The notes under the pieces are model-generated. The model had not been told where the DNA came from and searched no databases. It saw only the letters and a program-made list of their open reading frames with translations. DNA of 64,000 bases from Negaprion brevirostris. Taxonomy: Eukaryota. Numbering within the stretch: position 1 is the first letter of the stretch; each line of letters opens with the position of its first letter. Below are positions 1 to 64,000 of this stretch, one piece after another. Location of the stretch: NCBI GenBank assembly GCA_030324005.1, contig JARDVH010000099.1, positions 21,728,265 through 21,792,264 of the forward strand. The letters run 5' to 3'. The translations under genes and the position numbers were made by a program.

Positions 1-557
1 CTGTGGTTGCTTTACACTGTTATAGGGTTGAAGGAACAGCAGATTTTTTTCCAAAATGGATGTTTTTCTTCAATATTTCGATGCTTACCACTGTTATTAT
101 CAACCATCAATTCTCTACATAGTGTTTAATGGATGAATGGGTATGGAAGGAACATGGAGGCCATGAGAGGGAATCGAGCAAGCTGGTGTGTGGGTGGGGA
201 GGGGTGAAAGTGCGAGAGCAGTGAGGGCCTCCTATCTGCTTTTAATACAACTGGGATGATGTCCCACAGACTACCTTCCTGTCTGCCTGCCCCTGTGGCT
301 ACATAATCTGCTTCCAAGGTTGACCAGTTTACCTCTCTCCTGTCCCTGCTTCCCTGCAATAGAAATTGCACTTAAGAGGGTATTTTAAACCAAGGTGGGT
401 CTGCTGAGTTGAGAAATTTCCCAACTATCCACCTTGGTAGAAGAAATATGGTCCCATACTCTCACCACCCTTCTCCACCCACCCACTCCCATTGCCTCAT
501 CCACGGCCTTCATGTCCCCATGCCCATTCACCTACAAAGCCCAATGTACAGGATCAA

Positions 558-2060
558 TGGGTGGAATTCTCAGTTTTTGAGACAAAAACTGTGTCAGGTG
601 GCTCTGGCATCACTTTTTGCACTGGCCAGAATTGCAGGGTGTCGCATTAGATTTTGCACTTGGTATCTTATTAATTATGCACTGTTTACCTCCAAATCTC
701 CTGATGGGCTGGTAGTTGGTGGGTTCAAAGGTCCTGATGCCATATTTAAATACCAGTCCAGAACACTCATTTCACTCTTTCCAGCCCACCTGTCTGCATC
801 AAACCATCCAGTATGTCAACAACCTGGAAACAAAATGCTGGCAGCTTCAAAGAAGTCATGATGTAGAGATGCCGGCGTTGGACTGGGGTAAACACAGTAA
901 GAAGTCTGACAACAGCGGGTTTAAGTCCAATCGATTTATTTGATAGTAAACTCGAAAGCTTATGAGTTTACTATCAAATAAATCTCAGGACTTAAACCTG
1001 GTGTTGTCAGAGTTCATACTGAGCTTCAAAGACCACAGCACCATCTTTCACCACCAAAACCCTCAAGACTCTTACTCAGGGAGTCTGGGCCCACATATGC
1101 TCTACCCGCGGACAGCTGAAAGAAGTATGCAAATTCAGATCTCACCTCTCTGGCCTGGAATGCCATTCCTAGGAGATCAGTGTAGCTGCCACCCACCCTG
1201 CGCCATCCAGCACAGGAAGCAGATGAATTATCATATCCTCTTCACTAGGGTAAGTCCTTTCTCAGCTCCTTCCAATATCAAACTCTCAGCATGGCATCCT
1301 GTACTCAAACAATTACTCTCTTCATGGATTTCATATTCTCAGTCACAGCAGACTCTCAAAAGTACTTTCACAACACCACTATCCCACTTATCTTGTTGCT
1401 CACACTCCATTCTCTGTCCCTTCTGTATAGGGAGCATCACACACAGGGAAATGAATTTCACCCAACCTCTGCTCCATCCTCTCTGTCACATGCTTTTTTT
1501 TGTCTCCATACAGACCAAACTTGTGAACAACAATTGACAGTGAGCCCAATCCAAGGGATGGATAGCAGCATTGTTAGGGTGTAATTCAAGGCTAGATTCA
1601 GGGTCACTTTCTGAGGAACACCTCACTGACACATCCTCTCAGCAGTGAGAGGCAGGGACAGCTCAGGGTCTCAAGTGGTCAGAGGGTGGCTGGAGACCAG
1701 CCACCTGCTCAGTCCCTGTCAGCTGTTGAGCCTTTGGAAGTGGTGGAGGGGAAGATGCAAAGGAAGAAAGTGTAACATTAGGCAAAGATTCAATAGTTAC
1801 TCAGCAGACTAGAGCACTCGATGAAGGAGTCAGTCTGCGTCCGTCTGATGTCATGGCTCTGACATGCGAGCATCTCAAGACTACCATGGAAAGGATGGCA
1901 ACCACCATGTAGATCTTGCGCCAGCAGATCCTGCTAGATTTGCACTCAGTCATGCACTCTGGTGGACACCAGCAGGATGTAGACAACATAGCGCTTATCT
2001 CCCGGCAACCATCCTTGCAGACATTCTGACTCCTTGAAGATTCCAGGCACCTTGGAATGA
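558..2060 (+). mobile_element. Decayed PIF/Harbinger element remnant (Myb/SANT-like ORF exon), interrupted by a Penelope end
   Basis: TIR-like GGGTGGAATTCTC at ~559. 1095-1255 reads MLYPRTAERS...AWNAI...AIQHRKQMNYHILFTR then GTAAGT, matching the Harbinger Myb-like pattern LYP..RR..AW..IA..QCRK.MNDL plus a splice donor. Right boundary uncertain. Confidence 0.5.
858..1021. mobile_element. Penelope-like element terminal fragment folded into an inverted repeat
   Basis: Same terminal sequence (GAGATGCCGGCGTTGGACTGGGG...AAGAAGTCTGACAACA...AAGTCCAA...TTTATTTG) as at 10545-10605, 19797, 59878, 60995. 895-1021 is self-complementary. Confidence 0.7.
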
Positions 2061-2068
2061 CTGAGGAT

Positions 2069-2382
2069 CATAGAAAGAAACCATAGAAACCCTACGTGCA
2101 GAAGGAGGCCAATTGATCCATCAAGTCTGTACCAACAACAATCCCACCCAGGCCCTATCCCTGTAATGCCACATATTTACCCCACTAGTCCCTCTAACCT
2201 ATGCATCCTGGGACACTAAGGGGCAATTTAGCATGGCCACACATCTTTGGACTGTGGGAGGAAACCAGAGCACCCGGAGGAAGCTCATGCAGACACGGGG
2301 AGAATGACCCAAGCTGGGAATCAAATCCAGGTCGCTGGAGTTGTGAGGCAGCAGTGCAAACCACTGCACCACCTTGTCGCTC
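2069..2382 (-). mobile_element. HE1-like tRNA-derived SINE
   Basis: On the minus strand: tRNA-like head (GGTGGTGCAGTGGTTTGCACTGCTGCCTCACA...GATTTGATTCCC), central TTTCCTCCCACAGTCCAAAGATGTG domain and CR1-like tail with (TTTCTATG)n. Four similar copies in the window. Confidence 0.85.
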
Positions 2383-2809
2383 CATATAGGAGTCCTGGCA
2401 ATTTCCAAGAAACCGTGCATACATGCAGGATTTGCTTTTGATGGTCACACACCAACTGCTGCGAAGCCCATGAAGGAGCCTGACCATCCTTGTCCAGAAC
2501 AAAGTTTACAGAATTTCTTGTAAAGGGCATTGGTCACCTCATGAATGCAGCATGTGCTGTTGATTGACAAATGCCACATAGGTTTTGAAAAATTCTATCA
2601 TGGATTGCAGCTATCACTGGCCAAGCCAGCATTTGTTGTACATGTCTAATTGCCCTTGAACTGAGTGGCTTGTTATGCCATTTCAGACAGCTGTCAATCA
2701 CATTGCTCTGGGTCTGGAGTCACATATAGGCCAGACCAGGTAAGGATGGCAAATTTTCTCCCTTAAGGGGCATTAGTATACCTGATGAGTTTTTATGACA
2801 ATCGACAAC

Positions 2810-5760
2810 ACTATTTTTGATAGAAAAAATTAAAGTAAATTAAGTAAACTAAAGGACAAATCAACAGAACAGCCCTTTAAAGGGACACTGCATCAAACAA
2901 AAAACAAATTGCAAAGGAAATTTAAAACATCAGACAAAAATGTGATTAACACCTCAGTCCCCACAGTGCCCAGTGGGCAAGCAAGGTCTTGATGGTGCTG
3001 GCAGACACTGCATGCTCCCTCTCGAGCCACTCCCAGCCGCAAATATAGCCACACTAGAGGGGTAGACTATCAGGCTGGAAGATCACCTTAGTCCCCTGCT
3101 GCCTGGACCTGTTGATGGCAAATTTGGCCACGTCCAGGAGCAGGTTCAGAAGGTGGTCTTCCTTCTTCCCCATCCTTTTCTGTACCAGCTGCCCATAAAT
3201 CAAGAACGTGGGACTGAAGTGTAAACAAAATTGTAANNNNNNNNNNTTTCAAATAATGGAAAAAGGGGTGCAGTCCATTACAACTTATATACTAATTGTC
3301 TGCAGACTCCTCAAGGACTCAAAATCCACAGGCACCTGGGGAGTCTATGAACTGATGTGTCCCATGGTTGTATGGGACTACGTGCAACACCCTCCACTCC
3401 TGGTCCCCAATGGTAAAGAGGAGGATTCCCATCTGGAGAGACCTACACCAGGGACTTCTGCCACTAGACAGCAACAAGGCATGCCAGGCTGTGTCTGGGT
3501 AGCAGGCGAGGGCAAGGAAGTGAACAGTATGCAGCAGCATCCCTTAAATGAAATCCCTCCATGCAGTGCTAAAAGGTTTCGGAAGGCATTTCTGTGAGAT
3601 AGCTTGGGTTGTGGTGCTCCTGCTCCCAGTGGAGAGATCAGAGCTTCGGGCCAATCTGAAATTCCATCCGAGCAGAAGTGCATTCAGATATATGAGTTCT
3701 CTGAACATCTGCGCCTCTTTGAGACCTCTGGTGCCATTGGGTCTGAGCACAACTGTCTTGAGGTCGCAGAGGGCATGGGCTCTAGATGCATATGCCCCCA
3801 TACACAATGTGCTAATTCATGGGGTGTCTTGCAGCCCACTCTTCTGGCACCCAGTCCTTCCTGATCCTGGTCGCTCCTTCCTCCACCAACCACCCGAGAT
3901 GGAATTGGTGGAGGTGTGGATTCCTGACCAGTGGCTCCCTGACAGAAGCTACTCCTGACAGAGGAGAGTTGTGACATGAGGAAACCATGTTCCAGACTTT
4001 GATAAAGTCCTGGTAAAAAAAATGGGAAATGACTGCAAAAAGTTATTAAGACCTACCCACCCCTCACCCAAGTCCATAAACAGGAGCTGCATGTCATAAT
4101 TGAGGCCTTGCACCAGGGCACACCATCTTGGAGGGGGCTCAGCGTTAAGATATCACTGCAGGTTCTGAAGGTGGAAGTTCACCACTTGGGTGCACAGAAA
4201 CACCAGTGCCTTACCGCCCTCCCTCAGACATTCACGAGCATTCTCTGGATTTTTGTGACAAACTCAGGAGGAGGGTCAAAGTGGCCAGCCAGTACCACAG
4301 CATACTGGCAATCAGCTGATTTATGACCATAACTTGATCCCTGTAAGACAGCACTCGGAGCAGTCCATCTAGTATCACAGATGAATAATGACCTTGGTGT
4401 CCAGCTCTTGCCATTTTACTGGACAGGATTCCTCATTTGGTCAAAGATGTACTCCTAAGTAGTGGAGACTGTGTTTCTGCTCCAGGTAAAAGGCTTGAGC
4501 TTCTCAGGGAGGGGTTCAACTGCCATGGGCTGGCCAAGATTCCAGAACACTTGGCCCAGTTGATTCTGGCAGAGAAGGGAACAGAGTACACAGCCTACCA
4601 CTCACACATCCTTTGCAGGTCAGCATGGTCCGTGAATATGAGGCATGTAAAATGCAAAGGCTGAAAGGAGCACCCTGATGCCTGGCCCATGCAGAGCCAA
4701 TCCTGACTACCATCTTTGCAGAGACACTTTGTGACGACATATAGAAATCAAATCTGGATGACAAAGTGTGTCCCGAACACAAATGCCCACAGAATCCCAA
4801 ATAGATATTCGTGATCCATACTGTGAAATGCCTTCTCCTGGTCAAGGGATAGGAAGGTACTTGACAGATCAGTACTCTGGGAAAAGTGGATCAGATTCCA
4901 GACAGAGTGGATATTGTTGAAGATGGTACAGTCCGGAAACCAGTAGGATTGACCAGGGTGGATCATGTGGTCCATCACCATACCAAAGTGAGAACATATC
5001 ACTTTGGCAAAGATCTTGTAAATGTGCCAGGAAGAAGACCAGGCACCAATTTTTAAGAAGGCCGAGATCCTCCCTTTTAGGCAGCAGGGCAACACGGCCC
5101 TGTATGAGAGGGGCATATCTCCAGCAGCAATGACCTCCACCAGAACCTCTGCACAGTCATTCACCAGGGAGGCTCAGAATGCCTTTAACAACTCCACAAT
5201 CAACCTGTCCAGCCCCAGGGACTTGCCCATGGAGTGGCTGTTGAGGGAGCCGGTCAGCATCTCCAGGGTTATAGGGGCATTGAGTTTTCTGATGCCCGCT
5301 GATCAGACTTCTGGTAGGTTCTCCCATAATATTCTGTGTGCATCGTTGCTGGACAGATCTGGAGAGAAAAGGAAAGAATTGAAAGCTTGGGTATGGGCCC
5401 TGATGTTCTCTGGATCTGAGACAAAGGATCTCTCATTGGCCAGCAACGTAAAGAGCTGATGACGGACCACATGCCATTATTCCGGTGAATAGAAGAAGAA
5501 GAAGCCACAGTTCAGATCCTTGCTGCACCAGATCCATATCCTCATGTATGTTCTGAGGGACCTGATGGGTTGCAGGTCCTGCAGCACACCCTTCTTCTTT
5601 TTGGATATCAACTGTAGGGGTGGGTCCAAATTGGGCTGACCGATCCATGATTCCAGGTCAATAAACTTCTTCTCCAACTCCTCGATCCCAGAATTTCTGC
5701 CTCTCTGTCGACCCCTTCACATAGTCCTGACAGAGAAATGTCTGTAGATGTTGCCTAGGT
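2810..5760 (-). mobile_element. Tx1-like non-LTR retrotransposon, 3' part (decayed ORF2 RT)
   Basis: ORF 4748-5164 (-) contains YKIFAKVI and FLSLDQEKAFHSMDHEYLFGILWAFVFGTHF, the Tx1 RT motif LSLDQEKAFDRVDH. Many stops and frameshifts. 3' UTR similar to 29950-30120. Confidence 0.85.
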
Positions 5761-5774
5761 ACCACCATAATCTC

Positions 5775-6595
5775 AAACTTGCTTCAGGAAAGCTCTAACA
5801 AGAGCTGACAGTGAGAATAAATGACCAAAACCTAACCGCTATGGACAAGCTCACCCAAGTAAGCAGCACTCTCTCACACTGTGTTCATGTTGATGATGAG
5901 GCTGATGCCAGAATTGCCAAGGCCAGTGTGTCCTTTGGAAGACTTTGCTATTCAGTATGGGAGCCTAAAAACCAAGCCCAAAGTTTACCAAGCAGGTGTC
6001 CTCTCCACTTTCTGTACACAAGTGAGACCTGGGCTATCTACCAGCGACACACAAAGAAAATCAATTGTTTTTTCCTTTCCTGCTTCTGGTAGCTCCTCAA
6101 CATCAAGTCCCAGACACAGATGTCCTAGGGAGAACCAGCATAGTCAGTGTCTTCACAATGTTACAACAAAAACTGGTCTGATGGGCTGGACAGATCACCA
6201 GAATGCCTGAAACCAACTCCCTAAGCGAATCTTCTATGGTGAACTGCAGAATGTCCCTATGGCAGCCAGAAAAAATGGTTCAAGAATATGCAGAAAGCCT
6301 CCCCCAAAGACTTCAAAATTGACACTGCATCATGGGAGACTCTTGCCCTGGGTGACAGGGGTGCAATTGTCAATGGCACATCAGCATACAAAGCCAATAG
6401 TTAACGTAATCCTAAATCAAGCGCAAGGCATATACAAACCATGAGAACAATGCCCCCAACTACCCGCTGGCCTGAGCTGGAACTTTTATGCCTAGATAGG
6501 ACTCATTAACCACGTCCATACCTTCACAGCCCAACACCTGGATGAGAAATGAAGATGGCCTTCTTCAATATCGAAGGACAACCGAAGATGATGCT
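5775..6595 (+). mobile_element. 5'-truncated RTE (BovB-type) LINE inserted into the Tx1 element
   Basis: VDDEADARIAKASVSFGRL...TKPKVYQAGVLST(F)LYTSETWAIYQRH matches the RTE C-terminal RT region. Short (GAT)-like tail at ~6585. Confidence 0.85.
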
Positions 6596-6599
6596 GACC

Positions 6600-7320
6600 C
6601 CGTCTGAGCACAGAATGGAATGAGTTCCACCCAAACTAGACAGTGGTCAGAAACACAGTGCCTGTTGCACAGAAGCCAAGGGAACACAGGATTTGTACAT
6701 CTTCAAAACATAAAGGTGGGCGATTCTGGATGCTCCGACTTCAGGCAACACAAAGGTGCACATGCTGGAATCAGAATGTAGATGCCGTCAGATGTCCACA
6801 AAATTGAAGGGCCAGAGCAGGCCCCTCAACTTCTAAACCGCAATGAATACTGCAGGGCACAAAGACAATCCCTGATCTCGAGGGCGCAGTTGAAATCCCC
6901 AATGCCCTGAGCACAATGTACTCCTCAAACGGTATGGTTTTCCTGCGGGAAGTACACTGCATACTTCCCGTCACTGAGGCCTGAGAAGTTCTGGAGCTTG
7001 CGTTGTGCCTCTCTGCTGCCATTGATGTTGAGGCTGGCTATTGTTATTATCATATCAGAAATATTGTGCTATCTCCACTAATCATCTTTTTTAGTGCTCA
7101 GAGGGAGAAGAGGCACGTGTGTCCCTCCACATTATTCTGGTTCTTTGGATTACTAGTCTAGTAACAATACCACTATGTCACCACCTCCAGTTGGGGATTC
7201 AGGTCCCACAGGCAAAGAAATTGAGTGCTGCTGTCATCTTTAGGTGCATGGTGGGGGAAGCCTTCAAACCCATGTGGCACCAGGTCCTCTTGGAGCATAT
7301 TTCACCTAGAACCACAATAT
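6600..7320 (-). mobile_element. Tx1-like element, 5' part (AP endonuclease N-terminus)
   Basis: From ATG at 7053 (-) it reads MIITIASLNINGSREAQRKLQNFSGLSDGKYAVYFPQENHT, matching the APE motifs SLNINGxR and FLQETH. Same strand as 2810-5760. Confidence 0.75.
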
Positions 7321-7321
7321 C

Positions 7322-7650
7322 CCTACAATGCAAAATGAGGCCATTTAGCCCACTGAGTTTACGCTGACTCTCTGAAAGAACATCTTACACAGATCCAGCC
7401 TCCACCCCACCCTATAAGTTACCATGGCTAACACCCCCTAACCTACACATTTCTGGACACTAAGGGGAAATAGCATTGCCAACTCACATAACCTGCACAC
7501 CTTTGGACTGTGGGAACAAACCAGAGCACCCAGGAGAAACTCATGCAGGTGTGAACAAAACATGCAAACTCCACACCAACACCCAAGGCCAGAATTGATC
7601 CCGGGTCCCTGGTGCTGTGAGGCAGCAGTGCTAATCATTGTTCTACATGT
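7322..7650 (-). mobile_element. HE1-like tRNA-derived SINE
   Basis: Similar to 2069-2382 (TGTGAGGCAGCAGTGCTAA, CTTTGGACTGTGGGA). Confidence 0.8.
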
Positions 7651-7828
7651 GGCAGGTAAGATCTCTGGACAATTGCAGCCTTTCCCTGCACTGCTTCTCA
7701 CTCAAGTTTATTCGGAATATATACTTCAGCATCAAGATCTGTGGAAGGAAGTACACTGAGCCTAATTTTCTCAAAATTAAAATGAAGAAAAGATAAAATT
7801 GTCCATTGTTACCCATCAAAATTCAGTG

Positions 7829-7962
7829 AGTGGGATTTTCCGGCTGCACTTGCCCAAGACTGGAAATTCCTACCTGAGGTCAACGGACCTTTATATGATC
7901 CACTGAATTTTGGGCCTGCCTGCTAAAATTTCTGCGGTGAGCATGATGGGGAATTTCTGGCC
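7829..7962. mobile_element. Short MITE-like element with imperfect TIRs (probably Harbinger-related)
   Basis: GTGGGATTTTCCGG...GGGAATTTCTGGCC ends. The internal CCTGAGGTCAACGGAC motif recurs at ~22050 and inverted at ~40640. Confidence 0.5.
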
Positions 7963-10039
7963 AACATTTTCATGAATGCTGAATTGTTTCACATTGTAAG
8001 ATGTAACCCTTGGTAATCAATTTATTTCTTAAAACATTACAAGAGTTCCTTTTTACAGAGATTGTTGTGTTGTGTTGTTAGTGCAATCTCTCATCACAAT
8101 TTTGGTTTTCAAAGGCAGTGTAATGATATTCTCAGAAAGTGGAACCAAAACAATTTGACTTTTAAGATTTTGAGGGTATTGCATCTGAGCCTTGGATTTG
8201 CCATTCAGAAATTTCTGGAAGTTTTCTGCGTATTATTTTGTCTTTTCTCACAATAGTGCTTAAAATGCTTAATTTCTAATAGGCTAATATTCTGCTTGAC
8301 ATTCTTAACGTCAAGCAGAATATTTTTTCAGATTAAAGATTATGATGTTTTAGAATCCTTTCTAAAGTTCGAGTTTTAGATCATTTTGTCTCTCATTTCT
8401 TACAGTCTCAATTCTTGATATCTTTCAAGTGTCTATTGATTTGAAGAAGCCCAATTAATCAGAACGGTTTCATAGAATTTGAATACAACTTTCTCTTTCT
8501 CAGAGTTCCTTTCAAATTGATTCTCCCCAGCGATTGCCAAGATTAAGGGCCAGGAAAGCATTACCAATATGCCTGGATATGTAATAGCAAACTAGACAAA
8601 CTTAAAACTGTATCTTTCAGGTGAGGTATGAATTGAACAATAACTTACTACTGTTCAATTTTGAATTAATCGTCTCTCCAGCCTGTATNNNNNNNNNNNN
8701 NNNNNNNNNNNNNNNNNNNNNNNNNNNNNNNNNNNNNNNNNNNNNNNNNNNNNNNNNNNNNNNNNNNNNNNNNNNNNNNNNNNNNNNNNNNNNNNNNNNN
8801 NNNNNNNNNNNNNNNNNNNNNNNNNNNNNNNNNNNNNNNNNNNNNNNNNNNNNNNNNNNNNNNNNNNNNNNNNNNNNNNNNNNNNNNNNNNNNNNNNNNN
8901 NNNNNNNNNNNNNNNNNNNNNNNNNNNNNNNNNNNNNNNNNNNNNNNNNNNNNNNNNNNNNNNNNNNNNNNNNNNNNNNNNNNNNNNNNNNNNNNNNNNN
9001 NNNNNNNNNNNNNNNNNNNNNNNNNNNNNNNNNNNNNNNNNNNNNNNNNNNNNNNNNNNNNNNNNNNNNNNNNNNNNNNNNNNNNNNNNNNNNNNNNNNN
9101 NNNNNNNNNNNNNNNNNNNNNNNNNNNNNNNNNNNNNNNNNNNNNNNNNNNNNNNNNNNNNNNNNNNNNNNNNNNNNNNNNNNNNNNNNNNNNNNNNNNN
9201 NNNNNNNNNNNNNNNNNNNNNNNNNNNNNNNNNNNNNNNNNNNNNNNNNNNNNNNNNNNNNNNNNNNNNNNNNNNNNNNNNNNNNNNNNNNNNNNNNNNN
9301 NNNNNNNNNNNNNNNNNNNNNNNNNNNNNNNNNNNNNNNNNNNNNNNNNNNNNNNNNNNNNNNNNNNNNNNNNNNNNNNNNNNNNNNNNNNNNNNNNNNN
9401 NNNNNNNNNNNNNNNNNNNNNNNNNNNNNNNNNNNNNNNNNNNNNNNNNNNNNNNNNNNNNNNNNNNNNNNNNNNNNNNNNNTAGTAGAGGTCAGACAAA
9501 GGTGACGAATAAGGGTAACGTAAATGCCTAGAAAACAGATAAAATTACACGACATAAGTAAAAAAAGCTTGAAATAGAGCAAACTATTGATGAAAATAAA
9601 TTAAATATCATGTTATGAGGGTCAGCTATTGGGTTGGGTGGGAAGTTGGTGGGGTGTTTCCCCCACTGGAAACATGCCTGGCAGACCAGGGTCATTGATT
9701 GAGATTAATCAATGTTACAGTCCCAATCATTGGCCAGAATTCACAAACGTACTCGCAGCTGGGGTTGTCCACTCCCTCTGCTGTGAGCGCCAAATTTTTT
9801 AATCTTGCTAGCAACGGTGGTGGGTCGTGCCAGGCTGGAAGCTTCCGGCCATTAAATGGAATTGGTAGTCAAGGTTCAGGGATGACACACGTAGAGATGT
9901 TGGGCAGAATCTTCTGATAAATTGTCAGTGCTAGCTTCAGTGAGAAAAATCAATGTGTAGCTCTCCAGCTGCAGAGTTGGGTTTTCTCTAGCACACTGAG
10001 TGTGGTTTCCACCGTCACACTGGTGGGCCAGGGCCTGAA

Positions 10040-10605
10040 AGAGCAACAAGCCAGTTCCACAGAGATCAGACACCATCTTTAACGGGTGCTCTGATCCGTG
10101 CTAAAAAGAAACTCCTCGACATACATAGGGGAACCCTCACAAGCATTGGTGCAAATCCCCCAACAAGCATGGGGGCAAGCATACCCCCCCACCTCCCTCC
10201 CCTTCACAAATATCAGGACAAGCATTGGGGCAACTTCCTCACCACCAACAAGTATCTGGGACTCCACCCAGGAGCAATGGAGCAAAACTGCACACATGTA
10301 GAACCCCCACAACTTGCCTGGGCTTGCAAACCTCACTAACAGTCCTGTCTGGAGATAATACACATTTCTTTAACCTATGCTTAATGCTCTCTCCAGTCAC
10401 ATTGTCTGTACCTTTAAGACTTGATTGCCTGTAAAGACTTGCATTCCAACCATTATTTTGTAAATTGAGTTTGTGTCTTTTGATGCCCTGTTTATAAACA
10501 GAACTACCACTTACCTGACAAAGGGGCAGCGCTCCAAAAGCTAGTGGCTTTTGCTACCAAATAAACCTGTGGTACTTTAACCTGGTGTTGTGAGACTTCT
10601 TACAG
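10040..10605 (+). mobile_element. Penelope-like element 3' fragment
   Basis: Y-I-G-E (GIY-YIG-like) remnant at ~10122. The tail CTGGGCTTGCAAA...GCATTCCAACCATT...CCTGACAAAGGGGCAGCGCTCCAAAAGC is shared with 61730-61970. Confidence 0.65.
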
Positions 10606-11809
10606 TGTGAATGCCCTTTCCCCAGGGCTCCCCAGAGGGCCCACCCAGCAAAGCTCCCTGGCAGTCCCACCCTGAAAGTGCCACTGTCAGGTTGCCAGGG
10701 GGCAGTGTGAATCCCTCTGCCCCCTAGAAACCTTACCTGGTATGTTCCCCTCAACTGCTTCCCATTTTTAAATATGTGCTGTGACTGCGCTGACGCATCG
10801 CCACATTGGTGAGGCATGAATGTTCACTGAGGGGGGAACAACAGGTCTGACAGCATTTGTTAAGAGACAATAGAGCTAACGTTGAGTCTGAATGACCCTT
10901 CTTCAGAGCCCTTTTTTGTTTTTTTTTCAGATTCCAGCATCCTCAGTAATTTGCTTTTATTTTATTAAGAATTATGACAATATGGATCAGAAGAGTTTGT
11001 GTGGTGGTAAGAGCAAAATTGCAAAAGATGAGGATGAATGATCAGATTGGGCACGTGAAATTGTAGTAGGGTGAGGAAATAGTGGATGCTGTTGCATTGA
11101 AAGTTCCAATTTTCAACACAAATAAAACACAAGCTCATTGCACTTGTGTTTGAGGTGAGGCAAGAGGGTAGGGGAGGAACATTTATGGAGGAAATTGTGG
11201 AGGATTCCAGCATTATCTTTACTTTCCTGAATGATTGATTTGTGGTATTATATGTTGGATTCAGTAGAAAAGTTGATATTATAAATGAATAGAATTCAAA
11301 AAAAGAGAAACACGTGGTACTTGTAGACTTTAAGAGTTGGAAATTGTACTGTTGATTAAATCCCCAGAGATCAACATTCCTGTAAGACCTTTACTCAGAA
11401 AATCATTTCAGGATTGATCAAAGATCTCTGAACAGGTATCAAAGATTTAAATTCAAACTATGTTATTTAGGATGTCTCTGTGTTGCTAATAAAAAGCCTA
11501 GGTGGCTGGGCTGGCTTGGCTACCTTGGCTACCAAGCTGTCATGAGAGGCATTCAGACTGGAGATATGACTTGACAGTGTACAAAAATGTCTTCAAATTT
11601 ATTTTCCTTGGAGAACCGAATAGATAAGTGCCACACCTGCGTCCTGTATGTTGCTGGCACATCTTCACAAAAGCTGAATAAAGTTATCTTCTCTGATGAT
11701 TAATATACTTATTTTCATGACAATATTTTAACAGTACAATTTAAAGTTTTTGCAGTTGCTTTTGAAATGCAGGACACATGGACACTGATGAAAAACAAAA
11801 CATGGGAAG

Positions 11810-12215
11810 GAAAGAAAGAACCTGCATTTATAGGGCATCTTCCACTACATCCCAATTTGTGCACAGTAAGACCCACAACCAGTCTTGAGATAAATCGCTG
11901 GTGAGGATAATTAGGGGCCATTTTCATCAAGCCACTGAGAACTCAACTACTTTTTGAATATTGAATCTTATATACCCACATGAGTTGGTGTGAAGTTTCA
12001 TTCAGAAGTATTTGCTTCTGACAGCGTAACATCCAGTATCAATGTCATTAAACATATGCCTAAATAACATTTATTTATTAGTATCACAAGAAAGCTGACA
12101 TTAACACTGCAATGAAGTTATTTACTGTGAAAATAAGTGAAAATAATGCGCTCAAGTCTAGGACCTGAACTGATCATCTGTAAACTTCAAGGTGAGAGTG
12201 CTGCCACTGGGCTAA
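11810..12215 (-). mobile_element. Old Deu-domain (SacSINE1/AmnSINE-like) SINE remnant with an inserted SINE tail
   Basis: AGAAAGAACCTGCATTTATA tail and GAGAGTGCTGCCACTG head, similar to 17845-18050. Highly decayed. Confidence 0.4.
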
Positions 12216-13054
12216 CAATGATGTTTCAGCTGAAATAAGTTTTTCTTTGATGCAGTATTCATACTTGTACTTAACTATATTTCATGAAAGTCACATATCC
12301 TACTAAATGGTGCCTTTTCAGAAGTATTACACCCAAAAGTGCCAAACAGTCATGAAGCAAAAAATAATTATTGGGTTAAATGATGGTTTATTTGCTAAAT
12401 TATCAAATGCCTGATTGACTAAAATGATTGATTAAAATCATCTGATGAGCACAAATTAGAAACAGTAGAAAGATGATCAAATTATTCATATTTTTTGAAA
12501 ACTACAAACCGTGAACTGTCAAGCGGCAGTAAATACCAAACCTGAACTGAGAGCAAGGAGTGTCCAAGAATTAGCTCCACACCGACTTTAAAGGCGTTCA
12601 AATGGTCAGTGGATAGGCATATGGATAACATTGGAATAGTTTAGGTTAGAGGGTCANNNNNNNNNNNNNNNNNNNNNNNNNNNNNNNNNNNNNNNNNNNN
12701 NNNNNNNNNNNNNNNNNNNNNNNNNNNNNNNNNNNNNNNNNNNNNNNNNNNNNNNNTGGATAGGCATATGGATAACATTGGAATAGTTTAGGTTAGAGGG
12801 TCATTAGATTTGTTCCACTGGTCGGCGCAACATCGAGGGCCCAAGGGCCTGTACTGCGCTGCAATGTTCTATGTACAACAGGTATTGGCTCCGAGCGTAT
12901 TCTCTTTTCAGAGCATTGCCCTGATTACTCATGCAGCTGCTGACCATTAAGTCACCATTTCCAAGCTGCTGACTACCTCACTGATTGTGTGGCCACCATC
13001 TAGGCTGACTTGTTCACCACCCTGATGCACTGAGAGATTCAACCCTATAATTCT

Positions 13055-14650
13055 TTTGATTTGTTTTATTATTGTCACATGTATACAGTGAAAAGTATTG
13101 TTACTTGCAGGCTATACAAAGCATACTGTACATAGGGAAGGAAGGGAGAGAATGCAAAATGTAGTGTTACAGTCATAGCTAGGGCTTAGAGGAAGATCAA
13201 CTTAATATGAGGTAGGTCTATTCAAAAAAATGGCAGCAGGGAAGAAGCTGTTCTTGAGTCAATTGGCACATGTCCTCAGACTATTGTATCTTTTTTCTGA
13301 TGGAAGAAGGTGGAAGAGTATGCCTGGAACATGGGGGGTCCTTAATTCTGCTGACTGCTCTTAAGGCAGCAGGAAGTGAAGACAGAGTCAATGGACTGGG
13401 CTTCGTTCATGATCCTTTGTAGATTTTTGCGGTCTTGAACAGAGCAGGAGCCATATAAAGCTGTGATACAACCAGAAAGAATGATTTCTACGCTGCATCT
13501 GTAAAATTTGTTGAGGGTCTTAGTGGACAAGCCAAATTTCCTTAGCCTCCTGAGAAAGACCTCCTTGGTGGGCTTTTTTTTAACTATAATGTTGGCATGG
13601 CGAGACCAGAACAGGTTGTTGGTGATTTGGACATCTCGAAACATGAAACTCTCAACCATTTCCACTTCGTCTCCACTGATGTAGACAGGGGCATGTCCTC
13701 CAGTTTGCTTCCTGAAATTGATGACTATCTTCTTCATTTTGTTGATATGGAGGACAGATGATCGTCATTGCACCAGTTCACCAGATCCTCTCTCTCTTTC
13801 CTCTACTCTGTATCATCATTTTTTGAGATCCAGCCCACCACGTTGGTGTCATCAGCAAACTTGAAAATTGAGTTGGAGGGGAATTAGGCTACACGGTCAT
13901 AAGTGCAATAAGGAGTATAGTAGGGGGCTGAGGACACAGCCCTGTGAGGCACCAATGTCGAGGATGATCGTAGAGGGAGTGTGGTTGTCTATCCTTTCCT
14001 GATTGTGGTCTGCAAATTAGGAAGTCTAGGATCCAGTCACAGAGGGAGGGGCCAAGCCCCAGGTCACAGAATTTGGAGATGAGTCGGAATAATGGTGTTG
14101 AAGGCTGAGCTGTAATCAATAAATAGGAATCTGACATCGGCGCCTTTGTTATCTAAGTGTTCCACAGTTCAGTGTAGGGCCAGGGAGATTGCACCTGCTG
14201 TGAACTGTAGTGGATCCAGGCCACCTGAAGGCTGGAATCGATTTGTGCCATGACTAACCTTTTGAACGACTTCATAATGAGCCATAGGATGATAGTCATT
14301 GAGGTACGCTGCCTGGCTTTTCTTTAGTACTGGGATGATGGTCGTTTTCTTGAAGTAGATTGGTGCAAAGAGAGGTTAAAGATGTCTGTGAATATCCCCG
14401 TCAGCTGGTCTGCGCAAGATCTGAGTACTTGTCTGAGTACCCCAGCCAGGCCAGCCACTTTCTGTGGGTTGACTTTCAATGAGGCTGCTTTGCTGTCTGT
14501 GATGGTGACCTCGGATATATGTTTATCCAAGACTTCTGGAATGGAGGGCATGCTCTCGCTGACCTCTTGCTCATAATGGGCATAGAATGCATTGAGCTCA
14601 TTGGAGAGGGTTGCACTGGTGCCAGTGATTTTACATGCCATCATCTTGTA
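13055..14650 (-). mobile_element. Rex1/Babar non-LTR retrotransposon, 5'-truncated and decayed
   Basis: LNAFYAHYE, VLRSCADQLTGIFTDIFNLSL, SLCDWILDFL, KKIVINFRK and FLRRLRKFG...FYRCSVEIILSGCITALYG are Rex1 RT and C-terminal motifs. (AAATC)-like tail at ~13060. Confidence 0.9.
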
Positions 14651-15194
14651 GCCAGTTCTGCAGCTATTTCTAGTATTATCTCAGCTCCAATAATCACCTT
14701 TTACTCTCACATAGATCAAAGTATAGGACCTAATTTTTTTCATCCAATCTCTTACCATAATTTTGTGGGCTATTGGCTGTAATTATGCCCTTACCTGATT
14801 GCAGGCACTTCAGCCACAAAATTGGGCTCCATAGCATCTCTGATGCCTGGGTAATGGAAGCCCTGAAAAGAAATAATGATAATAGGATTGCTTCTGGCAA
14901 CTTCTGATGATGCCTGCTGTACACGCTTCATAAATATGCGGAATAGGCAGATCATGACATGAGTCAGCTTCTTTGACTGATTTGACCTACTTTCAGCCAA
15001 CTTGTACTGCACATGTCGAGTAATGCTTTCTCCTATTCACTCATGGCTGAACATGTGTTCAGCTGCACAAGGGACACAACATCCCTCCCCAACCCCACCA
15101 TCTTCTCACCCAACGAACATTATTTAAAGGACCAGCTATCCTTCTTGGAGATGCAATGCTTTCTTTTGTTTTTCACCGAGGGGGTTGGGGGCGT

Positions 15195-15375
15195 TTAATG
15201 CACTGACAAGTGAGGTGGTTGAGACAGATACCTTAGCAACATTTAAGACTTTATCTTGATAGGCATATGAACAAACGGGGAATAGAAGGAGTTAGATAGG
15301 TAAGCGTGATCAGCAGAAGCTTGGAAGGGCTGAAGGGCCTGTTCCTGTGCTGTACCGTTCCCTGTTCTTTGTTTT
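15195..15375 (+). mobile_element. CR1 LINE 3' tail fragment
   Basis: GAAGGGCCTGTTCCTGTGCTGTAC...GTTCTTTGT tail, similar to 40700-41010. Confidence 0.7.
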
Positions 15376-16429
15376 TCTAGCCAACCCCCCCCTCTCTGTA
15401 CACTCATCCAAAACTCTACACCCTAAGTCTGACCCATTCACCCATCCACCCCTGTGTTTGCNNNNNNNNNNGGACTGACTGGATTGCTCCAGGGAGGGAC
15501 AGTATGGATGGATCAGCTGCTATCTGAATTGAACAACTCTTATAGGCTGGATTTTATGGCCCTCTGCTGGGTGAGTAAAATAAGACCAATGGCTTGTCCA
15601 CTGCCTTCCCAGACACCTCCAATCATGTCCACAGAGTACAGTGGCTATGTACAACAATTGGTAGCCTGCGCACCATGTTAAAATAAATAATTCATAGGCA
15701 ACTGAGCTCTTGCCAAGCTAATTAGTCTAACGTTAAGCTAGCCATACCAAAAAATGGTTGATGTCGGCACATGGCTGGACGAGGGAGGCCATTTTTCAAA
15801 GCAAACTGCACAAAAGCCCAAAAGGAAGATGAGTACATCCTTCCACCCCAGCACACCAAAATTGTCCCTTCATCCCTTTTTATCTACCCTGCCTGGTATC
15901 CAAAACATATGCCCCAACCTCTCTCACCACCTTCCGCCCTAAGCTCCCTGATCCCTCACCATCCGATAGTCTCAATGACCTCACTCCAGAATGCATGTTC
16001 TTTTCAACCTGGGGCCTACTTGCAGTTCAAACAGTGGTCAGCACTGACACTGCTGTGACTGTTGGAGCTGCTGAGCAATCAGAATGGCTGGCAGCTCTCA
16101 AGGGCAGGATTTCTTTCCAATGTGCGGTCAAAGTCTGACTCTCCTCTTCTTTGTGATGCCAGCAGTGCTGTATTGCTGCAGAGCAGTCCTGTTGAATGTT
16201 GGTCAGAGTGGTAGCAACTTTTCTTCCGGTAGCTGGGGCAGAGGAAGGGGGATGTGATGGTGTGCAATACATTACCCTGCAAAATTCAGCCCTTTATTTA
16301 AAAAAACAGAATATCCAAGGAGCATTTCTCCCACCTCCACCTCCTCAGCCAGGGGCAATGTGTGAGATGCCTTTTATTTACTAAGGACAATATCGCTGAA
16401 CTTCAACATCTTCAACAGAATCTACAGCC

Positions 16430-17610
16430 ACATGGCAATGTGAGATGAATGCTTGCCAATGACTATTAAGATCATATCTCTCTATACATCTACACATGGC
16501 TCCATTTAGGCAGGAACAGACAATACATTTCCGAGTTCACCATTTTTTGCTGCATCATGATGAAGCCTGAAGGACCACTTTGCCAAGAGAGGGACTTCAG
16601 ATTGAAACAGAAGTGGACACATGGCTTTGCTAGGATAGCAGAATCCTTGATGGTGCAGGGAACTACCCAGTGGATTCACATGGCTCTGGGCCCACATGGA
16701 AACAGCGAGATGTACAGGAACAGCAAGGCCCACCACAATGTGTGTGTGGTATATATTCATGTCCAAAATATCATGTTGGTGAATGCCCATCATCCTGGCA
16801 GCAGACATAACACCTTATCTTGAGTATGTCAGCTTTTCCAAACACAATGGAGATTGCCAGCTTTGTATACCCTCTAGGCACATTGTTCATGACTCTCCAA
16901 CCATACAACAATTCACTTAGAATGAGGGCCACACAGCCACAAGAAACATCATGGAGCAATTGTGCTCAATTGCAATGCCTCAGCTGTGCTTATTCCTGTG
17001 AACTTCAGAATTTTTTCAAAGACACATAAGCGAAACAAGGATGGAGGGTTATAGTAGAGTGTATTAAATAGGGTCAGAACCTCGGGACGACACCGGAAGT
17101 GTAGTATTACATGTTAACGTTGTGTCTTTTTATTCCACAGGTGTCAGTCCACCTTGTTGTCAAACGAGGGGCATGCACACGNNNNNNNNNNNNNNNNNNN
17201 NNNNNNNNNNNNNNNNNNNNNNNNNNNNNNNNNNNNNNNNNNNNNNNNNNNNNNNNNNNNNNNNNNNNNNNNNNNNNNNNNGTAGGTGTAGGAAGATGCG
17301 GCGGCGCGGGCTTGTTGGGCCGAAGGGCCTGTTTCCCGTGCTGGGTTGTTCTTTGTTCAAACCTTTGGCATTCTGAAGCAACTGTTCCACCGACTAGAAT
17401 GCAAATGAAGCCTCTTTGGTACTTACTGGGGCATGTGTCCGATTTTGTGGTGGTCTGCTGTGCTCTCAAAAACCTTACTATCATAAGAAAGCGGCCATTA
17501 TCACAATGCATTTGGAGGACACCTCGAAAGGAAGAGGGTGACGAGGAAGAGGGTCCCTGGAAGAGGTATCCAAGCCTCTTCATTTCAGGCAGGCTGTTCA
17601 TGAGTTGCTA
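16430..17610 (+). pseudogene. PIF/Harbinger DDE transposase (HARBI1-family) pseudogene
   Basis: GFARIAESLMVQGTTQWIHMAL...YRNSKAHHNV...NIMLVNAHHPGSRHN aligns to F..IAGFP.VQGAIDCTH...YNRKG.HS.NVQ...VNA.YPGS.HD. Then YPLGTLFMT..YNNS and VSDFVVVCCALKNL (CCxLHN). Catalytic Asp residues are mutated. Interrupted at ~17030-17365. Confidence 0.8.
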
Positions 17611-17844
17611 CATATGCTCCAATTTCTCCTAAGGCATCATTCCATTATTACCATTGCTCCACAATTTCCAACCTTTCAATTCATCTGTTCTGTACCATCA
17701 CTACATCTACATGGCCAAATAAAAGTAATCAAAAAAAATTCCACAGAAATTTCCTTTGTATGGGTGCTTTTGCCTGTGCTCTATTCCTACACAGTCCTAC
17801 TTTAGTGGCTGCAGCATGGTTGGTGGTATACTTCTAACTTTCTC

Positions 17845-18050
17845 TGGAGGTTCTTCTTTGAAGAAGTGCCATGGAATCATTCACATCCAGCTGAGCAGGC
17901 AGATGGAGCCTGTTTAATGTCTCATCTGAAAGGCGGCACTCCAACTGTGCTGTACTCCCTCAATACTGCACTATAATGCTAGCCTTGATTATTGTGCTCA
18001 AATCCTGGGAACTTGTAACTCAAGAGATGAGAGTGCTACCAACTGAGTCC
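17845..18050 (-). mobile_element. Deu-domain (SacSINE1-like) SINE remnant
   Basis: AAGTGCCATGGAATCATTCACATCCAGCTGAG...TTTAATGTCTCATCTGAAAGGCGGCACTCC...GTACTCCCTCAATACTGCACT matches the Deu-SINE core as I recall it. Confidence 0.6.
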
Positions 18051-19262
18051 CTGCCATCACACTGTCTGAGATTCCACTGCAATATTGGGATATTGGTGGC
18101 TGCCACCTGTGTTGCAATGAAAGCTGAAACTTCTGTCACCAGATGTTGCATCACAACTGGGTGTGCATGGCTGGGAAGTGGCACTGGAAAGGATGAACAT
18201 CAAGCTCTGTCACTTTGGAACTAGACCCCTCCACTCTTCTCAACAGGAATAACAGGCTGCCTGCCAATGTAACAAGCAGCTTGGTGCACTTGCACATTAA
18301 TGTTCTGCTGTACGCCATCCCATTTAACTCATTCAAGTTCTCTGCTGCAGAACTTGCTTATGACTTCACCCTTTGGAAAGCTGGCACACAAACTGTGTTT
18401 TGGCTCACCGTGGTTGCAGTTTTTTTGTACTTGGTGACTCCACATATGCAGTTCCTGATTCTATGCTACCCTCTAAGGTACACACAGTGCTAATATCTGA
18501 GCTGATGGGGCAATTTTCAGATTGGGTTAGAGATTTGTAGCACAATGTTTCAGCCTATGGAGGAGAATATGTGCTCAATGCTGAGGGTCAACAGTCATCA
18601 AGCTCCTCATAGTCTCCTTCATGACAGAGACCATGGCTTGTAGACCCTCAGGGATCTCTATCTGATCTTCCCACTCATCTCATTGGACATTTAGCATCTG
18701 TTGCCTGATGGGACAACTCCAGAGGCTCATCTGCCTTGGATAGGTTTGCCCTGGTTTCCAGCAGTCCCAATTAAAGTTGGCGCCCTGGGCACACTCTGCC
18801 TCTGTCAGTACCTCATGCAAGTGTACTGTATCCTGCCAACTGAGCTGATGAACTAATACCCATCGATGGGTTTGTATGTTCACTGATGCTTGGTACTGAG
18901 AGAGAATGTGTATCTGTCTGCGGTTCCTCCTCAGGCATAATAGAGGGCTCTTGGGTTCTGGCCGCCTCTGGAGGATGGCTGATCTGAGAGATGAAGACAA
19001 TGGGCCTGATTTTACCATTGTGACATGCCTCTTTTTGGACATGGAAACTTGGTAAAGTTGGATGTGAGGTGAGTAGCATGATCTGCGTCCGCCTCTGTGC
19101 CGGTTCCCCCTTTGCTAAGGCCCGAAAATGGTCATGATCAGGACTGCACCTGAAACGAGCACAACGGCCATTTAAATGTGATTTTACTAGCACTTCCCCC
19201 TTTACCACCACGTTCGCCCATCCAGAATCAGTGTGAAGCAGCCATGCTCCATATACTGTGCT

Positions 19263-19383
19263 TAAGATCAGTGGGGAGGAAGGGGGGGTCCACTACCACT
19301 CTGCCTGAGATCAGTGGAGCGAAAGGTGTCCGCTGCCGCTCTGCATGAGATCAGTGGAGGGAAAGGGGGGTCTGCTGCCATTC
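19263..19383 (+). repeat. ~40-bp G-rich minisatellite (GAGATCAGTGGAGGGAAAGGGGGGTCTGCTGCCACTCTGCCT-like)
   Basis: Three units before the gap and about two more at 20022-20095. Confidence 0.7.
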
Positions 19384-19550
19384 NNNNNNNNNNNNNNNNN
19401 NNNNNNNNNNNNNNNNNNNNNNNNNNNNNNNNNNNNNNNNNNNNNNNNNNNNNNNNNNNNNNNNNNNNNNNNNNNNNNNNNNNNNNNNNNNNNNNNNNNN
19501 NNNNNNNNNNNNNNNNNNNNNNNNNNNNNNNNNNNNNNNNNNNNNNNNNN

Positions 19551-19797
19551 AACTTCTTCACTCAAAGGGTGGTGAATGTCTGGAATTCTCTGCCCGTTGA
19601 AGTGGTGGAGGCTGCCTCGCTAAATATATTTAAGATGCGGGTAGATAGCTTTTTGATAGGCAAGGGGATTAAGGGTTATGGGGAGAAGGCAGGAAAGTGG
19701 AACTGAGCCACAACAGATCAGCCACGATCTCATTGAATGGCGGGGGAGGCTCGAAGGGCTAGATGGCCTACTCCTGCTCCTATTTCTTATGTTCTTA
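19551..19797 (+). mobile_element. CR1 (HER1-like) 3' end
   Basis: NFFTQRVVNVWNSLPVEVVEAASLNIFKMRVDSFL is the CR1 ORF2 C-terminus. Tail CCTACTCCTGCTCCTATTTCTTATGTTCTTA. Confidence 0.9.
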
Positions 19798-20000
19798 AAG
19801 TCCAACAGGTTTATTTGGTAGCAAAAGCTACTAGCGTTCAGAGCACTGCCCCTTCATCAGGTGAGTGGGAGTTCTATTCAAAAACAGGGCATATAAATAC
19901 ACAAACCCAATTTACAAAATAATGATTGGAATGTGAGTCTTTACAAGTAATCAAGTCTTAGGAGGTACAGACAATGTGAGTGGAGAGAGCATTAAGTTTA
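19797..20000 (-). mobile_element. Penelope terminal repeat fragment
   Basis: Reverse complement of the 10385-10580 tail. Includes a hammerhead-like core at 19836-19860. Confidence 0.75.
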
Positions 20001-21444
20001 AAGGAGATCTCCACATTCTGCTTGAGATCAGCGGAGGGAAAGGGTGGGAGGGGTCTGCTGCCACTCTGCCTAAGATTGGTAGGGGGAAAGGGACACTCGA
20101 TCGGTCTGGGTGGTGGGGGTTAGGGGGATAAAGAGGTAAGTAATGTTGTGGAGGTAGGAAAATGTCTGTGGGGCTCGAGGAATTTCTGTGGACACCAGGG
20201 GAAAGCATTATCTGGCCCGGAAGGGATGTGACAGGGGACAAGCATTCCATTTTTTTTTCTGTGCACACGCAGTTGAAGACACCATTCGGAGCTGCAAGGT
20301 TTCAGATGCATTATGCCCTGCGCACAGCCTTGTACAGTGCAATTTGCACTCGCTGATATTTTTGCAGGCAGAGTGCAAAAGAGGGGGGCACCTCAGAATG
20401 GGTCTAAAAGTCAGNNNNNNNNNNNNNNNNNNNNNNNNNNNNNNNNNNNNNNNNNNNNNNNNNNNNNNNNNNNNNNNNNNNNNNNNNNNNNNNNNNNNNN
20501 NNNNNNNNNNNNNNNNNNNNNNNNNNNNNNNNNNNNNNNNNNNNNNNNNNNNNNNNNNNNNNNNNNNNNNNNNNNNNNNNNNNNNNNNNNNNNNNNNNNN
20601 NNNNNNNNNNNNNNNNNNNNNNNNNNNNNNNNNNNNNNNNNNNNNNNNNNNNNNNNNNNNNNNNNNNNNNNNNNNNNNNNNNNNNNNNNNNNNNNNNNNN
20701 NNNNNNNNNNNNNNNNNNNNNNNNNNNNNNNNNNNNNNNNNNNNNNNNNNNNNNNNNNNNNNNNNNNNNNNNNNNNNNNNNNNNNNNNNNNNNNNNNNNN
20801 NNNNNNNNNNNNNNNNNNNNNNNNNNNNNNNNNNNNNNNNNNNNNNNNNNNNNNNNNNNNNNNNNNNNNNNNNNNNNNNNNNNNNNNNNNNNNNNNNNNN
20901 NNNNNNNNNNNNNNNNNNNNNNNNNNNNNNNNNNNNNNNNNNNNNNCCCGCCCTTCTATGCCCCTAAGGTAACGGCCATATCTCCCAGCCTAGGCCGGCA
21001 CATGTGCCTTTTGTCACCCTGATTCTTATACCCTTGAGTGCCACGCAGGGCAGCCATCCTTCACAACATCTCCATACATCGCCAACTGATCTTCATGCCA
21101 GCTTAGTACTCATTAAACATCGTTAAACTGTTTGTGGCACTAGATTCAGGTGTGACGCACTCCATCAGGCCTGTTGTCCAGGCCTTCTTTGTCTGGTGGG
21201 GTGCCTCTTCTTACCATCTCGTGCCTTCAGAATGTCTTGTTTGGCACTCACTGTCTCCACTATAGTACATGGGCACGAGTCCAAGATCGGTGAGCAGAAT
21301 GTCAAGTGGCATTTCCCTCTTGACTTACTTGTCCAAAGGATGCTGGGGCCTTATCTACTGCAAGTTCAAAAGTCTGTCCAAGACAGCTCTGAGAGTATCC
21401 TCAAAACCTGGCAGTCTTCAGGGAGCTGCCTCTGCTGTTTTTAG

Positions 21445-22330
21445 GAACATAGGAATTAGGAGCAGATGTAGGAAAATTCAGCACTTTGAATGGCAGAGCA
21501 GGCTCAATCAAATCATGGCTGACATTTCTCTGGTCTCAAATCCACTTTCCCACCTGTTCCCCATAAACCTTTTTCCCTTTTTTGTTAGAACTATGTCTAT
21601 TTCCCTCTTGAAACCATTCAACGATTCAGACTCCACCACGCTATGGGGCAGTGAGTTCCACAAATTCACCACTCTCCGCGAGTAGTAGTTCCACCTCATT
21701 TCAGTTATGAATCTATCACCTCTCAACCTATACTTGCGAGCTGTTGTTCTAGATTGCCCCATAAGAGGAAACATTTAATCTACATTTACTTTATCAATCT
21801 CTCTTAAAATTGTATGTACCTCGATCAGATCCCTTCTCATCCTTCTAAACTCCAGCGAATACAAGCCCAAACTGTTTAATCTCTCCTCATACCTCAACCT
21901 CTTCATCCCTGGAATCAATCTGGTGGACATCCTCTGAACTACTTCCAATGCCACCAGGTCCTTCCTCAAATAAGGAGGCCAAAACTGGACACAATACTCC
22001 AGATGTGGGGCAAGATTTTATGGTTTTGCTTGTGTGAGACCAGAAATTCCCACCTAAGGTTGATGTACATTACCATTGTCTACCCCTCGTCTGCTCCAAT
22101 TCCACGGCAGGCAGGATGGTAGAATTCTGGCAATGGTCTCACCAACACCCTACAACACTTCTCTATTCTTATACTCCAGTCCTTTTGCAATAAATGCCAA
22201 CATCCCATTTGCTTTTTTTTAATTACATGTTGCACCTGCATACCGACTTTTCTGCGATTCATGGACATAAAGACTCAGATCCCTCTACTCAGACACATTT
22301 TGAATCTGCTTTCCATTTTGGTAATAATTT
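21445..22330 (-). mobile_element. CR1 3' fragment with a short MITE inserted at ~22008-22130
   Basis: LEVVQRMSTRLIPGMKRLRYEERLNSLGLYSLEFRRMRRDLIEV and RVVNLWNSLP. Confidence 0.9.
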
Positions 22331-23899
22331 GGCATTCCATTTTTTATACCCTATTATAAATGCCCCACCAGATTCACATTGGACCCAGTACCCACCATAC
22401 TCCTACCCCTGCCAACAACATATCGCCGGTGTCTGGGTGCATTTCGTGTTGGCCAGCCCTCAATTGATCATCCAATGTGCAATTGTGTTCAGGTATGATT
22501 GTGGTCAGAAGCAGAAATTGAGGATGCTTCTGGGCCCACAAATCAAGAACATCCAATAAATATAAAATTCAGGTCCAGGTATTTTACCTTTTGACTTCCA
22601 AGGAGCTTTATGCTACATAAGAATCATAACTGGCACAGTTGCTTACCTGCTTTTCCAAACATTAACTAGTCTTACCTGTTGGCTATGCCCTAACTGATTT
22701 CACAGAGGTAGATTCAAAAACACAGAATCTCACTTAGCTCCATGCAAGGCCTATTCCCAGGTAGAAATGCAAATTAACTACCTTTTAATTTCAAAGCCTT
22801 CCTTAATTCTGGAAATCACTGGAATAATTTCTCTCTTTTATTAGAATATTTACGAACATTTATGTCCCCAGTCCTTTAGCAAAGTAACTCCACCTGCTGT
22901 TTATGATCTTACTTTTCTGGCTGTTAATCTCTTAAATCAATATGATCCCAACTGTTTAAGTGTAATAAGCTCAAAGCTTGTTTCAACTGTATTTACTTCA
23001 GGGTTTTTTTTTTCAGTTTCTCAACCAGATAACCCTACTTATGACAATTAAAATTTTAATTTCTTAAACAAAAGTTATATTCTAAAACAAATGAATTAAT
23101 GAACCAGATGGCTGGAATTCTCCAGCCACTCATGCTCCACTTTTGCTGCCAGCAATGATGGAGAATTTGATTTTCCACTCCCGTCACCAAACCCACCAGA
23201 GAAATATGGGAGTGGAAAATTCCAGTCAATGAGTTCTAAATTTGATTTGTTCTATTGCAGGGAGTTGAAGAGCAGAGGCCAGGTCATTGTTGGATAGCAA
23301 AAAAGGAATCACCATAGGCCAATGAATATACCTCTTAAAAGATGATTATAGGAGAAACACAAGGAACAGCTTATCCATCTGCCACTTGACTAGGGGTGCT
23401 GCATTGAGCAAGGAGATCAACAAAGGAGAAATCAGAAGAGACTACAAAAACAAAATTCAATTAACTATTCCTATATAGTTGCTGAAGAATAATGAAGACG
23501 TTGTGGTGTCATATGATGCAGGGTTTAATTGTTAAATAATTGTAAGGAAATTTGATCTAGACTATACATTAGATTGAAGATATATACTAAGGATATACGT
23601 ACACAACCAGAAACAAGCGATTCATTTAAATGTTTCTACCAATATTAAAACTACAGGAATATACTTCAATTTACTTTTTAATGTCAATGAATTTTTACTG
23701 GGTCATAGATTGTCATGGTGATTCACATTTTCTACTTTTACAGTAACTGTTTTGGTTATCTCACAACAGTGACTGCATAATGCAGGTGGAAGAATAATGA
23801 AAAAACTGAAGGCATTAAAAGTTTTCTTTCAAAAAAGTAACAAGCTGTAAATAAACTATTCTGTGTATATTATGTGGAGAATAACTGACGCTGGTATAA

Positions 23900-24445
23900 G
23901 GTCATAAGTAAAAAGGTTTTGGATGGTATCATGATGTTGCACAGTAGGCTTACTCAGAAGATGGAAGCCCATGGAACTAAGGCGAAAGGGCTGGTATGGA
24001 TGCAAAATTAACTAATTAACAGGAGGCAGAAGGTGGATGTTTTTAAAGCTGCAAAGTGGTTTGCTGTGGCATTCCCAAGAGTCAGTTGCTGGCCCAATAT
24101 ACTTTGTAAGTTTTACCAATGACTGAGGATGAGATCCAAAATCTACCTATTTGCACAGGAATGATATCAGGTTCCCAGACTCAGGGTGACATAGAAAGTA
24201 TAATGAAATGGATAGATTCATGACAAATGGAGTTCAATATGGTGTATGAAGTGATGCAATTTGGGATAACTGATATGGAAAAATGGTGTACTGTAAATGG
24301 TGTGAGATAGAGAAGTTTGGATGTGGAGAGATTTTGGAGTCCCTATACACAAACCCTTAAAGGTGGCACAACAAGTTTATAAGTTATTTAAAAAAATACA
24401 CATGACTTACTTGGGTTTATAAATAAAGTACAAAATATAAAAAGG
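23900..24445 (+). mobile_element. Old, heavily decayed CR1 RT fragment
   Basis: Remnants resembling KAFD..H.RL, G(I)PQES and C.VM(Q)FG in several frames. Confidence 0.5.
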
Positions 24446-24514
24446 CTATATAATATTGTGGGCCAGATTTCCATGAAGGAGACGGGAAGCATGAGTGGGT
24501 GATCATTTTCCAGC

Positions 24515-26238
24515 ATTCCATAGCCTCTGGAAGAGTTCCAATGGATTGGAAAGTAGCTTATGTAACCATTTTTTAAAAAAGGAGGGAATTATGTACCGCA
24601 GCTGGAGTACTGTGTGCAGTTTTGATCGCCGCACTTACGCAAGGATATTTTGGCCTTGGAGGGAGTGCAGAGNNNNNNNNNNNNNNNNNNNNNNNNNNNN
24701 NNNNNNNNNNNNNNNNNNNNNNNNNNNNNNNNNNNNNNNNNNNNNNNNNNNNNNNNNNNNNNNNNNNNNNNNCACGACAGATCAGCCATGATCTTACTGA
24801 ATGGCGGGGCAGGCTCGAAGGGCTAGATGGCCAACTCCTGCTTCTATTTCTTATGTTCTTAATTTGCCTGACATCGGTGGTGGACAAAATGCTGGAGCCA
24901 ATTATTAAGGACATAATAATTGACCATTTAGAAAACAGTGACAGGATCAGTCCAAGTCCACATGGATTCACTGAAAGGAAATCATGTTTGACAAATCTTC
25001 TGGAATTTTTTGAGGATGTGACCAGTAGATGGACAAGGGTGAACTGGTGGATGTTGTGTATCTGGACTTCCAAAAGGTTTTTGACAAGGTCCCATACAAG
25101 AGATTAGTGAGCAAAAGTAAAGCTCATAGTATTGGGGGTAATGTATTGACGTGGAAAGAGAATTGGTTGGTAGACAGGAAGCAAAGAGTGGGATTAAATG
25201 AGTCCTTTTCATAGTGGCAGGCAGTGACTAGTGGGGTACCACAGGGTTCAGTGCTGAGACCCCAGCTGTTCACTATATACATTAATGTTTTGGACAAAGG
25301 AATTGAATGCAGTATCTCCAAACTTGCAGATGACGCTAAGCTGGGTGGCACTATGTGCCGTGAGGAGGATGCTAAGAGGCTGCAGGGTGACTTGGACAGG
25401 CTGGCTGAAGGACAAATACTTGGCAAATGTAATATAATGTGGACAAATATGAGGTTATCCAATATGGTGGCAAAAACAGGAAGGAAAATTATTATCTGAA
25501 TGGGCAATTTAGGAAAAGTGGAAGTGCAACGTGACCTGGATGTCATTGTGGAACAATTGCTGAAGGGTGGCATGCAGGTACAGCAGATGGTGAAGAATAC
25601 TAATGGCATGCTAGCCTTCATAGCAAGAGTAGAAATGTCTTGCTGCGATTACACAGGCCTTGGTGAGGCCACAACTTGAGTATTGTGTGCAGTCGTGGCC
25701 TCCTAGTCTGAGGAAGGACATTCTTGCCAATGAGCCCAGCGAAGGTTCACCAGACTGTTTCCTGGAATGGCAGGACTGTTGTATGAAGCAAGACTGGATC
25801 GACCGGGCTTGTACTCACTGGAATTTAGAAGAATGAGAGGGGATCTTGTAGAACCATATAAAATCCTGATGGGACTGGACAGGCTAGATGCGGAAGAATG
25901 TTCCCAATGTTTGGGAAGTCTAGAACTAGGGGGTCACAGTCTATGAATACGGGGTAAGACATTCAGGACTGAGATGAAGAAGAACTTTTTCATTCAGAGA
26001 GTTCTGAAGCTGTGGAATTCTCTATTACAGAAAGCTGTTGGAGCTAGTTCATTAGGAATGTTCACGAGGGAGCTGGATGTTGGCCTTCAGCAAAGGAAGG
26101 GGGTCAAAGGGTATGGAGAGAAAATGGGAGTGGGATACTGAAAGTGCATGATCAGCCATGATCATATTAAATGGTGGTGCAGGCTCAAAGGGTTGAATGG
26201 CCTGCCCTTGCACCTATTTTCTAATGTTTCTATGTTTA
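24515..26238 (+). mobile_element. CR1 (HER1-like) LINE, 5'-truncated RT plus 3' UTR, with a second CR1 fragment nested around the gap
   Basis: HGFTERKSCLTNLLEFFEDVT, VDVVYLDFQKVFDKVP, SGVPQGSVLRPQLFTIYIN, KLADDAKL. Frameshifted. (TTTCTATG) tail at ~26220. Confidence 0.95.
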
Positions 26239-28011
26239 GGAAGCCCATGATTCCTGAGAAGCAATGTACCATATCTCCAAACAGAACAAAATTGACTCCA
26301 TGAAAATTGCAGGGAGGTTTGAAATTACCTGCTCCCACAATGGGCTTGTTACTTGAACCCTATTTCACAGCTGCAGAAATTGCTGGAAAAGGATCTCACC
26401 CGCCTTTTTTAAAGGTTTTCCAATCTGGCTGAGTCACAAAAATCTAGGCCTATACATCGATCACTACTTAAACCTCAGCAGGAGTAAATGGACTATACCC
26501 TCCAGGAAAGATGTAAAGGCCTTAGGAAAGACACAGAAGACTTATCAGGATGCTGTCAAGAATGAGGAACTGTAATTATAACGAAAGTTTGGAGAACTTC
26601 ACTGTCCTTTTCAGAACAAAGAAGACTAAGAGAGGGAATATGGATCAGAGGTTATGGATAAGCTTCCAGTGGCACTAATGCCCTTGACATATGAGATAGC
26701 TTATTCTTCTGCAGCATGCCCTCTGATGACTGTGTTACTTTGTTGTCTTCCCTCTCTGCTTGTTCCTTTCTTCTGTATTTATCATACCCAAGGGTCAGCA
26801 ACTGCGTATGCAGATGCTGCTCCTCTTTGCTATCGATCCCTATACTGGAGGAGCTTAGACCCAATGCCAGGTCTGACCTTAGCTCGACTGTCAAGGCTTT
26901 GCAGATTGGCCCCTCCCCTGCTGTCCTCTTTTGTACCTGTGATCCATACCAGTTGTTAATTGCCACGGAGCTTGCCATCCAAATGTGCAGAGAGCTCTAC
27001 TCATGTGACAGTAGCAGCTTGCCAATGGGACTCAGGATTCACACTTCCACGCTGCGTTGTGATTATCTCCCACAGGCACTACTGGGTCCCGTTGTGTTGC
27101 TGTCTATTCCTGATGGATGTGTTTAGAAACTTTGCTGTTCCTGTGCCTCCTTTCTTAAATAGCAAACTGGCCCTCATTGAGCTGCTAATGAATTAATTTG
27201 CATTATCAATTACTTGTTCCCCTTTTTTTGGGCAGGTTGGTGGGTCCTGTTTCATGTCATTGATATCAAAATTGCTGCAAATCAGTACCACATCAGGAAG
27301 TCAGCATGACAGTGGTGAAAAATTGTGAGCCCATCACCTCAGTTTCCACCCAACTGATCAATGAAAATTCAGCCCTAAGAATTTTGGGAATTCACTGAAC
27401 GATTTTTAAATATAAGATAATCAATCATCTGATTGAAAGGCTCACTAAAATGCAATTCAATAGTACAAATTGGTAGGGCAGCCAAAAAATGTGACAGTGC
27501 AAACGAAGCATTGAACCATAGAGGCAGCAGTCAGGAAGTGCTTAAGATAACTTTAAATGATAAATTTGAAATGCACTCTGTCAAAGGTAAACAAGAGGAA
27601 ATTGTGTGGATATTCTGGAATGCAGCATATATCTTAAAACTGCCTGCCCTTTGGGAAAATATTCGTTAAGTCGGGATAAAGGTAACCACAACATTCAAAG
27701 ATGCAAATTATGAAAAGGCACATTTCAAGTGCACAGCGTGGAAGCAAAATCAAGTAAATTACATAGACTGGTACTGCTATTCGTAGTGAATGTAAGTTGC
27801 ATATTTTGGTGAATTTTTTGTGAAGAAGTGTCTGTCCGCAGACTGCATCAAACTTCTTCACAACTTCAAAACAGTATTTNNNNNNNNNNNNNNNTGGATA
27901 CTGGTTTGCAAATCAAATACACTCCCTATCTGCATGATATCCTTGAACAGGAGAGGGTCAGAAAATTTTGACCCACTCTGGTTATTTATATACTTCAGTC
28001 CTGTGGATTGA

Positions 28012-28387
28012 CTGTTTTCCTGGCAGCCATACTCCTGAATGGACTTGGCGCGAGTGCTAGGGAGGCTAAAAGGAGCACTCCACTGATTACAAAGATTAAT
28101 TTTTCCCAGGGTGGCTGAATCGGAGGCAAGCCACCACGAGCGTGGCATGAATCAAATGAAAATAAATTATTAAAGAGGCTGAATATACGTTGAATTTTCC
28201 TTCCATCATGTCAGCAGGATTCTCCCTGGTTGTCTTGTCAGGACTGGCACTTTGGAAAAGTATAGGAAAATTCTACCCAGAGAATCAGTTTGGGTGAAGC
28301 TAAGTAACAGGAAACTAAGAAAATATTGGTGGGAATTTTTTTTTTTGTTTTTTTACAGGCTACCAAACAGCAATGGTAATGTAAATC
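28012..28387 (-). repeat. Left arm of a ~370-bp inverted duplication (partner 29055-29420)
   Basis: ORFs 27858-28148 (-) and 29222-29473 (+) share TLGKINLCNQWSAPFSLPSTR. The reverse-complement match extends through the CR1 segment. Confidence 0.9.
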
Positions 28388-28429
28388 CATTACAGAAATA
28401 GGATGAAAAAGTTAGTTTCTGAAATGGAC

Positions 28430-29148
28430 AGTCAATCCACAATTCCAGGCTTATGTTGGTGCCATGTTGCAAGTATATCCTCTTGTCTTTCCACAGTTCT
28501 TTAAATGTTAATCATTGTCTATCTACCATCACATTTTTTAATTTAGTTTCCCAACCATAGTCAATTTACCCTTCACAGCTTTGTAATTTTGTTTAGATCC
28601 AAACCCTTATCTGTGATTGAATTATATCTTTCAAATGTAATGTAATTTTTTTTATATTATGGTCAATCTTTCCTAAAAGTTCCTTTACAAGAAGATTATT
28701 AATTAGCCTTTTCTCATTGAACAATATTAAATCTAAAATAGCCTGTTTTCTTGTTGGTTCCTTAACATGTTGCTCCAGAAAACCATCTTATATTAATTCC
28801 AAGNNNNNNNNNNNNNNNNNNNNNNNNNNNNNNNNNNNNNNNNNNNNNNNNNNNNNNNNNNNNNNNNNNNNNNNNNNNNNNNNNNNNNNNNNNNNNNNNN
28901 NNNTTACGTGTAGATCAAAATCTAGTAGCTTTTGCTACCAAATAATCCTGTTGGACTTTAACCTGGTGTTGTGAGACTTCTTACTAGATTCAAATCCCCC
29001 ATGATTACCGTATTACCCTGTTACACACACCTCCAATTTCCTGATTTATATTGTGATTTACATAACCATTGCTATTTGGTAGCCTGTAAAAATTCCCGCC
29101 AATATTTTCTTAATTTCCGGTTTCTTAACTCTACCCAAACTGACTCTC
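28430..29148 (-). mobile_element. CR1 AP-endonuclease fragment (downstream half of the CR1 split by a Harbinger)
   Basis: Minus strand reads ESVWVELRNRKLRKYWREF/ILAGIFYRLP and TVIMGDLN (APE motifs). Penelope tail piece at ~28925-28985. Confidence 0.7.
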
Positions 29149-31120
29149 TGCGTCGAATTTTCCCGTATTTTTTCAAAGTGTCAGTCCTGACAAGAAAACT
29201 GGGGAGAATCCTGCTGACATAATGCACGGAAAATTCACGATATATTTGGCCTCTTTAATAATTTTTTTCATGTGGTTCATGCCACACTCGTGGCAGCTTG
29301 TCTCTGATTCACGCACTCTGGGAAAAATTAATCTCTGTAATCAGTGGAGTGCTCCTTTTAGCCTCCCAAGCACTCGCTCCATGTCCATTCAGGCGGACTG
29401 CTGCCAGGAAGACAGCACCATGTTTTACGGAGAGGTTCCTCAGCAAACTTCCGAGCGGTGTGTTGAGGCGTGATATCGTATACCCACAATCAGCCAGACG
29501 TCCAGCAAGTAAAGTCACCAACCCTGCCTGAGAGGCTGTGGCTGCAATAGTGGCAGCTTGTTCTTAACAGGATGGGGCTACAATGCCAAAAGATATGTGA
29601 CCTTTGTGCAGCCAGGGTAAGTCTGCCTTCTTGTATCTCCTGTTGCACCCCTTAATACAATTACTGCTTCCCTACAATTGTCTCTCTGAACGCCACCTGA
29701 AGCACTTTGATCCTTGAGAATCTCAGCCATCCAAGTGCCCCCAAAGGATGAGGAGATAGGGATGTGTGTTCAAACCTCATGGGGAAATAAAATGCTGCTA
29801 CCTGTCATCTCCTGGACAGGGTGACTAATGAACAACTTTACCATAACACCGTGCATTGGGGGCCACATCTGTGTTAGCTCTCTGACATGGAGACGTGAGC
29901 ATTAACCTTGTGGTTCAATCCTTGGGGGCTATGCTTCCAACTCTTCTGTTGAAAAACCAATTAAACTAAATTAAACAAACTGAGGGACAAAGTCAAAGGG
30001 GCATCCCCTTAAAGGGATATGTCTTCAACAAAAACAAGTCACAAAATAAATTTAAGACATCAAATTAAGATGTGATTAAAGGGGTCGATAAGGCACCTGG
30101 GTCCCTGTGATGCCCAGGGACTAAGCTTCCAAAATCAAAATGTTAATAATTGGGGGCCAGTCAGTGGTACATTCATGCAGTGTAATGCTGATTAAATTGT
30201 CATGTTTGACCCATTAAGGTCAGGGAACTGATTAAGCAACTGAATTTTCCTTGTGGCAGGCAAGGTACACCTAATGCATGTGAAGACAGCAATTTGCCTT
30301 CAACTTCATCCTTAGAGGGCTCTCCTGAGCTGTAGATTAAACAAGCCTTCTAACTTAAATAGTAGTCACCCATATACTAATCCCTGACAGCCTGGCCTCC
30401 ATAATCAGTGGCGTTAACCTTCCAAACAAAGTGCAGCCTGAGTGTGGGGGTTCATTCTTTCATCTACTTTTCACCTGCCACTTTAGAAGGGCAATCCCTC
30501 AGCAATGATGTTGCCACAAACCCAACAACGAGAATATGGGAAGTGATGGCTGCAAACCAGTCTTGGCTCACCACCATGAAGGGCGATTAAGGACTATGAG
30601 TGACCCCACTCTGAAATGCTGAGCCTCCCACCTCCCCGGTTTGAGTGCACTTATTTGGGTCCCCTGCATCTTCTCTGATGCCCCCTCTGCCACTGGCAGG
30701 AGGCACACCTAATGCACGTGAAGACTGTAATAGTCTGGAGGATGACGGTGATCTGAGCAGTCACCTTCAATGTTCCCTTCGGAAGTGAGGTCATTAAGTT
30801 TTCATCTTTATACAGCTGTTGTAAATTGTGCTGATGTGATCCTCCCTCATGCTGGCACCCAATGAATAGTCAGTGAATGGGAGGGGGTGGGGATGGGTAA
30901 TAGACCCAGTGGGAACACTTACTAATTAATGATATACTGATATATTTAAATGAGATTCCCAACCTTCTGAGGCAGGATTCTCATTATGTCAATGGCAAAG
31001 CGTCAGGAAAAATCAAAAAATGTAATCTTTCTGGTGAGAATCACATTTCCAGTTCTCGCCTTATTTTGCACCTGCATCGCCATTCTCACAGCTGGCTAAC
31101 CAGGGCTGAAAATTGCCCCC
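29149..31120 (+). mobile_element. Non-autonomous PIF/Harbinger element with a Myb/SANT-like exon
   Basis: TIR-like ends (CGTCGAATTTTCC / GAAAATTGCCCC). 29397-29620 reads AARKTAPCFTERFLSKL...RRDIVYPQSARRPASKVTNPA*EAVAAIV, ending in GTAAGT. CR1 coding sequence is continuous across it. Confidence 0.7.
29950..30122 (-). mobile_element. Tx1-like 3' end fragment
   Basis: Similar to 2820-2980. Confidence 0.65.
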
Positions 31121-31124
31121 TGTG

Positions 31125-32140
31125 CCCACCACCCCCATGTCTTGATCTTTAGAACTAAGGTCACAATAGCATTAATACCCTCTTTAATTAACACAGCTAC
31201 TTAACCACCTTCTCCTAGCTCCTTGATGTTCCTGAATATCGTATACCCTTGGATATTCAAATCCCAGCTTTTGTTTCCTTTTAGCCACTTTCCTGTAATG
31301 GCCATTAGGTCATACAAATGAATTTCTGTTGAAACTGACAATTTGTCTGTTTTATTGAGAATGCTGTGGGCATTTAGATACAGAGCCCTTAATTCAGTCA
31401 TTTTTTTAACTGTTTTTGTAAATTCTGCCCCTACCCACAGGCACACTTTTAAGTTTGCTATCATTGTCCATTTCTGTCATATTCTGATTATCACTACCTC
31501 TAGTGATATCTTCATTTATTGCCTTGTCATTCCCTTTCATTTACTCAGTCTACCTTAACATGATCCCTTCCCCACTTTTAGTTTAAAGCCCTCTCTATTT
31601 CCCTGTGATACGACTTGATAAAACACCAGGCCCAGCACAGTTCAAGTGAGGTCTCTCGCAGCAGTGCAGCCCCCACTTTCGCCAGTGTTCCGACCAGTGA
31701 TCAACAAACTGAAAACCACTTCCCCCACATCAGTATTTGAACTACACATTCATCCCTCTCATTTTATTTACTCTATGCCAATTCAGGTAATAATCCAGAG
31801 ACTGCTGCTTTTGAGGTTCTGCTTTTCGATTTAGTGCCTAATTTTTAATACTCTAGTAGAGCCTCTTTCCTGGTGGTTCTTATATTGCTGTTACCTGCGT
31901 GGACTGTGACAACTGGATCCTCCCCCAACCACTATAAATTCCCCTCCAACCCCTGGCACTAGGCAGACAACAGAATCCTTCTGGATATTTGCTCTTCATT
32001 GCAAAGTATAATGCTTAGCTCCTTGAATATATTGGCCCCTACTACCACTATATTCCTTTTAACTCCCCCCCACTTGAAAAGCTTCCATGGTCAGCCTACT
32101 ATCCACACTGCAGCCCTTGCTCCCATCCATACAAACTGTA
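31125..32140 (-). mobile_element. CR1 5' part (ORF1 esterase end and ORF2 APE start)
   Basis: LRALYLNAHSILNKTDKL...YDLMAITGKWL...WDLNIQGYTIFRN, and the VVTVHAGNSNI (VHVGTND) remnant at ~31900. Confidence 0.85.
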
Positions 32141-32150
32141 GGAATTGCAA

Positions 32151-32320
32151 GAATAAATCTACGTGTGCAAACCACATCTTTTCTCTTTTCTTTTTGTTAA
32201 AACTCACAATCCCTAACATAGTTAAACATCACACTTCTTCATCTCAATTTCAGGGGTTAGGCTTAGATTATCAATGAGTAATCACAATGAGCCCACTGAC
32301 ACCCACAATTAACTCAACTA
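32151..32320 (+). repeat. Direct copy of the Gypsy-LTR-end/Penelope junction at 46101-46245
   Basis: GTGCAAACCACATCTTTTCT...CCCTAACATA...ACA-TCTCAATTTC..GG...ATCAATGA..A.TCACAATGAGCCCA.TGAC.CCCA.AATT is present at both sites. Confidence 0.8.
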
Positions 32321-32358
32321 TCGAGAATGTCTTCAAACACATGGTGGGGGGAGGGGGA

Positions 32359-32949
32359 GGGGACACAATTCTCCCAGCCTACAGCTGTGTCGCGGGCTTC
32401 CCACTGGGAATCATGGCCTCTGCGCTTCTCTGGCTGCTGGATTTCCAGCATCATCAATCCCGTGCCAGAAATTGGTGTAGAGCTGATTAAAATATTTAAA
32501 TTCTAATTGATTCTGATTAGCGGGCCTGGTCTGAGGGGCGGTGGGTGCGGACAGGAACAGACCCGGACATGATCGGCAGGCCAGCAATCAGGACACGGTG
32601 GAGGGGTGGGGTATGAGAAGGGCAGCATTCTGGATTGCTGTGCCGGTCAGCGATTGAGCTGACCAGTGATCTGGAGGCCGGCAGTATGGGGCTACTGCAC
32701 ATGCACAGATCTGCTCTATGACAGATCACTGCATACGCAGTGGCCCACTCAGCGCTATGCTACGACCTCTCCAGTAGAAATAGCCTCCCCACCCCTCTAC
32801 CCCCGATTTTTGATGAGATTCACACTAAGGCTCCCTAGTGCACAGTATGTGGGAGATTCACCTTGAAAATCCCACTCAAAAAAAATGCAGGATTTACTCC
32901 AGTTCTCACACGAATTCGGCACTTAGAAATATTTTGGGAGAATTCACCC
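32359..32949. mobile_element. ~590-bp MITE with TIRs (Harbinger-like)
   Basis: 5' GGGACACAATTCTCCCA and 3' TGGGAGAATTCACCC. GC/CpG-rich interior with no recognisable ORF. Confidence 0.7.
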
Positions 32950-32959
32950 ATGGTCTGCA

Positions 32960-34495
32960 TATCAAGAAAGAAAAGTAATATTTTTTCCCGAAGTCAGTCT
33001 AGTATTTGGGTCCCATTATTCATAGTAAAGGCCTACATAAAACACCAAACAAAATGGAATCTACTTTAGAAGCACCACATCCGATAAACGTGACACAATT
33101 GAGGTCTTCCTTAGGATTAGTAAATTATTATGGCAACTTTTTTCCTAACCTAGTGACATTGTGGAAGCCATTACATAATTTACTATGTGTGAAACAGTCA
33201 TGGGACTGGACAACAGACTGAGAGAGTGCAAGCAAGAATGTCAAACATGCTTTGCAGAAGTTTGAAGTATTGGTTCATTTTAATTTGTAGCTACCATTAC
33301 TGGTTGCTTGTGATGCTTCACCTTATGGCATAAGGGCAGTAGTTTCGCATTTGTGTTTGGGAGAACAACAAATAGATTTTGGTTTGCATTCTCTGACTAG
33401 TGCTAAATCTAACTATGCTCAGCTGGAAAAAGCAGCATTGAGTACAATTTTTGACACACAACCCAAGGTGGATGTCTATTGTGGAGAATCTGAGTGATCA
33501 TTCCTCTGAGTCTGCGTGGAAGAGACCTTGAACAACTACATGAAGGGTATCCTAATATAGTCCAGATGGGAGAATTAACATGTAGTTACTTTTGATGATC
33601 AGTTCTTTAAGCTCAGATTGAAGAAAAAGAGGGACAATGTCAATCCTGTGCACGAATAAGAAACATGCTACCACTATCTCTTTTACACTCTTGGGAGTGC
33701 CCTAAAATGCCATGGCAAAGATTACATGTAGATTTTGCTGGTCTGTTTGAGGGTTACATGTTCTTTGTCACAATTGATGTGCATTCAAAATTGCCAGAAG
33801 TTCTTATCATGAGATCTACTACAATTGAACAAGCCATTGAGAAAATTGACAACATTTTTACAAGGTTTGGTAAACCAGAACATATAGTGAGCAACAACTA
33901 TTCACAGTTTAATTCACTAGCGTTTAACGATTATTTCAAAGTAAATGGCATTCAGCATATAAAATCTGTTTACCAATGGATTAGCTGAATGGTTCGTACA
34001 ATCCTTGAAATATTCTTTAAGAGTTTCAGGACAGCAAGGTTCACTAACACATTGCATAAATAGCTTTTTGGCATCTTATAGAAACACTACTCATGCAACT
34101 ACCCGAAGTTCACCTGCATTACTTTTTTTAAAGAGAAAGTTGAGAATACATTTGATTTGCTATTAACTCCAGAAACTTCATTGTTAGTAAAGCGCCAACA
34201 GCAAGTTGCTAGACGAGATGCGAGGGCAAAACATGTTTATTTCAACTAGGAGATGCAGGTTAGCACATAATTATGTCACGAGTGAGCCATAGCTTTAGCA
34301 AAAACAGGTCCAATTTTTTACATGGTTCAAACTGGAGATGAACTAGTTTGGTGATGCCATGCTGACCAATTGTCATCATCTCAAAATGATTTCTCAAAAT
34401 CATCTCCAGAAGTACAAATATCTTTACTCCCAAGTGAATACTACTATGGAAGATTTAGTTGAATCTGAGTTGCCTGATGATTGTGCCTATGCTAC
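32960..34495 (+). mobile_element. pol: Gypsy/Ty3 (Mag-like) LTR retrotransposon pol, 5'-truncated pseudogene (RT end, RNase H, integrase)
   Basis: LEAPHPINVTQLRSSLGLVNYYGNFFPNL; LVACDASPYGIRAV; NYAQLEKAAL; PWQRLHVDFAGLFEGYMFFVTIDVHSKLPEV...FGKPEHIVSNN..QF...NGIQHIKS. Confidence 0.92.
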
Positions 34496-34953
34496 TGAGA
34501 AAGTAGAATATAAATAAAAGACTAACTTAGAAAATGTGGGATAGCATGGCTTGACAGAGGTTAGAGAGGATAGCATGACTCAAATAAAATGAAGGCATAC
34601 AAAGAATGGAATGCTCTAGGGGAAATAAAAGCCACAGCCACATAAGTAATTTAGTTTTGGGTATAATTGTATTCAGGTAAAGACCTATTGGGTAAACAAG
34701 GTAGGAAATCCATTGTATTGAGGAATGTGATTATATTGGTACAGAATTGAATATACTCATCTGATTAGATCTGTATAAAAGATAGCTGATGTGATTAGAT
34801 CTATACAGACTTAAATATACTCATATAATCTATATAAAAGACAGCTGTAACAGGACACCTTTGAGTAAATCCTTCTGATCTTTTGCGCTTACAATGGCTA
34901 TATTGTGTGGATTTGCCATGATGTAGATTGTCCTTTAAAGCTTTTCTTTAACA
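34496..34953 (+). repeat. ERV 5' LTR
   Basis: TG...CA ends and colinear with 45199-45697 (about 13 mismatches in the first ~125 nt by eye). TATA-like TATATAAAAG at ~34831. Confidence 0.92.
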
Positions 34954-34958
34954 GTTTG

Positions 34959-34977
34959 TGGTGCCATGACTCAGGAT
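34959..34977 (+). promoter_or_regulatory. Primer-binding site complementary to tRNA-His
   Basis: TGGTGCCATGACTCAGGAT versus the canonical TGGTGCCGTGACTCGGAT (1 substitution, 1 insertion), 5 nt after the 5' LTR. Confidence 0.85.
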
Positions 34978-35223
34978 GACTACAGTTTGTTAGTAAAGGG
35001 AAAATCCCAGAGAAAAGAAAAGGAGGTTAAAAAATCCTCCTGCGAGTAGAAAAGATCCCCAATCTCAACCAACATTAGCTGAATGCCAAGTATTGTGGTC
35101 TCACAATATTAACAGTATAAGTGGAAGACCAGATTAGGAAATTGAGTTATTTATAGGAAATTAGACTGAGTGGGATAAGCATAAAGAAGCAATAACTGCT
35201 ATAGTGCATAAATATCTGTAAAA

Positions 35224-36492
35224 ATGAGAAGGAAATCCTCAAAGGATATTCTGGTTCCCCTGCAAAAACCCCTGACATATTTTATGCATCATTATTATAG
35301 GAAAGGAACTCGCAAGTGGTTAGATCAATGGAACTGGGGAACAAGAGAAGACCCTAAGTTGCAGTGCTCCTTGACGGGATCCTTTGATCTAGACAAAATA
35401 GTGTATTTAAGAGGATATTTGTATACAAGAAAAGGAAGGATCAAATAGCTTCAGTGGGAGGCTTTCTTTGTTTGGTAAGAAGAATCTTCAAAAAGACAGG
35501 TCCTGTCAAATATTTCTGGAGTCCAAAATATGCATGCAAAACTAAAAAAGTGCAGGAATTAGACTAAAAGGCTGAGACTCTTAGAAGCTCCTCTCTACCG
35601 CTTACTTCATCCCTATATTCACAAAATGAAAAGGAACCTGCAGGTCCAGAACAAGAGCTGTCTGAGGATTCATAAGAACATAAGAACATAAGAAATAGGA
35701 GCAGGAGTAGGCCATCCAGCCCTTCGAGCCTGCCCCGCCATTCNNNNNNNNNNNNNNNNNNNNNNNNNNNNNNNNNNNNNNNNNNNNNNNNNNNNNNNNN
35801 NNNNNNNNNNNNNNNNNNNNNNNNNNNNNNNNNNNNNNNNNNNAAGGCATCCACTATCACCTCCGCCATTTCTTTCAGAACCCTCGGATGCATTCCATCC
35901 GGTCCTGGGGACTTGTCCACCATTCACTCGAATGGCCCATGCCCCCGCTCCCTACCATAATGAGAGAACCCCTATCCCTAATGTCTCAACAGCTGAGACC
36001 ATTATTAGTAGTATAGGCTCCCTTGACTGCCCCCGAGATAAGAACAAAGGGACACTTATATCCCTTAAGTTACTGTCAAGAAGTAGATTACAGAGGAAAA
36101 ACCTGTGCCCCTCAAGAGAATTACCTGCTGCAGGAGATTCGGACCAATTGGTGACTGGATATGCCCCATGGATCCCCCAGGAGATCTAATGACCATGACC
36201 AAGAGTTTCCCTAATATTAGGGAACAACCAGAAGGTTTAGTCTGGAAACTCTGGACTACACAAAAATGCTATCACACCAGTCGGGCTGTTATTAAACAAC
36301 CCTTGGGAGTAATAGTACCAAAAAAAATTTAAAAAGACTCCACGAAGTCACTGACTGGCTGTTAGTTGAACTCAGAGAATAGAAGACCAAATAGGTCAAT
36401 TGCTTCATGCAGTTATGCAGATCTGCTCTACTAAAACTTACTGGACCGAAATAAACAATATTAAATTAGAAAGAGGAGAAAGCCCAGCTGAT
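35224..36492 (+). pseudogene. gag: ERV gag, decayed and 3'-truncated
   Basis: MRRKSSK (decayed MGxxSSK) and WNW...TGSFDLDKI..L matrix-like motif. Capsid remnants YAPWIP and YWTEINNIKLERGESPAD (start of the major homology region). Confidence 0.7.
35672..35930 (-). mobile_element. CR1 insertion inside gag (collapsed across a gap)
   Basis: (CATAAGAA)n tail at 35671-35695 and DKSPGPDGMHPRVLKEMAEVIVDA after the gap. Confidence 0.9.
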
Positions 36493-39065
36493 TCCCTCTT
36501 TCCCTGTGGTACCAAACCCTGCCAACATTTTAGCTCTTGTCCCAGCAAGCTCAAATGGTTTACAGTAGTTGATCTATGTTCAGCACTTTTTTAGCATACT
36601 TGTATAGCAACAAGGTAATATATATTTGCTTTTACATATAAAGGCCAACAATATACTTGGATCAGATTCCCCCAAGGATATATTGAATCCCCATCCTTCT
36701 TCTCACAAGCTTTGAAAAAGGACCTTGAAGAATTCAAGTTCCCTACAAACTCCACCCTTATCCAGCATGTAGATGACCTACTTTCAGCATCATATACAAA
36801 GGAAGCAAATTTAAAGGATGCATTGTACCTCCTCTCTAAATTAGCCCAGAAAGGACATAAGGTACCCAAGAGAAAATTGCAATGGTGCACTCAAAGTATA
36901 GTATCCAGGACACGAATTGTCCCATGTCTACGATACTTAACTGAGCCATGAACCAAATCTGTACAATGCATTCCCAAGCCTACTACATTAAACAATTGCG
37001 GTCCCTATTAGGGATGACAGGGTATTATAGACAGTGGATAATTGATATGCTCAGTTGATCCAACCCTCGCAGGATTTTATGGCCACATCCACTGCAGAAC
37101 CCTTGCAGTGGTCCCCTGAAATGGAACAAGCCTTTACAGCACCAAAACAGGCATTGTTATCGGCACCTGCTTTCAGTCTACCTAATTATGAAATGCCATT
37201 TGTCCTATACTGTCATGAGATTAATGGATATGCCCAAGCTGTATTCGTATAAGATCACGGAGGAACACAATGCCCATTAGCTTATTACAGCACTAGATTA
37301 GATCCAGTGGCAAAAGGACTACCAGGATGTTTAAAGACTGTAGCAACAGCATTAGTGGTGGAATCCACCTCTAATTTAGACCTTGGGAGCCCCCTTATTC
37401 AATGGGTTCCCTGTGTCGTCCACACTCTCCTCACCAAAACAAGACACAGCACTTCTCGAATGCTCGCCTTACGAGATATGAATTGATCCTTTAGTTGCAG
37501 AAAATATTACCATCCAGCAATGTGCTCTCTTGAACCCAACTTGATTGTTATCCATTGTCTTAAACAGAGAACCACATGATTGTTCTCAGGTCACTATGTA
37601 TTCTATGAAACCTAGAATTGACCTACAAGAGACACCTGTCCCCAATGTGAATAGCAACATTTTTGTGGATGGGTCAGCCTTCCTTTCTGACTAAGGGAGA
37701 ATGCAGGTGGACTATGCAGTATGTAAAGGATTTGAGCAAAGCTCCGTACTATCCCAATATTCAGCACAAATGGCTGAGTTACTTGCCCTAACTGGGGCAT
37801 GCACCCTCATGGAGGGATAATCTGTTAATATTTTACTGACTCCTGTTAGGCATTTGGAGTAGCTCATGATTATAGTACTCTGTGGAAATTGAGGGGCTAT
37901 TTAACCTTTGCAGGAATTCCTATTAAGAACGGTCCCATGGTCAAAGCCCTGTTAAATACCATACAACTATGCCCTCAGACTGCGATTATAAAATATCAGG
38001 CTCACACGTTCAGGTTCTGCGTCATTAACTCCCCCACTATCCTTGTGCCCCGTTATAACCTCAGCACCTGTTAGTGAGCCTCTAATAGAATTTATAAGCA
38101 TTAGCCCTAGTGCAAAATTCAGCTCCAAAAACTGAGCAGGCTAAATGGAAAACAGCTGGTTGCACTCCAGACTCAAACTATCTGGTGTGTCTCTAATGCT
38201 CATCTTTCAGTGCCCCCGCAACAACTTTCATATTTGGCAAATATTACTTACGGTGTTACCCATGTGAGCAAAGGAGAGATGACAGACATCATTAAGAAAT
38301 ATTGGTACGTGCCTGGATTTGCAGCAATAGCTACAAAATATTGCACAGGATGCACATGTCAAAAATTTAATGTTGGGAAAGCAACAAAGACCACACATGC
38401 ACTGTTACCACAGGCTAAAGGTCCATTTGTGAATATACAAGCTGATTTTGTACAATTGTCAAAAGTAAATGGATATGAATATATACCCATAACAGTAGAT
38501 ACATCCTCAAGATGAATAAAAGCTTTTGCAACCTGAAAAGTGGACATGCTAACAATTGCTAAAATTTTAATATAACAAGTTATCTGTAGATATGGACTTC
38601 CACAATATGTAAATAGTGACAGAGGAACACATTTTACAGGAAATGTAGTAAAGGAATTGTGTAAAGCATTGGACATCAAACAGAAACTGCACTGTCCGTA
38701 CCATCCACAATCAATCATCGAGAATTGTGGAAAGGTAAAACGGCACATTGAAGACCAAACTTGCAAAACTATGGAATGAGACAGGAATGAAACGGCCAGA
38801 TACATTACCTCTGGTACTAATGAGTATGAGAATGACAACTCACAAAAATATAGGTCTAAGCCCATGTAAAATCCTAATGGGAAGACCTATGAGCAGTAGA
38901 ATAAACCCTAACTGGAACTAACAATCAGTTAGTCTACACAAAGTAAGTAATGAATAGGTACAATACTGTCTTAAGCTAATGAAAAATTTGAGATCCATTC
39001 ACACACAGATTAAAGAAGATCAACCCCTGTCGCCAAATAAAACCAGGACACTGGGTCCTGTCAAA
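36493..39065 (+). pseudogene. pol: ERV pol (RT, tether, RNase H, integrase), frameshifted; protease missing
   Basis: FPVVPNPANIL; KWFTVVDLCSA; FAFTYKGQQYTWIRFPQGYIESPSFFSQAL; LIQHVDDLL; AYYSTRLDPVAKGLPGCL; FVDGS, SAQMAELLALTGAC, IFTDS; YGVTHVSK..C..C; QADFVQL; RYGLPQYVNSDRGTHFTG; HCPYHPQS. Confidence 0.95.
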
Positions 39066-39100
39066 GGTCTTCAAGGACAGGACTCCCAACTTGTACACTT

Positions 39101-40100
39101 GTAATTGTGTCACTTAATGTTTTAAATGTTATTATTGTAAAATATGACCAAGCTTGTTTACCCAAATGGTGTAACATCAGTAAGATCCAAATGAAACTGG
39201 AAAAGATAAAAAAACAGAAGTGAGTTGGGAATCATTCTGGGAGGAGTAGAGACAGGAATAGGAGCTATTAATGCAATGGATTTGGAAACCACACAAAACA
39301 AATACAAAAGGTGGGATCATTGATAGGAGAAGGATATAGGACGGGATCAAAACTGTCATAAGTAAGTACACCTTAAAAATTGGTACTCAGATAAGATGCA
39401 GTGGAAACAAACAAAGGGAGTGAGCGAAGAGCAGGAAAAGGTTAATGAAAATTCTAATCAAGAACAGAACAACACATTCTGTTGGAGAAAATAAATTGTA
39501 CACAAATTCTTAAGAGCAAAACTAGAAAGATCTGCCTATACTGGCCGAGGATAGGGTGCTTTAACTTTACCAATCCTCAATTGCAAATTGAGCCAGATTT
39601 AAAATACATGAGATGGGATACCTCAGGATGTAATTTTACTATGCAAGTTGTGAATGTTACAAAAGCTCACACATGGTATGCATTCATAATTCTACTTCAC
39701 TTGTTTGGAGTCCTGAGTTTAAAGGAAACTGGATTGATGAGAAAAATAATACTCACAGGGGAAAAGACTGTGTGAAATGGTCTAATTGTATGCTGTGGCC
39801 TGTACATTCTCCTGTATATGAACCATGTAGTTTTAATCACTCTGTAGGAAATTGTTTGTGGACTAGGGTAATATAGGGTATATTAACTCCAGGCCACTGT
39901 TTGTGGTATTGGACAAAATAAGAACAACAAAGAACAATACAGCACGGGAAACAGGCCCTTCGGCCCAACAAGCCCGCACCGCCATTTTAACACCTTTCCT
40001 CTTCCACCCTTGAGCCATGTCTATGCTTATGGCACCCACATTGGAAACCAGATTGAGGGGAGAATAATTTAGGGACAATTTGTTACACCAATCAGCCTAA
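39101..40100 (+). pseudogene. env: ERV env, N-terminal part (basic cleavage site, fusion peptide, Cys-rich ectodomain)
   Basis: VIVSLNVLNVIIVKYDQACLPKWCNISKIQMKLEKIKKQK*, then after a frameshift ELGIILGGVETGIGAINAMDLETTQNK. Later GCNFTMQVVNVT and CVKWSNCMLWP..YEPCSFNHSVGNCLW. A CR1 tail is inserted at ~39920-39985. Confidence 0.7.
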
Positions 40101-40699
40101 GNNNNNNNNNNNNNNNNNNNNNNNNNNNNNNNNNNNNNNNNNNNNNNNNNNNNNNNNNNNNNNNNNNNNNNNNNNNNNNNNNNNNNNNNNNNNNNNNNNN
40201 NTGGTTTACGAAATAGTGTTACTCTTTCAGACAGTCGGTGCAGACATGATAGGCTGAATGGCCTCCTTCTGCACTGTAGGGATCCTATGTGCTGCTTTTC
40301 TCCAATACTGTGAAAATGGGAATAGAACCACATTGCTGCACAGTTTTGGAAGGAGTGGGGTGTCAGTACCTCAAAAAATATAGCCATGTTGAATCACAGC
40401 ACAATTGTGGTACTGATTGACCCAGTTCGCAAACTGTATCTTCTCTCAATTGATTGGGCTGGAAACCCAAATGGAAAATATGGCTCTGATCGTAAGAATA
40501 TAGAAGGGACGTCTGATTGAGAATTCTAAAATTCTAGAAGGGTTTGATAGGGTCATGCTTAGAGAACATGACTGGAATTCTACTGCCTTGCCCATCACGA
40601 AATCGTTGTGGGTGGCGGGCGTACAATGGAAATGTCCGTTGACCTCAGGCGGGATTTGTCAGTCTCACTAAACAAGGCAGTAAAATCCCATCCAATATT

Positions 40700-41010
40700 T
40701 CCACTTTAGATAAGGCAAGCAGTTGGAAGCTTCTTCCCAGGGCAGAAATGGCAATCACAAGGGGGCCCAAGTTCAAGGTAAAGGGGGAAAGGTTCAGTGG
40801 AGTTGTGCAGGGGAAGGTTTTTACACAGAGGGTGTTGGTGACCTGGAATGCACTGCCAAGTGAGATGGTTGAGGCAGGTACGTTAGCCACATTTAAGACT
40901 GATCTGGATAGGCACATGAACAGGCAGGGTATAGAGGGATACAGGCAGTTGGCCTAAATAGGACAACATGATCGGTGCAGGCTTGGTAGGCCATACAGCC
41001 TGTTCCTGAG
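40700..41010 (+). mobile_element. CR1 3' end
   Basis: TRGPKFKVKGERF...VFTQRVLVTWNALPSEMVEAGTLATFKTDLDRHM. Confidence 0.88.
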
Positions 41011-43036
41011 GGCAAATCAAAACCAGGAGCCATCAGCATTAAGGTAGTTACTAATAAACGCAATTTTTAGGAGAAACCGCTTCATCAAACTCACTACCAC
41101 AAGGAGTTGCGGGGATGAATATTATAAGTGCATTGAAGGATAAAATTGATAAGTAAATGAGGGGGACAGATATAGCAGCATATACTGATAGGGCATAATA
41201 AGACTCAAGAGGAAGAGGTTTGAGTGGAGCATGAACACCAGCAAGAACTAATTGGGCTGAATGACGGAGTCCTGTGTTGTGAATTCTATGCAAGAAAACT
41301 TTCATCCATCCATGGGATGTATCAAGGAATGTCATCAAAGGTATTTACTCATGGCATGCAGGCACTGCTGGCAAGGTCAAATTTATTGCCCTGAGAAGGT
41401 GGCAGTGAGTTGCCTCCTGGACCCACTGCAGCTCATCTCTTATCACTGTACGTACACTCACAATGCTGTTAGGAAGGGATTTAGAGCCAACAATGATAAA
41501 GAAATGGCAACATATTTCCATGCCAGTACAGTGCGTGTCACGGAGGAGAATTCTGGTGAGGAACCATCACTCTCTTTGGCATTCGTAAATGGGTATTGGT
41601 TGGAGAGTGAGTTGTACTCATGGGGTCCCTGCCTCAATTTGATCGGCAGTTACCTATCCCCACTCTGCCTGCACTCTCTAAATTTGTGGCGTAACCACCT
41701 CAAGATGTATGCGACCAGTGTAGTTTTAATTAAGCACAGCTCTATGTAACCTGTGTTGTAGTTTGTAACACAGAAAATTCACTGCTTAGTATTTTCCCAC
41801 GCCAATTTTCTTTCCCTTGTCGTTGGAGGCTTCCTGTTGGGATAAAGTTTCACAGAAACCAGGTGTTCTCCAGTAACTTTCACTTCTATTCCTCTCTCAT
41901 TTACAGACATGTGAAACAGACAAAGTAATGTGCTTATGTCTGTTTCCATCGCTGTTTTTTTCCTGGAACAGGTCGCTAGCTTATCTTCAGAGATTATAGC
42001 TTGAGGAGTAACCTAACTGACTAGGAAACTGTCCTGCTCACCATCTTTTACCACCATCAGGTGAATCAGAAGGCATCTTGCAAGTTGCTAATCGACCTGT
42101 TAAGCAGCATTATGAATATGCTTTCCTTGACAATCGCATCCTAGAGTGAGACTTGAACCTGGAGTTTTCTGGCTCAAAAGCAGGGACACTATTATTGTGC
42201 CACAGGGTCTCCAATCTCTTTAACAAGTGGCTAATATTCATTCATCTCTGCATGCATATAAAGTCCATTAGGTAGATTATGAGCTTGTGTGATAGTGCAG
42301 ATGACAGTGAGCCAACATTTTGCACCTTGCTATTTTTATTTTTACTCAATGATTGGGAGAGGTATTTGACATTGCCCCATAAAGCGTCCAGGAATACATT
42401 CTTTAATCTGATATCTGCAAACTTTCACTTCAATGTTAGTAAAATCTGTCCTGCTTTGGAATGTGATTCCTTTCCCATTGTTTTCAAGGAGAGATTAGCA
42501 TTCACATTGTAAGAGTTTTGTTGGAGATTTGCATTATGAGCTGATATCCGCAATGAACTGGGCTGACGTTGTCCAAATCCAAATTACAAGGGGCCCTGTT
42601 CCAGCTACCAGCAGAACTAGACATGCATTCCATTGGTCTAGACTGGATTTGAACTCAGAACCAAGTGGTTAAAAGACAATTTTCTAACTGTGGTGTCATC
42701 TGGATCCCACAGTCAGATATCTCAATCACTGGAAGCTAACTGTCCATCCCTAATTGACCCTGAACTGAGTGGCTTACTAGACTATTTTAGAGGGCTGTTA
42801 AGAGTCCACCACATTGCTGTGGTTTTGGAATCACATGTAAGCCAGGCCAGGTAAGGACAGCAGATTTCCTTCCCTAAAGGACATTAGTGAACCAGATGGG
42901 TTTATACAGCAATGGATAATGATAACTCCATGCGCCCACTACTACAGTAAGATTACCACTCACTTTTTACTCTTCCACACTGGAGATCTGCATTTCTGCC
43001 CAAGTCCTCCAATCCCAGAAAAACAGAGCAAACCTT

Positions 43037-43360
43037 CATAGAATCATAGAAAACCTACAGTTCAGAAGGAGTCCACTTGGCCCATTGAGCCGGCACCAAC
43101 GCCAATCCCACCCAGGCCCTCTCTTCATAATCCTACCCGACTAATTCCCCATGACACTAAGGGGCAATTTTGCCATGGCCAATCCATCTAATCTGCACAT
43201 CTTTGGAGTATAGGAGGAAACCAGAGCACCCAGAGGAAACCCACATGGACACTAGAAAAACGTGCAAACTCCACACAGACAGCGACCCGAGGCCGGAATC
43301 GAACCCGTGTCCTCGCACTGTGAGGCAGCAGTACTAACCACTTTGCCACCATGCTGCCCC
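43037..43360 (-). mobile_element. HE1-like tRNA-derived SINE
   Basis: Close to 2069-2382, with a good B-box (GGGTTCGATTCC on the minus strand). Confidence 0.88.
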
Positions 43361-43575
43361 CACAACCTAACTTCCATCCTGATGACGATGGATCATTAAG
43401 GGGAGGCACGTCATACCTCCTTTTCACAGCACTGTATTCTGTTAAGTCTTCACTCACACACTGAAAAACTGGGACATTTAAAAATTTGAACCCACGTCCT
43501 ACCACGTTATCTCAGGTCTCTGGAGTACGAGTCCAATCACATTGCCATTGCACCGCCATCTCCCCCAGATATAGT

Positions 43576-43889
43576 TTAAATAAAACTTATTTATTAGTGT
43601 TACAAGAAGGCTTATATTAACACTTCAATGTAGTTACTGTGAAAATCCCCTAGTCACCACACTTCCAGTGCCTGTTCAAGTACACTGAGGGAGAATTTAG
43701 CATGGCAAATGCACCTAACCAGCACGTCTTTTGGACTGTGAGAGGAAACTGGAGTACCCAGGGCAAACCCAGACAGACATGTGGGAGAACATGCAAACTC
43801 CACACAGACAGTTAGCCAAGTCGGGAACCAAACCTGAATCCCTGGCGCTGTGAGGCAGCAGTGCTAGTCACTGTGCCACTGTGCTGCCC
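43576..43889 (-). mobile_element. HE1-like SINE, alternative-tail subfamily
   Basis: Same head and core, with a tail ending CACTAATAAATAAG. Matches 58454-58738. Confidence 0.85.
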
Positions 43890-44629
43890 AGAGGGTTATA
43901 GATAGGATCTGAAAACACAAGAGGCAGCCATTTGACCCATCGTGGCTGTGGTGGCTCTTGGCAGGATTCAGTCCCCCTGGTCTGCTCTTTTCCCTGGGAC
44001 CTGACAATCTTCTCTGCCTCATGAATTTAAACAGGTGGGAAAGAATAGATCCGCGTCACTGAACTTGTTTAAGAGAATTAACTGCCACGACGTGAATACA
44101 CGACCGGACGACTAACTCTAACGCTGACCTTAACCTTAACTATGACCCTGAACATAATCACTGCAGAGTTTATTAAGATGTACACAGCAGTCAATAGGAG
44201 ATGGCCAGGAAATTGTTATTAAAAAACTGGGACATCTAATTTCACAGCTTCGATGGGAACTTGTGGCGTGAGTCAACTGTGCAAGTTTTCCCTGGGAGAC
44301 AATTTCCTGGAGATCTTGATGAACAATACTTCACGCAACTCCAAACGTATTTTGTGAAACCTGTAGTGGATATACAATTATCCTTTAAAAGAATCTTGCA
44401 GACAAGAAATAAATCATCATGTAGACCACCATCTGTAACATTTTCTTTCTGGGGGTCACAGGTTAATGTGGCGTAAGCTGACACGTTTGACTAAAATAAC
44501 AGCCTTATTCTTTAAGCCGCTGATAATAAAACTCCTTTGGCCATGACAGCAGCTTGACTGTATCCTGTATTTATGGAAATCAGATGTGATTTAAACTCAG
44601 AGCATTACAATAAGTTCCCTCTTGACTCC

Positions 44630-45080
44630 GGCACAGAGTGAAATTCTGTGAAATCGTGTTATATAGAATAGATTGGGATGGGACAAAGAAGCCTTTTATG
44701 ATCAAGCTTGCCAGCTTGTTGGGTGGAGGAATGTCGAGCTCTATCACCAAGTGGCTCAGATTGAAATGTTACCACTGATGATTAACCTAGAAAGACTGCA
44801 GACATTTCTCAAGAACAATGCAAAGATCAATGAAGCCTTGCAACAATGAGGAAAACAATTAAGTAAAGCCAGAGCTATAATCATCTACCCAGAAAATGAA
44901 TTTGTACACTTGTCTGACCAAATACCCTCGCTGACGGTGCATCAATGGTGGGGCATTTTTAAGGAATGGTCCCCAAAGGCCTCCGCTGTATTATCCTTGC
45001 TTGTACATCTTATTACTATAATAATAATAATAACTGGATTATTGCCAACTTTTATCTTAACTTCATGGTGTATGGTATAA
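44630..45080 (+). pseudogene. env: ERV env, C-terminal part (heptad region, membrane-proximal WW, TM anchor)
   Basis: One frame reads VELYHQVAQIEMLPLMINLERLQTFLKNNAKINEALQQ*GKQLSKARAIIIYPENEFVHLSDQIPSLTVHQWWGIFKEWSPKASAVLSLLVHLITIIIIITGLLPTFILTSWCMV*, directly upstream of the PPT and 3' LTR. Confidence 0.8.
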
Positions 45081-45186
45081 AGTTCAATGCCTCGTAAACT
45101 CAGTAATGACATTAAGTAGTATTTTTAGGGCTAGAGCAAGAATGCTATTAAGGGACTAAACAAGTAAAGTTGTGCTTTTAATACAC

Positions 45187-45197
45187 AAAAGGAGGGA
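45187..45197 (+). promoter_or_regulatory. ERV polypurine tract
   Basis: AAAAGGAGGGA immediately before the 3' LTR. Confidence 0.8.
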
Positions 45198-45198
45198 C

Positions 45199-45697
45199 CA
45201 AGAAAGTATAATATAAATAAAGGGCAAACTCAGAAAATATGGGTTGGCATGTCTTGACAGAGGTTAGAGAGGAGAGCATGACTCAAATAAAATGAATGCA
45301 TACAAAGAATGGAATGCTCTAGGAAAAAAAAGCTACAACTACATTAATAATTTAATTATGGGTGTAATTGTATTCTGGTAAAGACCTATTGAATAAACAA
45401 GGTAGGAAATCCATTGTATTGTGGAATGTGATTAGTTAAACCTGCATTGAATTGAATATATTTGTCTAATTAGATCTATATAAAAGACAGTTGATGTGAT
45501 TAGATCTGTACAGGCTTGAATATATTCCGTTTAAAAAAATGGCTGTAACAGGACGACTTTGAACAGGATCTACTTAAAGTTGTCCTGAGTAGATCCTTCT
45601 GATCACTCCCAATGGCCATTGTAAGCACAAAGTAAAATAATATTAGATTATGTAGATTTGCCATGGTGTAGGTTGTCCTTTAAAATTTTTTAAAACA
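45199..45697 (+). repeat. ERV 3' LTR
   Basis: Colinear with 34496-34953. Ends ...TTTAAAACA followed by CTAT. Confidence 0.92.
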
Positions 45698-46173
45698 CTA
45701 TTCTACACATGAGATTGAGACAGAATTAATTCCAAGAGAAGAAGTGTTCACTGAAGTTCCAAATCACACTTCTAGGATTAAGGACACTCAAATTCTAGAA
45801 GGTCGTAAACAAGCAAAGAGGAATAGATGACCTCCTGATCGACTTTCTTATTGATGATAAATTATGCATAGTACTGTGTCTAGAACCTGGGATCTATTAG
45901 TAATTGTAATCATTTGTTGTCACGACCACAGAAGTAAAGAGAGAGGGATGTCATATATTTAACAGGTTGTACGACTGCTTTAAGAGCTGATTAAATGTCA
46001 GAGGTGATGTCATAGGGTTTTTCAGAGGCTCCTGCTTTTAGTTTCAGTTTGTTCTTTGTACAGTAAGGGCTCCTAGAGTAAATCTGTTGTGTGTTACTTC
46101 GAATCAATGCGTGCAAACCACATCTTTTCTTTATGTTAAAACCTACAACCCCTAACATAATTAGAACATAACA
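45698..46173 (+). mobile_element. Gypsy element resumes: pol C-terminus, PPT and 3' LTR (45949-46173)
   Basis: GRKQAKRNR*PPDRLSY* is the typical R..R.R.PPxRL end of Mag-like pol. PPT AAAGAGAGAGGGA, and a 225-bp LTR TGTCAT...ATAACA. Confidence 0.8.
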
Positions 46174-46690
46174 TTTCTCAATTTCTCAGGATAGGCCATC
46201 AATGAATATTCACAATGAGCCCATTGACTCCCATAATTATTTCAAGTGTCCTTCCTCAGACACCATTCCATGCAAAAACTCCATTCCATTCTCTCTATGG
46301 TTTTGTTTTCCTCAACTGAGGATTTCTCTAACCGACTGTGGCTCACAGGCTCTTAACTGGGTTCATCCCAGTTTCTGCACTTCTACACTCACTCCTTCCC
46401 CTCATTCCCACTTTCTCTTCACCTTCCAACCTCCAGCCTCTGTATCCAAAGGATCATTCTCCACCACTTCTGCAATCTTCAGTATGAAATCACCACCGAA
46501 CATATCTTCCCCTTCCCTCTCAGCATTCTGAAGGGACTATTCTCTCTGCAACATCCTGGTTCAGTCCTTAACATCTCCGCTTCCCTTGGCACTTTCCCAC
46601 ATAAGCTCAGGGGATGCATCACCTGTTCTTTTACCTCTTCCTGTCTCACTCTGTCTTCAGCCCCAGCCACTCCTTTCTCATGCCTGTGTT
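46174..46690 (+). mobile_element. Decayed Penelope RT C-terminal fragment
   Basis: MNIHNEPIDSHNYFKCPSSDTIPCKNSIPFS corresponds to T.I.YKPTDSH.YL.Y.SSHP..CK.SIPFSQ. Confidence 0.7.
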
Positions 46691-47299
46691 TGTTGAACAA
46701 TATTAATATATATTCCTCTTAAATCTGTTTGGATATGGTCAGAATGAATTTGAATTCTAGCATTACTAATAGTTTGTTAGACACTTTCCATTTTCTACTC
46801 TTTATCTGATAATAATCATGGTAATCCAATTAACATTTCTTGTAACTTATTTTTCATTGCCTCAAAGTTCAGTTTTTTAAGGTTCAATGTTTTGTGTCAC
46901 TGTCACATCTGCATACCCACAAACATTTCAGTTCATAAATGCTTCCTAACTTAAATTTATATACTGAACCAAAGTATTCCAAACAATTGTATCCAAAATA
47001 GCCACAGATTATGTTGGCTATTCAACAACTGATCAAAGAAGAATCAGCATAAGAGTGGTAAAATTCAGAGTAAGGCTATCACTGTCATAACAGCTAATTT
47101 TTAGAAAGTATTGATGCATGCCAAATTATATTAAGTTTGTCTTTCATTCACAATAGATGCTAAAAGGTTATGTTTCTTTCAGAGAAAAAAAAAGAGAAAT
47201 AATGCAGCAAAGTAAAAATATCAGTAAGGAGGTTAAATTGGGAAAGATCTGAAAACGTGGATAGCAGTACATGAGTTACCCTCATCAGTGCATTGCAAT

Positions 47300-47697
47300 G
47301 AGAGGTGATCTCATTGAAATACATAGGATTCTTAAGGGGCTTAAAAGTAAATGCTGACAGGATGTTTCCCCTCATGGGAGAGTCTAGGACCATAGAGCAT
47401 AATCTCAGAATAAAGAGATGCCAATTTAAGACTGAGATGAGGAGGAAATTCTTCTCTCAGAGGGTTGTGAGTCCTTGGAGCTCCTCACCACCGAGAGAAG
47501 TGGGGGCAGAGTTACTGTGTATATTTAAGGCTAAGATAGATGTATTTCTGATGAGTAAGGAAAGCAAGGGTTCCAGGGAAAGGGCAAAAAAATTGATTTA
47601 AGGAATGTCAAATCAGTCATGATCCTATTGAATGATAGCGGAGCAGACTTAAGGGGGCAAATGGCTACTCCTATTCCTATTTCTTATGATCTTATGA
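47300..47697 (+). mobile_element. CR1 3' end
   Basis: RMFPLMGESRT..HNLRIK...KFFSQRVVSPWSSSP, with a (TCTTATGA) tail. Confidence 0.88.
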
Positions 47698-47719
47698 ACA
47701 CATTTTGATCAATGCTTGG

Positions 47720-48235
47720 ATAATGAGCATTCACCTGCATAGAGTGCTACCTGTCGTCACACATCAGCTGCACATTGAGGAAATGGGACCCCTTCTGGCT
47801 CAAAGAAATGGCATGAGGTGTACACAAGGCAATGTAGTTATAATCAGTGCGACCCTACACCATGAGGAAACCTGCAATCCATGCAAACCCATGTGCTTGC
47901 TCCACCTGATGTCCCTGGCAAAGTGAAGGGATGAGATGAAACTGTCTCTCTGGACATGGAAAGCCTAAGTGAACTTTCTTATGCGATAGTGTACTGTAGA
48001 GTGTGAAATATAGCTTGTATTTCCAGCAGTTTGGAAAGGCAGACATAGCTAATGTTGCTCTTGATTTGAGCTTGCAATTGTAGCTGTAGCAGTTGCCAGA
48101 TTTCAGTCGTTTGGCAAGGAGGGGTTTTTCAAGTATTGATCCTGCCTGACATTGAGGCAAAGGAATTGCTCCTTAATGACCACTGACAGATACACTATCG
48201 CTTAGGGTACTTCTCCTTCATCTTCCATCAGTTGG
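47720..48235 (-). mobile_element. Old RTE-like LINE fragment
   Basis: Weak remnants on the minus strand (CQAGSILEKPL, K.KL(Y).TL); heavily decayed. Confidence 0.35.
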
Positions 48236-51200
48236 TCTTACTCTGTATGACCTGTCCTCATCTCATTCTCAGTTCCAAAATGAAAGAAGCAGGCCACCAA
48301 ATTCTGAAAGCAAATTGTTCCAACATATGCTTTTAAATGAGCAGAAAATCCTTCAAAGTCAGCTAGCCTGAAGACTTTACAGCTTTTGAAAAGCTCTAGA
48401 AATGTATATAATTGCACCAGCAGCCAGGAAAAATAATCCAGAATCTGTAAATACTTCATGATCACTTTAAGTAGCACTGGTCGTGGAAACTGGTGCATGA
48501 GAGAAGAGGTTTGGGTTTGGGCTCCCTATGACATTTAATATTGTGTCCCACAACGTGAAGACAAGACAGGATATAGGCTTGAGAATGTTGTGAGAAAAAA
48601 GCAATATTTGCATCAACACAGCATGTACTTGCTTTGTATGTCATTCATAGTTTGTAGATGTACACGTGCAAACCCCATTACCAACATTTCTGCCATTTAT
48701 GACCATTAGGAAGCTGCATCACACCTAAAAAATAGGGCCACAGAACCCAATGCAATGTCCAAAATCTTTACAGACATTATGAATATACTGTGTTGTAGTT
48801 AAAGTAGTAAAGGAAAATATTTTTAAAAGCAAAATGAGCACTTCTTAATCTTAGTGAGAAAGCGATCTGACATAGAACAGCAGATTTTAGTTCCAATGCA
48901 TTTTGTTTAATAATTTCTTCCAAAACTCTCCATGGTGGCGTGAATAGTTGATCAGTTTTGGATAGCTAATCAGTACTAAGATGTCATTGATATTGCAATA
49001 ATTAATTTCTACCATTGACATCAAGGCCCTGCATAACAAGCACGTAGGGAAGTAGAGGGAGGCAGGATGAGAATTAGCCAAAATTCCCTTAATTGTTATG
49101 AGTGATTTCTGTTGTAAATCCTCCATGTGGACGGCAGATGAAGACAGTATAGAATTCAATTTGCTGATACTGTTAGACTTAGTAGAAACTAATTTGAAAG
49201 AGACATTTATATTGTTTCCAACAAGCCTTTTGAACATCATAAAATATTCAGCATTTAAAAAAAAATTACAAATTCCAAACCCAAACACTGAATTGTAAAC
49301 AGTTACTGAGCTAATCCTGTGCATCTGCTTGTTCATGCTATGATGCAAATTCCTTTCCTGCAAGCACCCTGATATAGCGCTCAGAACAATTAAATGGTCA
49401 TCATGGGAGATTGGAGTTCAGAGGCAAATTAAGAACACCATGCAAAGAGCTATATTGTCATCAGCTTAAATCAAGAAAATTTGTATCTTTTACAGTTGTT
49501 ATGTGTACTAGCAAAACAGGTAAAAATGAACTGCAGAGTAATAAACAATACAATAAAATGTAGTCTGTGACTTTAAAATGCTACTAANNNNNNNNNNNNN
49601 NNNNNNNNNNNNCTGTGGACGTCACACATGAAGCTGGAAATGTTTCTGACTTTAACTGTTCCACTTAATTGAATGTTTACTCAGTTGAACTACTGTATTG
49701 TTTTAATAACAAGAACCTGCATTTATATAGCAACATTAACATTCAGAAACAATTGACAGAGGTACGATGAAAGTCAAAGAAGCATTTAGCAAGACATAAA
49801 AGTCTAAAAACATTTTGAAGATAAATTTTAAGGGGAGCCTTGAAATAGAGGTTAAGCAGCAGAAAAGTTTAGGAAGGAAATTCCAGAACATGAAATTTTC
49901 TTGGCTGAAAGTCTCAGTGGTGAATGAGAAATGCATAACAGACTGGAACCAGCAATGGAGAATTAGGGCTTATAGGTCTGAAGGAATTGCGGGAAGATGG
50001 GAGAGGTTGGGGATGGGGTGCAAACAGAATGGTCGTGGAGCAATTTAATCTACCCCACTCAACTGTGTTCAATTTTTATGTAATTGTGGCCACAAGAATC
50101 TCATTCAAAATTTAGTGCAGGCCAAGCAGTGACCAAATGATCATGCTGAAATGGCATTCTGCATAAAGATCCAATAAACTGGAAAAGTATGCTCAAAAAG
50201 CAATGGACCTGAAGGTAACTAACAGTGGACTCAAATTTTTCAACCTCTGTGGTAAGAATATTTGTCCACCACGTACACACAAAACAGATCCCAATACAGG
50301 TTTTGAGTTCACACATATAATCTTTTTTGTTAAATGGACAAGACCCAGTAAGCAGTTACATTTATGCAAAATAATATGGTACTTTTGCAGGTTAGATAAT
50401 AAAAGATTTTTATACATAACTAACATAATACATATCCATTCAAATATTATTTGACTATAGTGTTTTTCATTTCCAGCTACTTGTCACGATCTGTAACAAT
50501 AATATGATGGATACCTGTTTGTGGCAATATTTCTTTTCTTACATCATGCTCAATTTGGAAGTGGGGACAAATTTAATGTTGACAGANNNNNNNNNNTTCG
50601 AAAACCCCTTTATATTTGTATAATATTGTTTATACACAGAGATGTTATGAATATCAATACTGTCTTCTTTAACTCTTTCTTTTTCTGCCCATCGGTAACG
50701 GGAGCAAGGCACGATTTCGCCAACTACCGATGCATCGGAAAGTAAACACACTTCTATAAGTTTTAGCTATCAAAAAGATTTGGCTAATTTGATTAAAGTA
50801 GTAGCAAGAAATGTTTTCTTTCTTTGAAGGACAGCCCTATCTCAGTTTTTGGGGACCTCTGTAATGTAATTGTACAGGTGTGAATAGCGCCAGTGTTCAC
50901 AAACTGTTGTCAAAGGTATTTTTAACATTAATGCTGCAACTTTATTGGAAAATACAAGGAAACACTTCTGTTGTCTATGCTTCAGACCTAGGTAGTCCTA
51001 CATTCTGGGAACAAAGCAGCAAAAGTGGATGTTATCCTGTTATGCTACAGCTCTGTTCTTTTGCATTTCATAAATGCTGACAGGTTATCCCCAGACCATG
51101 AGCAGATTGTGGCAACTGAACAGACAACAGCACTTAAAACAAATGTAAAGGCAAATGAATTATGCAAGAATGCCTTCTGGGTCTCAAATAACACAGTGTC

Positions 51201-51584
51201 TGATTAAAGTAGACCTTGAAAGTTATATCCAGGATAATCAGCCAAAGGATTTGAGAAGAATTTCCCAGTAACTTCCTTTTATAGGCAAACAGGCAACTGT
51301 TTCCCTTATAAAGAAAAATAGGATTTTCATGACTTTAGGATATTCTAAAGAACTTTAAAGGCAATGAATTTAAGTATAGTTACTGTTGTAAAACGTAGAA
51401 AAAGTTCTGGATGCTGTTTCTGGACAATAGCCCAAAATGTCCCAAAGCTTGCAACCATCACCATTGTTGTAGGCTTCATAGGCCTTCTTCTGAACAGCAC
51501 TGAGCATTGGACATATACCAGATGGGCTGCAGCGATTCAAAAAAATGGTGAACTTTACAAGACAATTATGTTTTGTAGTTCTGT

Positions 51585-51712
51585 AGAAAGATCATTTAGA
51601 TCCAAAACGTTAATTCTGTTTCTCTTCACAGATGCTGCCAGACTGGTCTAGTTTATCCAGCATTTTCTGATCTTAATTCAGATTTTCAGCATCCACTGAA
51701 CTTTGCTTTTAT
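51585..51712 (+). mobile_element. Penelope-type short tail (second family)
   Basis: AAACGTTAATTCTGTTTCTCT.CACAGATGCTGCCAGAC...CAGATTTTCAGCATC. Similar copies at 63060-63185 and 10835-10965. Confidence 0.6.
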
Positions 51713-52114
51713 TTGGATGTTTGAAAGTGGCCCTTTAACTTAAAAAAACAACATTCTGAAAAGGGGAATGATGCATTTCTGATAAACACCTAAATTTGGA
51801 GACCTTACCATGTGATCTCAGATTACTATGGAGTGGGGAACTCAAATAGAAACTCACTGAGATGTCAAGTGACAGTTACAGCACCTGTTCACAGGAGGTG
51901 TGAAGAATGGGGGAAAAGGCTGCTGAAAAACTGTTTGTACTAATGATTGAACAGGATGTTTTTAAGGGTTCAATTTCTATTCAAAAGAAAGGGAACACAA
52001 TAGATGGGAATCTTGAAGAAATACTTTAAAACTTAAATATTATTACTCAAATATTTGGTTGGATTTTTCTAGCTGTTTATGAATAGTAGCGTGTATGTAG
52101 GTGCATGTATAAGG

Positions 52115-52281
52115 ATCTACCTTATATTTACCTGATCTTTCTCTACACCCTAGCTATGACCGTAACACTATATTTTGCACCTTCTCCTTTCCTTATGTAT
52201 AGTATGCTTTATCTGTAAAGAAACAATATTTCTCATCGTATACTAATACATGCAACAATAATAAATTAAATCAAATCAAAG
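52115..52281 (+). mobile_element. Rex1 3' UTR fragment
   Basis: Reverse complement of 13058-13215, with an (AAATC)n tail. Confidence 0.75.
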
Positions 52282-52929
52282 ATGTTGGGAGGGAGAAATC
52301 ACATTCCAATCCCTGATTTTTCTGGAACCTCAAAGTGGGACATCATTCCAAAAGCCAGTAATATGTTTGGCAGGTTCCTTTCTCATTTTCAGTGCACTAT
52401 TCACTTCTTGCTTACCCAGATAAACTTGGAGAAGTACCATTTAGAACTTGGCATCATTGGGTTAGGTAATCGATTCTATCTAGTCCTACTTGTAATATAA
52501 TGTTTGTGGATTTAGCAATAAATTGATTTGTAATGTGATGCCTAGAAACTAAGCAATAGTAACATTTTGTCTTTGAAAGGAGGGGCTAATTGAAATTATA
52601 GTACTAAGCCTGCAAATGCTAGGTTCCTATTACTGACACAAAGCAAATCAACCTTTAAAAGGATGAATTTTAATATTTGAAGATAGGCCTTCTGAAACTA
52701 GTTATATTTATGTGCTTTATTCCTATTAGTCTTTGGATTGACAAACAATACACAGTGAGTGATACAGAGTCTAACAGATCATGAAGGCCTCCACCTGCAC
52801 TGAGTTAACTCACCTTAACAAAGTAATTTAGTGCCTCAAAGTCCATTTGGCTAAGATGGGGAAATAAGAAACTGGTGTGGCTTCCTNNNNNNNNNNTCCT
52901 AATTTTTGAAAATATGTTGTGTAAGAACA

Positions 52930-54878
52930 TGTACATGTATGAACATGAGGAGGCTCCACAAATATCCCCATTCTCAATGATGGAGAAGCCCAGCACATCA
53001 TTGCAAAAGGTAAGGCTGAAGTATTCACAGCAATCTATGGCCAGAAATGCTGAGTGGATGATCCATCTCGGCCTTCTCCAGTGGTCCCCAGCATATCAGA
53101 TGCCAGTCTCCTGCCAATTTGAGTCACTCCATGTAATATCAAGAAATGGTGAAGGCACTGGATACCGCAAAGGCAATGGGCCCTAATAATATTCTGGCAA
53201 TAGTATTGAAAACTTATGCTCCAGAACTTGCAGCACCCCTAGCCAAATTCTTCCAGTAGTGTTACAACACCAGCATCTACCCAACAATGTGGAAGATTGC
53301 TCATGTATGTCCTGTATACAAAAAGCAGGACAAATCCAGCCCAAACAATTACTGATGATTGAGAGTAGACTGATTGGGCAGTAAAGTGATGAAAGGGGTC
53401 ATTGACTGTGCTATCAAGCAACACCTGCTCAGCAATAATCTGCTCAGTGATACCCAGTTTGGGTTTTGCCAGGGTCACTCAGCTCCTGACCTCNNNNNNN
53501 NNNNNNNNNNNNNNNNNNNNNNNNNNNNNNNNNNNNNNNNNNNNNNNNNNNNNNNNNNNNNNNNNNNNNNNNNNNNNNNNNNNNNNNNNNNNNNNNNNNN
53601 NNNNNNNNNNNNNNNNNNNNNNNNNNNNNNNNNNNNNNNNNNNNNNNNNNNNNNNNNNNNNNNNNNNNNNNNNNNNNNNNNNNNNNNNNNNNNNNNGAGG
53701 TGAGGTAAGAGTGACAGCCCTTGACATCAAGGCCACATTGGACCGAGAGTGGTGTCAAGGAGCACTGGCAAAATTGGAATCAATAGGTTTCGGGGGGCAA
53801 ACGTACTGCTGGTTCAAATCATGTCTGGTAAATAGGAAGATGATTGTGGTTGTAGAGGGTCAGTCATCTCAGCTCCAGGACATCGTCACAGGAGACCCTC
53901 AGGGTAACGTCCTCGGCCCAACAATCTTCAACTGCTTCATCAATGACCTTCCCACTGTCAGAAGGTCAGAAGTGGGGGCATTTGACGATGATTACACAAT
54001 GGTCAGCACAATTCGCGTGACTCCTCAGATACCGAAGCATCCATGTTCAAATGCAACAAAATCTGGACAATATCCAGGCTTGGACTGACAAGTCGCAAGT
54101 AACATTCGCACCACACAAATGCCAGATAATGACCATCAACAATAAGAGACACTCTAACCAACGCCCCTTGACATTCAATGGTGTTACCATCACTGAATAT
54201 CCCATTGTCAACATGCTTGGGGTTACCATTGATCAGAAACTCAATTGGACTCACCGCATTAACATAGTGGCTACAAGAGCAGGTCAGAGGCTAGGAATAC
54301 TGCAGCAAGTAATTCACCTCCTGACTCCCCAAAGCCCATCCATCATCTACAAGGCACAAGTCAGGAGTGTGATGGAATACTCCCCACTTGTCTGGATGGG
54401 TACAGCTCCAATAACATTCAAGAAGCTTGACACCATCCAGGACAAAGCAGCCAGCTTGATTGGCACCACATCTACAAGCATCCACTCCATCCACCACTGA
54501 TGCTCAGTCGCAGCAGTGTGTACTATCTACAAGATGTACTGTAGCAATTCACCGAAGTTCGTTAAACAGCATCTTGCAAACCCATGACCACTTACATCTA
54601 GAAGGACAAGGGCAGCAGATGTATGGGAGCATCACTAGCTGCAAGTTCCCTCCAAACCACTCACCATCTTAACTTGGAAATATATCACCATTCCTTTGCA
54701 GTCGCTAGGTCAAAATCCTGGAATTCCCTCCCTAACAACATTTGGATCAACCCACAGCACATGGACTACAGAGGTTCAAGAAGGCAGCTCACCACCATCT
54801 TCTAAAGAGCAACTAGGGATAGGCAATAAATGCTGGCCAATCAGTGAAACCCATATCCCATGAATGAATAAAAAAAAA
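52930..54878 (+). mobile_element. CR1/L2-group LINE distinct from the HER1-like family, 5'-truncated
   Basis: LLSDTQFGFCQGHSAPDL; VTALDIKATLDREW; GDPQGNVLGPTIFNCFINDL; AFDDD; YKAQVRSVMEYSPLVW; tail CCCATGAATGAATAAAAAAAAA. Confidence 0.88.
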
Positions 54879-57800
54879 GTATGAACAGCATTTGGTTCAG
54901 TTTTGATATTTTCCGCAGTCAAACAGCCTTCCAACACTCATCATCAAAAGTACATATTCAGAATACACACTTGACAAGATAACAGAATTTGCTAGCCCTT
55001 GCAGGACTGTCTTCAGAAGAACAAAGCAAAGTGTGAAAAAGGGTAAACAGAATACAAAGACCCTCTTTCTAAGGCGAGAGAACTGTAAAGTTCAAGAAAG
55101 AACGGGTGCACTCTTATATTATTCTCGATCTAATCAAAGGACTTTGGAATTTGTCCTGTCCTAATATTATTGCCATGTGCAGTCAGTCATCATTCATTAT
55201 TTCCTGAACGTAGCATTTTTAAAAAATGTTTAAATCCTTCTATTAAACATTAGAAATTTCATTGTAAGAAATGACATCTGAAGAAAAATTCAGGAAGCAT
55301 TTTGAATGATTTATGTGAACTTAATGGCCAGATTGTGCAAAAACAAGGTGATATACTGAAGGTATAAAATTAGCAGCTGTTGTGTCTCAGAAAAACGCAT
55401 TTAATATCACGATTTAAACCACAGTACCACAAACAAGAAAGAGCAACAGATACATATAATAAGGTTCCAACTAAATGCACACCCCTCATATTAAATTTAG
55501 ATTTATGTATACATATGTAATTTCCCTCTTATTTAACTTTCAATTTTTATTTTATTTTAAGATAAGATCATAAGAAAAGGAGCCCATCATGTCAGTTAAA
55601 TATGATCAAGGCCAATCTGATTGTGGCTTTCACATCATTTTCTTGTCTGTCCCTCATAACCCTCGACTCCTGTGTCAATCAAAAAAAAAATCTGTGGAAC
55701 TCAGTTTTGTAGGAAGTGCTCTCAGCTGCAGAAACTGGAGCTCCAGCTTTCAAAGCTTGAGCAGTGGCTGGAGACACTGGCGTGTATCAGTGAGGCTGAA
55801 AGTTATGTAGATAGCATGTTTAGAAAGGTAGTCACACCAAAGCTCAAGGGACTGGAGGAAAGAAGGATGACCACCAGGCAGTCCAGGAGGAACAAGTAGA
55901 TAGTGCAGGAGTCCCCTGGGGTCCCATTCACTAATCGGCATTCTATTTTGGAAGCTGATGATGTACTTCAGAGAAGTGCAGTCAGAGTCAAGCTTATGGC
56001 ACCACAAGTGGCTTGATTGTACAGTGGGGAGGAAGACGAAAGGAAAGGCAATAGTGATAGAGGATTGATTAGTCAGGGGAGCAGATAGGCATTTCTGTGG
56101 CTGTATATTTGACTCCAGGACAGTGTGTTGCTTCCCCTGTGGCAGGCGTTAATGAATGGCTGCAGGACATTCTGAAAGGAGAGGGTGATGAGTCAAAGGT
56201 CATGATACATGTTGGCACCAACGATACAGGCAAAGTGAGGAATGAGGTCTTGCATCAGGAATTTAGGGATCTAGGCAGTAGAGCAAAAAGTAGGACATCA
56301 ACAGTTGTAATCTCTGGATTATTCCCAGTGCCAAATGCGTGAGTATAGAAGTAGGAAAATGGGGCAGATGAAAGTGTGACTCAAGAGTTGGTGCCAGAGG
56401 GAAGGTTTTAGATTCCTGGATCACAGGGATTGTTTCTGAGCAAGGTGAGATGTGTACAAACAGGACAGTCTGCACCTGAACCACATTGGGGTCAACATAC
56501 TTGCCAGTAGGTTCGCTAGAGCTATTCAGAGGAGTTTAAACTAGTCTAGCAGGAGGAGGGAACACAGAACAAAATAGAGACACATCATGCTGTAATAAAG
56601 GAAGCAAGTCAGAGTGAGTTCAGCTATGTTGAGTGTCAAGAGAGTAAAGTTGAGGCTGGATGGTCTTTATTTTAATGCTAAGAGTGTAATAGGTAAGACT
56701 GATGAGTTAAGGGCATGGATTGAGACATGGAAGTGTGATATTGTTGCCATCACAGAGACATGGTTGAAGGAAGAGCAGGACTTGCAGCTCAACATTCTGG
56801 GGTACAGGATCTTAGGTGAGACAATGGAGAATGTAAAAAGGGAGGTGGTGTAGCACTATTAAGTAGTAAATTACTGCAGTAAGGAGAGATGACATCTTGG
56901 AAGGGTCTTCAAACAAAGCTTTGTGGCTAGAACTTAGAAATATAAAGGGTACAGCCACATTACTGGGAGTGTGTAATAGGCTCCCAAAGAGTCAGCAGGA
57001 AATAGAGGAGCAGAAATGAAGTCAGTTCACTGAGGTGAATAAGAATAATATTCGGGTAATTATACTAGAAGATTTCAACTTTCCCAAAATAAATTGGGAT
57101 ATTCATATTGTAAAGGGTTTAGAGGGGGTGGATTTCTTGAAATGTATTCAAGGGGGTTTTTGTTTCAAATATACCAGGCCCAACAGGATGAAGCAGTGCT
57201 GGATTTCGTTCCAGGAAGCAAAGCCAAACAAAGCCTCAATGTGGTAGTGGGGGACCATTTTAGTAATTGCGACCACAACACAATATGCTTCAAATTTGTT
57301 ATGAACAAGGAGAACAAAATGATCTGCCAAAGACAGCTTTGGATTAGGGGAAGGCAGATTTTATTAAAATAAGGCAGGATCTGGCCAAAGTTGACTGGAA
57401 ACACATACTTGCAAGAAAGTCTACGGCAGAGCAGTGGGGGACATTCAAAAAGGAACTGGGTACAGGTCTAACATGTTCCCTAGAGGGGGACATGTAGTAG
57501 CGGTAAGTTCAGGGAACTGTGGATGTCTAGGACAATTCAGGACTGAATATGGAAGAAAAGAAGAATTTTTAGAAAGTCCAAAGTCGCAATTCAGCTGTGG
57601 TCTTATAAGAATTTAGGAAGGAAGGAATTTAAGAAGGAGGAGGGAATTTAAGAAAGCAAATAGAAGAGCAAAAAGTGGCATGAAGTAAGAACTTGTGAAC
57701 AAGATTAGAGAGAATCCTAAGACACTTTACAAAGTCATTAAGGGGGAAGGGGTTAACCAGGGAAAGAGTCGAGCCCATTAGAGACCAACAGGCAATGTGT

Positions 57801-58453
57801 GTGGGAAGCCACAGGATGTTGGAGCGGTGTTAAATACTTCACTCAGGCAGAGGAGAATATATGTATAGAATTCAGGAAAATGGACTGTGAGGAACTTGCA
57901 CAGTTTGACATTGGAAATGAGGAGGGGTTGGAAGCTCTGACAGTCCTAAAATTGGACAATCCCCAGGTCTGGATGAATTGCATGCCAGACCGCTGTAGGA
58001 GGCAAGGAGAGAAATTGCAAGGGGTCTGATACAAATCTGTAATTTCTCTCTGGCCACGGGGGAAGTACCAGAAGACGGGAGGATGGTTAATGTGGTTCTA
58101 CATTTCAAGAAGGGCAATAGAGATAAACCTGGAAATTACTCTCCGATGAGTTTCAAGGTAGTGGTGGGAAAACTATTGGAGAAAATTCTGAAGGAGAGAA
58201 TTAATCTCCACTTGGAAAGGCATGGGTTAATAAAGGATAGTCAGCATGGCTTTGTCAGAGATCATGCTTAAAAATTTTGTAGAAGTTTTCAAAAACATGA
58301 TTGAATGTGTGGATGAGGCAAGTGCAGTTGACGATGTAGTTTACATTAATTTTAGCAAAGCCTTTGACAAAGTCCCACATGGTAAACTGATCGAGAAGGT
58401 TGAAACATATGGAATTCAGAGAAACTTGGTGAGATGGATCTGGCTTAGTAATA

Positions 58454-58738
58454 GGGTAGCACGGTGATTAGCATTGCTGCCTCACAGTGCCAGGGACCCA
58501 GGTTCAATTCCTGGTTTCGGTCACTGTCTGTGCAGAGTCTGCACATTCTCCCCGTGTCATCATGGGTTTCCTTTGGGTGCTTGGGTTTCCTCCCACAGTT
58601 CAAAGGTGTGCAAGTTAGGTGCATTGGCTATGCTAAATTCTCCCTCAGTTACCCAAACATGTGCCCGGTTGTGGCAACGAGGAGATTTTCACAGGAACTT
58701 CTTTGCAGTGTTATTGTAAGCCCACTAATAAATAAACT
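58454..58738 (+). mobile_element. HE1-like SINE inserted in the CR1 RT
   Basis: GGGTAGCACGGTGATTAGCATTGCTGCCTCACAGTGCCAGGGACCCAGGTTCAATTCC head. The CR1 text WLSNR|KQRVMV is continuous across it. Confidence 0.9.
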
Positions 58739-58834
58739 CAAACAAAGGGTGATGGTAAAAGGCTGTTTGAGTGATAGGAGGCTACTCAAACAAAAGTGTA
58801 CCACAAAGTTCGCGCTGGGAACCTTATTGTTTGT

Positions 58835-58860
58835 TATATATATATATATATATATATATA
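58835..58860 (+). repeat. (TA)13 microsatellite
   Basis: Perfect TA run. Confidence 0.95.
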
Positions 58861-59877
58861 AATGATATAGATGATAACGTGGAGGGAAATGGTAAGCAAG
58901 TTTGCAGACAACACCAAGATTGGTANNNNNNNNNNNNNNNNNNNNNNNNNNNNNNNNNNNNNNNNNNNNNNNNNNNNNNNNNNNNNNNNNNNNNNNNNNT
59001 AAGTGCAAGGTGATGCATTTTGGAAGAAGTAACAAGACAAGGGATTATTTAGTAAATGGCAGGACACCAGGAAGCTCAGAGGAACAGATGAATCTTGGGG
59101 TATTTATTCACAGATCCCTGAAGGCAGCAGAGCAGGTAAATAGGATAGTTAAAGCACATGGGACATGTGCTGGAAAATGGATTTGTGCAACTTAATGTTA
59201 GTTATGGTCAGTGCAAACTCGATGGGCTTAAGAGCCTTTCCTGTGCTGTATGGCTCTATAAGTAGATATTCTATCATTAATATATTCAAGGCTGAGTTAC
59301 ATATTGAGCATTTCCGGGAGTCAAGGGGTATGGAAGCAGGTGGTAAAGTGGAGTTGAGTCAGAGTAGGCTTAATGAACTGTAACTATATAGTTGACTCCT
59401 GCTACTACTTCTTATGTCCTTAAAACTTCAAAGTCAAAATTATGTTTTTCAATTAAGTTGTGATTGCAGATGCCACCCTGCTGAGTTGACTTCCAGATTT
59501 TGCAATGTGTTTCTAAATACTGCTCCAAAGCCACCTTTAGACTTATATCTGAACCAATGTTTCTTTAAAACAAGGGTCACTATCCACTAAAATATGTTTG
59601 CAACTCTATCTTACAAAATAGGACAAAATGGAGAATATCTTGGATCATACTTGCTTGTTGAATTTTCATATTGTTTTAAACTGACAAGTAGAGGAACTGT
59701 ATACTCATTGATAGATAAAACACAATATATTTCTTATATGTTGCATTTAACTAAAAATCTTGCATTTTCAGACACCTCCACCATTACAATTTTTGGTAAA
59801 GTTTATATGCTAAAAGGTTAAAGAGGTATGTAAGCATTTATACTATCATGTAAACAATTACTGGTTATGAAATAGTT

Positions 59878-59980
59878 GGAAGTCTCACAACACCAGGTTA
59901 AAGTCCAACAGGTTTATTTTCGCAAATGCCACTAGCTTTCGGAACTGGCTGTTCCTTCGTCAGGTGGGCATCTCCACATT
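59878..59980 (-). mobile_element. Penelope terminal fragment with a minimal hammerhead-like core
   Basis: Minus strand: CTGACGA-A-GGAAC-AGCCA-GTTCC-GAAA (59963-59937). Confidence 0.75.
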
Positions 59981-60992
59981 ATGAAATAGTTGCACTGCTC
60001 AGCTATGACGTGAACATTTTGAACTTTTTTTCCAACTCTATCCTCTATATTCTTTTGTCCTTGTGCGTAGGTAGACCTTCTTTGTTTTATCCGTTGCTGA
60101 CTTTTTTAAAAATAAATAAATCAATTGTCCTTGAATTTATTTAATGTTAAATTTAAAACCTATGAGTGCGTTTTTTCCCTGCTGGTCTTTCTCAGTATTT
60201 GTTCCCAGATAAATAAACAGATGTTTCTCACTACCTGATAATTTGCTCCTTTTAAATTTATTGTCCTGCTGTTTCTTGAAAGTTAATGGCACTACCTGCA
60301 GTGCAAGGGAAGAATATTTCTATGCTGCCAGCCTTCCCTCTTACAACTCAATAGTTTCCGTTCTCCGACATAGAAAAGTAATTAAACATTACCCCACTGT
60401 CTGCCTGTTCTCTTACAATTCAATACTATATGCTCCACAAGATACAAGTGTAATTTTTCTTCCATTTTCTAATGCTTAAAGGTCTGCTGTTTGCCGAAGT
60501 CGCTTTTGCTCCTTTCTGATATGTAGATATATCTCCTTTGTTTTCAAAAATTAAATGCTATTTCCTGTTCAACCATTACATAATTATTTTCCCACTGGGA
60601 AGCTTTTCTCCTAAAATATAATAATGCAACCAGCTCAGTAGATTATAACTAATAGCCCACATCAATGGTACATGACATTAAAAAAAAAGATTCTGGGGAT
60701 ACATCAACAAACTACTAAAGACTTAGGTGACAAATACAAGAGTCAAATCTGTGCAAAGGCACACAAAATGATAGGAACGAAGAAATAACAAAGAGAATTA
60801 GCAAAGGTGAGAGGCAGAGAGGGCAGCAACATTGGGCACAGTATACCTGATTCCATTTCAGTGATGATCCAATAATGACAGAATGGTGTCCTTCAATTTG
60901 TACTGAATTATTCTATTAATACAACCAAATGCTGTTTGCTTTACTTACGACTTCTCTGCATTGGTTATGAACCATCAGTGAACTGTACGCAA

Positions 60993-62032
60993 AAGAAGTC
61001 TCACAACAACATCACGTTAAAGCCCAATAAGTTAATCTGCTTTCAAAGCGCTGCTCCTTCATCAGGTGAGTGGAGGTAGGTTCACAACCAAGGCATATAG
61101 AGGCAAAGACACAATTGCAAGATAATTACAGATTGGAATGTGAAGAATGATTGGAATGCGAGTCTTTACAGGTAATCANNNNNNNNNNNNNNNNNNNNNN
61201 NNNNNNNNNNNNNNNNNNNNNNNNNNNNNNNNNNNNNNNNNNNNNNNNNNNNNNNNNNNNNNNNNNNNNNNNNNNNNNNNNNNNNNNNNNNNNNNNNNNN
61301 NNNNNNNNNNNNNNNNNNNNNNNNNNNNNNNNNNNNNNNNNNNNNNNNNNNNNNNNNNNNNNNNNNNNNNNNNNNNAAGACACATCAAATCAAAATGTGA
61401 GTGTCAGGGTCTATAATGCACCTCGGCCCCTGCGGTGCCCAGTGGGCATGGAGACAATTCGGGATATCAGCGAGACCATGCAGACACTACAACAACGGAT
61501 GAATGGACACCGTGCAACAATCGCCAGGCAGGAGTGGTCCCTTCCAATCGGGGAGCACCTCAGCAGTCACAGGCATTCAGCCTCTGATCTCCGGGTAAGT
61601 GTTCTCCAAGGTGGTCTTCAAGACATAAGATGACGCAGAATCGCTGAGCAGAAACTGATAGCCATCTGCATGTGTGAGGATGGCCTTAAATCAGGATCTT
61701 CGGTTCATGTCACACTACTTGTAGCCCCCACCATACTGCCTGGGTTTGCAAAATCCTATGAACTGTCCTGGCTGGAGACAACTCATACCCCTTTAACCTA
61801 TTATCACCTCCCTCTCCAGGCACAGTATTTGTACCTGTAAAGACATGCATTCCAACCATTCATCACATTCCAATCTGTAATTATATTGCAATTGTGTCTT
61901 TGCCTATATATCTTTATGAACCTACCTCAACTCACCTGATGAAAGAGCAGCACTCTGAAAGCTCGTGATTTAACCNNNNNNNNNNGAGGCTTCTTACCGT
62001 GCCCACTCCACTCCAATACCGGCATCTCCACC
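60993..62032 (+). mobile_element. Penelope-like element: inverted terminal copy, GIY-YIG end and terminal repeat
   Basis: ISETMQTLQQRMNGHRATIARQEWSLPIGEHLSSHRHSASDLRVSVLQGGL matches YIGET..TL..RMNGHR...V.EHF...H (GIY-YIG). 61035-61145 is the reverse complement of ~61863-61965. Confidence 0.88.
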
Positions 62033-64000
62033 TCATATACACAGTAACACCTGGATCTCTTTTCTCCCAATCACTTCCACTATTCTTCCCTGGAAATTAA
62101 CGTATTCTGTATTGGTCCTGCCTATATTTTGCAAAGTCCTACCAATATTCATGACATTGCATTTATTTATGTTAAATAACATTTGACATTATTTATCTAT
62201 TTCCCACATGCATCTCTTTGCATTCGATTGTAATTCTTTACAGTGTTAACCCTTGCAAATGTANNNNNNNNNNNNNNNNNNNNNNNNNNNNNNNNNNNNA
62301 GATCATCAAAAAAGTAGGCAAATTTAGAAAACAGAAGGTAATTTGTAACATGCATTCAGGCTATCCACAAAGATATTAGAAGTAAAACCAATCTAAAGTA
62401 AGAAACAACAATTGGCAAACCGCCGTTCCTTTTAAGTGAAAAATAATAAGACATTTTGGATGGTGAAGAAAAATTATAAGTGCTTTACAATCCGAAAAAA
62501 GCTGCAGAAGAATTTTGCTGCCAGTATAAAAGTTACCAGCTTTAAAACAGCAATCATTGACACACACTGTGCCACTGCTCTATTACCGATGCGTGAACTG
62601 TCCAGTTGAGGATGAGCAGAAACTTCTTTCAGTTAAATACTTGGAAGAATTCAGCTCCGGCCACAAAATACACGCTGTTCGCAATCTCAGAATTCTATCT
62701 GACCCCGAGCTGAAGTCCTGAAACGCATCCTAAGGCTGCAATCATCCAATCCAGCTGGTGATGCACTTTCCACCGCTCTAAATGACCAGTTAGCTGGAGA
62801 TGTGGAGACTAACACAGACGATTTTCAGGCGGAATTTGGACATTTTAAATAAACACCAATGAATATTTTGTTTCTTTTTCCCCCGCCCCCCCGAACATTC
62901 CCTAGGCATTAGAGACACCTTAGCTCGCTAAATGTGAACATTGAGAATGTAGTATCGGGGAACTCAACGGCATTTCCCCTTGCAGGAACAGAAAACTGCA
63001 AATGTTGTCTTTCCTGTCCTGGACATGTTGAAGCCAACAGTGCCATGAAAGGAACAGAGTCAAAAGGTCATTGACTTGAAATGTTGAGTCTGTTTCTCTT
63101 TCTCAGGATTGCTGCTTGACTTCAGCATTTTAAACATTTTCTTGTTTTATTTCAGATTTCCAGTAAAAAGTATTTTGCTTTTGTGTAGCTTGAAAAATCA
63201 CTGCTGCCTGACATTGATTAACTCGGGAGTCAGAACCTGTTATCTTCCTTGTTTGCAGGATTTAACTACTCACTAAATAAGCTTGCTGGACTGTCAGGAG
63301 CTCAGGGAATTTCCATGAACTCCTGTTAACGCAGGCAACTGAATAAAGAAAGTATCTTCCTGCCTCTTGCCTAATCAAAAGCAAAATGATTTTATTTCGG
63401 ACACAGAACTTCACGAATTGTTCCGAACCTCTGAGGATTACACTTGTGAAACTTTTTTTTAAACAGACAGTTCGGGGTTTTGCTCCTCATCTGGTCTCGG
63501 TTATTGAACACAGGACAAGCCAGTGGGACATTTCGCTACTTTAAAAGGGTGCTACAAAAGTGCATGTTATAGAATAAACCATCGTGTGGATTTGGACTTG
63601 CTAAGTTCGGGCAAATGTAAGAAGTTGTTATAAGAGTGAGACAGTGCTGAGAGAAAATGTTCTTAACCTCACACAGGTCCGAATAAGAGGGAGATTAGAA
63701 TAACCTATAGTCTGCGTTCATGTATGTGATCCAATGAATATTTAACTACTTACAATGGAATTTTTCATCATGGCTTTCACTGTGAAACCTTCAGTTACTC
63801 TATGGTCCTTCTTGGGTCTTTGATACATTGCCGCCAGAAGTTTCTGGTTGCCCTTTTCCTGTGCGTAGGCAGCTGGCATTTTATTTGTTGTGAGAGCAGA
63901 GTAGCAGTAAGACACCTCCTACTGAACAAATTTCGCTGTTGTTGTATTCCTCCTGCGGCGGCGGTTCTAACAAAATCTTGGTTGACAAACAGCTGCTGGT

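Follow-up and report, generated by a model that had tools for sequence, protein, structure and literature searches.

The window analysed here, a 64,000-nucleotide stretch of the Negaprion brevirostris genome, contains a defective class I endogenous retrovirus (ERV) with LTRs at both ends, and the proviral features described below lie on the + strand. Comparison of the LTR pair places the 5′ LTR (TG...CA) at 34496–34953 and the 3′ LTR at 45199–45697, with a K2P distance between them of 0.165 over 442 aligned columns. The provirus is flanked by a 4-bp target-site duplication, CTAC at 34492–34495 and CTAT at 45698–45701, and in L090, a copy of the host repeat that lacks the insertion, the two flanks overlap by 4 bp. 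The primer-binding site (34959–34977) pairs with the 3′ end of tRNA-His except for a single mismatch and one additional base, and the host tRNA-His gene was located by a pattern search and ARAGORN. The walleye virus WDSV is primed by tRNA-His, and the tRNA-His primer site of this provirus would fit WDSV. A polypurine tract is evident from the sequence at 45187–45197.

A likely degenerate gag (35270–36493, start approximate) is assigned from its position and from sibling alignments. It contains an inserted repeat and a gap of Ns near 35666–35921, has no Pfam match, and gave no significant tblastn match to other gags; about 1.2 kb of the sibling L075 is missing from the window at 36493/36494. 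The broken class I pol that follows (36494–39075) retains a partial reverse transcriptase (RT), connection, RNase H and integrase, as identified with Pfam RVT_1, RT_RNaseH_2 and rve and by tblastn with the pol of L064, and its 3′ end is truncated by a deletion spanning the pol–env boundary. The locus is a dead copy and is unlikely to have a function.

Env survives in two pieces. The first begins with the end of the N-terminal subunit (39082–39221), which comprises predicted F2-equivalent strands and a broken furin-site region and matches the relative P0003 from residue 207, the F-like scaffold in the P0003 model beginning at residue 197. The 5′ part of the fusion subunit (39222–39921) encodes the fusion peptide, heptad repeat A and a Cys-rich β region, with several frameshifts and stops. 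The 3′ part (44693–45117) encodes heptad repeat B, an HxWW..F.GWSP membrane-proximal motif, a transmembrane (TM) helix and a short tail. The fusion peptide and heptad recognised in the initial annotation are thus found to start at ~39222, and the W-rich segment and TM to lie at 44940–45077. The intervening 39922–44692 consists of later insertions that are absent from sibling copies; about 27% of it matches other repeats, and it includes a 100-N assembly gap at 40102–40201. A family profile searched against six frames of the window matches the env pieces with i-E values of 2e-11, 2e-11 and 7e-20, the remaining matches being at i-E ≥ 0.4. Pfam returned nothing relevant on the window's own env frames, nor did the 137-aa 3′ piece match any protein in a word-index search.

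The proposal that both pieces belong to one gene is confirmed by the siblings L006/L018, L008/L075 and L010/L080, in which the 39.1–39.92 kb and 44.69–45.1 kb pieces lie ~100 bp apart. This collinearity and the empty-site copy rule out two genes or an assembly chimera. The 5′ piece is real but ends at ~39921, not at 40.1 kb as first annotated; positions 39919–39983 are repeat, and the ~100 bp of env that siblings have could not be located in the window. The furin-like site, first read from a TGA derived from CGA, is also real in the family, with R-N-K-R directly before the fusion peptide in three of the eight siblings examined (L018, L077 and L076), but the TGA-from-CGA idea is unnecessary because a frameshift and a stop disrupt this region in the window copy. 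The tail is indeed short, although "almost no tail" overstates the case: the frame breaks at the TM end, and L075 and L080 show ~15–20 tail residues.

A post-cleavage subunit of about 400 aa or more is borne out, with ~395 codons by coordinates in the window and 401–464 aa in those relatives whose sequence extends to the TM. The shortness of the N-terminal subunit, in contrast, is an artefact of the deletion. Only ~45 codons remain in the window, whereas siblings L077 and L079 retain ~80 more and the cleavage site is preceded by 222 residues in the relative L064 and by 250 in P0003, which rules out a naturally short subunit. The deletion removed the signal peptide and a predicted Ig-like domain, and the same junction is present in L018, L075 and L076. 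Hence the short-N/long-C layout fails as an argument for an F-type Env, since the short part is a deletion artefact and relatives, with N-terminal parts of 220–250 aa, carry the predicted Ig-like domain.

The window env has 79 homologues at E ≤ 0.001. Eighteen of the 20 looked up are named and come from sharks, bichir, pipefish, six frogs, two turtles, three birds, koala, marmoset and Bufonid herpesvirus 1, and the best E outside sharks is 1e-36. Shark specificity is thereby ruled out. In the literature searched, we did not find a description of such an F-type Env family.

The absence of gamma-type hallmarks noted initially also holds. In none of their + frames do the two env pieces of the window contain an ISD (QNRxxLD-type) or a CX6CC pattern. 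The ISD pattern, which does detect the motif in the controls L065 and L071, is found in none of the 79 homologues, and CX6CC occurs in two, at unrelated and evidently chance positions (P0005 623/646 and P0017 581/751). Nine relatives (L011, L013, L014, P0003, P0008, P0018, P0019, P0036 and P0053) have no match to TLV_coat (PF00429), while the controls L065 and L071 exceed the cut-off, and when the family is compared by hhalign with a gamma TM of this genome the probability is 0.9%. Gamma-type Env, which is carried by close Pol relatives of the window family, resembles the Env studied here in provirus position, furin cleavage and an N-terminal fusion peptide; it differs in having ISD and CX6CC and a TM of ~200 aa, half the length of the fusion subunit in this family.

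Structure models were made for two natural relatives, the L011 ORF and P0003, in place of the broken window copy. In Foldseek these match paramyxo/pneumovirus F and foamy Env with E down to 8e-6; there are 24 PDB matches at E ≤ 0.001, and all 19 of those listed are paramyxo/pneumovirus F or foamy Env. The fold-search matches listed include no gamma- or beta-type retroviral Env, an absence that excludes nothing. The P0003 model aligns to hPIV3 F over residues 197–534 (Z 7.9, rmsd 5.9, 228 residues) and to prefusion foamy Env over 196–564 (Z 6.7, rmsd 5.0, 235 residues). Two features of class Ib are predicted on the relatives: β-rich domains I and II with F topology between heptads A and B, and, in P0003, an N-terminal subunit that adds strands to the core. 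An extra, predicted Ig-like domain lies N-terminal to this scaffold in the model (residues 52–191), and most full-length homologues have an R-x-[KR]-R furin site directly before the fusion peptide. Among sequence-based searches, Baculo_F is matched by 4 of 56 family members (best E 0.0014), Fusion_gly is absent from the best 25 of 45 Pfam families listed for family members, and phmmer with the single L011 sequence found no match in the PDB. The top ESM Atlas clusters carry Fusion_gly or Baculo_F (score 0.94), with a recognition value of 1748 that is below the strong-evidence level. Through the structural matches of the two modelled relatives, the F-type reading of this non-gamma Env is supported by prediction.

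The pol is class I, as first proposed. The best PDB match of the window RT is MLV RT (E 4e-17 vs 2e-9 for foamy; 65 bits vs 41 for foamy and 23 for HIV-2), and the rows nearest to it are fish and reptile class I-type Pols. The intact pol of L064, which carries the same Env family, scores 468 bits against MLV and 175 against foamy. The RT is thus neither loki-type, which lies outside the canonical retroviruses, nor spuma-type. L013, in the same genome, carries the same Env family on an ERV-L-like backbone (MLV 211 vs foamy 169) with a dUTPase after integrase. A fusogen separately acquired in sharks, as originally envisaged, is not supported, the family being pan-vertebrate, also present on this backbone, and structurally similar to the Env of walleye epsilonretroviruses.

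A comparison of Env and RT trees, suggested at the outset, supports disagreement between the two histories. The window-family and L064 Envs form a shark clade (support 100/99), but grouping their RTs is rejected (p-AU 0.0007), a test weakened because the window RT is a decayed 154-aa piece on a long branch without supported neighbours. Mackerel elements bearing ISD/TLV_coat share a 100/100 clade with the L064 RT. AU tests including L013 (p 0.24 and 0.20) are uninformative because L013 is a lone long-branch outgroup, and the integrase tree leaves the window unplaced. Backbones are known for four carriers (the window family, L064, L014 and L013), together with Ovex1 from the literature. Named WDSV, snakehead-retrovirus and lokiretrovirus sequences are absent from the trees, since no usable locus came from scanning viral contigs with chicken P0036 and the L064 RT. 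Any swap was most likely between retroviruses, in either direction.

We therefore consider it probable that this defective class I ERV carries an env from a vertebrate-wide, non-gamma family with a predicted paramyxovirus-F/foamy (class Ib) fold, likely exchanged between backbones. The best reading of the Env lineage is an old retroviral F-type one, not a fresh capture from an RNA virus. A less probable account, though one that deserves weight, is that nothing was gained: F-type Env would be the ancestral retroviral Env, inherited vertically in the window lineage, foamy viruses, class III ERVs and walleye viruses, and in neighbours it would repeatedly have given way to gamma-type Env. This account fits the fold claim equally and differs from exchange only in direction. 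It draws on the fold shared with foamy Env (models; parts of PMC11468914), on the presence of the family on both class I and class III backbones, and on the viral library, where the Env of walleye WEHV1 ranks 4 and 2 (E 1.4e-5 and 1.7e-7), followed by that of WDSV (E 3.1e-3 and 4.6e-4); it is also one of four scenarios left open by Wang and Han (PMC7947760). However, shark class I Envs and the class III L013 Env remain alignable in sequence (~22–25% identity) though class I and III Pols are deeply split, and many replacements are needed because most class I relatives with a visible Env (L065, L071, P0138, P0187 and P0195) are gamma-type.

It is quite improbable that the resemblance to F arises from long helices alone and that the family has another fold. 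The structural scores are middling (no Z ≥ 8, TM-scores 0.20–0.30, model pTM 0.40 and 0.57), and in the first of the two models the matches to F are tied with those to SMC, Rad50 and flagellar coiled coils. Yet the helix-free β region of the P0003 model (404–540) by itself matches RSV F (Z 5.4, rmsd 5.1, 130 residues), N-subunit residues from 197 align to F2 residues from ~26 in the model, and two models and two aligners agree. Furthermore, the best PDB match of the family profile, which is independent of the models, is the henipa-like F protein 9MNH (E 0.0014), and it falls within the Cys-rich β region. That a shark class I retrovirus took an F gene directly, whether from a negative-strand RNA virus or from a lokiretrovirus, has very little probability: the window-family Envs do form a shark-only clade, on class I backbones where known, and the best PDB matches are paramyxovirus F, but vertebrate ERV-type Envs are far closer in sequence than any F, which largely refutes capture from an RNA virus, and the Env has an N-terminal module absent from F.

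The preferred reading, exchange of an old F-type Env, can be set beside known systems. Paramyxo/pneumovirus F and baculovirus/errantivirus F have the same predicted domain topology, with a furin-released fusion peptide and two heptads around β domains, but share ~7–18% identity with the family, have no built-in N-terminal receptor-type domain and do not occur in a retrovirus. Foamy Env likewise combines a class Ib core of F-like type with a long fusion subunit (Z 6.7–6.8 for the structural match); as described in parts of PMC11468914, it has a leader peptide and a receptor-binding domain between two F-like parts, whereas the extra domain here is predicted N-terminal to the F2-equivalent, a placement that the same source gives for coronavirus spike. 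Its pol is spuma, not class I. Lokiretrovirus Env, likened to this family by published description only, belongs to a vertebrate LTR element and has a PF00523 F-like region, RxKR site, fusion peptide, coiled coil and TM; in the portions of PMC7947760 that bear on it, its RT is sister to all retroviruses, its Env has no significant overall similarity to retroviral Env, and the hosts named exclude cartilaginous fish.

The walleye epsilonretroviruses WEHV1 and WDSV combine a class I backbone with a non-gamma Env, which passages of PMC9967133 and PMC3758190 call distinct and uncharacterised and assign no fold. Its predicted structures match the window family, but it is much longer (1159–1317 aa), shares 11–13% identity, and is not among the named sequence homologues. 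P0036 (chicken LOC422926, 873 aa; E 1.1e-8) is likely Ovex1 ORF3, judging by its length and locus number, and has the fusion peptide, HHWW motif and subunit length of the family. Ovex1, as presented in sections of PMC2717909, is intact, conserved in birds and gonad-expressed, with a capsid like that of snakehead retrovirus; its 873-aa ORF3 is without an immunosuppressive motif and CX6CC, and its identity as an envelope is left uncertain there with no fold proposed. The window copy, by contrast, is dead and its pol is class I.

Orthoretroviral Env has been put in class Ia, with the F-like fold kept for foamy and lokiretroviruses (parts of PMC11468914, PMC7947760 and PMC9040795), and the original env of HERV-L is still unidentified according to PMC4724089. 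One predicted-F-fold family on class I and ERV-L-like backbones would link walleye Env, Ovex1 ORF3 and the HERV-L gaps, make the origin of retroviral Env testable, explain why ISD- or TLV_coat-based screens miss such genes, and offer a new pool of candidate host-co-opted fusogens. We tentatively suggest, at somewhat less than even chances, a third major orthoretroviral Env type: class Ib F-like with an N-terminal receptor module, native to ERV-L-like class III elements and walleye epsilonretroviruses, perhaps ancestral to gamma-/beta-type Env, with some members retained by hosts (bird Ovex1, possibly also genes of koala and marmoset) and one acquired by a toad herpesvirus.

An intact precursor would comprise a signal peptide, an Ig-like β-sandwich that would likely bind the receptor, a pair of F2-like strands, a furin site of the form R-x-K-R, and a fusion subunit of 400–460 aa. 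The order within this subunit would be fusion peptide, heptad A, Cys-rich β domains, heptad B, W-rich segment, TM and short tail. Once the protein is cleaved and triggered, the fold suggests that F-like refolding would join the two heptads and merge the membranes. The window copy is unable to fuse, having lost its signal peptide and Ig-like domain to the deletion and then decayed. At least five copies have this deletion in common, and they probably spread afterwards using helper proteins.

The env region at this locus belongs to a single provirus and points to an F-type Env lineage that occurs across vertebrates, is carried on orthoretrovirus-type backbones, and appears not to have been described before. 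The initial annotation had read it as an F-type Env with a short N-terminal subunit, acquired by an env swap in sharks; both its observations and its interpretation held in part. The two env pieces (about 39082–39921 and 44693–45117) lie between LTRs at 34496–34953 and 45199–45697, together with a primer-binding site at 34959–34977, which matches a host tRNA-His gene at its 3′ end, and a polypurine tract before the 3′ LTR. The provirus is flanked by a 4-bp target duplication (CTAC/CTAT), and L090, an empty-site copy of the LTR retrotransposon around it, shows a 4-bp overlap between the flanks. Even with the N gap at 40102–40201, both pieces can therefore be assigned to one insertion. A search of the 3′ piece against its own genome gave 24 matches. 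In three sibling proviruses (L006/L018, L008/L075, and L010/L080) the counterparts of 39921 and 44693 lie about 100 bp apart, identifying 39922–44692 as a later insertion and confirming that the pieces form one gene. The LTRs have diverged by K2P 0.165 over 442 columns, from which, with the mammalian rate of PMC7947760, we infer an age of about 38 million years, or more if the host evolves more slowly. Sawshark and horn shark supply the closest Env and Pol relatives, which makes a cartilaginous fish the probable host. The locus itself is an ordinary, dead, non-functional copy; env layout, cleavage motif, deletions, and decay are established from the sequences compared. The provirus interrupts a high-copy LTR retrotransposon within its integrase tail (about 32900–34495 and 45698–46160; empty sites were found), and this host element is likely Gypsy-type judging from its Pfam RT_RNaseH and rve matches.

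Integrase is fused to env at about 39075–39082. The same junction occurs in four of the 12 sibling loci compared (L018, L075, and L076 by alignment, L080 by a continuous blast match). The N-terminal subunit is about 80 codons longer in siblings L077 and L079, and 222 and 250 residues precede the cleavage site in the less broken relative L064 and the horn shark Env (P0003), so the short subunit of the window is a deletion artefact. What the window retains, from P0003 residue 207 onward, is an F-like scaffold that lacks both the signal peptide and the Ig-like domain. The proposed furin-like site is present as R-N-K-R ahead of the fusion peptide in three of eight siblings examined but is broken in the window copy, and the tail, described as almost absent, is short but not missing. 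Deletion breakpoints recur at 36493/36494 and 39075–39082; the gag–RT deletion at the former is common to L076 and another locus, L017, and both L077 and L079 carry another jump, which runs from 36493 into env. The deletion-bearing copies probably spread with a helper.

Less broken relatives are present in the same genome (L011, L014, L020/L064, and L013). L011, a 504-codon open frame with its 5′ end missing, matched 79 proteins at E ≤ 0.001 among 1.84 billion representative proteins. The ISD pattern occurs in none of the 79 and CX6CC in two, both at unrelated places. TLV_coat was not found in the family members tested, gamma-type controls from the same genome passed, and hhalign against a gamma TM gave a probability of 0.9%; the non-gamma character proposed initially is upheld. 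The fusion peptide and an HxWW..F.GWSP motif are common to the members; about ten cysteine columns are conserved, and the post-cleavage subunit is 401–464 aa long. Twenty of the homologues were looked up, and the 18 that carry names come from sharks, bichir, pipefish, frogs, turtles, birds, koala, marmoset, and Bufonid herpesvirus 1, so the env is not specific to sharks. The chicken member (LOC422926, 873 aa) probably corresponds to Ovex1 ORF3, which a 2009 paper (PMC2717909) treated as an uncertain envelope without immunosuppressive motif and CX6CC. The herpesvirus member (P0053), a 928-aa hypothetical protein, is homologous in sequence and pairs with a frog Env at 98/95, which points to the virus having captured an ERV env. 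Long open members occur in koala (P0008; several loci, 601–630 aa) and marmoset (P0019; 601 aa) gene models, possibly reflecting recent activity or co-option.

Structure models of two natural relatives, L011 (pLDDT 71.8, pTM 0.40) and P0003 (73.9, 0.57), point to an F-type fusogen. Foldseek matched the L011 model to 24 PDB chains at E ≤ 0.001, of which the best 19 are all paramyxo/pneumovirus F or foamy Env (top match measles F, 8e-6), but in this helix-rich model coiled coils tie with F. P0003 residues 197–534 align with hPIV3 F (Z 7.9, rmsd 5.9, 228 residues) and 196–564 with prefusion foamy Env (Z 6.7, rmsd 5.0, 235 residues); a beta region by itself resembles RSV F (Z 5.4), and a Foldseek-independent search placed F or foamy Env at ranks 3–11. 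The scores are middling, as Z never reaches 8 and TM-scores are 0.2–0.3. Residues 52–191 resemble Ig-like beta-sandwiches (Z 7.3, rmsd 2.6, 89 residues). The models thus predict a class Ib fold plus an N-terminal Ig-like domain, which in an intact Env could bind receptor, with the protein forming a trimer and probably refolding as F does. A family profile match to henipa-like F (E 0.0014), Baculo_F in 4 of 56 members, and matched Atlas clusters carrying Fusion_gly (Atlas recognition value low) are sequence-level hints that point the same way.

Published F-like Envs include those of foamy viruses (PMC11468914), lokiretroviruses (PMC7947760), and invertebrate errantiviruses. WEHV1 Env of walleye is among the top viral-library matches of both models, followed by WDSV Env (the walleye matches are BFVD Q9WHI8 and A4GTG3). 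Walleye epsilonretrovirus Envs may therefore, on these models, themselves be F-type, and the combination with class I may already exist in exogenous epsilonretroviruses; PMC9967133 and PMC3758190 call walleye Env distinct and give no fold. We found no published F-fold assignment for this ERV family in a search limited largely to open-access literature, which also took in PMC12583693, bioRxiv 2021.11.05.467493, PMC8672886, PMC11521997, PMC13709493, PMC11905727, and PMC9040795. A vertebrate study has been announced as forthcoming (PMC13524379).

In an Env tree of 32 rows, built without those of the 79 that were short fragments or near-duplicates, two window siblings cluster with L011, L014, L064, and the sawshark and horn shark Envs at 100/99, next to a clade of L013 with frog, pipefish, and mammal Envs. 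In the RT tree L064 joins, at 100/100, mackerel elements with ISD/TLV_coat in their gene models. Grouping the window RT with that of L064 was rejected (p-AU 0.0007), in a test that depends on a short and decayed window RT. Env and Pol thus likely have different histories, as anticipated, and any exchange may have gone in either direction.

The RT of the window has MLV as its nearest match, and L064 has an intact and clearly class I pol next to its env. In L013 the same Env family sits on an ERV-L-like pol whose dUTPase is C-terminal, as PMC4724089 gives for HERV-L; according to the same source, the original HERV-L env remains unidentified. The L013 element (G000:C12396, 6–7232) is nearly intact: it has a YIDD RT, a dUTPase that follows integrase, a single frameshift in pol, and a 648-codon open env. 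Its primer-binding site (about 78–96) is near-identical to that of L014, a class I-type gag element (about 2380–2400), and differs from the His site of the window; we take it to be tRNA-Ser. Class I proviruses with long ORFs and an ordinary gamma-type Env (L065, L071) coexist in the same genome.
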